From: Podarcis cretensis
Taxonomy: Eukaryota
Length of the DNA stretch: 64,000 bases
Direction: 5' to 3'
NCBI GenBank assembly: GCA_951804945.1
Contig: OX638149.1
Coordinates: 95,232,001-95,296,000, forward strand
This document shows, piece after piece, positions 1 to 64,000 of the stretch (position 1 is the first letter of the stretch; each line of letters opens with the position of its first letter). The position numbers were made by a program, and so were the translations under genes. The notes under the pieces were generated by a model. The model was not told the DNA's origin. It searched no databases and worked only from the letters and a program-made list of their open reading frames with translations.

Positions 1-505
1 CATTATGAGACCCCATGTTCAATCCTTTGCATCAATCAAGATTGGAAAATTTTTTTTATGAGCTGCCATGTTCAATCCTTTGCATCAGCCAACACTGGTA
101 ATGACCCTGGAGAGTTAGTTTCAAACCTGACACTAGTTGAAACTGACAGTGTGAGCTGGATAGGCCATTGGCCTGAATAAGGCTGCCAGACTGCAAACCA
201 GAAATAAACATTTTGCCTTGTATATGCTGAATGCTGTGGGAGAAATTGTTAACTGCTCCCACCTGTTTCTTTCCTGGGTCTCTTAGCAGTTGGTCTCAGA
301 CCTCATCTGTCGTAGGGCAAAACAGAAGTTCTCCTTGTTTCAGTAGATGGAGAAGAAGGGTGAGCCTATATTCGGGGTGGTGGTGGGGAAGCAGATGTGA
401 CGAGAAGCCTAACATTGGCAACCTCTCACACTGTGTCTGCACTGCAGTCATCTCTGATCTGAAGTCTTGCAAGACTACTACGATCAAGATCAAGCAAGGA
501 GTCTC

Positions 506-578
506 ATAGCACCTTAAAGACTAACAAATTTATTACCTCTTCAGCTACTGTGAGCTCAAGTCTGCTTTGCCAGATGCA
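506..578 (-). mobile_element. Degenerate Penelope-like terminus
   Basis: - strand reads ...taataaatttgttagtctttaaggtgcta; hammerhead core decayed. Confidence 0.5.
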
Positions 579-875
579 AGGAAAAATATATCATGTGTAA
601 GTGTCTGTGACCGCATAAAATTCAAGGCAGTGGACCATCAGTCCCTACTGTGCTACATTTTGCTTGCTTGTTTACTGTGTAAAGTGTTGTTAGACTTGAA
701 TTTGAGGCCTAGGCCTGCCTGTCGGGCTTCTTCTTTTCTGAGGGCTAGTGGTGCTCTTCAACTGCAATAGAATTTGAACAATTAATTTTGAAATGTGCCA
801 ATGAGAACTGGTTGCATGGGTGAAAGCAAGTCACCTTGTTTTTGTTCATTTGGTCCCCCACCCTCCCATTTGTAG

Positions 876-998
876 GCCTTAGACTGGATTCAGGAAACAG
901 GAGAGTATTATCTTTCTACTCACAACTCTACGGGGGAATCAGCAGAAGAAACTCAGGAACTTCTGAAAGAATATGGAGAATTCAAAGTACCTGCCAAG
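876..998 (+). CDS. KALRN: KALRN exon (spectrin repeat) ALDWIQETGEYYLSTHNSTGESAEETQELLKEYGEFKVPAK
   Basis: tgtag|GCC...AAG|gtaaac; 123 nt; phase 0-0. Confidence 0.95.
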
Positions 999-2027
999 GT
1001 AAACCCTTCTATTGATTTTATAATTTCATGAGCTTCCTATGGTAGTTTCAGTTAAGAAATGTAGTAAATGTATACAACTCACAGGATTTAGTCTCAGTTA
1101 CACTATTACTTATCTACATGCATCATTTATTACTAAATAAATGTATAACATGATATATTTAATAGCTCTGAATGTTATAAATGCAACCCCCCCCCCATTC
1201 TGAACTCTATGGCTGAGATCCAAAAAAATTACTAATAATGCAATCTTATGTGTGTCGAGTCCCACTGAGTGTATATAGGATTGCAGACTCACAGGCTCAC
1301 AGAAGGGGCCTGTTTTCCTTTGGAAGCTCACTCCATGCATTATCACAGATGTCTTTTAAAACTCACTTCAAATCCAAAAGGAGCTTGTGATGTGGCATGG
1401 AGAACAATTTATTGAGGAAAACAACTCTAAAGCCCCCTTTTGCTAATGGAGCTAGTTTCAGAGTTCTTTTGTATACTGACCAATGATATTAATTATTTCT
1501 GAAGAACTACCAAACTTCAGAATGACCTCAGAATATTCTGCCCTTGTTTTCTAAATTGCAATATCTGCCTGTTTGGGGACATCAAGCTCTGCAGTCTCCC
1601 TGCTATCACTTTGTACCCACATCCCCATGCTCATCTCATTCCTGTCTGCCGCAGCGTCCATTTGAAGAGAAATTCTGACCAATCAGGTCAAAATTAACAC
1701 CCATAAGCAGAATGGTGCTATCACTCTCTGCTCACATTGCCACTTTCAAAAGATTGCTTCAGACCCAAACAATTCTGCAAAGTATTGCAACCTGTAACAA
1801 CTAAGTTCCATTGAGTAGTAGTGAGTGGCAGTGGGAAATTCAGAACCATTTTAGATAATAAATGAAAAGATTGCACTCCACCTACACTATGTCTCCAAAG
1901 ATCTCAGGAACATTTTGTGTTAGTGATGCTTGTGAAGAATATGAGGTCCATATGGTTATTATGTGAATGAAATTTGAACAAAATGTCCATGGAAGATATG
2001 ATAACCAAGGAAAACTCTTTTGGGCAG

Positions 2028-2210
2028 CAAACCAAGGAGAAAGTGAAGCTTCTCATTCAGCTGGCTGATAGCTTTGTAGAGAAAGGGCATACTCATGCCA
2101 CTGAAATTAGGAAATGGGTTACCACCGTCGACAAACGCTATCGGGACTTTTCACTGAGGATGGGGAAATACCGCTACTCTTTGGAAAAAGCTCTTGGAAT
2201 CAATACAGAG
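2028..2210 (+). CDS. KALRN: KALRN exon (spectrin repeat) QTKEKVKLLIQLADSFVEKGH...SLEKALGINTE
   Basis: ggcag|CAA...GAG|gtactg; 183 nt; phase 0-0; inside ORF 1974..2219. Confidence 0.95.
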
Positions 2211-3405
2211 GTACTGTAAGTCACATGTTTTGCTGACATACTTTAAAGAAATGAAAAAACCTAAGAGGAATTAGAACTGTCTTATGTGAAAATGCTTTCA
2301 TGCATTACATAGCCAGCCTTACCTTGCAGTGGCATAACACAGAGCACACTAGGTGTGGATTTTGTGACACAAAGTTGTTCCTTTGTGACACAAAGGCTAG
2401 ACAAGATGACAGGGGAATGATTGGTTGGGTGCCCAGGAAGTTGCTATAAGGAGTAATCAAGTAGACTTCCAGGTATAAATTCATGTAGATGATGATCAGT
2501 CAACATAAGACAAAATGGTAATTCATTCAAAATAGCAGGGCAAATCAATTATTAATCTGTAATTAATTCCTAGCTGGTGCTACTTGTGAAAAGCTGCAGA
2601 CTTTACTGGGCTGCACATGGTCTGTTACAAGGCTTTTCATGTTTCTGGCACTGGCCTTGTGTATGTACATGTTTGACTTGAGTCCCACAGAGCTAAATGG
2701 TTGCTATTCTGGGTAAATCTACTGTTTTGCAGCCCATTCTGTTACGGCCAGCAGGACATGTGAAGAGCGGATTTAGGTTACCATGTATAAGCCAGGGCAA
2801 TGTTAACTTTTAGTTATTGCCTCAAAAATTCACTTCAGAACCATTCAAGTGAGAAAGGGATTGGATCCTAATTTCCATATGTGAGTTCCTCTGACAGTCA
2901 CCTTCTTGCTATGGCCATTTTGGCTCCTAAAAATCTGCTCCTGAAGATTGGGAGGCCTTCTGGAATAGGATGGGATGCCATGAAGCTGACTGCAGCAGAA
3001 AGGGGGGATTGGCAAAATTGGGCACTTATCTAGTGCAAGCAAAAGTGTACTTCTGCTCACACAGGGGTCAAAGCCAGTGTTTTTATTCAGATCTGGTTCA
3101 TTTGAATGAAGAATGCAATAAAGATGTACCAAATAAATATCATTTATGAAATTTGAGCAAATGCTGTCATTTGGGGAAAGTAGAGTACAAGCCTCAGAGG
3201 CAATATTGCGGAGCAGACAAAATGTGTCTGCTTGCTGCCACCACTGATGTGTCCCAGGATTCCCATGAGGAAAGCCATCCCCTTCCTGAAGTCAAATGAG
3301 AGGAAGGGTTACTGATGAAGCCTAGCAAATTGGTTGGGGAAAAGGACCCTCCTACCACCTGCCAAATATGTGATGCATTTAGCCAGTCGTTAGTAGGTCT
3401 GTATG

Positions 3406-3556
3406 NNNNNNNNNNNNNNNNNNNNNNNNNNNNNNNNNNNNNNNNNNNNNNNNNNNNNNNNNNNNNNNNNNNNNNNNNNNNNNNNNNNNNNNNNNNNNNN
3501 NNNNNNNNNNNNNNNNNNNNNNNNNNNNNNNNNNNNNNNNNNNNNNNNNNNNNNNN
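3406..3556. other. Assembly gap
   Basis: 151 N. Confidence 1.
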
Positions 3557-3639
3557 GCCTTTTCTTTCACTTTGTAGATATGCTTACTTTTGCAAAACAT
3601 AGAAATGTGTTTTAAATCCAAAACACTACTCTTTTTCAG

Positions 3640-3758
3640 GATAACAAGGACCTGGAATTAGACATCATTCCAGCAAGTCTGTCAGATCGCGAAGTGAAGC
3701 TGCGTGATGCCAATCACGAAGCTAATGAAGAAAAAAGGAAGTCAGCCAGAAAGAAAGA
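3640..3758 (+). CDS. KALRN: KALRN exon DNKDLELDIIPASLSDREVKLRDANHEANEEKRKSARKK(E)
   Basis: ttttcag|GAT...GA|gtaagt; 119 nt; phase 0-2. Confidence 0.95.
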
Positions 3759-4042
3759 GTAAGTGGTAGGAAATGGGCACCTCACAAAACATAGCACATG
3801 AATGACAAACAGCAGCAGTTCCATGTGAACAATTCACCAAGCCCACCTATTTGTGAGGCAGGTGAGATATCCTTGCAGGAATGTTATGCAAACAAAAGAC
3901 CAGAGTTTGGAGAGAAGCAAGATATGTGGGATAAGGCCATGCCTGATAAATTAAAAACGTAATTGTTTTTTCTCTCTATGTGTGTGTAACTAAATGCTAA
4001 TTTATTCTTATTTATCAAGATAGAAACTCATATTTATATAAC

Positions 4043-4497
4043 TGTCAGGGAACTGCCATCGGCTCAGGAGCAAGAGGGGAAAAGGTGGATGGATTACAGA
4101 GAGCCCCCAAAGATTGTGGGAAGCAGCACTTCCTCAGCGGAGGAAGGCAGCCATGGCTCTAGTGGGGAGGAGGTGCAGGGCTTGGAGGAGGCGAGGCGGT
4201 GCCAGGACACCTTGCCTGGGCAAAGCGGGGAGGAGGGAGGTCCCCCGTTACCCAAGCCTTCCTTGCGCAGTAAGCTTTCGTGCAGAGAGGGGAGGCACAG
4301 ACTGGGGGTCAAGAATCTACTCTGCTGGAGAAGATTTAAGGACTGCCCACTCTCAGATTCTGCCAGTGAATGAGCAAGACATGGAAAAGAGGCGCTCTGC
4401 ATTCTAAAGGTTTTTACCACCAATAAGAAAGCTTTAGAACAGACTATTGAGGCATACTGCTTGATTGCTCTCGAGCAACCAACCAGTACCTCCAACA
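4043..4497 (+). mobile_element. Solo LTR (455 bp), probably Gypsy or BEL
   Basis: TG...CA termini; perfect 5-bp TSD ATAAC (4038-4042, 4498-4502); GC-rich interior; AATAAG-like signal near the 3' end. Confidence 0.8.
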
Positions 4498-4752
4498 ATA
4501 ACCACAACAAGATTAACAACATTTATACTTGATTCTAGAAATTTATTGAATTATGCAAGTATTATGCAAATTACATAAAAATGCAGAGATGGCTACAATA
4601 CATAAATGTTCAAACATGATATGATACATTCTAAATGTATTTCCATAATCAGGGAGAAAATACAAATATGCTAGAGACGAAGAACTAATGTAAACTGATG
4701 GGAAGGGAGAAATGGCTTGAGGAATTACATTTTATTTACTTATTAACACTTG

Positions 4753-4919
4753 CCGTACTTTTACGTGTATAAGACTGGGTTTTTTTACTTTAAAATAAGG
4801 TTTAAAATCTGGGGGCATCTTATACACAGATAGTGCATATGCCCATTTTCTAAATTTGGGGTCCCCCAAAGTAGGCGGCGTCTTAGACATAGGGATGTCT
4901 TATACAAGGAAACATAAAG
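4753..4919. mobile_element. Tc1/mariner-type MITE (CCGTA-type TIR)
   Basis: TIR ccgtacttttacgtgtataagac / gtcttatacaaggaaacata; internal repeats of tcttatac. Confidence 0.6.
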
Positions 4920-4924
4920 TATAT

Positions 4925-5100
4925 CTCACTTTTCCTCCAAAGAGCTCAAGGCAGTATACACAATTTCCTTTCCCCAATGTTATCTCTTCAGCAATTCTGT
5001 GAGATAACTTAAACTGAGATAGTGTCTGGCGCAATCAAATGTCACCCAGTGTGCTTTGTGGCTTAGCGTGGATTTGACTGGATATCACCAGTCCCAGGCT
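4925..5100 (-). mobile_element. Old MIR/CORE-like SINE
   Basis: gagctcaaggcag...ctgtgag...aaactgaga...gtcacccagtg...ggatttga pattern of antisense CORE-SINEs. Confidence 0.45.
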
Positions 5101-5269
5101 GATTACTACATCATAGAGGAGATACTTAAGTTCTCTTTTCATACATTACAAAAAACTGGAGAAAGCGGAATAGTGTCCACACTTGCTTATTGCATGCATG
5201 AAGCATTCCCCACACTTCCAGTTTGTAATCCCTCCATCCCTTAACATGAATGCTTTTCTAATTTGGAAA

Positions 5270-5376
5270 TGATAGAATTGTTAAGTTGGAAGGGACCACA
5301 AGGGTCATCTAGTCCAACCCCCTGCAATGCAGGAATCTTTTGTCCAATGTGGGGCTTGAACCCATGACCTTGAAAT
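5270..5376 (-). mobile_element. tRNA-head/CR1-tail SINE fragment
   Basis: - strand GGGTTCAAGCCCC (B box) joined to the CR1 3' end GCATTGCAGGGGGTTGGACTAGATGACCC...ATTCTAT. Confidence 0.65.
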
Positions 5377-5582
5377 GTTATAATACATGATGAGATGGTC
5401 ACATAAACAATATTTTATTCTTTCATTTACAATGTGTAATTTAGGCAGCCCAGAAAGATAACGACTACAATATTCTGTACACTTACTTTCAGCAAATATC
5501 CATAGCATTGGTCTACGTAACATTGAAAGTATTTTTCTTTCTTTCTTACGAAGAATATAACAAAGAGAGAGTTTGTGTTTAA

Positions 5583-5693
<111 letters not shown>

Positions 5694-6429
5694 TAAAGAT
5701 GCTGTACTGTTTCTGATGGCTGGTGGTCATAATAACTACCACCATGATGTGGTGTTGTAATCTTCAGTTACGGCAGGGTTTTCAAGGATTATAAACTTGC
5801 CTGGATGTAATAGTTGATGAGTCCTGTGTGGAGGTTTGCTGTACTGTGCAGGCTGGTTCATGATGTTTGTGTTTCAACAATCTGAAAATGCAAAAGCCTT
5901 CGATATTTTCTACAGGTAGAATGGAAGGTGGGTGCAATGTATGTGTTCAAAACTGATATATTACTCTTGCTGTAGACATGCAACACCATAAGTAATAGAC
6001 AGCTTTTAATGTTGTATTTTTAAATTGTTTGTGGTGAAGCGTGGGTAAGAAATGTAATTATTATTATTAATTTGTGTGTGAAGACAAAAAGCTAACGTTC
6101 AGTTTGGACCTCAAAAAAAGGTTTTGTATGCATAGCAAAAAAGAAAGAAAGAAAGAAAGAAAAGGTTATGGTAACTGAACCTTTGAACTAGCTGAAGGTG
6201 TGTCTGAACATCAAAGCATCTATCTTTAAATTTGTTGAGATATTTCTTATCACTTAAACATCCACATTAATTGTTTTGGTTTATTAGTTGTGTTGGTTTT
6301 TATTATTATCTTTTAGCTTAGAACTCCATGTTTTCTGAGATATTCTGTGCCTTTGGCAAGAAAACTAGAAGATCTTTTCTTTTGTTGTGCACTTCTTCTC
6401 TGTGTTTAAGAACTACTGTTGTCTTCTAG

Positions 6430-6539
6430 ACCTATCTTTGGGAAATGACAAGTGGCGTAGAGGAGATACCCCCAGGGATTCTTAACAAAGAGCACATAAT
6501 TTTTGGCAACATCCAGGAGATTTATGACTTTCATAATAA
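6430..6539 (+). CDS. KALRN: KALRN exon DH1 [36 protein letters not shown](N)
   Basis: ttctag|ACC...AA|gtacgt; 110 nt; phase 0-2. Confidence 0.95.
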
Positions 6540-7647
6540 GTACGTATTCTTCAACACTTTGAGAAAGGTACCCTTTTGGAAGCTTACCCTATTTTGCAAA
6601 GCTAGGAACCAGCATTGAGGCCAAGTGTTCCTCTCCTCCGGCATCACACACTGGATCTGGTGGGTAGACCCTGGCTTATTATTTAACAGTAAGCTACAGT
6701 TCCCTGGTTCAGACATAACAAGAACAAGCCAGGATCTTCATGCTGAAACCAGTGTGCCCTGAGAGAGAGCAGAGGAGGGACATGGAGAGGAGTGCTCAGT
6801 CCCAATGCTCGTTCATAGCTTCATATATAATTGATTATGAAGTGTCAAACAATTTGCAGGAGTGGGCTAATGTGTGGCAAAAACAGGTGCTGAGCTATGG
6901 AGGAGGAAAATAACTGTGCTATAGATTTTAACATGATAAATATTGGGCAGCCCTGGCCTACCTGCTTATGCAGGCTGGAGACATGTTCTGTGCGATGACA
7001 CTCCCCACTCATCGGCTCAGACCTACAATGTCTAGCATGGTTCCCCATGAAGATCTTTCCAGTTGTGCCAAGCGTTTCTACACCAGAAATAAGACAGTTC
7101 AGGAATATCTAGTCCCAACTTTGAAACTCACGCTCTACGTAATAAGGAAATTGGCATGGCAATTATGCTAAGTATTACAGCCAGGTATGTGTGGTCTGCT
7201 ATGTGGATAAGGTAACCAACCATTCACCTACCATGAAATGTGACTAATTCTGTACAGACTAATTCTGTACTAAAAGAAGAGTTGCTACTGAATGTCTCAT
7301 AAAGAAAAAAACCACAGTGAATTTGAAAGGTCCTGCTCAGCTGAAACATCTATAGCAAGGATAGGGAACACATGAGTTGTTGGTCTCCACAACTTCCATC
7401 AGTCCCACCCAGAACACACAGTGGTCAGGGATTATGGGAACTGAATCAAGTTTGTAGGAATTTCAAGGGGAAGTGAAATAATTTCTTTAAGATTGAAATG
7501 TCAGAGGTTGAGGTTTGCACATCTGTAATCTACTGACAGATTTTACGCTCAGCAACATTTGAGATGAATTTGGAGGGTCCTTTTTTCTGTGAAATATATG
7601 AAAGCATTTTCCATCATCCAGCACCTGCTTCTACTAGGTGGTTGTGA

Positions 7648-7896
<249 letters not shown>

Positions 7897-8567
7897 TAAC
7901 AGGGACTGAGTAGCTTTAAGTAGGCCAAAGTAGTGGACTGTGCAGTTCTTCAGGCAGTACTTTGCTGAATGGTAATTGAACCTTTATAGAAAGTTTTCCT
8001 CAAACATTAATTTCAGCCATCTAATAAGTCCGCTATTTGCAAAAGGTTGCAAATCATCACAGGGCACCAGACTTCTGCCAATGGACAATCAGATCAATAT
8101 AACACAAATGCAACTTAAAATTGTGAAATTCCAGGCTTCATCTGCTAATATAGATTTGTTTTGATGAAATAACTTCTATGTACTAAGTACAAGTTTAAGA
8201 CAGATCCAGAATTTTTAAGGTGTACAGTACCATAGGTAACAGCAACATTTATATTTCAATTTTTAGAAAATCACACTTCCTAATTTAATTATTTCTAAGC
8301 ACCCCATCTTATATATTGTGCAAGATATATTTCTGTGGCAAAAAGGACTTTTAAATAGACACTGAGATATGTTAGTGGGCACTATAGATAAAATTTTCAA
8401 AAGGACATACATTTAATTAATAGGAAAGGCAATCATGATTTTCTTGTAGATTTTTTTTCTACTACTCTAACATACTCTGTTATACTTTTTATTGTTCCTT
8501 TCATTTGCAGTACATTTCTAATTAGAGGGGACAGACATAAAGTATTCATATATTCTGTGGAAGTTGA

Positions 8568-8756
<189 letters not shown>

Positions 8757-11414
8757 TAGACAATAACCTGTGCTGCTCTTTTGCTGTTGCAATGGCCATC
8801 CAGTTTGGAGGCTTGTTGGTTATATGAGAGTTTTTTGCGCTTGTGGTATTAGACACCATGCAGCAGAGACTTGATGGCTGCCTTGGTTTCCCTCTCATCT
8901 CATTTTCTCCTGGCTGCCACTGAGAAATTAGAACTGCACTGGCCCAGTTCACACACAGCAATAAGCCAAACCATGGCTAAATATGAACATGCAAGTATGT
9001 GCATGCTTGTAGTAAACATTGTGACTGTTTAGCGCCTTCCCCAGTCCTACTGCTGCACTACCTGGAGCTGTGCCATGGGTTGCTTAGCATTACTGTATGT
9101 CTGACCCTGGGCTTGTGGTTTATCTATCTCAGTGGACCCAATCCAGACCTCTTTGGTGTTTCAGCCTGAGAGCTGCTGCAGCAAAACCTTCTGTCCTGGC
9201 CAGTTTGTGTGGAAGGACTGTGCAAGTGGTGGTGGTTATGCCACTTCATCAAACCCATTGCTATTGGCCAGGAGTTTAGATTAAATCTGCTCTCCTGAAG
9301 TCTCCGAAGCCCTGATGCACTAGTGGTACATTTTAATTTTCCCATACAGCTCTTTGTATCCTGGTCTGATTCCATTAATAGAAGTGTAAATTCAATGGCC
9401 AACTCAAATTTGAGTGAAAATTTTCAAATTCTAATGGCAGTGATTTGGGGCTTTTTGCTAAAATTTGGATTGTGCTACCTACATTTTACTAATAGGATTC
9501 AAAATTACCCTTAATATTTGAGACTGTGTGTATTAAAAATACATATAAATTTAAAAGTCTGGGGGGGGGAGAAATGAATATTGTTTAATTTTAAACAATT
9601 TTTAGGGTCAACTAGGTGAAACATTAGAGATCTGTGACTGGTTCTGCCTTCTTTTCAGCAGATAACAGCCACAAGGAACCCATTCCAGATTAAGATAGCA
9701 GCACTGTGGAATGAAGGTTAACTCTTTTTCCAAATGCTGTTTACCCAATGAAAATCCCCTGTCAACCACTGCTTTCTTTGCTCTGAGCCAAGGCAGTTTT
9801 TCAGGAACCAAAAACTAAGAGTGGATAGCCTTTTTTACTGCACAGAACCACTCTTAGCTTGCGCTATAGGTAGGACTCCAGTTTGGCTGGGTCCCTGCTC
9901 TACTTAGCATAATGGTTAATCTAGTCCTAAATTGAACATCTCAAATTACAAATATCATCCCTTGGCAGTCTTTCCACCTAGATGCAGCTGTTAAAGTCTT
10001 ATATGACTTGCCTCATTACATGCCCTTGATTACATTTTCTCTTTTTAGCTCATTGTTTAGAACATTTTCAAGTGAGTTAAAGAAAAAGAAAGGTGGAGAG
10101 AGTATTATTCTTTTTAATTGGGCAGCGTCCCATAGGAGTCTCTTTTAGAATTATCCCTGTCCCTTTGGTGAAAATATGTGTGATAGTTAAATATAAGAAC
10201 CAGCAGGTGGCATTCTTGCCTACTCAAAGGTTTCTGGAAGGGATGTAACATTTCAGCAGATTTACATGTTTAACAGGGTATTGACACAGATTAGAAGGCA
10301 TTTGCCTGGCTAAGCTTTTCTAGCCCAGCTGCGCTATGCTGGTTGGAAATATTCTGATAATGCTTAATACAAAAAAAAGTTGATGTTTCATCCCATTTAT
10401 GTTTTGCAAATGAGTGGTAGATTTTTCCTTTCTCTTTTTCAGTTTCTAGGCTAGAAAATCCCTTTTCCTGAAAAGCAACAGGAAGAAAACAGGAAGCTGA
10501 CTTTTTGTGCATTTTGGAGAGTTAGCCTGACTGTACTTTGTCATAGCTGCTCACATAGTCATCCAATCATGCAAAAAGACTGCAAAATGTTCCTTGCTTG
10601 ATTTGGCACCTCTTCAGGTGTCATTTTCAGAAGGAGGGCAGCAGAAAATCAGAGATGGGGAACATTATGGTGGAAATTAGGTCCTCTGGGAACATTTTCA
10701 GATATCTTCTTGTCTAATTCTGGCCTTATACTTAGAAGTGATTTTTTTTATTTTTTTATTTTTTTATTTTTTTATTTTTTTAGTGTGAGCTGACAGCAGT
10801 CTAAACTAACATTGAAAATCTGGCACAAGATAGATTAAAAGCCAACAATACTGGGCATAACCCAGGCAAAGTGCACAAAGAGTGCGTTGTGGAGGCCTCC
10901 TTCCACTAAAATTATCTGAATCCAGCCTGCAGGGCATTGTGGCTTCTCCTGCTTTAACATGGCTGAACCAGAAGACAGCTTACCTGTGACTTATTTATTT
11001 AGTAAATTTATGTACCATTCCTCATCTAAAGATCACATATACTGTGTGCTTCCACACACAGCATCCAATGGCCAGGTAGGGACCATATCAAGGATGCAGG
11101 TTAATCCTGATCAGGATGCAGTTGAGGAGACTGGGCCATGATGAGAATGTGTATTTCACAGCAAGGTGGGGACTACAGTTTGGGGCGGCATTGGGTAGGA
11201 CAACAGTGTGTTTGGGAACCATGTCTGTGTGTCCTGGGATCACTGTCAGTGTACTGCTGCTCTCTGTGAGGCCTTATGCCCAGGCCTGATGCCAGTGGTC
11301 AGACAGACTGGGCACTGGTCAGGAAGCCAAGGGGCTCAGCAGGATCCCTCTTCAACCCAGCCCACCTGTGCCTACAGGGCAGCTGGATGCTCATTTTAGC
11401 AGGTGGTGGTACCA

Positions 11415-11454
<40 letters not shown>

Positions 11455-11565
11455 TGAATTTGTATACCACCCTTCATTGGAACATCACAGGACAGTTCAC
11501 AACACAAAAATACAAAATGAGAATACATAATACATAATACATAATAAAACAAAAACAAACCAGTG
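11415..11565 (-). mobile_element. L2-type LINE 3' end with (TAA)n tail
   Basis: (tta)n then tataccacccttcat..., shared with the copy at 48945. Confidence 0.6.
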
Positions 11566-12943
11566 ATAAGGACTGCATTCATCTGCTCCGTTCCCAATGA
11601 GCCAAAATTCATTCAGGGATTGAATGTGGCTTCACATGCATGTTTCCTTGCCCATCCATGTGAGAGCTGCACTCCCTACACAGGTATAAGGAATAGTGCC
11701 ATCTCATTCTGTGCAACTAGGTTCAAAAGCATCAGGGAAATTGGACTAATTAGGGCCCCTTCACACAGTTTCTGCATGGAAGGTACTTACAGTTTGTGTA
11801 ACGAAACAGGGAAGCGCTCCGTGGGTGGCCTATGAGAAAACATGATCTCTCAGAGAATGATAACTTGGGTCTACTTTGCACAGTTGAAAGGATTACTGAA
11901 CTAAACAAAAGAAGCACTATATTAAGGATGGAGAACCAGGGGCCCAGGGGCCACATCCAGCACTCCCAGCCTTTCTATTAATCCTAGCACCCTCTCCTTC
12001 AAGCCCTATACCCTCATCAGCATAGGCCCAAACCCTCATACCAATGCCTGCCAAAGTAAGTCAACAGCCTCCATGCTTGGAAGCACTTGTATATTCAAAG
12101 AAGTGTCTGTGCCTTTCCATTCTTCCTCTGGCATTCTTGCCTGCACTCAGAAGTGCTTGGATGCTCCAGGGAGTTTTCTGCAGCTCTCAACTTCTTCCAA
12201 AAGCACTTGGGTATGTTCAGAGGCACTTGTCCATTATTGCTGCCTCCCACTTATCCCAAAGCAATAATTATCCCAATCAGAGTTGTTTCATGTCCCTCAG
12301 TCACAACCAACATAAGCAAAATCAGACTTCAGATTTCTCTCTCACACACCGCCCTGTTGTTGTTAGATTGATTGAAATAAAGCTTTCTGTTGTCATTGTC
12401 CCACTGGGGACAGAGAGCCCAGCTTGATATAAAAGACAAATAGCATAGGGCTACTTGAAAAAGCGAGAGATAATACACAGAGATGGGGGGGGGGCAGAGA
12501 GACACAGAGACTGAGATGAAGAGGGTGGAAGGGAAGGAGAGCAAAACTCCTGTCGCCCTGAACTGTAGGAAGGAGTAGCCTGATAAGATGAATCTGGAGA
12601 ATCTGGAACAGGGAAAGCTGAATGTTATACAAAAGCATGCACCCAAATGTGTATTTGTGTGGAAGGATGGGTGTGAAAGGGATGTGAATAGGGATGTTCC
12701 ACCCCCACCTACTTTTGCTTTATTCCCTCCTGCTGGCATGTGGCCTCCAGATGTTTACCCATGGGGAATGTGGCCCTTGAGCTGAAAGCTTTCTCCTGCA
12801 CATGCACTGTATGCTATATGTAACCCTATATGCAATTGAAATTAATAAGAAACCCATGTATAGATTGTAACTTGTGACTACATGCAAGTGTTTCATTATC
12901 CATGCCACATGCTCTGAGAAGCCACGGCCAACTAAGTTTTCTC

Positions 12944-14109
12944 TTCCTTTTTTAAAAAATAATTTTTATTAACAGGCCAATCACATCACATTATTCAAAT
13001 CACATTAGTTCCAAATTATACAGCCAAATTTTAAATTTTATTGAGGTTACCCATACATCAAGCTCCGCACGAGTCCAAAATTCTGGATAATTCCAGGCAT
13101 CACTTATTTTACTGCTTTGACAGTTCTATCCAGTTCGATCCGGATAGTCCTTTATTACTTTCTTTCTCATCTTGTTGTTATCATATATTCCTTTCTTTGC
13201 AATCTCTGATGATTCTCACAAGCAGATTGAAAACGAGCGTCTCTGTGTGGGTTTTGTACTCTTCAAAGACCATATCACTCAGGGACAGCCTCTGTTCAAC
13301 GCTTCCATAAACAAAGTTAATCTTCTGTCTGTCCTTTATTTTTTCTCAGGCTAGCCAAATAAATCAAATAAATCAGGGGGCTCTGTCAGGTCAAACTTGC
13401 ATTCCAACACTCCTTCTCTTTCGAACGATCCTGATTCTCCTCCCCCTGTCCTTCTTTCTCTGGCAAGCCTGTCTTGGCGAGACGCCATTTTTTAACTGCG
13501 TCATAAAAATTTTCCTCTTTCTCACCGTTCACCAGTCTTCTCTCCTGTTGTAATCCATCCCACACAGTTCTTAAAATCCTGCTTATGATTAGTAAAAACG
13601 CGACGATCTTATTTCTTTCTGGGGTGAAGGGTTATTAATATCACATCGTGCAAAGAAAAAAAGAGTTTTTTTTCCTCCACCCCCCCCCTTCGTTCCAAAC
13701 ATACAGTCTCCTAGTGGTGATTCATCAGAAGATTTACTTATCCATCCGTCACTCCTGGTCACAGAGATCCATTAATCAGCAGTCTTATCTGTCGAGCTTT
13801 ACTTGATGTATGTGCTTCAGCTTCATTTCCAATCGTATGTTTCCAATTATAATTCCGAGCTGAAGCAACCAGCACGCGCTAATTGGAATCGGCGTCAGGA
13901 AGATCTGACTTCACTGAGGGCTCGTGCCAAGTGTTCGGCACCCCCATCTCTCGGATCAGGGGGTGCATTGTGAACACCGCTGGCAAGACAGGGCCCCCCA
14001 CCTCCTGGGGGGTAGGAAGGCTGCATACTTCCCATAGCAGCCCCTTAATTACCTCGTATGGGTCAGAGAGATGTTATTATCGGCCATCTTCCAACGCGCC
14101 ACCTGGTGG
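12944..14109 (-). mobile_element. Non-autonomous L1-like retroposon (~1.17 kb) with intact 5' end and A-rich tail
   Basis: Perfect 21-bp TSD cacggccaactaagttttctc (12923-12943, 14110-14130); - strand ends AATAAA plus A-rich tail; 5' end CpG-rich with YY1 motif AAGATGGCCG; only short degenerate ORFs, no RT seen. Confidence 0.8.
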
Positions 14110-14110
14110 C
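14096..14110 (-). promoter_or_regulatory. CTCF consensus motif CCACCAGGTGGCGC at the retroposon 5' end
   Basis: Exact match to core CCASYAGRKGGCRS; adjacent YY1 motif at 14081-14090. Confidence 0.6.
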
Positions 14111-15276
14111 ACGGCCAACTAAGTTTTCTCAGTGTGAGGAGAAACTTTTTATCAGAAGTTACGATCGACACACTAGTTTTTGTACATATCCTTATAGTAA
14201 TTCTTACAGTAATTGACTGTTGAAATGGGAATCAGTCATGGGGCAAAACAGAGCATCGTTTACTAAAGCATTACGTTGTGCCTTGGAAATGAAGCAGAGC
14301 TGACTGTCTTTACTCAGCAACTCTCTTAACACATAGGTGGATTCTTGCTGCTTCCTGATTTCTCCAGATTGGAACTATACAATACCAAAGTTGCACCTTC
14401 CTCTGAGAACAGCTGCTGCTTGTTCTTGCTACATGCACTGCAGTAGCTCAAATTGTAGGGGTCCAGAGTGTGCCTGGCCTTGTTACCTTTTGTAATCACC
14501 CCTTAAGAACATGGTTTTGCTAAAATAGGAGAGGGGGAGTCAGGAGTTAGGCCTTATTGATTTCATAACAAACTCCCTTGTCCTGCTCTGTCATAACTTG
14601 AGCAGTGCCAAACACTTTTGTTTCGGGAAATTTTAAATTGTGTCACTGCACATCTTTGTTTAGATACACTACACAGAAACAAAGCACTTCAGTTTAGGAG
14701 CAATTTGAAGAAGACAGGGAGAACTCTCCTATGTCTACGGATTGTGATGAGAATCAGGAAGACTTAACTGGCTTTCTCTTGTTTGCTGAACAGAAAAGGA
14801 ACAATACATATTATGCCCCATTAATTTTGTTGGAGCTGTATTTCACTCAGATTTAGTAAACCATTCTCAAAGGGCTCCTGCAAGTTAAAAAGCAATCGAA
14901 ATTTCCATATGTAGAAGGGGTTTAGTGATTCCCCCACCATCTCTGCCAAAATATTAAAATTAATCTAGGCTTTAATGTTAATTATCAAGAAAAAGTCACC
15001 TTTTTATGGGAGTAAAGATCTGTTTAAAACAAACCATTTATTATTTTATTGGGAAAGCCTTAACTGACATATTTGTATTGAAAGGTCTCCCTCAATGACC
15101 ATTATAAAATTTCTCTGTGGATATACTGTTATCTATCAGGTAACCACATAATAATTATCTATTCAAAAAAAACTGGTCAGCCCAGGTATTGTGCAGCTAA
15201 AATTGATTATGTGTGGCTGCTTTTCAAACTGACTAAGTCTAGGAACTTTTTCATCGTGTTCTATTTATATGTTTAA

Positions 15277-15411
<135 letters not shown>

Positions 15412-15480
15412 TGATTTGTTTCTACTCTTATGATACTTATTTGCATATGCCTTTATTTAACTGATGGTACACAACTGAGA

Positions 15481-15838
15481 GGGACGCAGGTTGCGCTGTG
15501 GGTTAAACCACAGAGCCTAGGACTTGCTGATCAGAAGGTCGGCAGTTTGAATCCCTGCAACGGGGTGAGCTCCCGTTGTTCAGTCCCAGCTCCTGCCCAC
15601 CTAGCAGTTCGAAAGCATGTCAAAGTGCAAGTAGATAAATAGGTACCGCTCCGGCGGGAAGGTAAATGGCGTTTCCGTTTGCTGCTCTGGTTCGCCAGAA
15701 GTGGCTTAGTCATGCTGGCCACATGACCCGGAGGCTGTACGCCGGCTCCCTCGGCCAATAAAGCGAGATGAGCGCCGCAACCTCAGAGTCGGTCACGACT
15801 GGACCTAATGGTCAGGGGTCCCTTTACCTTTACCTTTA
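15481..15838 (+). mobile_element. Sauria SINE
   Basis: tRNA-like head (GCGCTGTGG...GTTTGAATCCC), (ACCTTT)n tail, TSD ~tacac(t)aactgaga. Confidence 0.92.
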
Positions 15839-15984
15839 CACTAACTGAGAGGAATGTGAATCCCACACCAGCTCAGATTGAGTAATCTAACTTAGATTTC
15901 ACTTACAAGGTGCATTGTGATACTAGATAGCAGACTTGGAGAATCATTAAATTTTTCATTGTTATAATAATATATGTTGCATTT

Positions 15985-16250
15985 CTTCCTTGTCCTCTCC
16001 TGGTCCTGCTTCTGTTGGGCTACCCAGGGCTAAGCCACGGTTTGGCTTAGCATCACATCTGAACCTGAGCATGTGGTTTGTTTCCTCTAAACAAAGCATG
16101 AGTTGTAAACCACGAGCAAACCATAGTTGTGGCTCATGGTTTGTCTGTAGTAAGACAAACCACAAGCCTGGGTTTGGATATACTGCTAAGCCAAACCATA
16201 GCTTTACCCCAGGTAATGTGACAGCAGCAGAACTGGAGGAGGAGCATAGC
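15985..16250. repeat. ~260-bp imperfect palindrome (foldback element); related remnants near 6600-6810 and 8940-9125
   Basis: tacccagggctaagccacggtttggcttagca pairs with tgctaagccaaaccatagctttaccccaggta; pairing extends inward and outward. Confidence 0.7.
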
Positions 16251-16605
16251 AGTCACTATAATCTCTCCAGGAACCCACATGTTTGCTCGTCTGCAAGTCA
16301 CTATCAAAATGGCATGGGTCACATGCAAAGTCACTGGGTGGAGCTCAGAGATGGTTGGGTGACAAAGGAGAAAACGAGCTGAAACAATATTGTGATAATA
16401 ATACCCAGTACTGAACTTAACTTTAATATTCAGTAAAGTGGAGAATGAGTGTTTGTTATTGATATTATATCAACATTATCTACATCTGACAAGATACACA
16501 CTCATCCAGGTGCCAAATACCTTGATTTGAATGTTCTTACTGACTGCAAATTAAGGAAGCAGCAATCTTTTATGGGGTTTTGTTTTGTTTACTGTTTCTC
16601 TTCAG

Positions 16606-16717
16606 GAGCTTCTAACATGCTGTGAAGAAGGGAAGGGAGAACTCAAGGATGGTTTGGAAGTGATGCTCAGTGTTCCCAAGAAAGCCAATGATGCCATGCA
16701 TGTTAGCATGTTGGAAG
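16606..16717 (+). CDS. KALRN: KALRN exon, end of DH1 [37 protein letters not shown](G)
   Basis: cttcag|GAG...G|gtaagc; 112 nt; phase 0-1. Confidence 0.95.
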
Positions 16718-16754
16718 GTAAGCAGATTTTGACAGTAGGGAGAGGAATGTTACT

Positions 16755-16789
16755 ACATACATACATACATACATACATACATACATACA
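16755..16789. repeat. (ACAT)n microsatellite
   Basis: Direct reading. Confidence 0.9.
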
Positions 16790-17434
16790 TGAATATGCCA
16801 GTAAGTGCAGAAGTGAGCGTTCTTTTGGATGGATAAATAGATAACAGCATTTACAGATACTTGGCTTTACTAAGTAACTTTGCAGATTCCTGCTCCCAAA
16901 GAAAGAATGAAAGAAAGAACTTGAGACTGTCTATAACTTGTGCCACACATTCTTAAAAGTTTTTGTTTTCAACACACAACATATCTCCTTGAAGTTGCCA
17001 CATTTTGTCCAAGTTTAACTAGTGCCCCATTCCTTTTCGGCACATCTTCACCAATCCCTTTCCCTCTTGTTGCATAATCTATTTTTTGTTCTGTACAGTA
17101 GTTTTGTACAACTTTAGAAAGTGTGTTTGCATCAGAGTTCCAAAGGGTCATTGCTTCCTCACCCCATTTATGGAATCCCTCTTTTGGGAAGGAAAAGGGG
17201 GTCTCGGTGGTGGAACACAAGATTGATATGGCAAGGAGGTCAGACACAATCTCAGACTTGCACAGAATTTCATGGCATTTATAGATATGGCACATATGTC
17301 CTCTTCCCTTACTTTTGGTAATTCTTTAGAGAACAAGTTTCATTTCTCAGTCTCTGTCTTATCAGTTTGTCTAAAACCAACTTCATTTCATGATCTTTAT
17401 GTTTTTCATTTGATCTGATTTGTTTTATATGTAG

Positions 17435-17625
17435 GATTTGATGAAAATCTGGATGTTCAGGGAGAACTGATCCTTCAAGATTCCTTTCAAGTGTGGGACC
17501 CCAAATCTCTCATCCGGAAGGGTCGTGAGAGACATTTGTTTCTCTTTGAAATTTCTCTTGTTTTCAGCAAAGAGATCAAAGATTCTGCAGGGCACACTAA
17601 ATATGTTTACAAGAACAAATTACTG
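17435..17625 (+). CDS. KALRN: KALRN exon PH1 FDENLDVQGELILQDSFQVWDPKSLIRKGRERHLFLFE...YVYKNKLL
   Basis: atgtag|GA TTT...CTG|gtatgt; 191 nt; phase 1-0. Confidence 0.95.
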
Positions 17626-17933
17626 GTATGTTTGCTGAGACTAGGATGAATGTTTGTATGGGCTTATTTTTTAAGTATGAAGGGCGCAGAAATAAGGTGT
17701 GCATGTCTTTGTACCAAATTTGGAAGATGCTAGCAGTTTGGTGCCACATCCCATGAGGATTAGCTTTATTCTACTTTACTTGAGAAGCAATGTGCAGAGG
17801 ATACCCGAAAAGGCTTAACACTATTCAATAAAGTTACATCCATTGCAGTATGATACTAGGCGTGAGTTTCTTCCTAGCCTCAGTTCTAAATCTGTAGAAA
17901 ATGTGTTTCCCAACCATCTCTCTTTCCTAACAG

Positions 17934-18035
17934 ACCTCAGAGCTGGGAGTGACAGAGCATGTGGAAGGAGATCCCTGCAAATTTGCCTTGTGGTCTGGAC
18001 GGACTCCCTCCTCAGATAACAAAACAGTGCTGAAA
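17934..18035 (+). CDS. KALRN: KALRN exon PH1 TSELGVTEHVEGDPCKFALWSGRTPSSDNKTVLK
   Basis: taacag|ACC...AAA|gtgagt; 102 nt; phase 0-0. Confidence 0.95.
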
Positions 18036-18490
18036 GTGAGTCTCCAAGTTTATTTTCTGTGTCTTCATCTCATTGTTCTACCTCAGCAGCCATATGTTGT
18101 TAGATAAACCTAGCTCTGTGGTACAGCTAGCAGTTTGATATTGAGTTTGATGTAGAATAGAGTCCAGTTCTTCAGACTGTGGTTCCTTAGCAGTTCTCTA
18201 CTTCCACAGCTGGGAGTCTGCATACAGTCCACCTGATGATGTTGCATTAATAATGATGTAGCAGCTGAACTGGCCTTGAGGTAGGAGTTAGGATGCTGTG
18301 CCCATATGATTTAGCCACCTTGGGTCCCGTGCTGTGATGGGGATGCAGATCCTGCGAAACACAATGGCTCCTGTTCACCTACTCTCCCCATTTCAGGGCT
18401 TTCTACCAGCAAGTGATTGGGTTACCCCCCCCCCCCGCCAAGCTACTTATCACCAATTGGCCTAAAAGTTTCCCTCATGTCTCCCCAAGA

Positions 18491-18826
18491 AAGGACCCCT
18501 GACCGTTAGGTCCAGTTGTGGGTGACTCTGGGGTTGCGGCGTTCATCTCACTTTATTGGCCAAGGGAGCCAGCGTACAACTTCCGGGTCATGTGGTCAGC
18601 ATAACTAAGCTGCTTCTGGCGAACCAGAGCAGCGCATGGAAACGCCATTTATCTTCCCGCCAGAGCGGTACCTATTTATCTACTTGCACTTCGTGCTTTC
18701 GAACTGCTAGGTTGGCAAGAGCTGGGACAGAGCAACGAGCGCTCACCCCATTGCAGGGATTCAAACTGCCGACCTTCTGATCGGCAAGCCCTAGGCTCTG
18801 TGGTTTAACCCACAGCGCCACCTGCA
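18491..18826 (-). mobile_element. Sauria SINE (antisense)
   Basis: Reverse complement aligns along its length with the copy at 15481. Confidence 0.92.
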
Positions 18827-20048
18827 TAGAACTTGGCTTAAGACATGCATGGTGAATAATCAGAGATAACAAGGTTTTAATGAAGCGTAGATAAAAGTGT
18901 ACTAAAGTGATACAATAATTTCTTAAGAAAAGGGTTTTACGTGGAAAGGTTATTGAAAAACAAACTCAACCCACAAATGGAGCAAAAAACAACAACAAAT
19001 TAATCATGAAGGCTTACACACAAATTCCACACACTCTCTAGTCACATTCCTTAAGGCTACAGACTTAGGACCATCTTGCAATAGTGATCTGCCTCTCTAA
19101 GGATTTCCTGGGTACTTGTAACCTGAAAGTTCATTTGATTCACAAATCAAACAACACACCTTTCAAAGGCTTGAAAGAGAATGATGGCCCTTGTCCTTGA
19201 TAGACAACATACTTTCCTAACTAAAACAAGGCACCTAGCAAGTTAATTTTTTTTAAAAAAAGTAAGGTCTAGAAGGTTGATAGGAAATTAAATCATGCCC
19301 AGGCATTGCTAGGAAAAGTCCATGTGGTCCAATTGAATGCAGATCAGGTACATATTATCAGATTCATGAGACTGAAGTAGTCTGCAAGGGGGGGGGTTAA
19401 AATTGGATTTTATTAAAGATTTTGTTATGTTAAAAAACAAACACATAAACAAGGAAGAGGACACATAGCGTCTCCATTTTCAATTCATAGAGTCTTTTTC
19501 ATAGTTGGTTTATGTTCGGTATGAGACACTATTGTTATAGACATGCAGTTGTGGGGGGAGAGAGGGGGGAAGGGGGAAATGGTCTGCGGTGTTGACGTGG
19601 TGTGACGTAAGGAATGTATTTGCTATTCATTGCTTATAACAGAAGAGAATCAAGTTCACTGAAAGTTCCTTTATAGTATTCCCCCCCGCCCCTTAACTAC
19701 TGCCCAGTCTCTCTGGATTGTTTTGACTCTAACGATTTTTTCACCACCTGAACAAGCTGGTGATTTTTGCTGATTGATTTTGTTTTAACAAGGACCTTGT
19801 AGCATACAGAAATCCTAGTGATGGAACAACATCCTATTTCCCCCTCTGTCAGGCGTATTGTATTTCATGTACTACACACATTTATCTGGTTTTTGCTAAA
19901 GCAGCTGGTCAGGTGCTTTTGACACTTGAACTACTTATGATTTACCCAGGCAGATTGTTCTCTAATGAAGAACAAAGGAATGGAAGAAACTGAAACAAAG
20001 CACTAGAACATGAAGCCATACTTCTGCTTTCTCTGTTGAATTCTTTAG

Positions 20049-20191
20049 GCATCCAATATTGAAACAAAACAAGAGTGGATAAAAAATATTCGGGAAGTGA
20101 TTCAGGAAAGGATGATACACTTAAAGGGAGCCTTGAAAGAGCCAATACAGCTCCCCAAAACCCCAGCAAAGCAAAGAAACAACAGTAAGAG
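20049..20191 (+). CDS. KALRN: KALRN exon, end of PH1 ASNIETKQEWIKNIREVIQERMIHLKGALKEPIQLPKTPAKQRNNSK(R)
   Basis: ctttag|GCA...AG|gtaatc; 143 nt; phase 0-2. Confidence 0.95.
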
Positions 20192-21216
20192 GTAATCTTA
20201 GTAATTCCTTGGAATAGCTATGATTTTTAATCACTTGACGCTCTGCTTAAGGTAATTAGTTTGCTATGCAAAGGCTTTGTGAAGATTTGTCAATGTGGGA
20301 GTAATTGTATAAATAGTTGTTTCAGTGAATATCAGCAGCACAATAAACTTTGTCTACAGGGATCAGTTTCTCCCATAGCCATAGCCTTGGATCCAGCAGA
20401 AATCAGGCATGGCTCTGTCTCTCAGCTGCCCAGCTGGTTCCTTGCTTCTAGTTCACACTCCTCAACTCTGGCCTTTGTCTTTCTAACTAACAATTATATG
20501 TGGGAGCCCCCCCCCCCATTTTACCTCTAGCTTGGAGCCACTTCCTTTGTTACCTTAGCAACCCATACTTAGCTGGCCATTACCAAGAAACTTGCCTGGC
20601 TATTCCAGCAATTGAATCCTTGTTGGATCCAGGAATTAGAAGGGACTCAGGCATACAACCTGCCACCTGCTACATACAAAGAAACCCCACAATAGTATGA
20701 CTTACAGAGAGAACATTTGAATGGAAAGGTATGAAATACTCCAAACTCTTGTAAAATGTGGAAAATATATAAAATGGAGGGGAAGGGTATCAGTACATTA
20801 ATGTTTTGTACGTTTTTCCTTAAAGATTGTTATGATTTCTTAATTCAAACTACTAAAAATGCAAAGACTGAGAAATGACCCTTGGCAATTGGCGTCCGTT
20901 TTCCAAAACAGCAAAGCTATAATCTAGATAGCTTGGTTTGGTTATGTGAGAAATCCAAGCAGAATGGGCTATGGGCAGGCCACCCTCATTACAGAGCTAT
21001 TTTAAGAAACATTGCTGTCACCATATAAGCCCAGGATAGTCAATTTCCAAGAGCAAACATGGTTATTATGTGCTAGCTTCATGGTAGAGGTGACATCATT
21101 CTAAATTACAGATTGAGTTGTAACACAAATGTGATCGGCTGAGCAACTGACTTTTCACACACTAGCAGAGCAGTTTTCAAATCCATTGACGAAATTTTCT
21201 GGTTCTTTCCCTGCAG

Positions 21217-21319
21217 AGAGGGAGGAGAAGATGCCGACAGCCAAGGAGATGGGAGCAGTCAGCCAGACACAATTTCAATTGCATCCAGAACTTCTCAAAA
21301 TACAGTGGACAGTGACAAG
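21217..21319 (+). CDS. KALRN: KALRN exon, linker EGGEDADSQGDGSSQPDTISIASRTSQNTVDSDK
   Basis: ctgcag|A GAG...AAG|gtagga; 103 nt; phase 2-0; last exon shared by Kal7 and the long isoforms in mammals. Confidence 0.95.
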
Positions 21320-21640
21320 GTAGGATTTGTTCTTGAAAATATAGCACTGCTGATTCTAGGCAGAAGAAAAGTATTAAACTGTCGTCAGAGATAAAAATTA
21401 AGTGTTCTGTCTTTTTGGAACTGCTTAAACTGTCCGTTTACGTTCCATGGCTGCATAGAGTTCATATCAGGTATGTCCAACTTTGTCCCTCAGCTGACAG
21501 AAGTCTCTTTGATCCTGTGGAGGTTTCCATGAGTGGAAAGGGACAGGAGATGATTTTTGCAAATTTCCCTTGTGCCGCTTTCCATTCTATTCAAAAACAT
21601 CCTCTGGAGCAGATTTGAGGGGCACAGAAAATATTACCTC

Positions 21641-21817
21641 CTCCCTCAGGAGGTTGTACAGTCTCCCTCAGGAGGTTGTGGACTCTCCTTCCTTGGAGGT
21701 TTATAAGCAGAGGTTGGATGGCCATCTGTCATGGATGCTTTAGCTGAGATTCCAGCATTGCAGGGGGTTGGAATAGATGACCTTTGGGTCCTTTCCAACT
21801 CAAAGATTCTATGATTC
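21641..21817 (+). mobile_element. CR1 LINE 3' fragment
   Basis: ...GGGGTTGGAATAGATGACC...TTCCAACTC...GATTCTATGATTC tail; 17-bp tandem duplication at its 5' edge. Confidence 0.8.
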
Positions 21818-22780
21818 AATGTTTCTGCCTTTCTACTCATAGAAGCTTCAATTGGATCAAATTGCCCTTCTCTCAATGAAGAGACACAATTGAATACAAC
21901 TCATTCTTTGTGAGTGTGAGCATCCTGGAAAAGTAAAGCAGCCAGGCTGGATTCGCTCCATAAACTGGATCCAGGGTTATTTTTTCTTTCTTTCTTGGCA
22001 CATTGGCATTGTGAATTGCGCGTCATCCTTAAGTAGTTATCACCAAGAATTTATGTGATGCAAATGTAAAAGAGCTGAGTTGCACTCAAGTCTGTGGCAC
22101 CATAACATGGAAAAGACTTTCCTTTCCAAGTAATGTCCATGTGTTACTCCTGCTCTGTAATAGCAGGTGGAGGAGGAAGGATGGGCAAGGAGGCAAGGGC
22201 TGATTAGCAGGGCCAGCCTGATAGCATAAGCAACCTAAGTAGTCACTTGGGGAAGGAATGTTTTTAAGGTTGTAAGTAGATTAGTGTGTGATTTGTGATT
22301 TGTAGCCCAGAAACTCTTTCAATATTCTGGTGGCCATCAGGGTACTACTTCTGGATTGAGGGAGGCTCTGCTTGCTTCCTCGAAATTTTAAGACACACAT
22401 TTCAGATTGTACAGCACAATTGCTTGGAGGCATAGACAGATGGGGAATGTGAGCTTGTTGGACCCTGGAAATTGGTGGTGTTAGAAGAGGCCCTGTCAGG
22501 AATTGATAAACCACATATGAAGAGGGCTGCCAGGTCCAGGAACTCAAACGCACTTCAGCAAGAACAACACAAGACTTTAGTGTGGTGTCCAAGGTGCAAA
22601 ACCTGGTAAGGAGTCATTTTGTGGGGTTGAATAGTCTCTGTCTTTTCTCTCTTTGACATAGTGGAATGCTTGAAGATGATTGGATTCTGTTTTCATTGAA
22701 TGCATTGTTCAGATCTGGATATTCAGTTGCCATATTAATTTGATTGGGAACAGAAATGCATCTGCTTGGTATTGTTTCCT

Positions 22781-22915
22781 NNNNNNNNNNNNNNNNNNNN
22801 NNNNNNNNNNNNNNNNNNNNNNNNNNNNNNNNNNNNNNNNNNNNNNNNNNNNNNNNNNNNNNNNNNNNNNNNNNNNNNNNNNNNNNNNNNNNNNNNNNNN
22901 NNNNNNNNNNNNNNN
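22781..22915. other. Assembly gap
   Basis: 135 N. Confidence 1.
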
Positions 22916-22951
22916 GTCCCAAGGCACACAATTCAGAATGCAGACTTCTGA

Positions 22952-23108
22952 TTCAGTATCTGAAGTATCTTCAGTATCTGAAGAAGTGTGCATGCACACG
23001 AAAGCTTATACCCAGAACAAACTTAGTTGGTCTCTAAGGTGCTACTGGACAATTTTTTTATTTCATTTCGACAGCGTCAGACCAACACAGCTACCTACCT
23101 GAATCTAG
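22952..23108 (+). mobile_element. Penelope-like element terminus (pseudo-LTR fragment)
   Basis: ctgaagaagtgtgcatgcacacgaaagcttata...ttagttggtctctaaggtgctac, typical of reptile Penelope ends. Confidence 0.75.
22974..23011 (+). ncRNA. Minimal type I hammerhead ribozyme of the Penelope terminus
   Basis: Stem I gtat/atac; CUGAAGA core (22978-22984); stem II GUGUG-CAUG-CACAC; GAAA; loopless palindromic stem III AGCU; predicted cleavage after U23007. Confidence 0.65.
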
Positions 23109-23273
23109 AATCATGCAGAAGCAATTACTGAGCTGTAGTTTGCTGATTGCTATTGAGTCTTGAAATATCACTGTTTGGTTCAGGTACAAAAGCAGTAAAG
23201 GTATAAAAAATTTGCTAAACTGCCTGAAGAGTTTTGTCTGTGGTACATTTGGGACAATGTTATGGTACATGCC

Positions 23274-23434
23274 ATAGAATTATAGAAGTGTAGAGTTGGA
23301 AGGGTCATTTAGTCCAAAAACCTGCAATGCAGGAATCTGAACTAAACCATTGATGGCCATCCAACCTCTGCTTAGAAACCTCCAATGCAGGAGAGTCCAC
23401 AACCACCTGAGGGAGTCTGTTCCATGGTCGAACA
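23274..23434 (-). mobile_element. CR1 LINE 3' fragment
   Basis: Reverse complement of the same CR1 3' end. Confidence 0.75.
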
Positions 23435-23719
23435 TATGTCCTTTCCAGAAGCAGGGTAAATACCATAAGCAGCATTGTTGGCAGAGCAAACCTGTGAAAC
23501 AGGAGTAAATCTTAAATGAATAACTTTTATAGGAGTCCTAAGATATACAAATTATGTTTGCATTAAAGGCATATTCCGGTGTTATTGGTTTAATTTCCTT
23601 CCAATAAAGTGGCAGTCATATGATCCTTCACAGATGTCTAAAAGGTCAGTAGGGCTGGGCAAATGCACTGTTCCAAACACATTGTTCAGAAGCAGCACAA
23701 AAGTTAGCTATGCTTCTTC

Positions 23720-23752
23720 CTTTTCTTTTCTTTTCTTTTCTTTTCTTTTCTT
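23720..23752. repeat. (TTTTC)n microsatellite
   Basis: Direct reading. Confidence 0.9.
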
Positions 23753-24449
23753 AGGACGAATTTTGTATGCGGTTTGCTTAAGCGATTAGAGATCAAGCTC
23801 TAGTTTGTTATCATGGTTGTACACTTGCTTAACTTTCTTGGCAGTCTGAATCTCTGAATTTCAATTTTTTTTGTAAAGAATGACATATTACAATTAAGCA
23901 CATAATCAAAGCCCTTGAGAAACCACAATAATCTTGCTCACAATAAAAGTGACCTTAAAGCAAGGAACCAAGTCTGTTGGCAATACATTTTGAAGTCTGC
24001 AATATTTTGTCTGAAGGATCTTTTTCTTTTTTTCATTTCAAAATTTGGAAACTGTGGCAGAATTTAGACTGTACATCTTATCCTGACTATTGCAAACCCT
24101 AGCAGCTGGCTGCAGATCTACTCACTTATTGACCACTCTGGCCACCAACATCCCCATCCTCAAAGAAGATTATGCATTTTCTGAGAATTTAAGGCAAATT
24201 TCCCATGGCAACACATCTGCAGTGCCTCTCCAGCTGTTCCCATCCCTGCAAAACTGAAGCAAAGGCCAATCATTCAGTGATTTCCTGTTATGTGCATATG
24301 TCACACATTGCTTTCTCAGGGAGTGATGCGGGTTTTTTGAAACATCCAAAGGCTGCATGTTACAGGTGGAAAAAATGATTTCTAACTGGTCACATTTATA
24401 CTAAAACATACTCAGCCAATTTATATACCACTCACTGAAAATATATATA

Positions 24450-24638
24450 CAGTGGTACCTCCGGTTGCAGACAGGATCTGTTCCAGAGGTCTGGCCGGAT
24501 CCTGGGGTTTTCGGAACTGGAGAGACTGCTTCTGCGCACACGCATGTGGCAAAAACCCCGAAATATACTTCCGGGTTTGCTGCTTATGTATCCCGAAGTT
24601 TACGTCACTGGAGGGATATGTAAGCGAACGTACGACTG
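24450..24638. mobile_element. Tigger/pogo-like MITE
   Basis: TA|cagtggtacc...gtacgactg|TA. Confidence 0.75.
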
Positions 24639-24842
24639 TATATATATGTGTGTGTGTGTATTCCTGTAGGCTGTGGACAATAAGAAAAAATTATCCAGGC
24701 TGTATTAATGCCATAAGAAATAGTGTCTGAACAGTTCAACACATTGGGTTGATATGGTGGCAGAATTTACCTGTCTCTTGCCTTCCATTTGCCTGCTCTT
24801 CTACTGCCTGTGTTCATTTTGCTTGGCTCAATATGCAGCTTG

Positions 24843-24878
<36 letters not shown>

Positions 24879-24892
24879 TTTACTTACTTACT
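24843..24892. repeat. (CTTA)n microsatellite
   Basis: Direct reading; explains the LLTY-repeat ORFs. Confidence 0.9.
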
Positions 24893-25606
24893 TTGTGCCT
24901 TAGTTATGCAACTGCTAAAATTCATCAAGTCCCATCTACCACAGTCAGAAGCCAGGGGCCCATGGGGCTCTCATCTGAAGTCCATGCTTATGTTATATTT
25001 TCATATTGTAATGTATGGTATGGAGACTCCCTTCTGTTTGACTTGTATTTTGGTAACTTATTTCAAATTTTCTCCATGATGGGGAGGGGGGCAGAATATG
25101 ATTGTCACTTTGCCTTTTAGAGTTCTAGTCTGGCTTGTATTATTTTTGAGCATGTGTCTTCCTGCGATGCCACTGGGGAGCTGTAGCGGGAGGGTGGGCA
25201 GGCAGCTCTGTGTTGCTTGATGTCCTGTTTGGCTTGCATCATTGTGGATCCTGATTGGCTGCTGGAACATGGAGGAGGAAGCATTGGCACCTCCAGTGGC
25301 ATTTAACTATTTTTTAAAGTTAAATGTTTCTTTGGTGAGCATGAAGTCTCCCTTTGACAATACAACTCAGAATCCACTTATGATAACTTTCCCATATAGA
25401 TTATCTGCAGAGGAATAGACAATGCCCTTTTTACCTTCATATGTGCTGCTATCAAATATGCTGCCAAGAGTCTTTATGCTGTATTGATGTAGCTCCCTCT
25501 CCCCAAATAGAAAACTCTTTTTATTCTAGTGGTCATAACAGTTTCAAGTGTAAGAATCAAACAACAACAGAACAAAACGCTATGTGGTTAGTGTTTTATA
25601 TAAAGG

Positions 25607-25740
25607 CAGTGCTTTTCTTCAGGGGTTACTCAAGGGTCCACGGTACCGGTACACCTCTCTTTTTTTGTTAAAAAATGTGGCACTTACTGTAACAGCTTCA
25701 TGGTGAGTACTGGCACCTGTTTTTCTAGAAACAAGCACTG
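25607..25740. mobile_element. hAT MITE
   Basis: TIR cagtgctt / aagcactg; 8-bp TSD tataaagg / tatacagg. Confidence 0.8.
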
Positions 25741-27183
25741 TATACAGGAATCAAGTCTTATCTATCAGATAGTAAAGAGAATGCCACCGTAGAGCAGGTG
25801 TACATTCCTGCAACATGTATCCTCAAATCTCCCCCCCCCAACACACATATGGAAGTGGAGCCAATTCAGTAAGTGGGAATTATAAGAGCAGGCACAGGTT
25901 GAGATTCTGAATGCACACCCTCCCCACCCCTACCTAGCGATAGAGAAAAAAAGACTGGACTAAAATGCAATTCTCTGGCAGAAACAGCAGTTTCCCACCA
26001 AAGCCCAAGTAAGAGGTTAAAGCAATCAAGTTCTGAAAACTCTTCATTGACCTATCCCAATAAATGCTGACCACACAGGTACTAATGAGAGACATCCGGT
26101 TGTTATTAATTAGTAATGTCAAAAGGTTAGGGTGCATGACTCACAACGAAAAATAATGAAAAATAAACAGTGAAAAATCATGTTATTTATTCATTTGTTT
26201 GTTGAAAAACTGATGCCCTGCACTTCCAATGCATTTGCATCACTCATGGTGGCAGATGGTTATCTACGCACAGCATTTTGTGGGTGGTGTCACTGACGTC
26301 TCTTCTGGAGACTTCAATGCCTGAATTTGTGTGTGTATGTAATCAATGGTGACACATACATTATTGCTTTCTTTCCTGGATAATTTCCAGTACTGCTGGG
26401 ATTATTATTATTATTTTAAAGAGTTGTTCTGTCTTAGGTAGGACTCTGAAATAGGTAACTGCCTACATGGAATTGCTGTGGAAGAAATAAACAATTCATC
26501 ATGGAAATGGAAAGGTTGACAAAGGGCAGGAAATAGAGAGAATGGTGTCTGTTTCTTCCCACAGAGCTATTTCCCCTGCTAAGGTAGGGCAGCAAGATCA
26601 CCAGATTGGTTCTGCAGATTAACTCAGTTACAGCACAAAAGACCCAGCCAGGGTGGGGGGAATGCCATAATGAGAACCCACAGCAAAATGTTGCTTGGAT
26701 TAAAAAGCTTAGTGCCCTATACAACACCTCACTCCTGATTCTCCCTTCCCTTCCCCTACCTGTCACCCTGTTTCTAACTTCCTCTTCTGCAGTCCCTACT
26801 GTGTCTTTCATTTTATACTTCTCTCCTTTCTCCCCTTTGAGTTCCACTGTTTATGCTGCCATTTCCCCTCCCTCCACCTCTGCTCCTGTCCATTCTCTCT
26901 CACTTGATCACTCTGTTCTCCTCTGCCCCCAGCCCCACCCTCACCATCTCTTGTTCTTGGTCATTTTCATCCTACCTTCTCCTTACTGCTCTTTGCTGCC
27001 TCTGCTCTCACCCAACTCCTCTGTTGCCTTCTCTCACTCACTCTGTCATAAATTGTCTTTCACTACCTCCTACCTCCTGCTTTCTCCCTATTGCCCCCTC
27101 CTCGCTGTCATCCTTTGGGTTTCTTCTTTTCTCCACTCAGTTTCTCCTTCTGCTTCTTGCTTCTGTTGTCCTTCTTCTGTCAG

Positions 27184-27270
27184 GAGCCTGTGTGATGGTT
27201 TTTGAAAGCTTGCCATGCAAACCCTGACCCTACAGATTATGAGACAGCCAAAGAGCACAGCAAGATTAAC
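27184..27270 (+). pseudogene. Exon-like segment A: EPV*WFLKACHANPDPTDYETAKEHSKIN
   Basis: Follows a ~450-nt pyrimidine tract and CAG; 87 nt; one in-frame TGA; followed by ATATAC TGCATG instead of a GT donor. Confidence 0.35.
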
Positions 27271-27496
27271 ATATACTGCATGCTTGTGCAGTTGCATTCA
27301 AAACCTGGGGGGGGGGGAGAGAAGTGCCCCATCTGTGTTTGTTTCTCAACCCCACCCCCACCCCAATTTTTTGTGTTTCTATATTCCTCAAGATTCACCA
27401 AGCATGCAGATATCTTTCTCTTGCTCTTTTGTCAACCCATCTTGGCTACAAAGCTTGTTGAGGCTGACCTCCCATCTCTCACACTTTGTTCTACAG

Positions 27497-27637
27497 CATT
27501 ATTGTGGTGCCCCCTGCAGCATGGTGCCCAGTGCAGGTATCTGATGTGGTGGAGCGGCAATCACCCACCCCCAATGTGCTAGGGACTTGTACCATGTTTG
27601 GTCTCTGAAGCGTCACACCCATCCTGGGCTGTGGTGA
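27497..27637 (+). pseudogene. Exon-like segment B: HYCGAPCSMVPSAGI*CGGAAITHPQCARDLYHVWSLKRHTHPGLW*
   Basis: Branch point CTGAC 27464-27468, pyrimidine tract, ctacag acceptor; phase-0 frame with internal TGA at 27542. Confidence 0.35.
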
Positions 27638-30193
27638 AGTCACCAGGCATTGGCAGCCAATGGCTCCTGTCCACAGACTACCTTAGTGTTCATGTGCACA
27701 AAGCTGTTCAGAATTACTTGAGATATAAAATGAATGATTCTGCTTAGTAACTCATTGAGATTTTGGGGACTATGGACTGTAGGAAATATTGTAATAGGGT
27801 TCCCACCCCCCTTGCTTGAGGGACAAAAGTTGAGATTACAAACTTGAGGGCGACTTTTCAGTGACGGTAACATCCCATTTTATGTGTAGAACAAAATAAC
27901 TGATCATTTAGAAGTTATTTAGCAATATGGGGGTAAATCTGTTTGAGTAGTTTAGACTCCCCCCCCCCAAAAAAAAAGATATAACTATGATCCGGTTCAG
28001 CATCACTTGTTGAAATGAATCAAGTATTCCTCAGTTTCGTGAAGCATCCTGATATTTTGGTTTTGACTTATTCATGGGTATCTGTAAGCCACAGGTTGGC
28101 AACTCAGTTCCAAATCATCAGAGTTCCTTCCTTTCTTCCTGTTTGTTTCCTCCTTGCTTTTCTCTCTCTTTGTGTAGTTTTAGAGCAATTGAAAGTGATA
28201 GTATTTTATTTGATAAAAATAACTTGATTTTTAAAATTTAAAGCTCCTGGTTGTTTGGCTTAGAGTAAATAAGTTTTCCCCTAGTCATGCAGTTGGTAGG
28301 CTACTGTCCTGTGTGTTTGTAGCATACTAAAGTCAGAACAGAAATACTTCCTCTTGCTTTCCAAAAAAAAGGTGCATTGCACTTTAAGTGCATTGCACCT
28401 CTGTGCACCTATTTGAAAGTCACCCTATCAAACTAAATGAGGCTTACTTTTCAGTAAACCTGGGTGAGATTGTGAATTCTAACATGAGATGCACATTGTG
28501 AAAATTGAAGTAGGGTGGTCTCTTTCCATTTAGTTCATGAGAACACACAGAGTAATGATCCATAAGAAAATGGCTTAAATATACTTCAGAGCCTTAAACT
28601 ATTAAGTTTTAGCAGCAGGAACTTATTGGCTTATAGTTGGGAAGGCGGTGAGCAAGAAAGAACTCTGCCATTGCTTTAGATTGTTCATCATTTATAAAAG
28701 CAAACTGTCCAAAGCATGTGCTTGCAGTGTAAATTTTGATTACCCCATCTGCTTCTGAGCAGAGTTTAACCAGCAATTCCCATAACGCAACAATTATGAC
28801 TCCCCCCTCCCTTTCTGGGTCACCCACGTAAAGCTGTCCATGTGATTCCCCACCCCCATCCCTGGCAGGCTCTTGAATTGACTGTGATGCATAAAGGGGT
28901 CGATCGACAAAGCGGTTGCCTGGGTGGAAAGACACATACACAAATGAATCAAGAGCACAAAGATTTCATGTTTGCTTCCCACACTCAAGACTTTGAAAAA
29001 TATTCATTTTTCTGTCGCCACCTTTGGGGTTCTGCGCTGAAGGGGACAGGTAGGCGTTTTCAAATAGCAATAATTTGTGCTTCTGTGGCCTTTTGCATCT
29101 GCACCCAGGGAGCACTGCATATGTGAATCACAAGCAGGCTTTTCTTTTTCCTCCCCTCCCCCTTTCTATCCTTTAAAATATCTGAGCTATGCCCAATAGT
29201 TGTGGAGCTGGGAAGGGAATAAGGAAGCATGCTGAGTCCTCTTCTTCTGCTACTACTATCTTTCATCCAGTACAATGTCACCATAAGGTCAAGAGTGACA
29301 GCAAGAGGCTACCCTGCAGTAGGCTGCATGCTGACAGTGCCATGCAGAATCAATAGAGTAAGGGAGAGGCCAGGTGATGGAGAAGTTCACGCAGCAGAAG
29401 CAGGGCTAGGGGCAAAAGGTGCTATGGCAGTGAAGAACAGATGGACGAGATAAGTGGAAGCTGAATTGGATATTTAAATGTTACTTACCTTCTGTTCCAC
29501 CTTCCAGCCTCAGCTCATATACTCTGTCCAACCGTTGATCAGTTTTTAGAGTCTGTATCTGACACTGGGAATTCAAGATATGATTATCAATTAGTCTACT
29601 AGGAGTGGAGTTGCACTGCTGGCCCCATCTCATTCATTGGGCACGTTATTGGCCCTATGATGACCAAAAACCTTTGTTTTTATATTGCAAACTGCCCTGT
29701 GATCTTTGGATGATGAGCAGTAGAATGAATGAATGAATGAATGTTGTGGATGGCTGAAATGAAGAAGCCTATGGCTGAGCAGCTGCTTGCATTCAGACTT
29801 CGACAAAATTTGTAAGACTTTTTAGGAAGGCTTGGTACAAAGTTAGTTATAATGTAAGAGACTGCATGGATTTGCCTGCCCCCGTGCCCCCAACACCTCT
29901 TAATTGATTTTCAGGAAAGGATTCATTCTGTTTGCTCCTTAATGTTGTGACACGGTCGTCTTGTTACCATTGTCATGGCACCCTCTTCTGCCAGACACTT
30001 GTGTTGGGTTGCAAATAATCCACTATCACCTGTCCCTGGCCACTAAATTAGACCAGGCTTTGAACATAGCTCCTATTGTGAAGTTATATTTAATGTACAA
30101 ACCTACATGAACTTTAGAAGGGTTTTTGTAGACCATGAAATTAGCCTAGTCATATTGGCTGACAATCTTGGAATGTATGTTTGCCTTTTACAG

Positions 30194-30277
30194 GAAAATG
30201 CATCTTGGAACAATTTCAGAAATTGTGGGATACAGTACACCATATTCACACTTGGTTTAGTTTTTGCGCGCATTTGA
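30194..30277 (+). CDS. KALRN: Candidate alternative terminal exon (possible Kalirin-7 position): ENASWNNFRNCGIQYTIFTLGLVFARI*
   Basis: Branch-like CTGAC at 30159-30163; acceptor tttgccttttacag; phase-0 reading open to TGA 30275-30277; AATAAA downstream at 31306. Confidence 0.35.
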   Translation, partial: ENASWNNFRNCGIQYTIFTLGLVFARI

Positions 30278-31299
30278 TATTTTGTGTTAATTTATAGGCA
30301 AGATTAATGTGTGGTGTGTATATAAATGGTAAAGGAATCCTATCTTTTCAATATGCAGGAGCTGCTGAAAGATCTTCAGGTCACTTCTAACCCTGTGATT
30401 ATGCATGGCTTTAATCAAATTAATAAGACATTTATGTTTGACTAGTACAAATCATATGGTGTGCATTATTAGTGCTCTTCCACATAATCCAAAAGAGATG
30501 TTTGAAAGGTTGCCAGAGGACATCCTTCCCAAACTTCTCAACACACCCACAATTTATTATAACCAGGTCAGTTTTAAAAACAAAAACAACTCTCATACTT
30601 AATGTTGAATTAGGGGATAAACAGTGTGTTTTGAGAATAGCTGACTCTTAATATAGAGACAGTGAAATCTGAATTTCTGTTTTGAATTTGGGACTGTAGT
30701 TTGACAAAGCACCCTTAGAAACACTGTTTTATGTAAGAGCTTCACGCTGTAATCACTGAAAGATGCTCGAGACACAACTCTTATAGGCATCTGGTTCATT
30801 CTGAGCAAAGCTCTCTTATTTATGATTTGCTGCTTCTCAACCACACAATTGATATACACCTTCATTCTTGTAACCTTAAGCTACAGTTTAGCATTGCATT
30901 TAAATACAACCATAGAATAGACTGGACAGCCAAACAGCTTTTTTAAAGAATAATATTGAAATAGAGGAGTTAATCAGATTGTCACTGCCTTGTAGTTTGA
31001 GCCGTGTGAAAAAATCATTTTACAATCAATACCTTCATAAAATGTCTTTGTAGTGCAAACACCATAACTTTCAGCTAAACCTCATGTTAGTGAACTATTT
31101 GCTATTGCAGCTAATTGCTTATGCAATGTCTGTAAATCACAAGATGCTTCTGATGTACATGTGATCTCGCTGTAGGCAGAATGGCTGAATCTTCCAAAGC
31201 ATAAGGGAAGCCCAGTTACTGACATAAAAGTTGGCAGCCCATGCAAGTTGCAGAGGTGGTACAAAGTCTCTGTTCAGAATGACTGTGTGGTGCTAAATT

Positions 31300-31335
31300 G
31301 CAGGAAATAAACCATGTTGCAAACCTATAAAGCTT
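31300..31335 (+). promoter_or_regulatory. Candidate internal promoter (ETS-like CAGGAAAT 31301-31308, TATA box TATAAAG 31326-31332)
   Basis: Motifs lie about 120 nt upstream of the candidate first-exon ATG; a (GA)n run follows in the putative 5' UTR. Confidence 0.45.
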
Positions 31336-31448
31336 CATTGGAAAGTCAGACAGGCAAGGGGAGGGGAAAAGAGAGAGAGAGAGAGAGACAGAAACATTTT
31401 CAGTTTTGCCTTCAACCGCAAAGAGGCTGCAGCCAGCAAAGGAGCAGA

Positions 31449-31496
31449 ATGTTAAAGTGGATGAGTTCGAGGCAACCAAAACAGATCAAGAAGAGA
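31449..31496 (+). CDS. KALRN: Candidate alternative first coding exon of a short KALRN isoform: MLKWMSSRQPKQIKKR, spliced to the SH3 exon
   Basis: ATG at 31449; 16 codons; consensus donor AGA|gtgagt in phase 0, matching the SH3 exon; TATAAAG at 31326. Resembles a mammalian KALRN N-terminus I recall as MLKWISWRQSKANKAQ (unverified). Confidence 0.7.
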
Positions 31497-34400
31497 GTGA
31501 GTATGACCTGAACCCCTCCCTTTCCTATTACATCACATTAGGTCAAGGGGATAATAATAGTATAATCATGATCAGCTAGTAAAATGAACTATTCAAACCC
31601 AAGTCTGTAAAGGTACAAACAGTGTTCCAATTCAATTTCTAATTAGGAGAAGGAGTGTTCTCCCCTTTTGAAGAAGCCAGATTTTATTTTGCTACTTGAA
31701 TTAACAATTTAGGATGTAAATGTGTTGTACGAATTCATAGAGTGGGACTGGTATTTGTGTAAATATGGTGGACAATCATTTGTATAAATGCAGAAAAACA
31801 GCTCCATGTTATAGGGACATGGTCACTAACATAGTTACCATTCAGTCAAGATTTCTAGCAAATGGGTGAATAACTTGAAAAGATCAGAATAGACTTGTGG
31901 CAGAATAAACTTGCAAGCATTTTAAGTAGGTGTAAAGTTGAAATGGAAAGTGTAAATACTGTGATGTTATGTTTTGTCAGCTTATTAGAGGCTACCTAAG
32001 TGTTTAAGTGAGGACCTAAAAAAATAATTATCCATTTCTCTAGAATAAGCAGCTCCAGTCCACATATTCCTTTTTAATATACTTAATTGCTGTCAAAGAG
32101 AGTATCAAGGAAGTGCTTCCTCAGACCACCCATAAAAGGGGATAATGGGTGTGGTGAAATGTTGCAGACATTCCCTCTTTGCTGCTGAGCAAACTGCCCT
32201 GCTGGGGTTATTTGCAGTCCAGCATGTCTTTCATAAATGGGAGCACTTGTGGAAAGTTAACTAAAGGAGGAACGGTGTATGATCATGCAGTTAAAGGCTT
32301 CTTTTCTGTATTTTTTTGTACTTTTTTATTTTCGACACTCTTGTTGTTTTAAGTGCCCATTTAATATATGTCTTTCATTCTGTCCTTAAACATTGGTGTC
32401 ATGGAAATGAGTACTTTGTACTGATATCAATGACAATTATCTAATGGTTTGAGAGTAGGGGAAAACATAACTAATGTTGATTCCCAGCTAGCTCTGTCCA
32501 TTTCGAACTAGCTATGTGCATATGCCTGTTTTGGGTGAGGTTCATGTTTACACTGGCATTTTACAAGCCAAACCCTGATAACAATAGTGCATGCACATGA
32601 ACAACCTGGCCCAGGATGCCTATTTACTAGAAGCTAGTGTGTGTACCCTTTTCCCCTCAACAGCTCCACGCTGACACTGTAGTTTTTTTTATTGCTCACT
32701 CATTCATGCATAGAGCCTGTGGGTGCATTCAGACATGAGGATTATTGTGTTAGTTTTCCTGGTTATAATGCTAGTGCTTCTGTCCCAGTTTCTAACATTC
32801 AGCACCTCCACATGACACTAAATTCCATTCATAGCAGAAGGTGTGGTGTGACACAACAGCTCATATTATCCAACATGTTTCCATCCCCCACCTTTTATGT
32901 GTGTGTGAGCTTCTGTTCCCGCATGTTCCCCCTACAAAATTTTATGCTGGAACACCATCCCAAATCTTATCTCACAATTTTCCAGGTTAATTGGTTGGCC
33001 AACTGATTTTTTTCTGGAAGCCATTAACATGGAAATGTTAGCATTAATCTTCCACTAAAGTCCACTAGATTTACATAAGGGGCTTTTCTACTGTGTGAAA
33101 GATTGAAAATTATCAGGTAAAGAAACATTGGGAAAACAGAGTAAAGTGCTGTCTGAACACACCCTGCCTTACCTCTAGCCCGTTAAATAATATTTAGGAT
33201 TTGGCCACTGCTTATATAAGGCTGTTACACAAAAATAAAATATTGTTTTGGAAATATATATTTAACTTACTTTCCTCTTTCATTTTCTTCATTTTGACGC
33301 TTGCTTATAAAGTCCTTAAGGCAAGCAGGGCACTTAATAAATAACTTCAGGCATATATCCCCCGGTTAAGGAATGAGTTACTCTGGCAAATCATTTACAT
33401 CTGCTAAAACAGGGATATTATTGATAGAAAGTGACAGGTGAAAACACCAGGAAAGGTAATTTACAATATATATTATTTGCATGCTCTGCACTACAAATTT
33501 GATCAAAGTGCTAACAGTATTAACTTTGTAGTGACACACTGTTGCCTTAATCTTTTATCAAACAATTTTATAATTCTGTAACAGCTACTGTAACAGTAAC
33601 GGATACCATTATTAAACATTTCCACAAATCTCTCTTAAGACGCTAAAGAGAAGCTATTGTTTATTTGAAGATTCAAGGTTATCCCGAGAATATTATCGCA
33701 GGCCATGCAACTTTGTGTGAAAGCTTGGCTGATGAAAAGAATGGTTCAGATCATGCATTGAACCAATTTTTAACAAAGGTTTTACTCAGTGACCCCTTCT
33801 GGGGTTTTGGTTTTGGAACCTCTCTACTGTTTGAAGCATTTACAAGGTTTCTAGATAGGTGAGAAAACAAGCTGTGGGTCTAGCTTTAATTAAAGATTAT
33901 TTCATTGAAGAGTGACTCAGTGATCTCTTAGGGTAGGCTGCGAGGTGTGGAGCTAGGGAAAGGGAGACGAAAGGAGAGGCAACTAGGCTAACAAGCCGTT
34001 CTAATTGTACATTCTAATTGAACATTCGTATAAGTTTGGTAGGATTCATTAGCACTTGCTTCAGGTCAGATACGTTCACTGCTTTGTATGCTTCAGAGAT
34101 ACCGTGACTCCGAGGAGGTTTTCATATCAAAAGGGTCTCTTTCAGGCCACACAGAATCTAATAATAACTCATATGGCAAGAAGTGGCAGTGTATCCAGGA
34201 TTCTGCCTTCAGATCCCAGGGAGATGGACAATATTCTCATGACTTTGGCTTTTTATTTCCCTCCTGTCTGTAAGATGCATGTTCTTGTTACGATCGTTTT
34301 AGAAATAACGGATGTGATCGTTTCATTGTTACTTGTGCCTCAGTAAGAGCAAGTATAGCATAGTGGTTATGGTACTAAAATGAAAGTACTAGGAAGTATC

Positions 34401-35644
34401 TAGTTCAATCCTTATCTCTGTTAATGAGCTCACTAGATAGCACTAGTCTGTAAGCATATATGCACCTACCTTCAAGGAGCTTATTCCTGAGTAGACATAT
34501 ACGCTATCATTCCTCTAGTACTATGGAAAAACTTAAATATGATAGGTTTTATGATCCATTACCGTGATGTATTAGAATCAAAATAGCCTCAACAATTAAA
34601 AGGTCTGCCCTTAAAACTAGCAGCCCTAATATTACTTGACAAGTAAACATGATAGAGAAAAAGCATGTATATTTTACATATTACAAATAATATTTCCCCA
34701 TGGGGAGGGGAGATTTGAGGAATTTATTCAGCACAGTGGACCACTGGGGAAGCTTATCAAACAGTATACAATGAGGAAGGCATTTTTTGTAATATATAAA
34801 ATAAACAAGCTTTTTCCTCTTCCACACACCAACATCCTTTGATACAACCAGAGCATTGGTAAAGTACTAGTGCATAATATTCCAAACTCTTTGAGTCTAA
34901 GGAACATTATTTCCTATCCGAAGCACCCTTTAAAAAAAAGCCCACCCAACCTTCTATTGGGGGAAAAGGAGGGGGGATCACAATCCTGTATTCTGTGGAA
35001 ACAGAATTCTGAAATTTGATCTAGAAAGGCAAGTTCTTCCATTCTTTCCTAGATGTGGCACAGGGCTTTTTCGCTTGTTTTCCAGAGTCTTATGAACGGG
35101 CCATTTATTTCATGGCAGATTATTAAAGGGAGTCAATCAGAGGGTGAATAATATGTAACTAGGCTATCACCACCCCCTAAGCAAGCACATGATATTCACT
35201 GTCCTAAGCTTTAAAGCATACAGCTTGGACAGATAGTAGATCCTGGAATGGAATCCATTCTCAAATTTTACTTTTATGCTTATCATTCTTCTATATAATA
35301 TGGGCTTTTTCACATACTCCCCCATGAGTTACTATGACGACTGCCAGAACATAAAATAACAGCTTTCAGACAATATGGGAACTGCCTTACAAAGTGTTTC
35401 TGGCTCATAAGAGCTGAAGTGATTGAAGTGCTAAATTATTCATTGTTGTTCAAAGAGATTACCCACAGATTAATGAACTTTGAAAATTCAGGACTAGAAT
35501 AGACGCCCCAGAGAAGCACGGAGAAAATTTCCAAAAATGGTGGTAATCAAATAAAAATGTGTGCAGTAGATGTATTTGCTGTGTTAGCGATGCTGCTACA
35601 TGCTGAGTCTGGAGGTGTTGATGTACAAACCCACTGTAATAGCC

Positions 35645-35672
35645 GTGTGTGTGTGTGTGTGTGTGTGTGTGT
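35645..35672. repeat. (GT)n microsatellite
   Basis: Direct reading. Confidence 0.9.
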
Positions 35673-36816
35673 ACACGTGTTCGTGTGTTTATATATTTTT
35701 ATATAAAATGTACAGTGGAAAGCAATGCAGTGTGTAAAAGATTTCTTAATTATGTTCATTTTGAACATAATTAAACTGACAAATCTCCTTGATTCAGAGT
35801 TGTTCTCTTGGACATATTGTTCAGGGAATTTTGCTTTGTGAAGCAGGGGACATTCTCTGCTGAGGTTTGCTCTTCATGATAATTTTGACACAGAAGTGTG
35901 TTTGTCAAGATAAGGAGATGCAGACAAAACTCTTCCTTACAAGCTGGGTCACTATCCATCATTTTGTTTTATGAATATACTGCAAGTTGTGAGAAGAGTG
36001 TGGAGAGACCAGACATACGTACAAGTTGTTCAAATAGTTCCAGAGTTCTAGGAACTGAACACACTTCAATACAGGTTTGATTATTGATGCTATCCTTAGT
36101 TCTGGTGCTGTATAATTATTTGGAGACAATAATGTGCATATGGTGATTAAAAGAGAGGTGTATTATTTAGTGACCATCAGAAGAAATCTGCACTGGTCAT
36201 GGGGTCAGCAGAGATATTGCTTCCTCATCAATGAACCATAATAGACAACTGAGAAAATATATCTATTAATGTGTTATATCTTGTATAAAGCTGCCAAAGT
36301 TGCATCTGCCTTATATATATATATATTAAATCAACTTCCTGTTACCAAATTAGAAGCAACATGTATAGAAGGGGGGGAAACATGATTTATTAAAAGTATG
36401 ATGTTCTGGAAACCATATGCAGAGCATTAAGGATATGTATGTGCCGATGCAACCTGTTGGAAATCTGGTTCCAATTGACCTACCCAGCCATACAACAAAT
36501 GATTTGTATTGACTTTCATCATTAGAACAAAAAATGACATGTATTTACTAATAATAGAAGTTGCCAAGTCTTACCTCCTATCGTTGGTTGCTAGTAAAGT
36601 AAAGTTACTGCTGTTTATTTTGAGGAGGAAAGACTTTGGTTGCTCCTGAATTATTTTGCTGGCCTAATCACTCATTTATATTTTGTGACAGAGTGTTTTG
36701 TTTTTAGTCTTAGAAATTCAAAGAATAATAATTGAATTAGTTGTATGCAGCTGAATGCTTGACTGATTCACAACAGCACTGTGTAGAAGTTTAGAAAAAT
36801 ATTCTAAATAGACATA

Positions 36817-37331
36817 CAGTAGTACCTTGGTTCTCAAACGCCTTGGTACTCAAACAACTTGGAACCCAAACACTGCAAACCCAGAAGTAAGTGTTCTAGT
36901 TTGTGAACTTTTTTGGAAGCCAAACGTGCTCATTTTTGAGTGCCACGCTTCTGTTTTGAGTGCCACACTTCCATTTTGAGTGTTACACTGACGTCTGCCT
37001 GTTTTTGCTTTTTATTTTGTGTTTTTTGTTTTTGCAGCTCTTTTTTGTTTTGTTTTTGTGACTGTGTGGAACCCAGTTCAGCTACTGATTGATTGATTGT
37101 GTGACTGCAGTACATTGTTTATTGCTTTCATTTTATGGATCAATGGTCTCGTAAAGATGGTCTAGTAAAATTCATGTTAAATTGCTGTTTTATGGGTTGT
37201 TTTTGGAAGTCTGGAACGGGTTAATCCATTTTGCATTACTTTCTATGGGAAAGTGTGCCTTGGTTTTGGAACATTTTAGTTTTGGAATGGACTTCTGGAA
37301 CAGATAAAGTTTGAGAACCAAGGTACCACTG
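36817..37331. mobile_element. Tigger/pogo-like MITE
   Basis: 23-bp TIR cagtagtaccttggttctcaaac / gtttgagaaccaaggtaccactg; TA TSD. Confidence 0.85.
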
Positions 37332-37579
37332 TACTAAAACGCAGAGCTCTTTTACTATATATGGGATCAAGTTTCATTCTTTCTGTCCCTTCTCAGCTTC
37401 TTGCCCTTGGCCTCAACTTCCTGGAGCCTGCCCCACGCCCAGTAAAAATATTTCAGAGGGCAGGGCTTCAAAGATCAATGCGGACTTTTTGAACAAGGCT
37501 TGCACTGATCAATTCCAGAATGAGGAGCCCTCGCATGGCAAGAGTCATATCATTGCCAGACAATCCAGTGTGTACTATA

Positions 37580-37823
37580 CAGTGGTACCTCTGGATATGA
37601 ACGGGATCCGTTCCGGAGCCCTGTTCACACCCTGAAGCAAATGCAACCCGTGTCTGCGGGTCATGATTCGCCGTTTCCGCGCATGCACGTGACATCATTT
37701 TGACCATCTGCGCATGCACGAGCGGTGAAACCGGGAAGTAATGCATTCTGTTACTTCAGGGTCACCGCAGAGCGCAACCCGAAAGCGCTCAACCTGAAGC
37801 AACTTCAACCCGAGGTGTGACTG
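37580..37823. mobile_element. Tigger/pogo-like MITE
   Basis: TA|cagtggtacctc...gaggtgtgactg|TA; CpG-rich; related to the 24450 copy. Confidence 0.8.
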
Positions 37824-39615
37824 TACTGTTCTACTTAGTGGTGTCTACAGGCTCAGTTCCATTTCCTTAACCTTGAAAGGTTACCTTATGGCATCAAGCT
37901 AATAATTGTCTTTAGCATCTGTTCACACACAAAAATAAGAAAAGAAGGGATGTACAGTATATACATTGTCAACTGGGATAACTTTTCTACCCCACCTGCA
38001 GACCAGTAATGTGTTAACAGAGCTACAAGTGCTATGGGAGTTTCCTCTGCACCCAGAGCCCTGCTTCTAGCATTCTTTTATTAGAGGATTGCAACTGTGA
38101 TGGGATGGAATATGAAAGCTACTCAGATTCCTGCTGTTCCACTGCAACTTATCATCCATGACTACAGAACATAAATTACTTCCTTGAAACACCCTGATAC
38201 GTATGGAAAGCTGTGTCATTCCATAATCCATGTGAAATCTCCTCCCAATCATGCAAAGTTCAGACATCTGCTAGTTATTATGAGCTCTGTCTGCTTGAGA
38301 TGATAATTTATAGCCATCAGTGTGTTTGTGTGTGTAGAAGTGGAGAGATATACTTCAAAGTGTTAATAGAATTGTGTGCTTACAAGGTTTGTCGTTTCCT
38401 GTGTTACTGATTTCCTTTGTTAATGCAGATATAGCCAACAGCTTTTGAAACTACATTGTGTTATGGGTCATAAAGGTGTGGTCACAGTAGAAGCAGTACA
38501 GAAAGCTGTGGGAAGAGCTCAACAAATAGCTTTGTTTTACTTTTTCCAAGCACATGAAGAAAGACATAAGTTAAATTTCAGCTATGCATTCATCCAACCT
38601 AATAGGTGGGTGTTACCCATGAAAATGTTGGAAAAGAGAGGTAGTCTTGAGGCATCGTCAGAATTGAAGGGGACAGATCAGCTTTCAAATTTGTCATGGA
38701 AACATCTTGTCAACCCAGTAACAATGACGTCAAGTTGATAAGACAAGTGTTAGTTTGTTCAGAACACACCTGTTCAACAGCAGGAGGGCAAGGTACAGTG
38801 GGTTTCACATTTTTGGTGCACTGCTATGATTGTGTCTCGGTGATCAGTTCTGTTTCTCTCCATTGTCGCTTAGATCACTGTACTGAGATAAAAAAGTAGT
38901 TAATAGAAGACTTTGGTGGGGGAAATCTTCTGCAAAATTATCCATCTCTTTTGAAGTTAGTGATATTAATATATGCAGTGCAGTGAATTTTCCTTCCTCT
39001 TTATTTTTACCCTCTTTGCATGTGAGCAAAAGCTTTTAATTTCTGTAGCCAATGCAAGATTATAGCAGATGTTAGCAGATGGTCATTGCAGCAGGGTCAT
39101 AATAATTCCATCAGAACTGCAACTTGATAAGAATGATTTTTTTCTTCATATTATTTGTTTTGTGTTTTAGATTTTTATCTAATATAGTAGTCAACTTATA
39201 TAGATTTAATAATGAGTGAAAAGTTGTCTCTGAAGGTACAAGGAGTTGATGTGGGGTTTGTTTGTTTTTGCATAATTTGCACAAATAATGGAAAAGTAGC
39301 TTGGTCATATGAGTATATAATAATAGTTTTAAATACTACATGTTACAATGTAGTAGGTAAACTGCATGAGTAGAAATGGGAGATTACTATAATACAGTAT
39401 ACATGAGGTGGAAAAAGGTATGCCTCTTGATGATACAAAGCATGAATGGATATAAGATTTGGAAAGAGAAGTGTTGAAAGGTATTGAAATTAATTTAGCC
39501 TGAGAGCTAAATTAAGACATCAGGTGTCAGATGGCATTACTATTAATGGGTTAACACCAAGTGGAAGCAGTGCCAACCAGGACTCTCCTTGGTCAGTAAC
39601 TAGAATGGTATCATA

Positions 39616-39972
39616 CAGTGGTGCCTCGCAAGACGAAATTAATCCGTTCCATGAGGCTCTTCGTATAGCGGTTTTTTCGTCTTGCGAAGCAAGCCCATTG
39701 ACAGCTTAGCGGATTAGCGCTATTAGCGGTTTAGCGGCTTTTAGCGGATCAGCTGATAAGCGGCTTATCAGCGGATCAGCTGATAAGCGGTTTAGCGGCT
39801 TAGGAAAAGGGGGAAAATAGGGGGGGGGAACCCGCAGGAACTCGCAAGACATTTCGTCTTGCGAAGCAAGCCCATAGGGAAATTCGTTTTGCGAAGCGCC
39901 TCCAAAACGGAAAACCCTTTCGTCTAGCGGGTTTTCCGTCTTGCAAGGCGTTCGTCTTGCGGGGCACCACTG
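39616..39972. mobile_element. Tigger/pogo-like MITE with internal AGCGG repeats
   Basis: TIR cagtggtgcctcgcaagacgaa / ttcgtcttgcggggcaccactg; TA TSD. Confidence 0.88.
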
Positions 39973-40112
39973 TACTGCTATCGATGATTTACCAAAAATC
40001 AGGAAATGGTCAGCCATAAGGTAGGTGGTAATTATCTACTAGCTTAGCAAGTGGTGACTGTTTTTTCGTATGTAATACTGTGTGGATATTGTCATTGTGT
40101 GGTTTAGTCACT

Positions 40113-40475
40113 GCACAATGCGGGTGGCGCTGTGGTGTAAACCACTGAGCCCTAGGGCTTGCCAATCAGAAGATTGGCAGTTTGAATCCCTGCGATGGGG
40201 TGAGCTCCTGTTGTTCAGTTTCAGCTCCTGACAACCTAGCAGTTCAAAAGCACGTCAAAGTGCAAGTAGATAAATAGGTACTGCTCAGGCGGGAAGGTAA
40301 ATAGCGTTTCCGTGTGCTGCTCTGGTTTCGCCATAAGCGGCTTAGTCATGCTGGCCACATGACCCGGAAAAATTGTCTGTGGACAGACGTTGGCTCCCTC
40401 AGCCAGTAAAGCGAGATGAGCGCCGCAACCCCAGAATCATTTGCGACTGGACTTAACTGTCCTTTACCTTTTTTA
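40113..40475 (+). mobile_element. Sauria SINE
   Basis: Same body; CCTTTACCTT tail; 11-bp TSD gtttagtcact (40102-40112, 40476-40486). Confidence 0.92.
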
Positions 40476-40778
40476 GTTTAGTCACTAGGTGGCACTAGAC
40501 TTAGCAGTAACTGGGTGGCCTCATGAGTTACCTCTTGCTGTTCTTGTTGGAGAGAGATATTAAAGTATGTGGCTGGTGTGTCCTATAAACCTCCCATGAC
40601 AGTAACCATCACTCACTAGTACTACAAAGTTATACCTAGTACGTACATTTAAAATTTTTCTGCTATTGCTAAAAAAAAGTTATTAAGACAGTTAAGTCTA
40701 TTGCATTGAATACATTTAAAAATAGTGGTGTGAATCTTTGGATTTCTGAAGAAAGCCAAGAAAGGCAATGGTCATACG

Positions 40779-40782
40779 CACA

Positions 40783-40819
<37 letters not shown>
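40779..40819. repeat. (CA)n microsatellite
   Basis: Direct reading. Confidence 0.9.
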
Positions 40820-40821
<2 letters not shown>

Positions 40822-43800
40822 TGTAGTCACAGAAAGCGAAATCATGGGGTGTGTTAGCAAAATAGTTGGTTGTTCAAATTTCACAGGTGTTGTCTGTCTT
40901 TGAGAATGAGACCTTTATTTTGTCAAAGATAAAAAAAACCCTTCATTTGCATATAAAAGCTGATGGTCATTGTATATAAATTTGGGGGGCCCTGGTTGAT
41001 CCTTGATTTGTCAAGGATCTGGGAATCTATTCACATCCTTTGCTGACCCTTTTCTTCTTGTAGTGACTTTCCACCATGCTTTCTTTGATAAAGGCATTAT
41101 AACTCATCCCCTAGTGTATTACCTAGAAATAACTTCCAGTAAAATCAGTGGGATGTACTTCCACTAAATGTGCTTAGCATTTATAGAAATTAAGGTTATA
41201 GTCCTATACACACTTGCTTTCGAGCTGAACTCAATGTGACTTACTTCTGAACAGACATGCATAGGATTGCAATGTGAATAGTGCTGAAGGATAGAGAGGG
41301 AAACCAGTTTATTTCAAATGAACATTTTAGAAGTGATAGCTGAGAACAGGATAGGGAACCTGTGGCCCTCCAGGTGTCATTGGCTCCAGCTCATATCAGT
41401 CCCCACTAGCATGGATAATTGGGATGATTGAAGATTGTGGTGGTCACAAGTTCCACATCGTTTGCCTAGAATAATGAAATAATTCTGTGCTAGTTTTGCT
41501 GTGCGCAATTTGAACACGCCATTGTGAATCACTAGTAACAGTAATCAAGACCATTATTAGGATAGGACTGCTGGCATACTGCTTTGGATTTGGGGGTGCA
41601 GAAAAATACTGGTAGGGTTCTCCCCCTCCTTGCCCTGGTGACTATTGTAGTAGTAGTAGTAGTAATATCCTCCCCATCTGACTGGGTTGCCCCAGCCACT
41701 CATTATTTTTTTCCAATTTGCACACCAAATTAATAAAATTAGAGTATATTGACGGGGATTTATGCTGTCCACAACTTTGCCTATTCATTAGCATGCCTTT
41801 TCTATGAAGCTTTCCCCATTCCAAATCAACTAAGGTGGGGGAGGAGAATGGGGTAGTGGTTTCTCAGCCACAAATGGAACAGATCAGGAAGAAGAGTCAT
41901 GAAAACAAATGAAGTGTGGCACATACTGTACTTTCAATCAACAGAGTATAGGTGAACAGGAAAAACGAGTTGCTCACAATCGCTAGCCCAGAATGCTTCT
42001 TCCATTCTTCCATTATTATAGGAATTTTTGAAATGTTTTAAATCATGAGTTTCATAAGAATAAGTGCACACATAGAGTGAGGTGTCTGCATTCAACACCT
42101 TCTAAACAGTGAATATTAACAGGTGTATCCTTAACCTGAAATTATTTAGATTACTTTTCTGCAATGCAACACCTGTGAGATTCCATTTAAAGGGTGGGGT
42201 GCAACTGTTTGCCCTCAAAATTCCAGTATTGCTCCCCCCAATAAAAAATAAGAAATCTCTGGTGTTGCTAAATCCCTCTATATTTCTCCCCTGTCCCTGC
42301 ATATGTTTGTCAGTGAAGTCAGCTCAAGTCTTCTCTGTAGGATCAGTCCAGTGAACCATTAAGTTAAATTTATTCCAGTCTTCCCTCGAGTCAAAGCTGA
42401 ATGTTGAATTTACAGTAACTGTGCCTGAAGACAGTCAATAAAAATGAAAAAAGCAACAGTAAGATTCTTAAATGGAGAGCAACCTAAAAAAAATGGCAAA
42501 GATTGAAAGAAGCCTCTCTAGAAAGGGGCAAAAAGGAGTGTGACTTCAAGAGCCATCTGGTTTATACATAGTTTGAATAATCCCTTCCAATTAAGATTAA
42601 AACCATTTTCATATAAAACATCTGTTCTCTGATTTCAGCATTTAGAAGAGGAAAACACCAGGGAATAATTTGAACCCATCCATCAGGATTTTATTTTAAG
42701 CATTCAGAACTGATATTTGGTTTCTTAAGGTGATGCTGCCAAGTATGTTCAACAATGCTTATTATCTTAGCAGTATCAAACAAATAAGGTTTTTATTTCA
42801 ATGTATTTTTCACCTTGGTGGAGTGGGATATTTACAGCTATCATAGTGAACTGGGCTGCCAGTGGGGAAAAACCCTAATCCAATAACTTATTTTATATAG
42901 AGATGAATAGGAACAGAGGTTTATCACAGTGAAGCCCCATGCAAAACTGAACTATTCAGCCGGGCAAAGAGTGTTTTATTCTAAATCCAGACCACATTTT
43001 AAGATTACTAACCCAAGAATAATGTGACAAATGTTTGATGAACCCACCACCATTATTGTCATATTTGGATGGTCATTGAATTGAATTCCCTGTCCCTGCT
43101 CTTTTTTTCTTTCTTTTGTAAGAAATTTGTGTGCTTGTTTACAAAAAAAATGAGGAGGAAAGTTTTTTTTACCTACCTCTTCTTTCTGCTATCCAGCAAA
43201 TGGTAAAATGCTTGTTAGTGTTTCTGCTTTGCGTTTACAAAAATGTGCCATGGAAACTTAAATACCTATTGGCAGCAAAACATTATACTGCAAGGTAATG
43301 ATTCACCCAGGGTTAGGCTGCTAGGGAACAACCCGAAGTTCCTTGGGAGGGTGGCTGAGGGGCTGCTGCAGACTTTCTGCTTCACCAACAGAAACTGAGT
43401 GAAGAAGGTAACTGCTGGAGACTTCCATGGTGCAGCAGTAAAAAGTTCTGCAGCCTGTGATGCTCTAACAATAGTAGGAAAACAAAAAGGGCATGTTGGG
43501 GTGAATCAGAGACCTTTGATCCACTGGATCAAAATCCCTCCTGTTCCCCTGACATGCCCCCAAGAAGGGAGAAATACTATGCTGGCAGATTTATTTTCTC
43601 ATGCACTGGAACCAAGGGAGGGGATTTTAAGAACAAAACAGAGATGAAAAGGGTGGAAGAGATACCACATCATTGACAGGCCCAGCAGGGCTTTGCCTAC
43701 TGTCAGGCCCGAGTCAGGTCTGGGCAGGCAGCAACAGGATCTCTGACAGCTCCAATGGGGCTGTGTTGGCTGAAGTGTTCTCCTCTGCAGGCAGCTACAG

Positions 43801-45440
43801 AAGATGTCATCTCTGCTGGGAGCTAAAGCTAACTGAAGCCTTGTACAGGCTGACAAGACATGGAGTATGGTAGGTCCTTGGAGCAGCTGGATGGCTGTTT
43901 AAAGGCTCTTCACTATTTTGTAGTCTTTTGACTTCTATGAGGTTCTTCTAGGGACTCATCCTCTGACTCAGAGCTCTGTCTTCCAGATAGGAAGGCCCTC
44001 AATAAGGCACTTGTAGTTCTCCCAGGGAAGTGGTCTGAACATCTTCCTCATCAGCGTCCTCCATGGTGTACTGCAAGGTCATAGGTCATGGTAGGCTTAG
44101 AAAGTGGTGCATCCTCTGTTATGGAATCTCCCCTCCTCCTCTAACATTGCTCTGTCCATAGTCTTAATTAGGAGCAGTGACTAAGTGATTAAGGGCCAGC
44201 TGAGACAATCTGGAAATGCTGTGTGCCGAATAAGGCAGTGGGGACCCACCTGTAAGTCTATTACTACATGAGTGTCGTGGCTGTTCACCAGTAATGCCAT
44301 GTTTTGGTAATTAATCAGTTAAAACCTTTTGATAAATTGAAAAGGTGTTTCCAATTAATCAGGGAGCAGATTTTAATTCTTTCAACAATTATTTTATGTG
44401 ATATGTTTAAAAATCCATAGGTGCCTTCTTAGAAGAACAAAGGGTGCCTGATGCAACAAATGTGTACATAATCTAAAAACAAATAATCCATTTTTTTCTG
44501 TCTGACCTACTTTAGATGCAAATATATGCAAATTAAAATTCATTCAAACTCAGTTGATCAACTATGATTTATTTATTCAAATGACAGGCCTCGTACATAT
44601 GTACTGTTACTGAGGTACCAGCTTACCCTCATCCTGAGTATAGCCAGCAGTGCAGGGGTGGAGAACCTTGGGCACAGGGACTGAATGTGGTCCTTAAGAC
44701 CTCTCAGTCTGCTCCTCCATATTTGCTATTTACTTCAGTCTTAGTTAAGAACCTGAAGGTGACACATGACTTCTTTTTCCCCAGTATTTCACTGGTCGCC
44801 TTCGCCATTCACCAGTATTTCACTGAATTGTGTAAAGTTTGAAAGCAACACATGCATTTTCACTTATTGTTGCAATCTGAATGTAAAGCTATAGTATTTG
44901 AACATGAACTATTATTTGCTTCCTGCTAAAGGTTCTGAGGACTTTGCAAGAGTGGCTCACACAGACTTGCTTATCTTAGTCTGATGTTTACAGCAGTATG
45001 TGGCGTAAAAGAAGAAAAAGTAGCAAAGCATCATGCCATATGGACATCCCCAACCTTAAAACAATTCCGTGATAATCTTAATGAGCTGCTATTCTAGGGC
45101 AGTAGTTTCAAAGTCTTTCTTTCCTAGAGAACATTTACAAATTGTGCAAGCATATCATCCCAAGCTGTGTAGCGCATGTATGTGCACAGGCTGCCTACAT
45201 TAGTCAAAAAATCAGCAGAGTCAGGTTGTAGATGTGGTTGTCTATTAAGGTTTCCTGTTGTGCCACAATCTGCCCAAGCAATCTGGAACACTAAAAGGTG
45301 CATGTTATCTAAACACAGAGAAACAGATTTTCTTTCAGCTACTATAACTGCATGTTTCCAGTTACTGTTGTGGTCTCTTCCACCTGTTGTAAAACAACTA
45401 GATTTCTCTTGGTCTAAAGGACCATACATATACATACCGT

Positions 45441-45569
45441 AGGTTTTTAAGCAGAGGTTGAAAGGCCATCTGTCATGGATGCTTTAGCTGAGATTCTTGC
45501 ATTGCAGAGGATTGGACTAGATGACCCTCATGATCCCTTCCAACTACAATTCGATGATTCCATAATTCT
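45441..45569 (+). mobile_element. CR1 LINE 3' fragment
   Basis: Highly similar to 21697-21817. Confidence 0.8.
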
Positions 45570-46153
45570 CTGGACATTTTCTCTTCTCCTTTGGCAGCAA
45601 CAAAACCAACTAAATCTCTCCTTCCCTCCCATCTCCTTCTTTCCTACCTAAGAGACCTAGACCAGGAAGGAGGTTTCACAAGTCCATATTTCTTTTAATT
45701 CAAACAGCTCCTGGATCCCAAAGTGTTTAGAGATTTCTGTATTCAAGAAATCAATGAGGCCTCCTAAAACTAAGTAAAGTGGAACTGTGTTTAATGTGGA
45801 ATGTAGGGATGCTGCCCAAAATAGCATATTTGTATGATTTCTTCTTCACCTGTAACATGTAGTATCCCTTACCCCATATCTGGACATCATCACTTTCCCC
45901 GCCTCCACATTATCAACACATGGTAAGTGATCATATGCATTATAAGAAAAATGGAGATTCATCATGGAGTGGTGTTTTTGTTACCATTCCTACACATTAT
46001 GCATGATATAGGATTGGTGACAGAAACAGTCGCTGCATGTTGAGCTACATACTGTGTAGGATCACTTAATATGTGCCAACAATGTGGAACAGAGAAGGGG
46101 GATGTGATGTTGACAGGGCACAGGGTGGGTGTCCATACAAAGACAATAAGATA

Positions 46154-46248
46154 CAGTGGTGCCTCGCAAGACGAGCCTCCGTTCCGTGAGGCTCTTCGTA
46201 TAGCGGTTTTTCCGTCTTGCGAGGCGTTCGTCTTGCGGGGCACCACTG
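46154..46248. mobile_element. 95-bp deletion derivative of the 39616 MITE family
   Basis: Same TIRs and TA TSD. Confidence 0.88.
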
Positions 46249-48231
46249 TATCATGCAAAAATACCTTTGGCAGCATCCCAGTCTCCTGCATAAAATATAT
46301 CTGAACATTTTTAGGAGGACTTTTTTCTGCTTATAAAGGAGTAGCTTTAATTATTCAAATGTTTGGATAGCTCTCTGGCCTGGTACACATAGGCAGGGAT
46401 GGACAAAAGTGACTGGTGCCATCTGTTTTAATAGGAGGTAAAATACAATTTATAAAACTACGTAGGAAACTTGTTGTAAACTGCACAGAGAACATTACAT
46501 TCTGCCCTTTCCTATTCACCCAGGTGGGCATGGCAACAATACTGAACAATGTGCAGTTGAAATTCAACACGTGGAGAGAGATGAGTTGATAGGACTCCGT
46601 TTTCCACCCCCACCCTAGGTTGTAGACATAAGTTAATCATCATTCTCTATCTTTCTCACTTTTCTGCTCTCTGAATTTCATAGTGACTAAAACTGGCTTT
46701 CATCCAAGCCTGATGGGCAGAGGTTTCCTAACAGAAATGGCAGTTTCTTTAGTATTCATTGAAGATGTGCGCTTTGTTTAAATCCTCCTGGTAGTGTTGA
46801 ATTTTGTGAATTTTGCAGTTGTGTGTTAACAGTGTTTCCTTACTCTGAATTTCTTGAGCTTTCCCCCTAATCTAACCAATTTTTCCCCTAGATAAAGAAT
46901 AGATAAAATCAGTTTGTGCTATAGAATAAACATGTCTCTTTAAGAGACATTCAGTCTCTCAATATTTTAACAAAACCCCTTCACAGGATTGTTCAGTATT
47001 GCCCATCCAGTGGTTTTATGGAGGAGGCTTACTGGAAAGGTGTGGTTAATCTGATTGCTGTGATGGACTTGAATAATACTCTGTCATTATGAGCAATGAT
47101 TGGAACTAGAAGCAAAAATATATGCTTACAGTCCAGATCTATGGAGATATTTCCCCTTACATTTCCATATTTAAATATGGAAAAAGAAAGTCTAGGACTG
47201 GAGTGTCATCTTTGATAGTTTTTCTTTGGCTCAGTCTTCCATATCGATGTACGTAGATCAAACATAACGGTATAATATTGCAGAGAGCTGAGTGTCACAA
47301 TAATAAAGGAGGCATGCCACCTACAGATAGGTGCCTCATGGAAAATCAAGTATCATTTTCCACATGGGACTGACATAAGAAGCACATCATTGTAGTTTAA
47401 AAGGCTCTACCAGTTTCAGTTAGCATTGTGGAGCAGCAGAGAGTGGAACCAGCACTTTGTGTTTCCCTGTTCTTTATTTTATTGTGAATCTAACTGTACT
47501 CCACAACAGTGTGATAATTTCCCTGAGTTTCTACATCATGGATAGGGAACCCATGGCTCTTCAGATATTGTTGGGCTACCACTCCCATCATCCTTTACCA
47601 TTGACCATTCTGGGTGGGGCTAATGGGAGCAGGGGTAAACAACATCTGGAAGGTCTCCTTCCCAGTTTTATATATTTGCTCTTAAATCAGCTACCAATTT
47701 TCCCCCTGCCCTTTTATTATTTGCCTTTGCTCACATAAATGTTCCCTCCTCCTTTTATTGAATGCAAACATGTGGTCGCTTTGTGAAAAGCTGTTAAAGA
47801 AAATGAATAAAACTTAATGAGGGAATTTATTACAGAAATAAGGAGACACAAACATATTGCTGGAAATGGTACTAACACATTTACCTGAGAAATATTATAT
47901 TCTCAAGGCTTAACTTTTATCCGATGTTACTCACGTGTATGTGTGAGTAATAACATGCAGCCTTTTTAAAAAAATGTATATTATAAAACAGTACTTGGAT
48001 TAACATTGGAGAAGGAGACTGTCATCCTATACAAACCTACCTGGGGGAGAAAGCCCCACTGAACTCAGCATTCTCTTTTAAGCATTCTGTTACAAATAAA
48101 TGAAAGCCTGATGCTTCTGGCAAGCCTACAAGCAGGTCATGTAGGCAACAGTCCCTCAGCAACTGGTATCCAGTGGCAAATTGTCTTTGAACATAGAAGT
48201 TACTGCTAAGAACTATCTTAGCAGTGTTACT

Positions 48232-48236
<5 letters not shown>

Positions 48237-48272
<36 letters not shown>
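48237..48272. repeat. (AC)n microsatellite
   Basis: Direct reading. Confidence 0.9.
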
Positions 48273-48274
<2 letters not shown>

Positions 48275-48944
48275 CAGGACAGCTTTTAAAAAATGTTGTC
48301 CTTTGAACTACGTGCTCCCTTCAAATGTTGCTGGTCTACAGTTCCCATCAGTTCTGGCTAGCAGGGTCAATGGTCAAGGATGATGGATATGACCTAATCC
48401 AAACCTGCAGTATTATACATTTGTTAATATAGGGGGGAGGCAGTTGCAAAGTTATTCCAGCAAGTAGCTCCGCTAGAAGCAACCTTATGTCCTTGATCAA
48501 CTTCATTGGAATTCCTCTGGCTATACTCCCACTGTGATGGAGCCATAGCTTGAGTTCTACCTCAAGTGACATTTTAACAAATGAAAAAAGATGAAAAGGA
48601 CAAAGAGTCTCTGCCTGGTAACAATATATGAGGGTCAAATAATACAAATGCTCCTTAAGCACCAGAGTTCAGGAGTGCTCTCCCCCTGACCCAAGCGGTT
48701 TTTGCTACTTCAGAGGATTAAGAGTTTAATAAGTTATTGACAGGAGCTATGTCACAAATTGATTTTTATGTTAGCCCCTGTCTGAGGCATGGGGTCACAA
48801 ATAATTGATGAGGAGGCTTTTGCAGTTTACTGTACTGTTCCTTAGATAAGAGTAGCTTCCCACGAAGCCACTAGAGGATCTAGAATTCAGCAAAATGCCA
48901 AAAGCTGCAACCAGACAATGGAAACCCTGCTGGTTGCCCAAAAT

Positions 48945-49183
48945 ATTCATTCATTTAATCATTAATTCATTCAAGTTGTGTACCACCCTTCATCCATAGA
49001 TCTTGGATAAAATACAAGATGAAAATGCAGAATACATGATAAAAACGGGGGAGCCACAAACCAATAAACCCACCTCTTCCCACAAGCACATTTAAAAGGG
49101 AATACGATGTTAATTTCAGCCCAAGGCCTGGTTGAAGAGGAATGTTTTCGCCTGACACCTAAAGGTATAAAAGGAAGGTGCCT
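48945..49183 (-). mobile_element. L2-type LINE 3' fragment including the ORF2 C-terminus
   Basis: - strand encodes ...QAKTFLFNQA (L2 ORF2 end motif KTxLF), then a 3' UTR and (TGAA)n-like tail. Confidence 0.6.
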
Positions 49184-51073
49184 TTGCCCCTTAGCCCAAG
49201 GGAAACCTTACACTGTCCTTAAAAACTTGTTGAGCTTTTAGCAGACATTGCATCCATTTTCTCAAAGCTTTCTTCATTGCTATAAGGACTTTTTCATTTT
49301 TGCAAAAATATCCAAAATATGCAATTTTAGGAATGCTAATGAAGCTTATAAGGCTTTGTTGTAGAAAGCTAGATGCTATGCCTTTGATGTCATTGTGGTC
49401 ATGTAGATTTCTAGGAATTCTGCCACTTGACTTCGCTTATTTTTCGTAAATTTCCCCCTCAGCATTTAAGGGTACTTTCCTCTTTCCTTTGAATCTTTAC
49501 TTTATTTTTTCCAAAAGTTGTATGAAGCATCTAGAGAAAGTTTGCCTCTGCTTTTGTAACATCTACCAGCCTTACTGCTGTAAGCAATTGATGGGTACTT
49601 TTAAAGCTTTGGTTGGTGCTGTCAGTTACAAATTGACCATCATATACACTGTCTGGGCATATCTTGTATCACACCCCCACCATTCAGTCCAAAACAGCCT
49701 AGCTTGATGCAGCCATCCAGTTTGCCTTTAGACAGCAAATATGGACATCTAGTGGTTGTGTGTTGCATTGTATGCAGACTATATTCTTTTAAAGGAGTTG
49801 AATTGAACCTGATTCTCTCAACTTTTTAAATGAACTACCTTTATTATCCATACAATCCTAAATTGTGACATTGAAATCATTGACTAATGTATGTCAAGGC
49901 AGTCATAGTATTTTTTGCTATGCTGGAATCATATGAATGAGCCAAACTCAAAGTTCACCATGTAACTACTACAGAGCCTTCAAAAAATGTAACTTAAGCA
50001 ACTAAAACCAGCTAAGCTAATGGGCATCCTGGTTTGTTCAGAGTGCCTTATGATCCCTTAGATATACACTCCAAGGAAGTTTCAAGTCTGTGATGAAAAT
50101 ACGAGGCTAGGGATGGGTGGCTCAGGTCTGTTTCTTGTCTATGTCACTTTTACATGTGTTCATTCAGAAATCTATTCCATCACATTTCCATATTAATCTG
50201 TGAATTTTAATGCATAATTAAATATGTTTTCCTTAAAGTACTTATTTCTAAACATATTGTCTCTCAAAATGTGCATTTTAAAATGCATTTTGGTGAATTT
50301 TGAGACAAGAACTGTGTCAGAGAAGTTCAGTTGATAACTGGGTTCCAATCCACATATTAATCCAGAGTTACAGATCAGCTCAGTTCATGTCAGATTTCAT
50401 AAAGATCGAATTGCTTAAGCATCCCCCTGAGCCTCCTAGCACCATAGGGCAATAAAAGTGGGGTTTGTTCACAGAGGAATGTGCTCTGTGCTGATTCCAA
50501 GGACCAGTTTAGCAGCCAATTCCAGATACTATCAAAGCACTAAAAAAACCCTCTAGGCATAAAGATAGGTCAGGAAGTAGTTTGGTTTGCAGCTCCCCAG
50601 GGAGTTATACTGGCTTCACAGTTTGAGAGCCATTTTGTTCCTTGGTAGTCCTTCAGCTTTTGGGGCTGGCTAAGGATGATGGGAAGTAATATATGCAGAG
50701 AGAGAAGATCTTAAGTGTCTTTGCTTTAGAAATGGTAAGAAAACATTAATCTGAATGAGACCTAGTCAGTGTTATGAATAAAGGTCTAATCAATCTTCTG
50801 CTACATTCCTTCTCACCCAACTAGTGATCTTTTGCGTAAGACCTTTCATAGGAAGATCCACAGAAAATAGTGAAGGAGAGGGAGCAGTCTGTAAACACAT
50901 CCTTATGCAGTTGAGTACATGGATCAGGAATCCAGAAGCAACTGAGTGGGATGCTGAGCAAACAGTACCTGCCCTAAACTATTGTGAACATCAAACAGCA
51001 TAGACACAGGCCAAAAAGAAAAAAAAGGGTTGCCAAGATTTGGTAAAAAGAGTAACAAGGAAGCAGTGCAACT

Positions 51074-51170
51074 TAGAATCATAGAACTGTAGAGTTGGAA
51101 GAGACCCCAGGGTCATCTAGTCCAACCCCTTGCAATGCAAGAATCTCAGCTAGATCATACAAGACGGATG
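51074..51170 (-). mobile_element. CR1 LINE 3' fragment
   Basis: tagaatcatagaactgtagagttggaag...gggtcatctagtccaacccc. Confidence 0.8.
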
Positions 51171-51329
51171 TAGGCTATTGATTCTTTTCAATACAGCTCC
51201 TTGCTGGGGGTGCCAATACAACTCCTTGCCAAGGATGTAAGGGACCCTAGGTAGGTCTCTGCCAAAGGCAGACCTTTCTCGAATAGCACAGTCATTACCT
51301 TTATCATTAGCCAGCTGTGTGGACTACAC

Positions 51330-51454
51330 CAGGGGTGTCTAACCTGCGGTCCTCCTGAGGTTGTTGGACTACAGCTCCCATTAGCCCTAGCCAGCTTGGC
51401 CAGTAGTTGGGAGATGCAGTCCAACAACTGAATGGCTGCAAGTTAGTCCCTGTA
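51330..51454. mobile_element. Old hAT-like palindromic MITE (similar remnants near 7360, 41350, 47540, 48310, 56610, 62960)
   Basis: ggactacagctccca...tgggagatgcagtcc internal inverted repeat; flanks gactacac / ggctacac. Confidence 0.55.
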
Positions 51455-52889
51455 GGCTACACACAGACTGGTAAGAGAATAATAAAGGCTGAAGCACATC
51501 ACGCTTCAGCACTGCAGACATCAACAGTGCTTATCATTAGAGCTGAAGATATGTACCCCCCAAATCAATATATACCATATTTGCTGTTGCAAGCATTTAT
51601 CTGAGAGTAATTATGGTGTAAAATATCTTATCTCATTGTAAGGGCTAAGATTGACTTTTCCTTTTCCTTTCATTGCTTCAGTTCTATTATTTATGGAAAG
51701 TTTATATTTAATGTTATTTTTGTTTTAACCATAGGACATAACAAGGCAGAACAGAAATATAGACAGAACACTGGCTGCCACTTTGTATCCATGCAGATTT
51801 GTCTTAGCCTTCCTGGGTTGTTTTTTTTAAAAAAGACCGCTCTTCCTTTGCAGCCAAAAACCCTGTACATTTGTTCAAAACTTAAAGAGGAAGAGGTGAG
51901 GGTACACGAAGGGACTCTTGCCTCCTTATAGATGTACCACTGAACAATATAGTGGGGGAGATCCTCAGCATTACCTCTTCACCAGACAGATACAGTGTTT
52001 TAGGTGTTGCATAAATTACATTTATAAAATGTGTTTCTGAGTTTTGCCATTTCCAGCACTCCCTTGCTGTTTTCTCTCTTTCATCTAATTCTTAGATGGC
52101 AAACTCTTATACCAAGTGCCTGCTTTATTTAATTCTGTAATGCACCATTTACACTGATGGCACTCTTTAGCTAACAGTGATAATAATAATCATTGTTTTC
52201 CCTCCCATGGGGAGTAGTAGATGTCTCATGGGCTCCATCATTTAAAAACTAGTGATCCTGCAATAAAGTATCCTTTCCCAGGAAAGAGATGAGAGATTCT
52301 TGGAGGCAGATTTAACATATAGTAATCAGAATCAGATGGTAACAGCATCTAACCACAAAGGGAAGGCTAGTCCAGGCATTTGTTTAAGCAAGGATACCTC
52401 TGTTTTGTGCTTTGTTGTCCCACGTCTGAGCACTAGCCAGGATGTGAAACCTACTTGGTTTTAACAGTGGAAAAAAGCACTGAGCCCTCCCACTCTTTTG
52501 AATGAGAGCGGAACCACACGTGATATTGAAAACCCAGTGATAGTATCTTATACCTTAAGAAAGAAAAGTGGGGAAATGCATGCATATGAGGAGTTGCATA
52601 TCCAGTCAGGATCACACCACAGAGGAAGGGAGATTTCCTCCTGATTAAGTGACCCACAGATTTGCATCAGAGGAAACATACAAGTACCTGTATGAGTCCC
52701 ATTTGCTTTGCCCTACAGGTATGTGGCTGAATCCCATCCGAAGCAACAGATTGGAAGCATCCAGAGTGGAAACTATTAAACTGAACTATGTTTCTCATTA
52801 CAAGAGTCAATATTATATGAAATATCACTGTGCCTTGTTGTAGGTGACTCACTTTTCCTCTTTTCTGTTTCAATTTTCTCCCCTTGCAG

Positions 52890-53136
52890 CTGTCTGGAGG
52901 ATGTGAACTAACTGTGGTACTACAAGACTTTATAGCCAGCCATAGTAGTGAGCTGAGTATCCAGGTGGGGCAAACGGTGGAGTTACTGGAAAGGCCAAGT
53001 GAAAGGCCCGGCTGGTGTTTGGTACGGACAACAGAGCGCAGTCCTCCTCAGGAAGGGCTGGTCCCCAGCAGTGCTCTCTGTATCTCACATTCCCGGAGCA
53101 GTGTGGAGATGGACTGTTTCTTCCCTTCAGGAAAAG
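52890..53136 (+). CDS. KALRN: KALRN exon, SH3-1 LSGGCELTVVLQDFIASHSSELSIQVGQTVELLERPSERPGWCLVRTT...MDCFFPSGK(D)
   Basis: cttgcag|CTG...AAA G|gtaggc; 247 nt; phase 0-1; inside ORF 52884..53207. Confidence 0.95.
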
Positions 53137-54161
53137 GTAGGCAGAAATTGAACAGGGCTGATATTCCCTCCACTGTTAATTCACTAGCTAAAATGAAGGG
53201 AGGATAAAAGTACAGATATTCATAATTTGAGCTGCCAGCCTGCTGTGGAAGTGTGCTGTCTGCACTTTTGATGTGCATACTTATCTTTTCACCTGCATCA
53301 GCCAGGAGAGGGTGGGGGAAGGAAGGGACCTGTTTTTCCTGCTTGAGTGGAAACCCAATTACATACTGTTTAGCCAGACATTGTACCTGCTATAAAACAA
53401 TTCCTTCTGTATGAGTGCAGGACTCTGCATAATGCTGATTGGATGGCTTTTGAGTCATTCAGAAAATCACCTTCTCCCATTATATAGGGTTTTCAAGGGT
53501 GTTAAAAAAAACGGGGGGAATATTTAAAAATAAAGCACCAAACTTCTGTTTTTGAAACTTTTGATCAGGTGATCCAAAAAGCAATACCTAAAGCACCTGA
53601 GTTCTATCACATTATAGCAGTTAGCTGGGAAGGATAGTTTTGTTAAGCAATTCACCTTAGCATCATTTCTTCTAAGAAAGCCCTTGGGCTTTTGCCTGTG
53701 CTGGACAATCACAAATATAGTCTAGGTGGAGAATGCCTAGTTGGATTTTGTTTGCTGCTGTCATATATTGTTTGTTTTTATGTTTTTATGTTATATTGTT
53801 TTAAATGTTATAATTCACTTCATGTGTTCATGGACAGAAAAGTGGACTAAGAAAAACCCAATAAAGGTCAAGCCAGTAACACACTTAAACCTCAGGGAAG
53901 AGGGTAACAGAGACAAACAGCTATTATTCTGGAGCCGGGTGTCAACAGAGAAGCAAAGGCAGTGAAAAGAAGTAGTAAAAAGAACTGACATCCCTTAAGA
54001 TCTTAGTGAACAGGCAAACAGAAGAATGTAGGCAATTTTCACTGCCTGCATTTTTCTGAAGATATTGACTAAGTAATTAGAAATTTATCTAAAAACTAGA
54101 CAAAGGGACAGAAGAAGGCATTCAGCATTCTGAGATTTGTTCTATAAAAAGGTGGAATCTT

Positions 54162-54334
54162 AGGCTCAATACACACCATGCACACACATACCCCAAAAAA
54201 GAATACCGGGAACTGTAGTTTTTTAAAGGGTGTTGGAAATGGTAGCTCTGTGAAGAGTAAACTACAATTCCCAGGGTTCTTGGTGGCATGTGTATGCTTT
54301 TCATGTGCTTTAAATGCATGGTGGGTATGTAGCC
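54162..54334. mobile_element. Harbinger-like palindromic MITE
   Basis: ggctcaatacacaccat / atggtgggtatgtagcc ends; gggaactgtagtt / aactacaattccc inverted core. Confidence 0.5.
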
Positions 54335-55315
54335 ACTGCTTGTGATGTATGCACTTATTCCACTTTCACCTCTGGTAAACAGATTACACAGTTTTTTGTA
54401 TTGCTTAAAAATCTGCTTCACAGGTCCAATGGTGAGCTTGTGTGATTGGTTTGGTGCAGGGATACCAAACAAGGATGTCAAAAATGCCAAGGTGATCAAT
54501 TCTGGTGCTTTATTAAAAGAAGGTGTAAATTTACAACACAGCCTGCAGAGCCTTGCTGCCTTTATAGACCTGGGACAGACACAGAAACAGCAAGCATTCT
54601 AGATATGAAAGCTAGGAGCTGAATGGCACCTTAAACCTAGGTTATGGGTACAACAGTAGAATGTCTAGGACCACTTTTTTATAACAAGAATACAAAGCTG
54701 AAAATGAATGAACTGAAGCTAAAATATTACGTTCGTTTTTCACATGGTCTAGTCTTTCACCTGCCCACCCCCCTAATATTCTTAAGAGGGTCTTCAGAGA
54801 GTAGGTGGAAGTGGGGAGGCAGAAAAAGGTCCTCCTTTCCTTCCCCTCTGCAGTATTAATCTGAAATCTTAGGGGCAATACTGTTCTCAGAGCTCAGAAA
54901 CTGCTTGCGCTAATGAAATTCCCTGTCGCAAAATGCACCTAGCCCTAGAACAATGAGAGTTTCGGACACTGCCTGCCAATGAAGGCATAGGTGGCAAGCC
55001 TCCAAGTCTTAGATTGCTCCCCTGCCTAGGTAAATAACCAAGCATCCTAAAGCCTACAGAGAAGCATAGCATCAAAGCAAGCTGGTTAACATATATCAAA
55101 GCAAGCGCATAAACATAGGTGAGCTCATTCTTGCAGCAACTGCTAATTAGTCCCAGGGTTATCTTGACTACCAATATGGCATTTACAGTCTTTCTGGAAT
55201 GTTTTCACCATTTAGTTCTACACAGTGAAAGAAAAGGAAACTGCATCTACAAAAAGCAGAGCCTTTTTCAACTGTTAAAAGCATTTTTCAACTCCTAAAA
55301 ACTATTGCTGTGATC

Positions 55316-55672
55316 TGGCGCTGTGGGTTAAAGCCTCAGCGCCTAGGGTTTGCCGATCGAAAGGTCGGCGGTTCGAATCCCTGCGACGGGGTGCGCTCCC
55401 GCTGCTCGGTCCCAGCGCCTGCCAACCTAGCAGTTCGAAAGCACCTCCGGGTGCAAGTAGATAAATAGGGACCGCTTACCAGCGGGAAGGTAAACGGCGT
55501 TTCCGTGTGCGGCTCTGGCTCTGGCCAGAGCAGCGATGTCACGCTGGCCACGTGACCCGGAAGTGTCTCCGGACAGCGCTGGCCCCTGGCCTCTTAAGTG
55601 AGATGGGCGCACAACCCCAGAGTCTGTCAAGACTGGCCCGTACGGGCAGGGGTACCTTTACCTTTACCTTTA
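55316..55672 (+). mobile_element. Sauria SINE, CpG-rich (young) subfamily
   Basis: Intact B box GGTTCGAATCC; (ACCTTT)3 tail; many retained CpGs. Confidence 0.92.
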
Positions 55673-57186
55673 ACTCACGCCACCTTCTTGCTGTGGCAAA
55701 TGAGTGTGCTGTTACTCTTTCCTCTCACAAGAGGGCTCTCCTGATTTACAGGTAGAAACTTTCTAGTTACTCACTTATTGGTAATTCATTCTAAAAACAT
55801 AAGTTATAATATAAGAATCAGGGTCAATACATCAAGAAAATATGCATGGACCTAATAACTAATTCTCACTGATGTGAGTCAGCTGTGTCTGGCTAACCCA
55901 CTCCATAGTCAATTCTCCCTAATACAAAAATAAAAATCCATGCATATGAAAAACTAGCATGTCAGGGGAGATGCTACCCAAGCATTCCACCCAATACAAC
56001 AGGGATTCGACCCCCTCCCCTTGCCATGGAGAAGCATCACCTGGTGGCTCAAGTGGTATGGCTCAAAGACAGCTTTACCTACTCAGTGAAAACTAGGCCT
56101 AAGAGCAGCAGTTTCCAAAGGTAAATGTTATGTTGACAGCAGTGTCCATGCTGCCCCTTGGGACAACAGAGGAAGGGAATCTGCCCCTTAATATGAAGAG
56201 GGCTCAGAATAGAGACAATGCTGCAATAAATGACTTCCCAGTTGGCCTTGGGTTAACCTAGATTAGTTTTGAGTGTACTTATAGCAGGTTAGATAAGTGG
56301 ATGGATCCAGAAGAAAAATCCTTTTCCAAATCATGAATATGGAAAGGTGTTTAAATTTGTTACGTGAACTAAATTTGCATTGTGTGTGTGGTACAAGTGT
56401 CCCAGTGCCCATAGATGATCTGCAAAAGCCTGATGAGGCAATATTGTAAGTTATTATTGGGCTTGCACTTGCTGCTGCCTCATTGGATTGGTGTTGTTCC
56501 ACTTTTCCTCCTCCCTGTTCCACCTTTACTACTATGATACTGGTGTTCCAGCCTTTTGAAAATATATCTGTAAAGTAAACTCAGCAGTCAATATTGAAGG
56601 AAGAAAGGGGGAAGTGGTGACCTTCCAGATGTTGCTTGACTACGGATTCTATCATCATGGTGAGAGTTGGAGTCCAAAAACACTGGGAAATTCCCTATCC
56701 TGGGTTTAATGTTGAAAATTCTGGAGGAATTTAAGAAAAAGCATTATGTGAAACTAACTTCTTATACACCTTTAGTTTTTCCAGCAAGGGTTAGTGTTTT
56801 AAATAGAACAAGACTTATCTCTTTCAAATGAAGAATTGTCATTTCTTTCCCAGGGAAAGAAAATAACATCTATAATCTACTCAGACTGCAAATCTGTCTA
56901 TACTACTCTCTTGAGCTTAACAGAGGGAAAAGAGTCTTTTATTCCTGTAGTTTTGCTGCAGAATGGAGATGTGAAGTATTAAATTACCATATGGTAAGCC
57001 CGCAACTTATACCAGGGTTACATTTCAGGGATCATATCTAAAGCCAAAATCATGTGTAGTCAAAACCCATTGGGGTAGGATTGCCAAAGTAATTTTTTCT
57101 GGAACCCTGCCCCTTCCTTCTCCTTACTTCTATTTTTTATTTTTTGCCATGCACGTAAAGCTGAATGCACACAAGTTAAATGCAGG

Positions 57187-57321
57187 CAGGCCTTTTTTTT
57201 CAGCCTGAACTCAAAAACTCAGTTCTGGCACCTCTCAGATGGGCACCATTGTCATTATAAGAAAACAAGGGATGTGTTAATGGTGAGTTCCAACACCTCT
57301 TTTTCTATAAAAATAGCACTG
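57187..57321. mobile_element. hAT MITE related to the 25607 copy
   Basis: cagg...tagcactg ends; 8-bp TSD aatgcagg / aatgcatg; shared atggtgagt...cacct...ttttcta tract. Confidence 0.75.
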
Positions 57322-58448
57322 AATGCATGTAAATTGCAGGTTTACTGTATTCGAATTGGAAAGGAAGTGGCAGATGGCAGAGATGCCATGGATGGAAGGC
57401 AGGCTATCCATCCAGCCAAGTAAAACACACCTCCCTTTTTCACTCCTTTCATTTAAATAGTACTATATCTAGCATGAAATTGACATAGTACAAGGAAGTG
57501 GTTACATAAAATTGACATACCTATTTATGTTACCATTGCAATTATGAATTACGGTAACCTGCAGACTCTGGAGTAAAAAGAAAGAAAGAAAGTTATTTAA
57601 AATAAAATTTGTCATGTTGAAGGTGTTAGTAGCAGAACACTTTGTAGATTTTCTTAGCTTAAGTATCATGTGTTTACACTTTCTAAGAAGCTTGAGCCAA
57701 AGAATCTGGCTTTAAAGCTAATGAGCCAGCTCACTCATGGAGCAATATCCACTGTACAAGTGCTGAGCTGGAAACTCATTCTGCGAAAAACTGGCTTACA
57801 GTCACAAAAGCCCTTAGAAATGAGCCTGCAAAATGTTTAGTAGCCCAGAAAAATGTTTAGTAGCCAAATTGCCCTCATAGTCATTTGTGGCACAGCCTGA
57901 AAGATGCTAAGGTACTGTTGCAATTTCTAAAATTTCCTGTTTGGTCCTCCAAGTGTGATTCTTACCATAGATGAGTATGTGCATGACTAAGTTGTCTTTT
58001 AATGATAAGAAAGTGGAGGAGGGCAACCTATTGGCAGTGGGAACATCTCTCTTTTGTAGCTCCTGTGCTAAAATCCAAAGTTAAGGCTGGAGACTTTTGC
58101 GTGTCGAGGTCCCCAGGTCCACCCCAATAACTCACACATCACACAGAAATTTTTGTTTAAGATTTTTGGCATAATTTTGGCCACAACTTTATTAAAATAC
58201 AAATTTGTGAGTGGTTGCGTAGGCATTGGTTGCGACTATCTGCCCCCACCATGGGGGACAGACTGACATTCCGCACGATACGAAAGTCAGAATGGGGGAA
58301 TACACTTGGGGGTTACGCGGAGCAGGGAACCTGCCCTCACCCCAAATGCAACCAGGAGCTCATTGCTATGGCCCGAGCCCCCTTGACAGAGTGGACAAGC
58401 AATAGTTAGCTCCCAATTCCTTTAACGGAATCCCTTGCAGCAGCAGCA

Positions 58449-59418
58449 TTAGAGGGGCAGGCACAGCCAATCCATGCCCCTCAACCAACCAAACCATAAA
58501 CCAATGCCTAACCGCCACCGAGCACTCAAGCTCGCCGCCAACACAACAGATTTTAACCATGTGTCATTTCCCAACGGGGAAAGATGCACACCATCGTCCC
58601 TGAAAAGGACGGCCTCCTTGAAGGTGATATTGGGGTGCGCAATCACGGAACCACCATGAGCAATGACTGTTTTCATTGCCACCTTATTAACGCGCTTTCT
58701 GGCTCCTTCAGTGGCAGCTGGACAGTGACTGCCACGCCAGGTGCGCCTCTGCAGCAACTGGGACCAAAAAACTTTCACACCAGGCAAAAACTCTGCCAAT
58801 TCAACTAAGTCCCTTTGAATTGTAAAGCGTAAAGAACAACAGTCTGTGGCGGGCAGATCGTTTTCCCCCAACTGGAGCACGATAGCTGAAGGGGATAGAG
58901 TTACGTCCTGCAAAAGCAAACCCCTAGACTCTCTGCCCCGGATGACCTCCAATACCACCTCACCTACCCTCAGGGCACCAAAAAAGGCCAAAGAAAAGGC
59001 AGCTGAAAAAAGCCGCGCTTCATATCTGGACCAGCAGACGCTCCTCAACTTTGAGCGCATGCTGGTAAGCAAATCAAAAGTTATAGGCTTTCTTACCAAA
59101 GGGGGTCGAGTTCCAAGCCTCCCCCAACCTTCCAGAGCCCTGCGCACAAAAAATTTGGCGCAAGGATCCTTATTAAAGAAGGCTTTACAGAAGAAGGAGA
59201 TGGCTGCTGCTTGCATCCTGAGCGTCCTGGCCGCTCGACCCAATTGGAAAAGGTGCGCCAAATACTGCAGCACCTGTGAAGTAGAAGGAGATGACTCAAT
59301 CTCCATAGACAAAGACTGACGACAAAATTTTTAAAAAGTCAGTCCAAGCTCGATTATATGAGCGCAGAGTGGAAGGTGAAATGGACGTGGCTACTCCCTG
59401 TAAGACTAATTGCTGCCA
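58449..59418 (-). pseudogene. Tyrosine recombinase N-terminal half fused in frame to an SGNH hydrolase C-terminal half; +1 frameshift near the N-terminus
   Basis: SISPSTLRSYNRAWTDFLK, frameshift in an A5 run at 59328-59332, then RKPIT...FFGALRVGE (YR box I), directly followed by IVLQLGENDL (SGNH block III GxND) and DDGVHLS (block V DxxH). Confidence 0.85.
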
Positions 59419-61004
59419 AAGTTCCAGAGATGATCCGGGAAATTTTCTGGCAGCAGATTCACCTCTGGAGCAAGGGACCTGAACCGCTCCATCTGAAAAC
59501 GGGACAGAGCATCAGCGATTTCATTAGAAACGCCAGGGATGAATCGAGCTGAAAACACAATGTTAAAGTACAGGCAATGCAAAACAAAAGCCCTGAGAAG
59601 GGCCGATACCCTGGCTGAACGGGACGACTCTTTTGCCAACACGTTCACAACGGCCTGGTTATCGGGCCAGAAACAGACTCGATGGTCCTTGAATTCCTTG
59701 ACCCACAGGTGCACTGCCACTGCAATGGGAAAGAACTCAAGAAAAGTTAAGTCCCGCGTAATAGGCTCCCCTCGCCACGATGGCGGCCAGGGCAATGCGC
59801 ACCAACGACCTTTCCAGTATAGCCCAAAACCCAGAGAGCCTGCTGCATCAGAATGCACTTGGAAGTCATTATGGAGGTTCAAAGTGTCCTGCCATAATGA
59901 CACCCCATTGAATTCATTCAAGAATTCAAGCCATAACTGCAAATCCGCCTTTACAGCAGGTGACAGCCGCACCCGATGATGAGGGGCACGCAAGCCGGCC
60001 GTAAGCCTGGCCAGGCGCGCACAGAATGGGCGACCGGGAGCCACCACCCTGCATGCAAAATTAAGGTGGCCTAATAAGGACTGCAACTGACGCAATGTCA
60101 CCTTACGTAATGGGAGCAACTCCTCTATTATCCTTTGCAAATTAACCAATTTGTCCTCAGGTAAGCGAGATGTAGATGCAACTGTATCCAATTGGATACC
60201 TAAATAAGTCAATTGAGTGGAAGGTCCCTCGGTTTTATCCGATGCCAATGGGACACCCAACTCTTCCGTAAGAGATGCGAAAGCCTGAAGCAGGGCCAGG
60301 CAGTCACCCGTGTCCCTCGCCGAGGCCAGTAAAAAGTCATCCAAAAAATGGGTCACCCCATCCAGGCCGGTTTTAAAACGCAAGGCCCAGTCGAGAAAAG
60401 TACTAAAGCACTCGAAAGCTGCGCATTAAATTGAGCAGCCCATGGGCATGGCTTTGTCAAAATAAAATGCCCCTTCAAACTGGAACCCTAAAAGCCAGAA
60501 ATCCTGAGGATTAATTGGCAACAAACGAAAAGCAGACTCAATGTCGCATTTCGCCAGCAGGGCACCTGTCCCAAATTTTCTGATCATCTTGATCGCATGA
60601 TCAAGAGTAGCGTATTTTACCGAACAAAGCTCCGGGGGGATAGCATCATTTACTGACGAACCCCTGGGGTGTGATAAGTTATGAATGAGGCGAAACTCCC
60701 CGGGGGCTTTCTTCGGAACAATTCCCAAGGGGGAGAGATGCAGATTAGCGAAAGGAAGAGCCAGGAAGGGGCCTGCCATACGACGTAAGGCAATTTCTTT
60801 CTCAATCTTTTTACGTGCCACTTCATGCCTTTTCCTAACTGACTGCTGATTAACCGGATTCCGTGCTACGGGGACCGTAGCTACCGGAATCCTAAAACCA
60901 GAAGAAAAGCCCTCCTGTAAATAAGCAGCTGCCTCACGGTTAGGGTAAAACTGCAACCAATGAACCAATTCTGGAAGCCGTACCGGCGTATAAGCTAAAA
61001 CCAT
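59406..61004 (-). pseudogene. Reverse transcriptase/RNase H ORF with one in-frame stop
   Basis: SPLGIVPKK, FRLIHNLS, AKCDIESAFR, MPMG and FLDD RT motifs; RNase H SDAAG, LEFFPI, DNQAVV, NEIADALSR. ORFs 60426..61136 and 59406..60383 share a frame, separated only by TAA at 60426-60428. Confidence 0.9.
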
Positions 61005-61015
61005 ATCCGCCTCAC

Positions 61016-61318
61016 TTAGAAGCGCCAGCTGCTGCTTGAGGGGGGGGGCGCTTTTGCAGCTTGTGACCCCCCCTTTCCCCCACGAAAGGGCCGGCGGCCG
61101 CCAAAGCAAGTGGAGCCCGGGTGGTTGCCACCACATTTTTCACAGACATGAGGAAACCTACATGGTTGTCGCTGGCAAGAGCCTTTACTGTAATCCCAGC
61201 AATACAAGCGCTTTTTAAAACCTCCTGTTTTTGGCTTTTGAGGTTCAGGGGTCTTCTTTTCAAACTGAGGGGCCACATAAGTGCACGGGCGAAAAGAGGA
61301 AGCCCTAGCCTCGTGCAA
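61016..61318 (-). CDS. Gag/ORF1 C-terminal fragment with zinc fingers
   Basis: C-X7-C-X4-C-X3-H (CWDYSKGSCQRQPCRFPH) followed by C-X2-C-X3-H-X4-C (CEKCGGNHPGSTC); N-terminal part missing. Confidence 0.8.
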   Translation of the reverse strand: MHEARASSFRPCTYVAPQFEKKTPEPQKPKTGGFKKRLYCWDYSKGSCQRQPCRFPHVCEKCGGNHPGSTCFGGRRPFRGGKGGSQAAKAPPPSSSSWRF

Positions 61319-64000
61319 GGGGTTTTACTATTTCTGGCTGTCAATCAATAAATGGCAACATTAACTTCTTCCCAACAACAAGGGAAGCCCCAATCGCATC
61401 AGTGGCCAACGATCAATTAGCCCGCCCCCCAACTTTGGAGTGTTCTGGCAGCCCCCACCGCAACACGTGCTCTCCATGAAGGAGAACACGCTTTGTAAAA
61501 GAAAGTTGTGTGTCCCACCATCTTTATGTAAGATACTGTATGTCCAGCAGCTATGATGGGCCATAGGATCAGGCTGTTAGCCTCACCAAAGGTGATCTGC
61601 CTTTCCTCTTGCCATACTTTATATGAAAGCATGTAACAGTTGAATGTGAGAAATTTGATGGATCTACTGTGCTAAAATGCCAGGACAGATTCCTCTTGGA
61701 AAGGCTCAACAACCAACGTTTTCAGATCTTCTCTGTGTTGTAGCACCTGGCTTAATTTATTTATCTGAATCAAATAACTTAGTATAACCTATTTATCTAA
61801 AAATTATGAGATTTATATTCTTGACCTGCAGCTATGTTCGGACTGGACATGTCATGCTCATGATGTCTCTTTGTTTCTGGCCCTTAATCATAGGTGGTTG
61901 TGTTTCTCCTAATTAAGTGAATTAAATTAACTCAGTTATCTTCAGTTCCCTCTGGCCCAACAACTGGAGAGCAGGTTGCTTTGAATTTGTCATTAGCTTC
62001 AGTGGAATGTATTTTGCCACTTGTGCTTCTGATGACATTAGTCTTCCCCTCACTGCCTAAAGCAATATTATGAACAGAATATTAGGGAAATGAAAAGTGT
62101 ATTAAAATGGTTGTATTGTGATAGGGCTAGATTTCTAGAGTAGACGGTTTGGAAGCTTTGTTGTCTATAATGTATATTTTAGATTGCAGTCACGTTGTTT
62201 CTGAGCACACAAGCTTATCTAGACTTATATTTGTTTACCAGAACTGGCAAACCAAATGTATCATTAAAGTCACTTGACTTTAATCGGTAGTAAGTTATCC
62301 CTGGAGAAGCACCACTGGCAATTCATCAGGCTCTTTATTTCCTCTGTAAATTCTGTAATAAAACAGGAAAGACTATTTTAAGAAACAGAATTGGTACCAT
62401 TCTATTTTAAACTTAGAGTTTATTTAGAGAGAGACAGAAGGTGTCCTTTTATTTTCTGAAGAAGGAAGGGATAAAAAATTATCCACAGCTTAACTAGAAT
62501 TCAGGTACCATCTAAGCCATGATGAGGTTTCATTTGATAATTTCATAATGTATTTTAGCAATAGTCTTTAAATGACAAAGACTACAGCAGAAAGGAAACA
62601 ACTGGTTTTATCCTGCCCAAAGGGCATCTCATGTCTTTCTTAAGTATAACTGTGAGCTGTCAACTGGATAAAAGTCATTTGCAATGTTAGCTTGTGGGCT
62701 AGGAGCTTTATGCCTTTTGTATTTTAAAAAATATTTGCTAACAATGTGGCTAGGCAAAGCACAGTACCAATTAGACCTACCCACCCATCATCTGAATTTA
62801 CCCAGGGCACATGCAGTAAGGGTAGGGAAAGAGGTGAGTGGGAATGGGTGAGTGACTGAGACAGAGAGAAGTCATGCTAGATGTTGGACAATACTTGTTG
62901 TAGTTTAATTATGTAAATAAGCAGTTCTAACCAAAAGATTTCAGGTGGAACAGTGGAACATCAGGAAACCTATGGCCCTCTGGATGTTGCTGGACTATAA
63001 CTCCCATTTTCACTGGCCATGCTGGTTGAGACTAGAGGAAGCTGAAATCCAACAACATCTGGAAAGCCACAGGTTCCTTGCCCCTGACATAGTGTACAGT
63101 GTCCAGAAAATCCTGTTTGCACTTCATAGCTCAGAGCAAGCCCTGACAGCAAGAGCCAGGGTTTGTTTTTGTTTGTCTAAATTTGTATCTTTGCATATAA
63201 ATTAGCATATGCAATTTTTATGCAGTTTAATAATATGGGGCTGTAATCTACCAATGTACCTGGTAAAAAGTGCTATATATAGTGCATCAGAAAGTCCAGG
63301 CCTGATGGGCTACTTGGTTATTATTTGGGTCCTTAGTCAGTCACATTAATATCAAGAGTTAAAAGTCTAAAACTCTGTAATACTGATATTATTAATATGT
63401 GAGTGTCCACTTCTCTGTAGATTACAGTGGCAGCCACAAAGCTTAAGCTAGCAGTTACCATTTTCCATAAGAAGAAACGTATGTTCTTTTTGATATGGAA
63501 TGCAGGTGTACAAGATTCTCAAACTTCTGATCCAAACCTACATTGGTGCTCTAAAAAACTGGTGCTTGTAGAGTATTTAGATAGAAGTAGTGTGACACAG
63601 GCTCTCCCGGTCCTTTCATGGTTATATAGACAAGGGAGAGGAGAGTAACTTGTTGAAAATTTGCTCTTAATCATCCATTATTCTTTGCAGTATGTTTAAT
63701 GTTGTGTCAGACAATGCTGGATTTTTCAATCCTCATTTACAGTCAACCCGTATCCCAACACTGTAGTCATAATTACCCGAAATCCCACTCTTACCTCTTG
63801 ATACTTGTGTCATCACACAAGACTCAAAAATAACGCAGTGGTTTTCCCTGCCCTGAAGTACTACAGCAGCATGTCTGTTTCAAAATTAAAACAGCAGGTT
63901 TGGTTAGATTGCTCTTCCAGTAACTAGTTTATTTTCCAGAAAATGTGGATCTGAAGTTTAATATAGCATGAACCTGCCTGCTTTAGGGTTTGCTTCTTCC

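Follow-up and report, generated by a model that had tools for sequence, protein, structure and literature searches.

A 608-nt deletion joining tyrosine recombinase and SGNH hydrolase frames in a decayed Ngaro copy of Podarcis cretensis, a probable one-off lesion

A single dead copy of a Ngaro retrotransposon in the lizard Podarcis cretensis carries a 608-nt deletion that joins the first half of its tyrosine recombinase (YR) frame to the second half of its SGNH hydrolase frame, and the join is very probably a one-off product of ordinary decay. The copy lies in a stretch of 64,000 nt (the window, to which all positions refer) on a 141.6-Mb contig. The first-pass annotation had ascribed the fused frame to a deletion between two look-alike coding stretches that produced a catalytically dead chimera, and had proposed that, should many copies share the junction, a non-autonomous subfamily with a new fusion protein was amplifying. 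The former is borne out by comparison with a sister copy, by the overlap at the breakpoints and by the similarity of the deletion arms; the latter fails, the junction being single in DNA, pattern and peptide searches.

Exons of a Kalirin/Trio-type host gene surround the copy (Table 1). Apart from the SH3-coding exon, RhoGEF exons were recognized on the plus strand at window position 15298 and about 45 kb past the window end. The element stands between the SH3 exon and the RhoGEF exon beyond the window, and the host exons are all on the plus strand. Because of this order of the host domains and the opposite strand of the element, we infer an intronic, antisense placement in a Kalirin-like gene. 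The neighbouring DNA also contains a SINE-like repeat of about 360 nt at 55315-55670, putatively of the Sauria SINE type, similar copies of which are inserted in the reverse transcriptase (RT) region of the sister element, and, in the flank of the element, a 20-nt tandem duplication, 90% identical, at 57825-57864.

The element ends and the layout were determined by mapping to 31 loci. The full A1...B1-A2-X-B2 layout of split direct repeats is found in loci L038, L040, L041, L043 and L045; the window copy retains A1 and B1 alone and lacks the B1/A2 junction of full-length elements. Its gag-like, RT/RNase H and YR frames stand in Ngaro order with weak CCCH finger and RVT_1 matches, and all three are broken. 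The SGNH frame placed after the YR, an arrangement of the amphibian type, is separate in the sister copy and in most of the 45 long loci (Lipase_GDSL_2, E 5e-5, for L038), which agrees with the earlier statement that Ngaro-group elements can carry a hydrolase ORF of their own. Judged by its sequence, the window copy is a remnant of the Ngaro family and not an intact member. A sister copy, L015, is 98% identical to it (55 substitutions in 3184 aligned nt, or 1.7%). In comparison with the sister about 2.5 kb of the 5′ region is gone, or about 2.1 kb when a 365-nt insert present only in the sister is excluded; these 2.1 kb of native element include most of gag together with its conserved donor-like site. 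Because of a 1-nt insertion in the homopolymer 59328-59332, the natural YR reading breaks off at 71 codons and does not reach the fusion ORF. An AA dinucleotide is present at both ends of the element (61494-61496 and 58097-58098), as well as at the ends of solo copies, and corresponds to the core of the B/A junction; no target duplication longer than AA was seen at the element ends, which fits a 2-nt crossover core.

Table 1 Features of the window copy and its host gene (positions in the window)
Feature	Position	Strand	Remarks
Host SH3-coding exon, Kalirin/Trio-type gene	52887..53186	+	PDB 1u3o_A, E 5.9e-40; Trio 7sj4_A, E 2.5e-31
Internally deleted Ngaro (DIRS order) copy, 3.4 kb	58097..61496	-	layout A1-[incomplete interior]-B1; the A2-X-B2 tail is missing
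Repeat A1, 215 of ~223 nt	61282..61496	-	ends at the 5′ deletion junction (2-nt overlap)
gag-like ORF, 3′ remnant with CCCH zinc finger	61016..61283	-	zf-CCCH_10, E 0.003; 1-nt insertion near 61048
RT-RNase H frame	59406..61047	-	RVT_1, E 0.018; stop at 60426-60428
Natural YR frame start	59298..59511	-	acceptor-like site 59493-59494, putative use suggested by sequence and gene model P0006
Fusion ORF, first ATG to stop	58449..59306	-	285 aa
YR N-half: SAM-like core-binding domain minus first ~27 residues, plus box I Arg	58895..59306	-	Lys, His-x-x-Arg and Tyr lost
YR/SGNH junction, 7-nt overlap CCCCTTC	58888..58894	-	Ser-Pro-Ser codons; left by the 608-nt deletion
SGNH C-half	58543..58887	-	block III (GEND) and block V (DGVH) kept
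Second junction, 34-nt deletion, 5-nt overlap	58538..58542	-	SGNH C-terminal residues and stop removed
Repeat B1, 419 nt	58097..58515	-	common to short A-X-B solo copies

The open frame extends from stop to stop over 58449-59330 on the minus strand (293 codons). The 287 codons reported at first describe a real open frame, but that count begins at a TTG (59312), whereas the first ATG, at 59306, gives the length shown in Table 1. The motifs named previously were all located in this one frame on the minus strand: FFGALRVGE (YR box I) at 58959-58985, DVTLSPSAIVL at 58875-58907, QLGEND (SGNH block III) at 58857-58874 and DDGVHLS (SGNH block V) at 58578-58598. A scan of the ORF for SKTD, HxxRxGxA, GHS/GDS and Tyr-region motifs found none of them, in accordance with the claimed absence of the YR catalytic Lys, His-x-x-Arg and Tyr and of the block I Ser of the hydrolase.

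The fusion ORF aligns with residues 75-214 of the 329 residues of an intact YR, to which the YR N-half of the window copy is 71% identical; Lys 218, HSFR 293 and Tyr 327 fall outside, and of the YR catalytic residues (Arg, Lys, His-x-x-Arg, Tyr) the box I Arg alone remains. The SAM-like domain occupies YR residues 42-113 in L038, the fusion ORF starts near residue 69, and the first helix of the domain lies outside it. In the hydrolase part the Asn of block III and the Asp-x-x-His of block V are retained, and the block I Ser and the block II Gly, both inside the 608 nt deleted, are missing. The description of the C-half as SGNH hydrolase thus stands for blocks III and V but not for the last ~24 residues, which are non-SGNH: following the second, 34-nt deletion the frame reads on into the B repeat, and the non-native tail runs to 58449. 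The profile search suggested for the ORF gave a weak Lipase_GDSL_2 match in Pfam (E 0.011, below the cut-off) and neither an integrase nor a SAM match. The chimera folded alone reached a pLDDT of 39, and an intact SGNH control folded alone was equally poor (38); an alignment of the half-domains intended to guide the fold misplaced most SGNH rows and was dropped.

The origin of the fused frame is apparent from the sister copy, in which the YR C-half retains Lys, HSFRIG and Tyr and the SGNH frame, containing GHS, stands apart. Between these two frames 608 nt are missing from the window copy, and the SGNH acceptor-like site has gone with them, along with the block I Ser and block II. Comparison with the sister located the anticipated microhomology at the breakpoints, a 7-nt overlap that lies slightly 5′ of the join first placed at about 58872-58890. 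The overlap of the deletion arms measures 6 nt in the sister itself and 7 nt in a variant of L016 and of other species' contigs, and the arms encode Pro-Ser-Glu-Val-Val-Leu in the YR and Pro-Ser-Ala-Ile-Val-Leu in the SGNH frame. Among exact repeats shared by the YR C-half and the SGNH frame of the sister copy, 13 of the 26 of at least 7 nt, and 52 of the 109 of at least 6 nt, would join the two in frame; the in-frame outcome of the deletion does not go beyond chance and is no rarity. Microhomology-mediated repair and replication slippage are both mechanisms of deletion, and either may have removed the 608 nt with the 7-nt overlap.

The junction is unique to the window copy in the 1.5-Gb, chromosome-scale assembly (51 contigs), in which the search scored only the best candidates (150 of 797 with the peptide, 40 of 229 with the spacer). 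A 201-nt DNA probe gave 14 matches from 14 candidates, and the one that spans the join is the window itself. A 28-nt pattern across the junction, searched at up to 3 mismatches, matched once, in the window (control 0), and a 71-residue junction peptide was matched end to end in one of the 150 best-scored places of 797 candidates. The undeleted spacer, i.e. the stretch missing in the window copy, is common, with at least 41 matches from the best 40 of 229 candidates. One DNA match (query 3-106) and three protein matches (3-50) that ran past the join were rejected, since in each of these four loci the YR frame is distinct from the SGNH frame. The two other deletion junctions of the copy are single as well, the 5′ junction at up to 3 mismatches and that of the 34-nt deletion at up to 2. 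A diagnostic junction common to several dispersed copies was thus not seen in the assembly; the same-junction count proposed by the first-pass annotation stops at one copy, and this uniqueness points to simple decay rather than to a subfamily.

The contigs assembled from reads bear on the order of events. In the runs of organisms A, B and C contigs from the flank reach ~27 nt into the B end of the element, and in the runs of B and C they reach ~26 nt into the A end; because flank contigs enter the element ends there, the insertion would predate the split of A, B and C. The X1 contigs end at 58894 and 58924 and start at 58895 and 58865, which are the break points required by a 60-nt junction contig, and the depth surpluses at the breaks, 15.8 and 8.1, compare with a flank depth of ~12. 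The X5, X6 and X7 contigs cross the SGNH breakpoint unbroken and in the undeleted form. We read this as one locus-worth of the junction in organism A; in B, C and D it was not seen, although absence there is no proof, as contigs can drop rare variants, and the view covers the element ends and the SGNH breakpoint rather than the interval between the ends at the site. Since the related species hold the element ends here yet show the undeleted form alone, the deletion likely followed the insertion and took place in one lineage.

The deletion could instead have arisen by template switching during reverse transcription, before insertion, so that the copy was dead on arrival. Short overlaps also mark template switches of reverse transcriptases, and three deletions in one copy could stem from one faulty cDNA; in B and C, however, both element ends are held at the site and the contigs are without the junction, although a later collapse or loss there would still fit. 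We consider such an origin very unlikely, and the lesion is a one-off whether the deletion preceded or followed the insertion.

An assembly error that collapsed an intact copy is very unlikely. It could be invoked because a contig bridging the YR/SGNH junction was listed in none of the four runs, which tells against a full confirmation and makes the read support indirect, but the assembly is of chromosome scale, the contig breaks in X1 exactly flank the junction and do not occur in X5, X6 or X7, and the X1 contigs carry the frameshift and the RT stop of the window copy. A precise 7-nt overlap is, moreover, typical of real deletions.

What the assembly shows directly is how large the deletion is, where it breaks, what overlap it left and that it occurs once, as well as the remaining lesions. 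The succession of events that we would propose is that the element inserted first, that the deletion followed in one lineage, and that the resulting frame, whose internal Met behind 30 upstream ATGs is the only start left, is likely functionless.

Candidate splice signals were followed across the family. An AG after a pyrimidine tract stands at one fixed position in 27 of 33 SGNH starts (40 rows less 7 chance rows), three of the remainder having an AG one codon in and three having none. Of 23 rows (1 chance row set aside), 22 have CAG just ahead of the YR entry, a position that RNase H coding also constrains, and a donor-like G/GTA site in gag is present in all 14 rows found. The joins of gag to YR and of gag to SGNH in the predicted NCBI gene models P0006 and P0022 fall on these candidate splice sites. 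In the window copy the natural routes into both halves appear to be cut, because the gag donor-like and the SGNH acceptor-like sites are deleted and the YR frame, whose reading from its natural entry stops after 71 codons, is shifted before the ORF. The Met that begins the fusion ORF is internal and subfamily-specific, none of 13 standard YR frames of 329/330 codons having Met there, and translation from this Met would begin ~27 residues into the SAM-like domain. Probably no protein is made from the fused frame. The substitutions in the ORF that are assignable to the window copy number five (3 non-synonymous, 2 synonymous; p 0.35 versus neutral), too small a sample to speak for or against selection.

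In three other NCBI gene models, P0001, P0007 and P0011, the YR N-half breaks off directly behind Ser-Lys-Thr-Asp-Gln and continues into an entire SGNH exon; in the YR frames of 26 loci the candidate donor after this motif reads GT 12 times and GC a further 9 times. Such joins may be annotation artefacts or, alternatively, a natural spliced YR-half/SGNH isoform of intact elements.

Internally deleted P elements offer a precedent for a function of the fused frame. In KP and D50 an internal deletion leaves a frame with the DNA-binding part and without catalysis, and deleted P elements need an intact DNA-binding domain to act as repressors, according to the passages concerned in PMC12393704. The window copy resembles them in its internal deletion and in a DNA-binding part retained in an open frame devoid of catalysis. 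By analogy, the locus could be transcribed and the 285-aa chimera serve as a dead, site-binding repressor of active Ngaro elements, or have been co-opted by the host. The frame is indeed open, its 285 codons containing no internal stop; the greater part of the core-binding domain survives together with box I, as does most of repeat A1, the presumed promoter, and some other Ngaro subfamilies of the genome have repeats that are 99-100% identical and look active. We nevertheless regard this as highly improbable. A complete DNA-binding domain behind a natural start was not found, as the ORF lacks a SAM match and the first SAM-like helix and its natural entry is frameshifted; translation would depend on a non-conserved internal Met behind the upstream ATGs with the donor-like site deleted; the C-terminal tail is non-native; splicing of the host gene cannot reach an ORF antisense to it; and the junction was not seen in three related species. 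KP, as described in the cited passages, has the whole DNA-binding domain and its start and is expressed and abundant, whereas the window copy has a clipped domain, an internal start and a single representative. The corresponding scenario, in which a transcript from the A1 promoter would give a chimera able to repress the active subfamilies by binding to Ngaro ends or to partners, a lineage-specific repressor of KP type made by one deletion, has only a faint chance of being correct.

The subfamily to which the window copy belongs looks spent. Its ten other non-solo copies are each broken at places of their own, and its A/internal junction gave 6 pattern matches in the assembly, compared with 249 for the A/X junction of the short solo copies. 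Among the solo copies the mean difference is 2.8% (37 full ones of 46), and they seem to be of about the same age as the window copy; variants shared among these 37 define no clear sub-lineages. Three of the 50 pattern matches to the B/A junction were mapped at the DNA level and found to be ~70% alike and to belong to other subfamilies. An amplifying non-autonomous subfamily marked by the YR/SGNH junction has practically no probability left: the frame is open, both element ends are present and deleted derivatives have spread elsewhere (P-element derivatives, PMC12393704; ORF1-less Ngaro type 2b, PMC8547959; as far as the cited passages go), but three independent searches found one copy, which refutes such a subfamily for this assembly, the window copy has no B1/A2 junction, and none of the 50 matches is the exact B/A junction of its subfamily.

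Side observations were made on the same population. The ~249 A-X-B solos of 815 nt greatly outnumber the copies that retain internal sequence, of which there are about a dozen, and no full-length copy was found. As B1 and B2 (419 nt, ~400 nt apart) should recombine more readily than A1 and A2 (~220 nt, >5 kb apart), the excess of solos suggests that A-X-B units may have inserted on their own. Two 3′ fragments of the subfamily, of 709 and 614 nt (L032:418-1754 and L033:358-1428), are flanked by direct duplications of host DNA of 314 and 230 nt, 96-97% identical, which could reflect integration at one end and subsequent repair; the flanks of a third truncated copy (L018) are not duplicated in this way. 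In another subfamily, L073 and L074 agree in the places at which each has a frameshifted YR and a pair of SGNH-start segments, and amplification of this rearranged form is a possibility.

In this Ngaro family decay routinely yields fused frames. Among loci picked on purpose for unusually long frames, L080 (3182-4786, minus strand, 535 codons) and L081 (4015-5583, plus strand, 523 codons) have YR-SGNH frames with a frameshift near the His-x-x-Arg box, lesions unrelated to the 608-nt deletion, and L079 (4038-5522, minus strand, 495 codons) has a frame that joins the RNase H region to the YR. Each of these lengths occurs once among the 150 best-scored rows of the junction peptide search. Of 42 database homologues searched (157-503 aa), the closest named ones coming from lacertid lizards, 7 join a YR part to the SGNH frame; all are uncharacterised NCBI gene models and were rejected as instances of the same fusion, as they contain the whole SGNH from its start and none has the window junction. 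Literature searches on Ngaro with SGNH, hydrolase or fusion brought up no paper on a YR/SGNH fusion.

The systems described to date place the window copy as a relic. The hydrolase-bearing Ngaro elements DIRS-53_XT and DIRS-54_XT of Xenopus have the order gag-like, RT/RH, YR, SGNH (10.1101/2021.08.05.455354 = PMC9210276), and the same source mentions degenerate copies without repeats or without YR, hydrolase or RT domains. The lizard copy shares this order of frames, and its intact relatives have the split direct repeats; it differs from the Xenopus elements, in so far as the source describes them, in that its YR and SGNH frames have become one through the accident of a deletion. Ngaro type 2b of Cafeteria burkhardae shows ~2-kb 5′ deletions over ORF1 and isolated AB repeats (PMC8547959), resembling the ~2-kb 5′ deletion of the window copy and the solo AB repeats of its subfamily, but those variants recur in several copies, and an SGNH frame or a fusion of frames is unmentioned in the cited passages. 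The window copy is a remnant of the Xenopus kind that no longer works like any of the known systems.

The finding itself is of small significance, a further transposon copy in decay. Were the chimera expressed and repressing active Ngaro elements, tyrosine-recombinase retrotransposons would have a repressor made from one of their own copies, as is known for P elements. For the scanning of genomes the copy is a caution: single lesions readily give long fused frames in this family, because the YR and SGNH frames adjoin and share many short repeats, and three different long ones were encountered among the copies examined, so that a seamless fusion is in itself no sign of selection.
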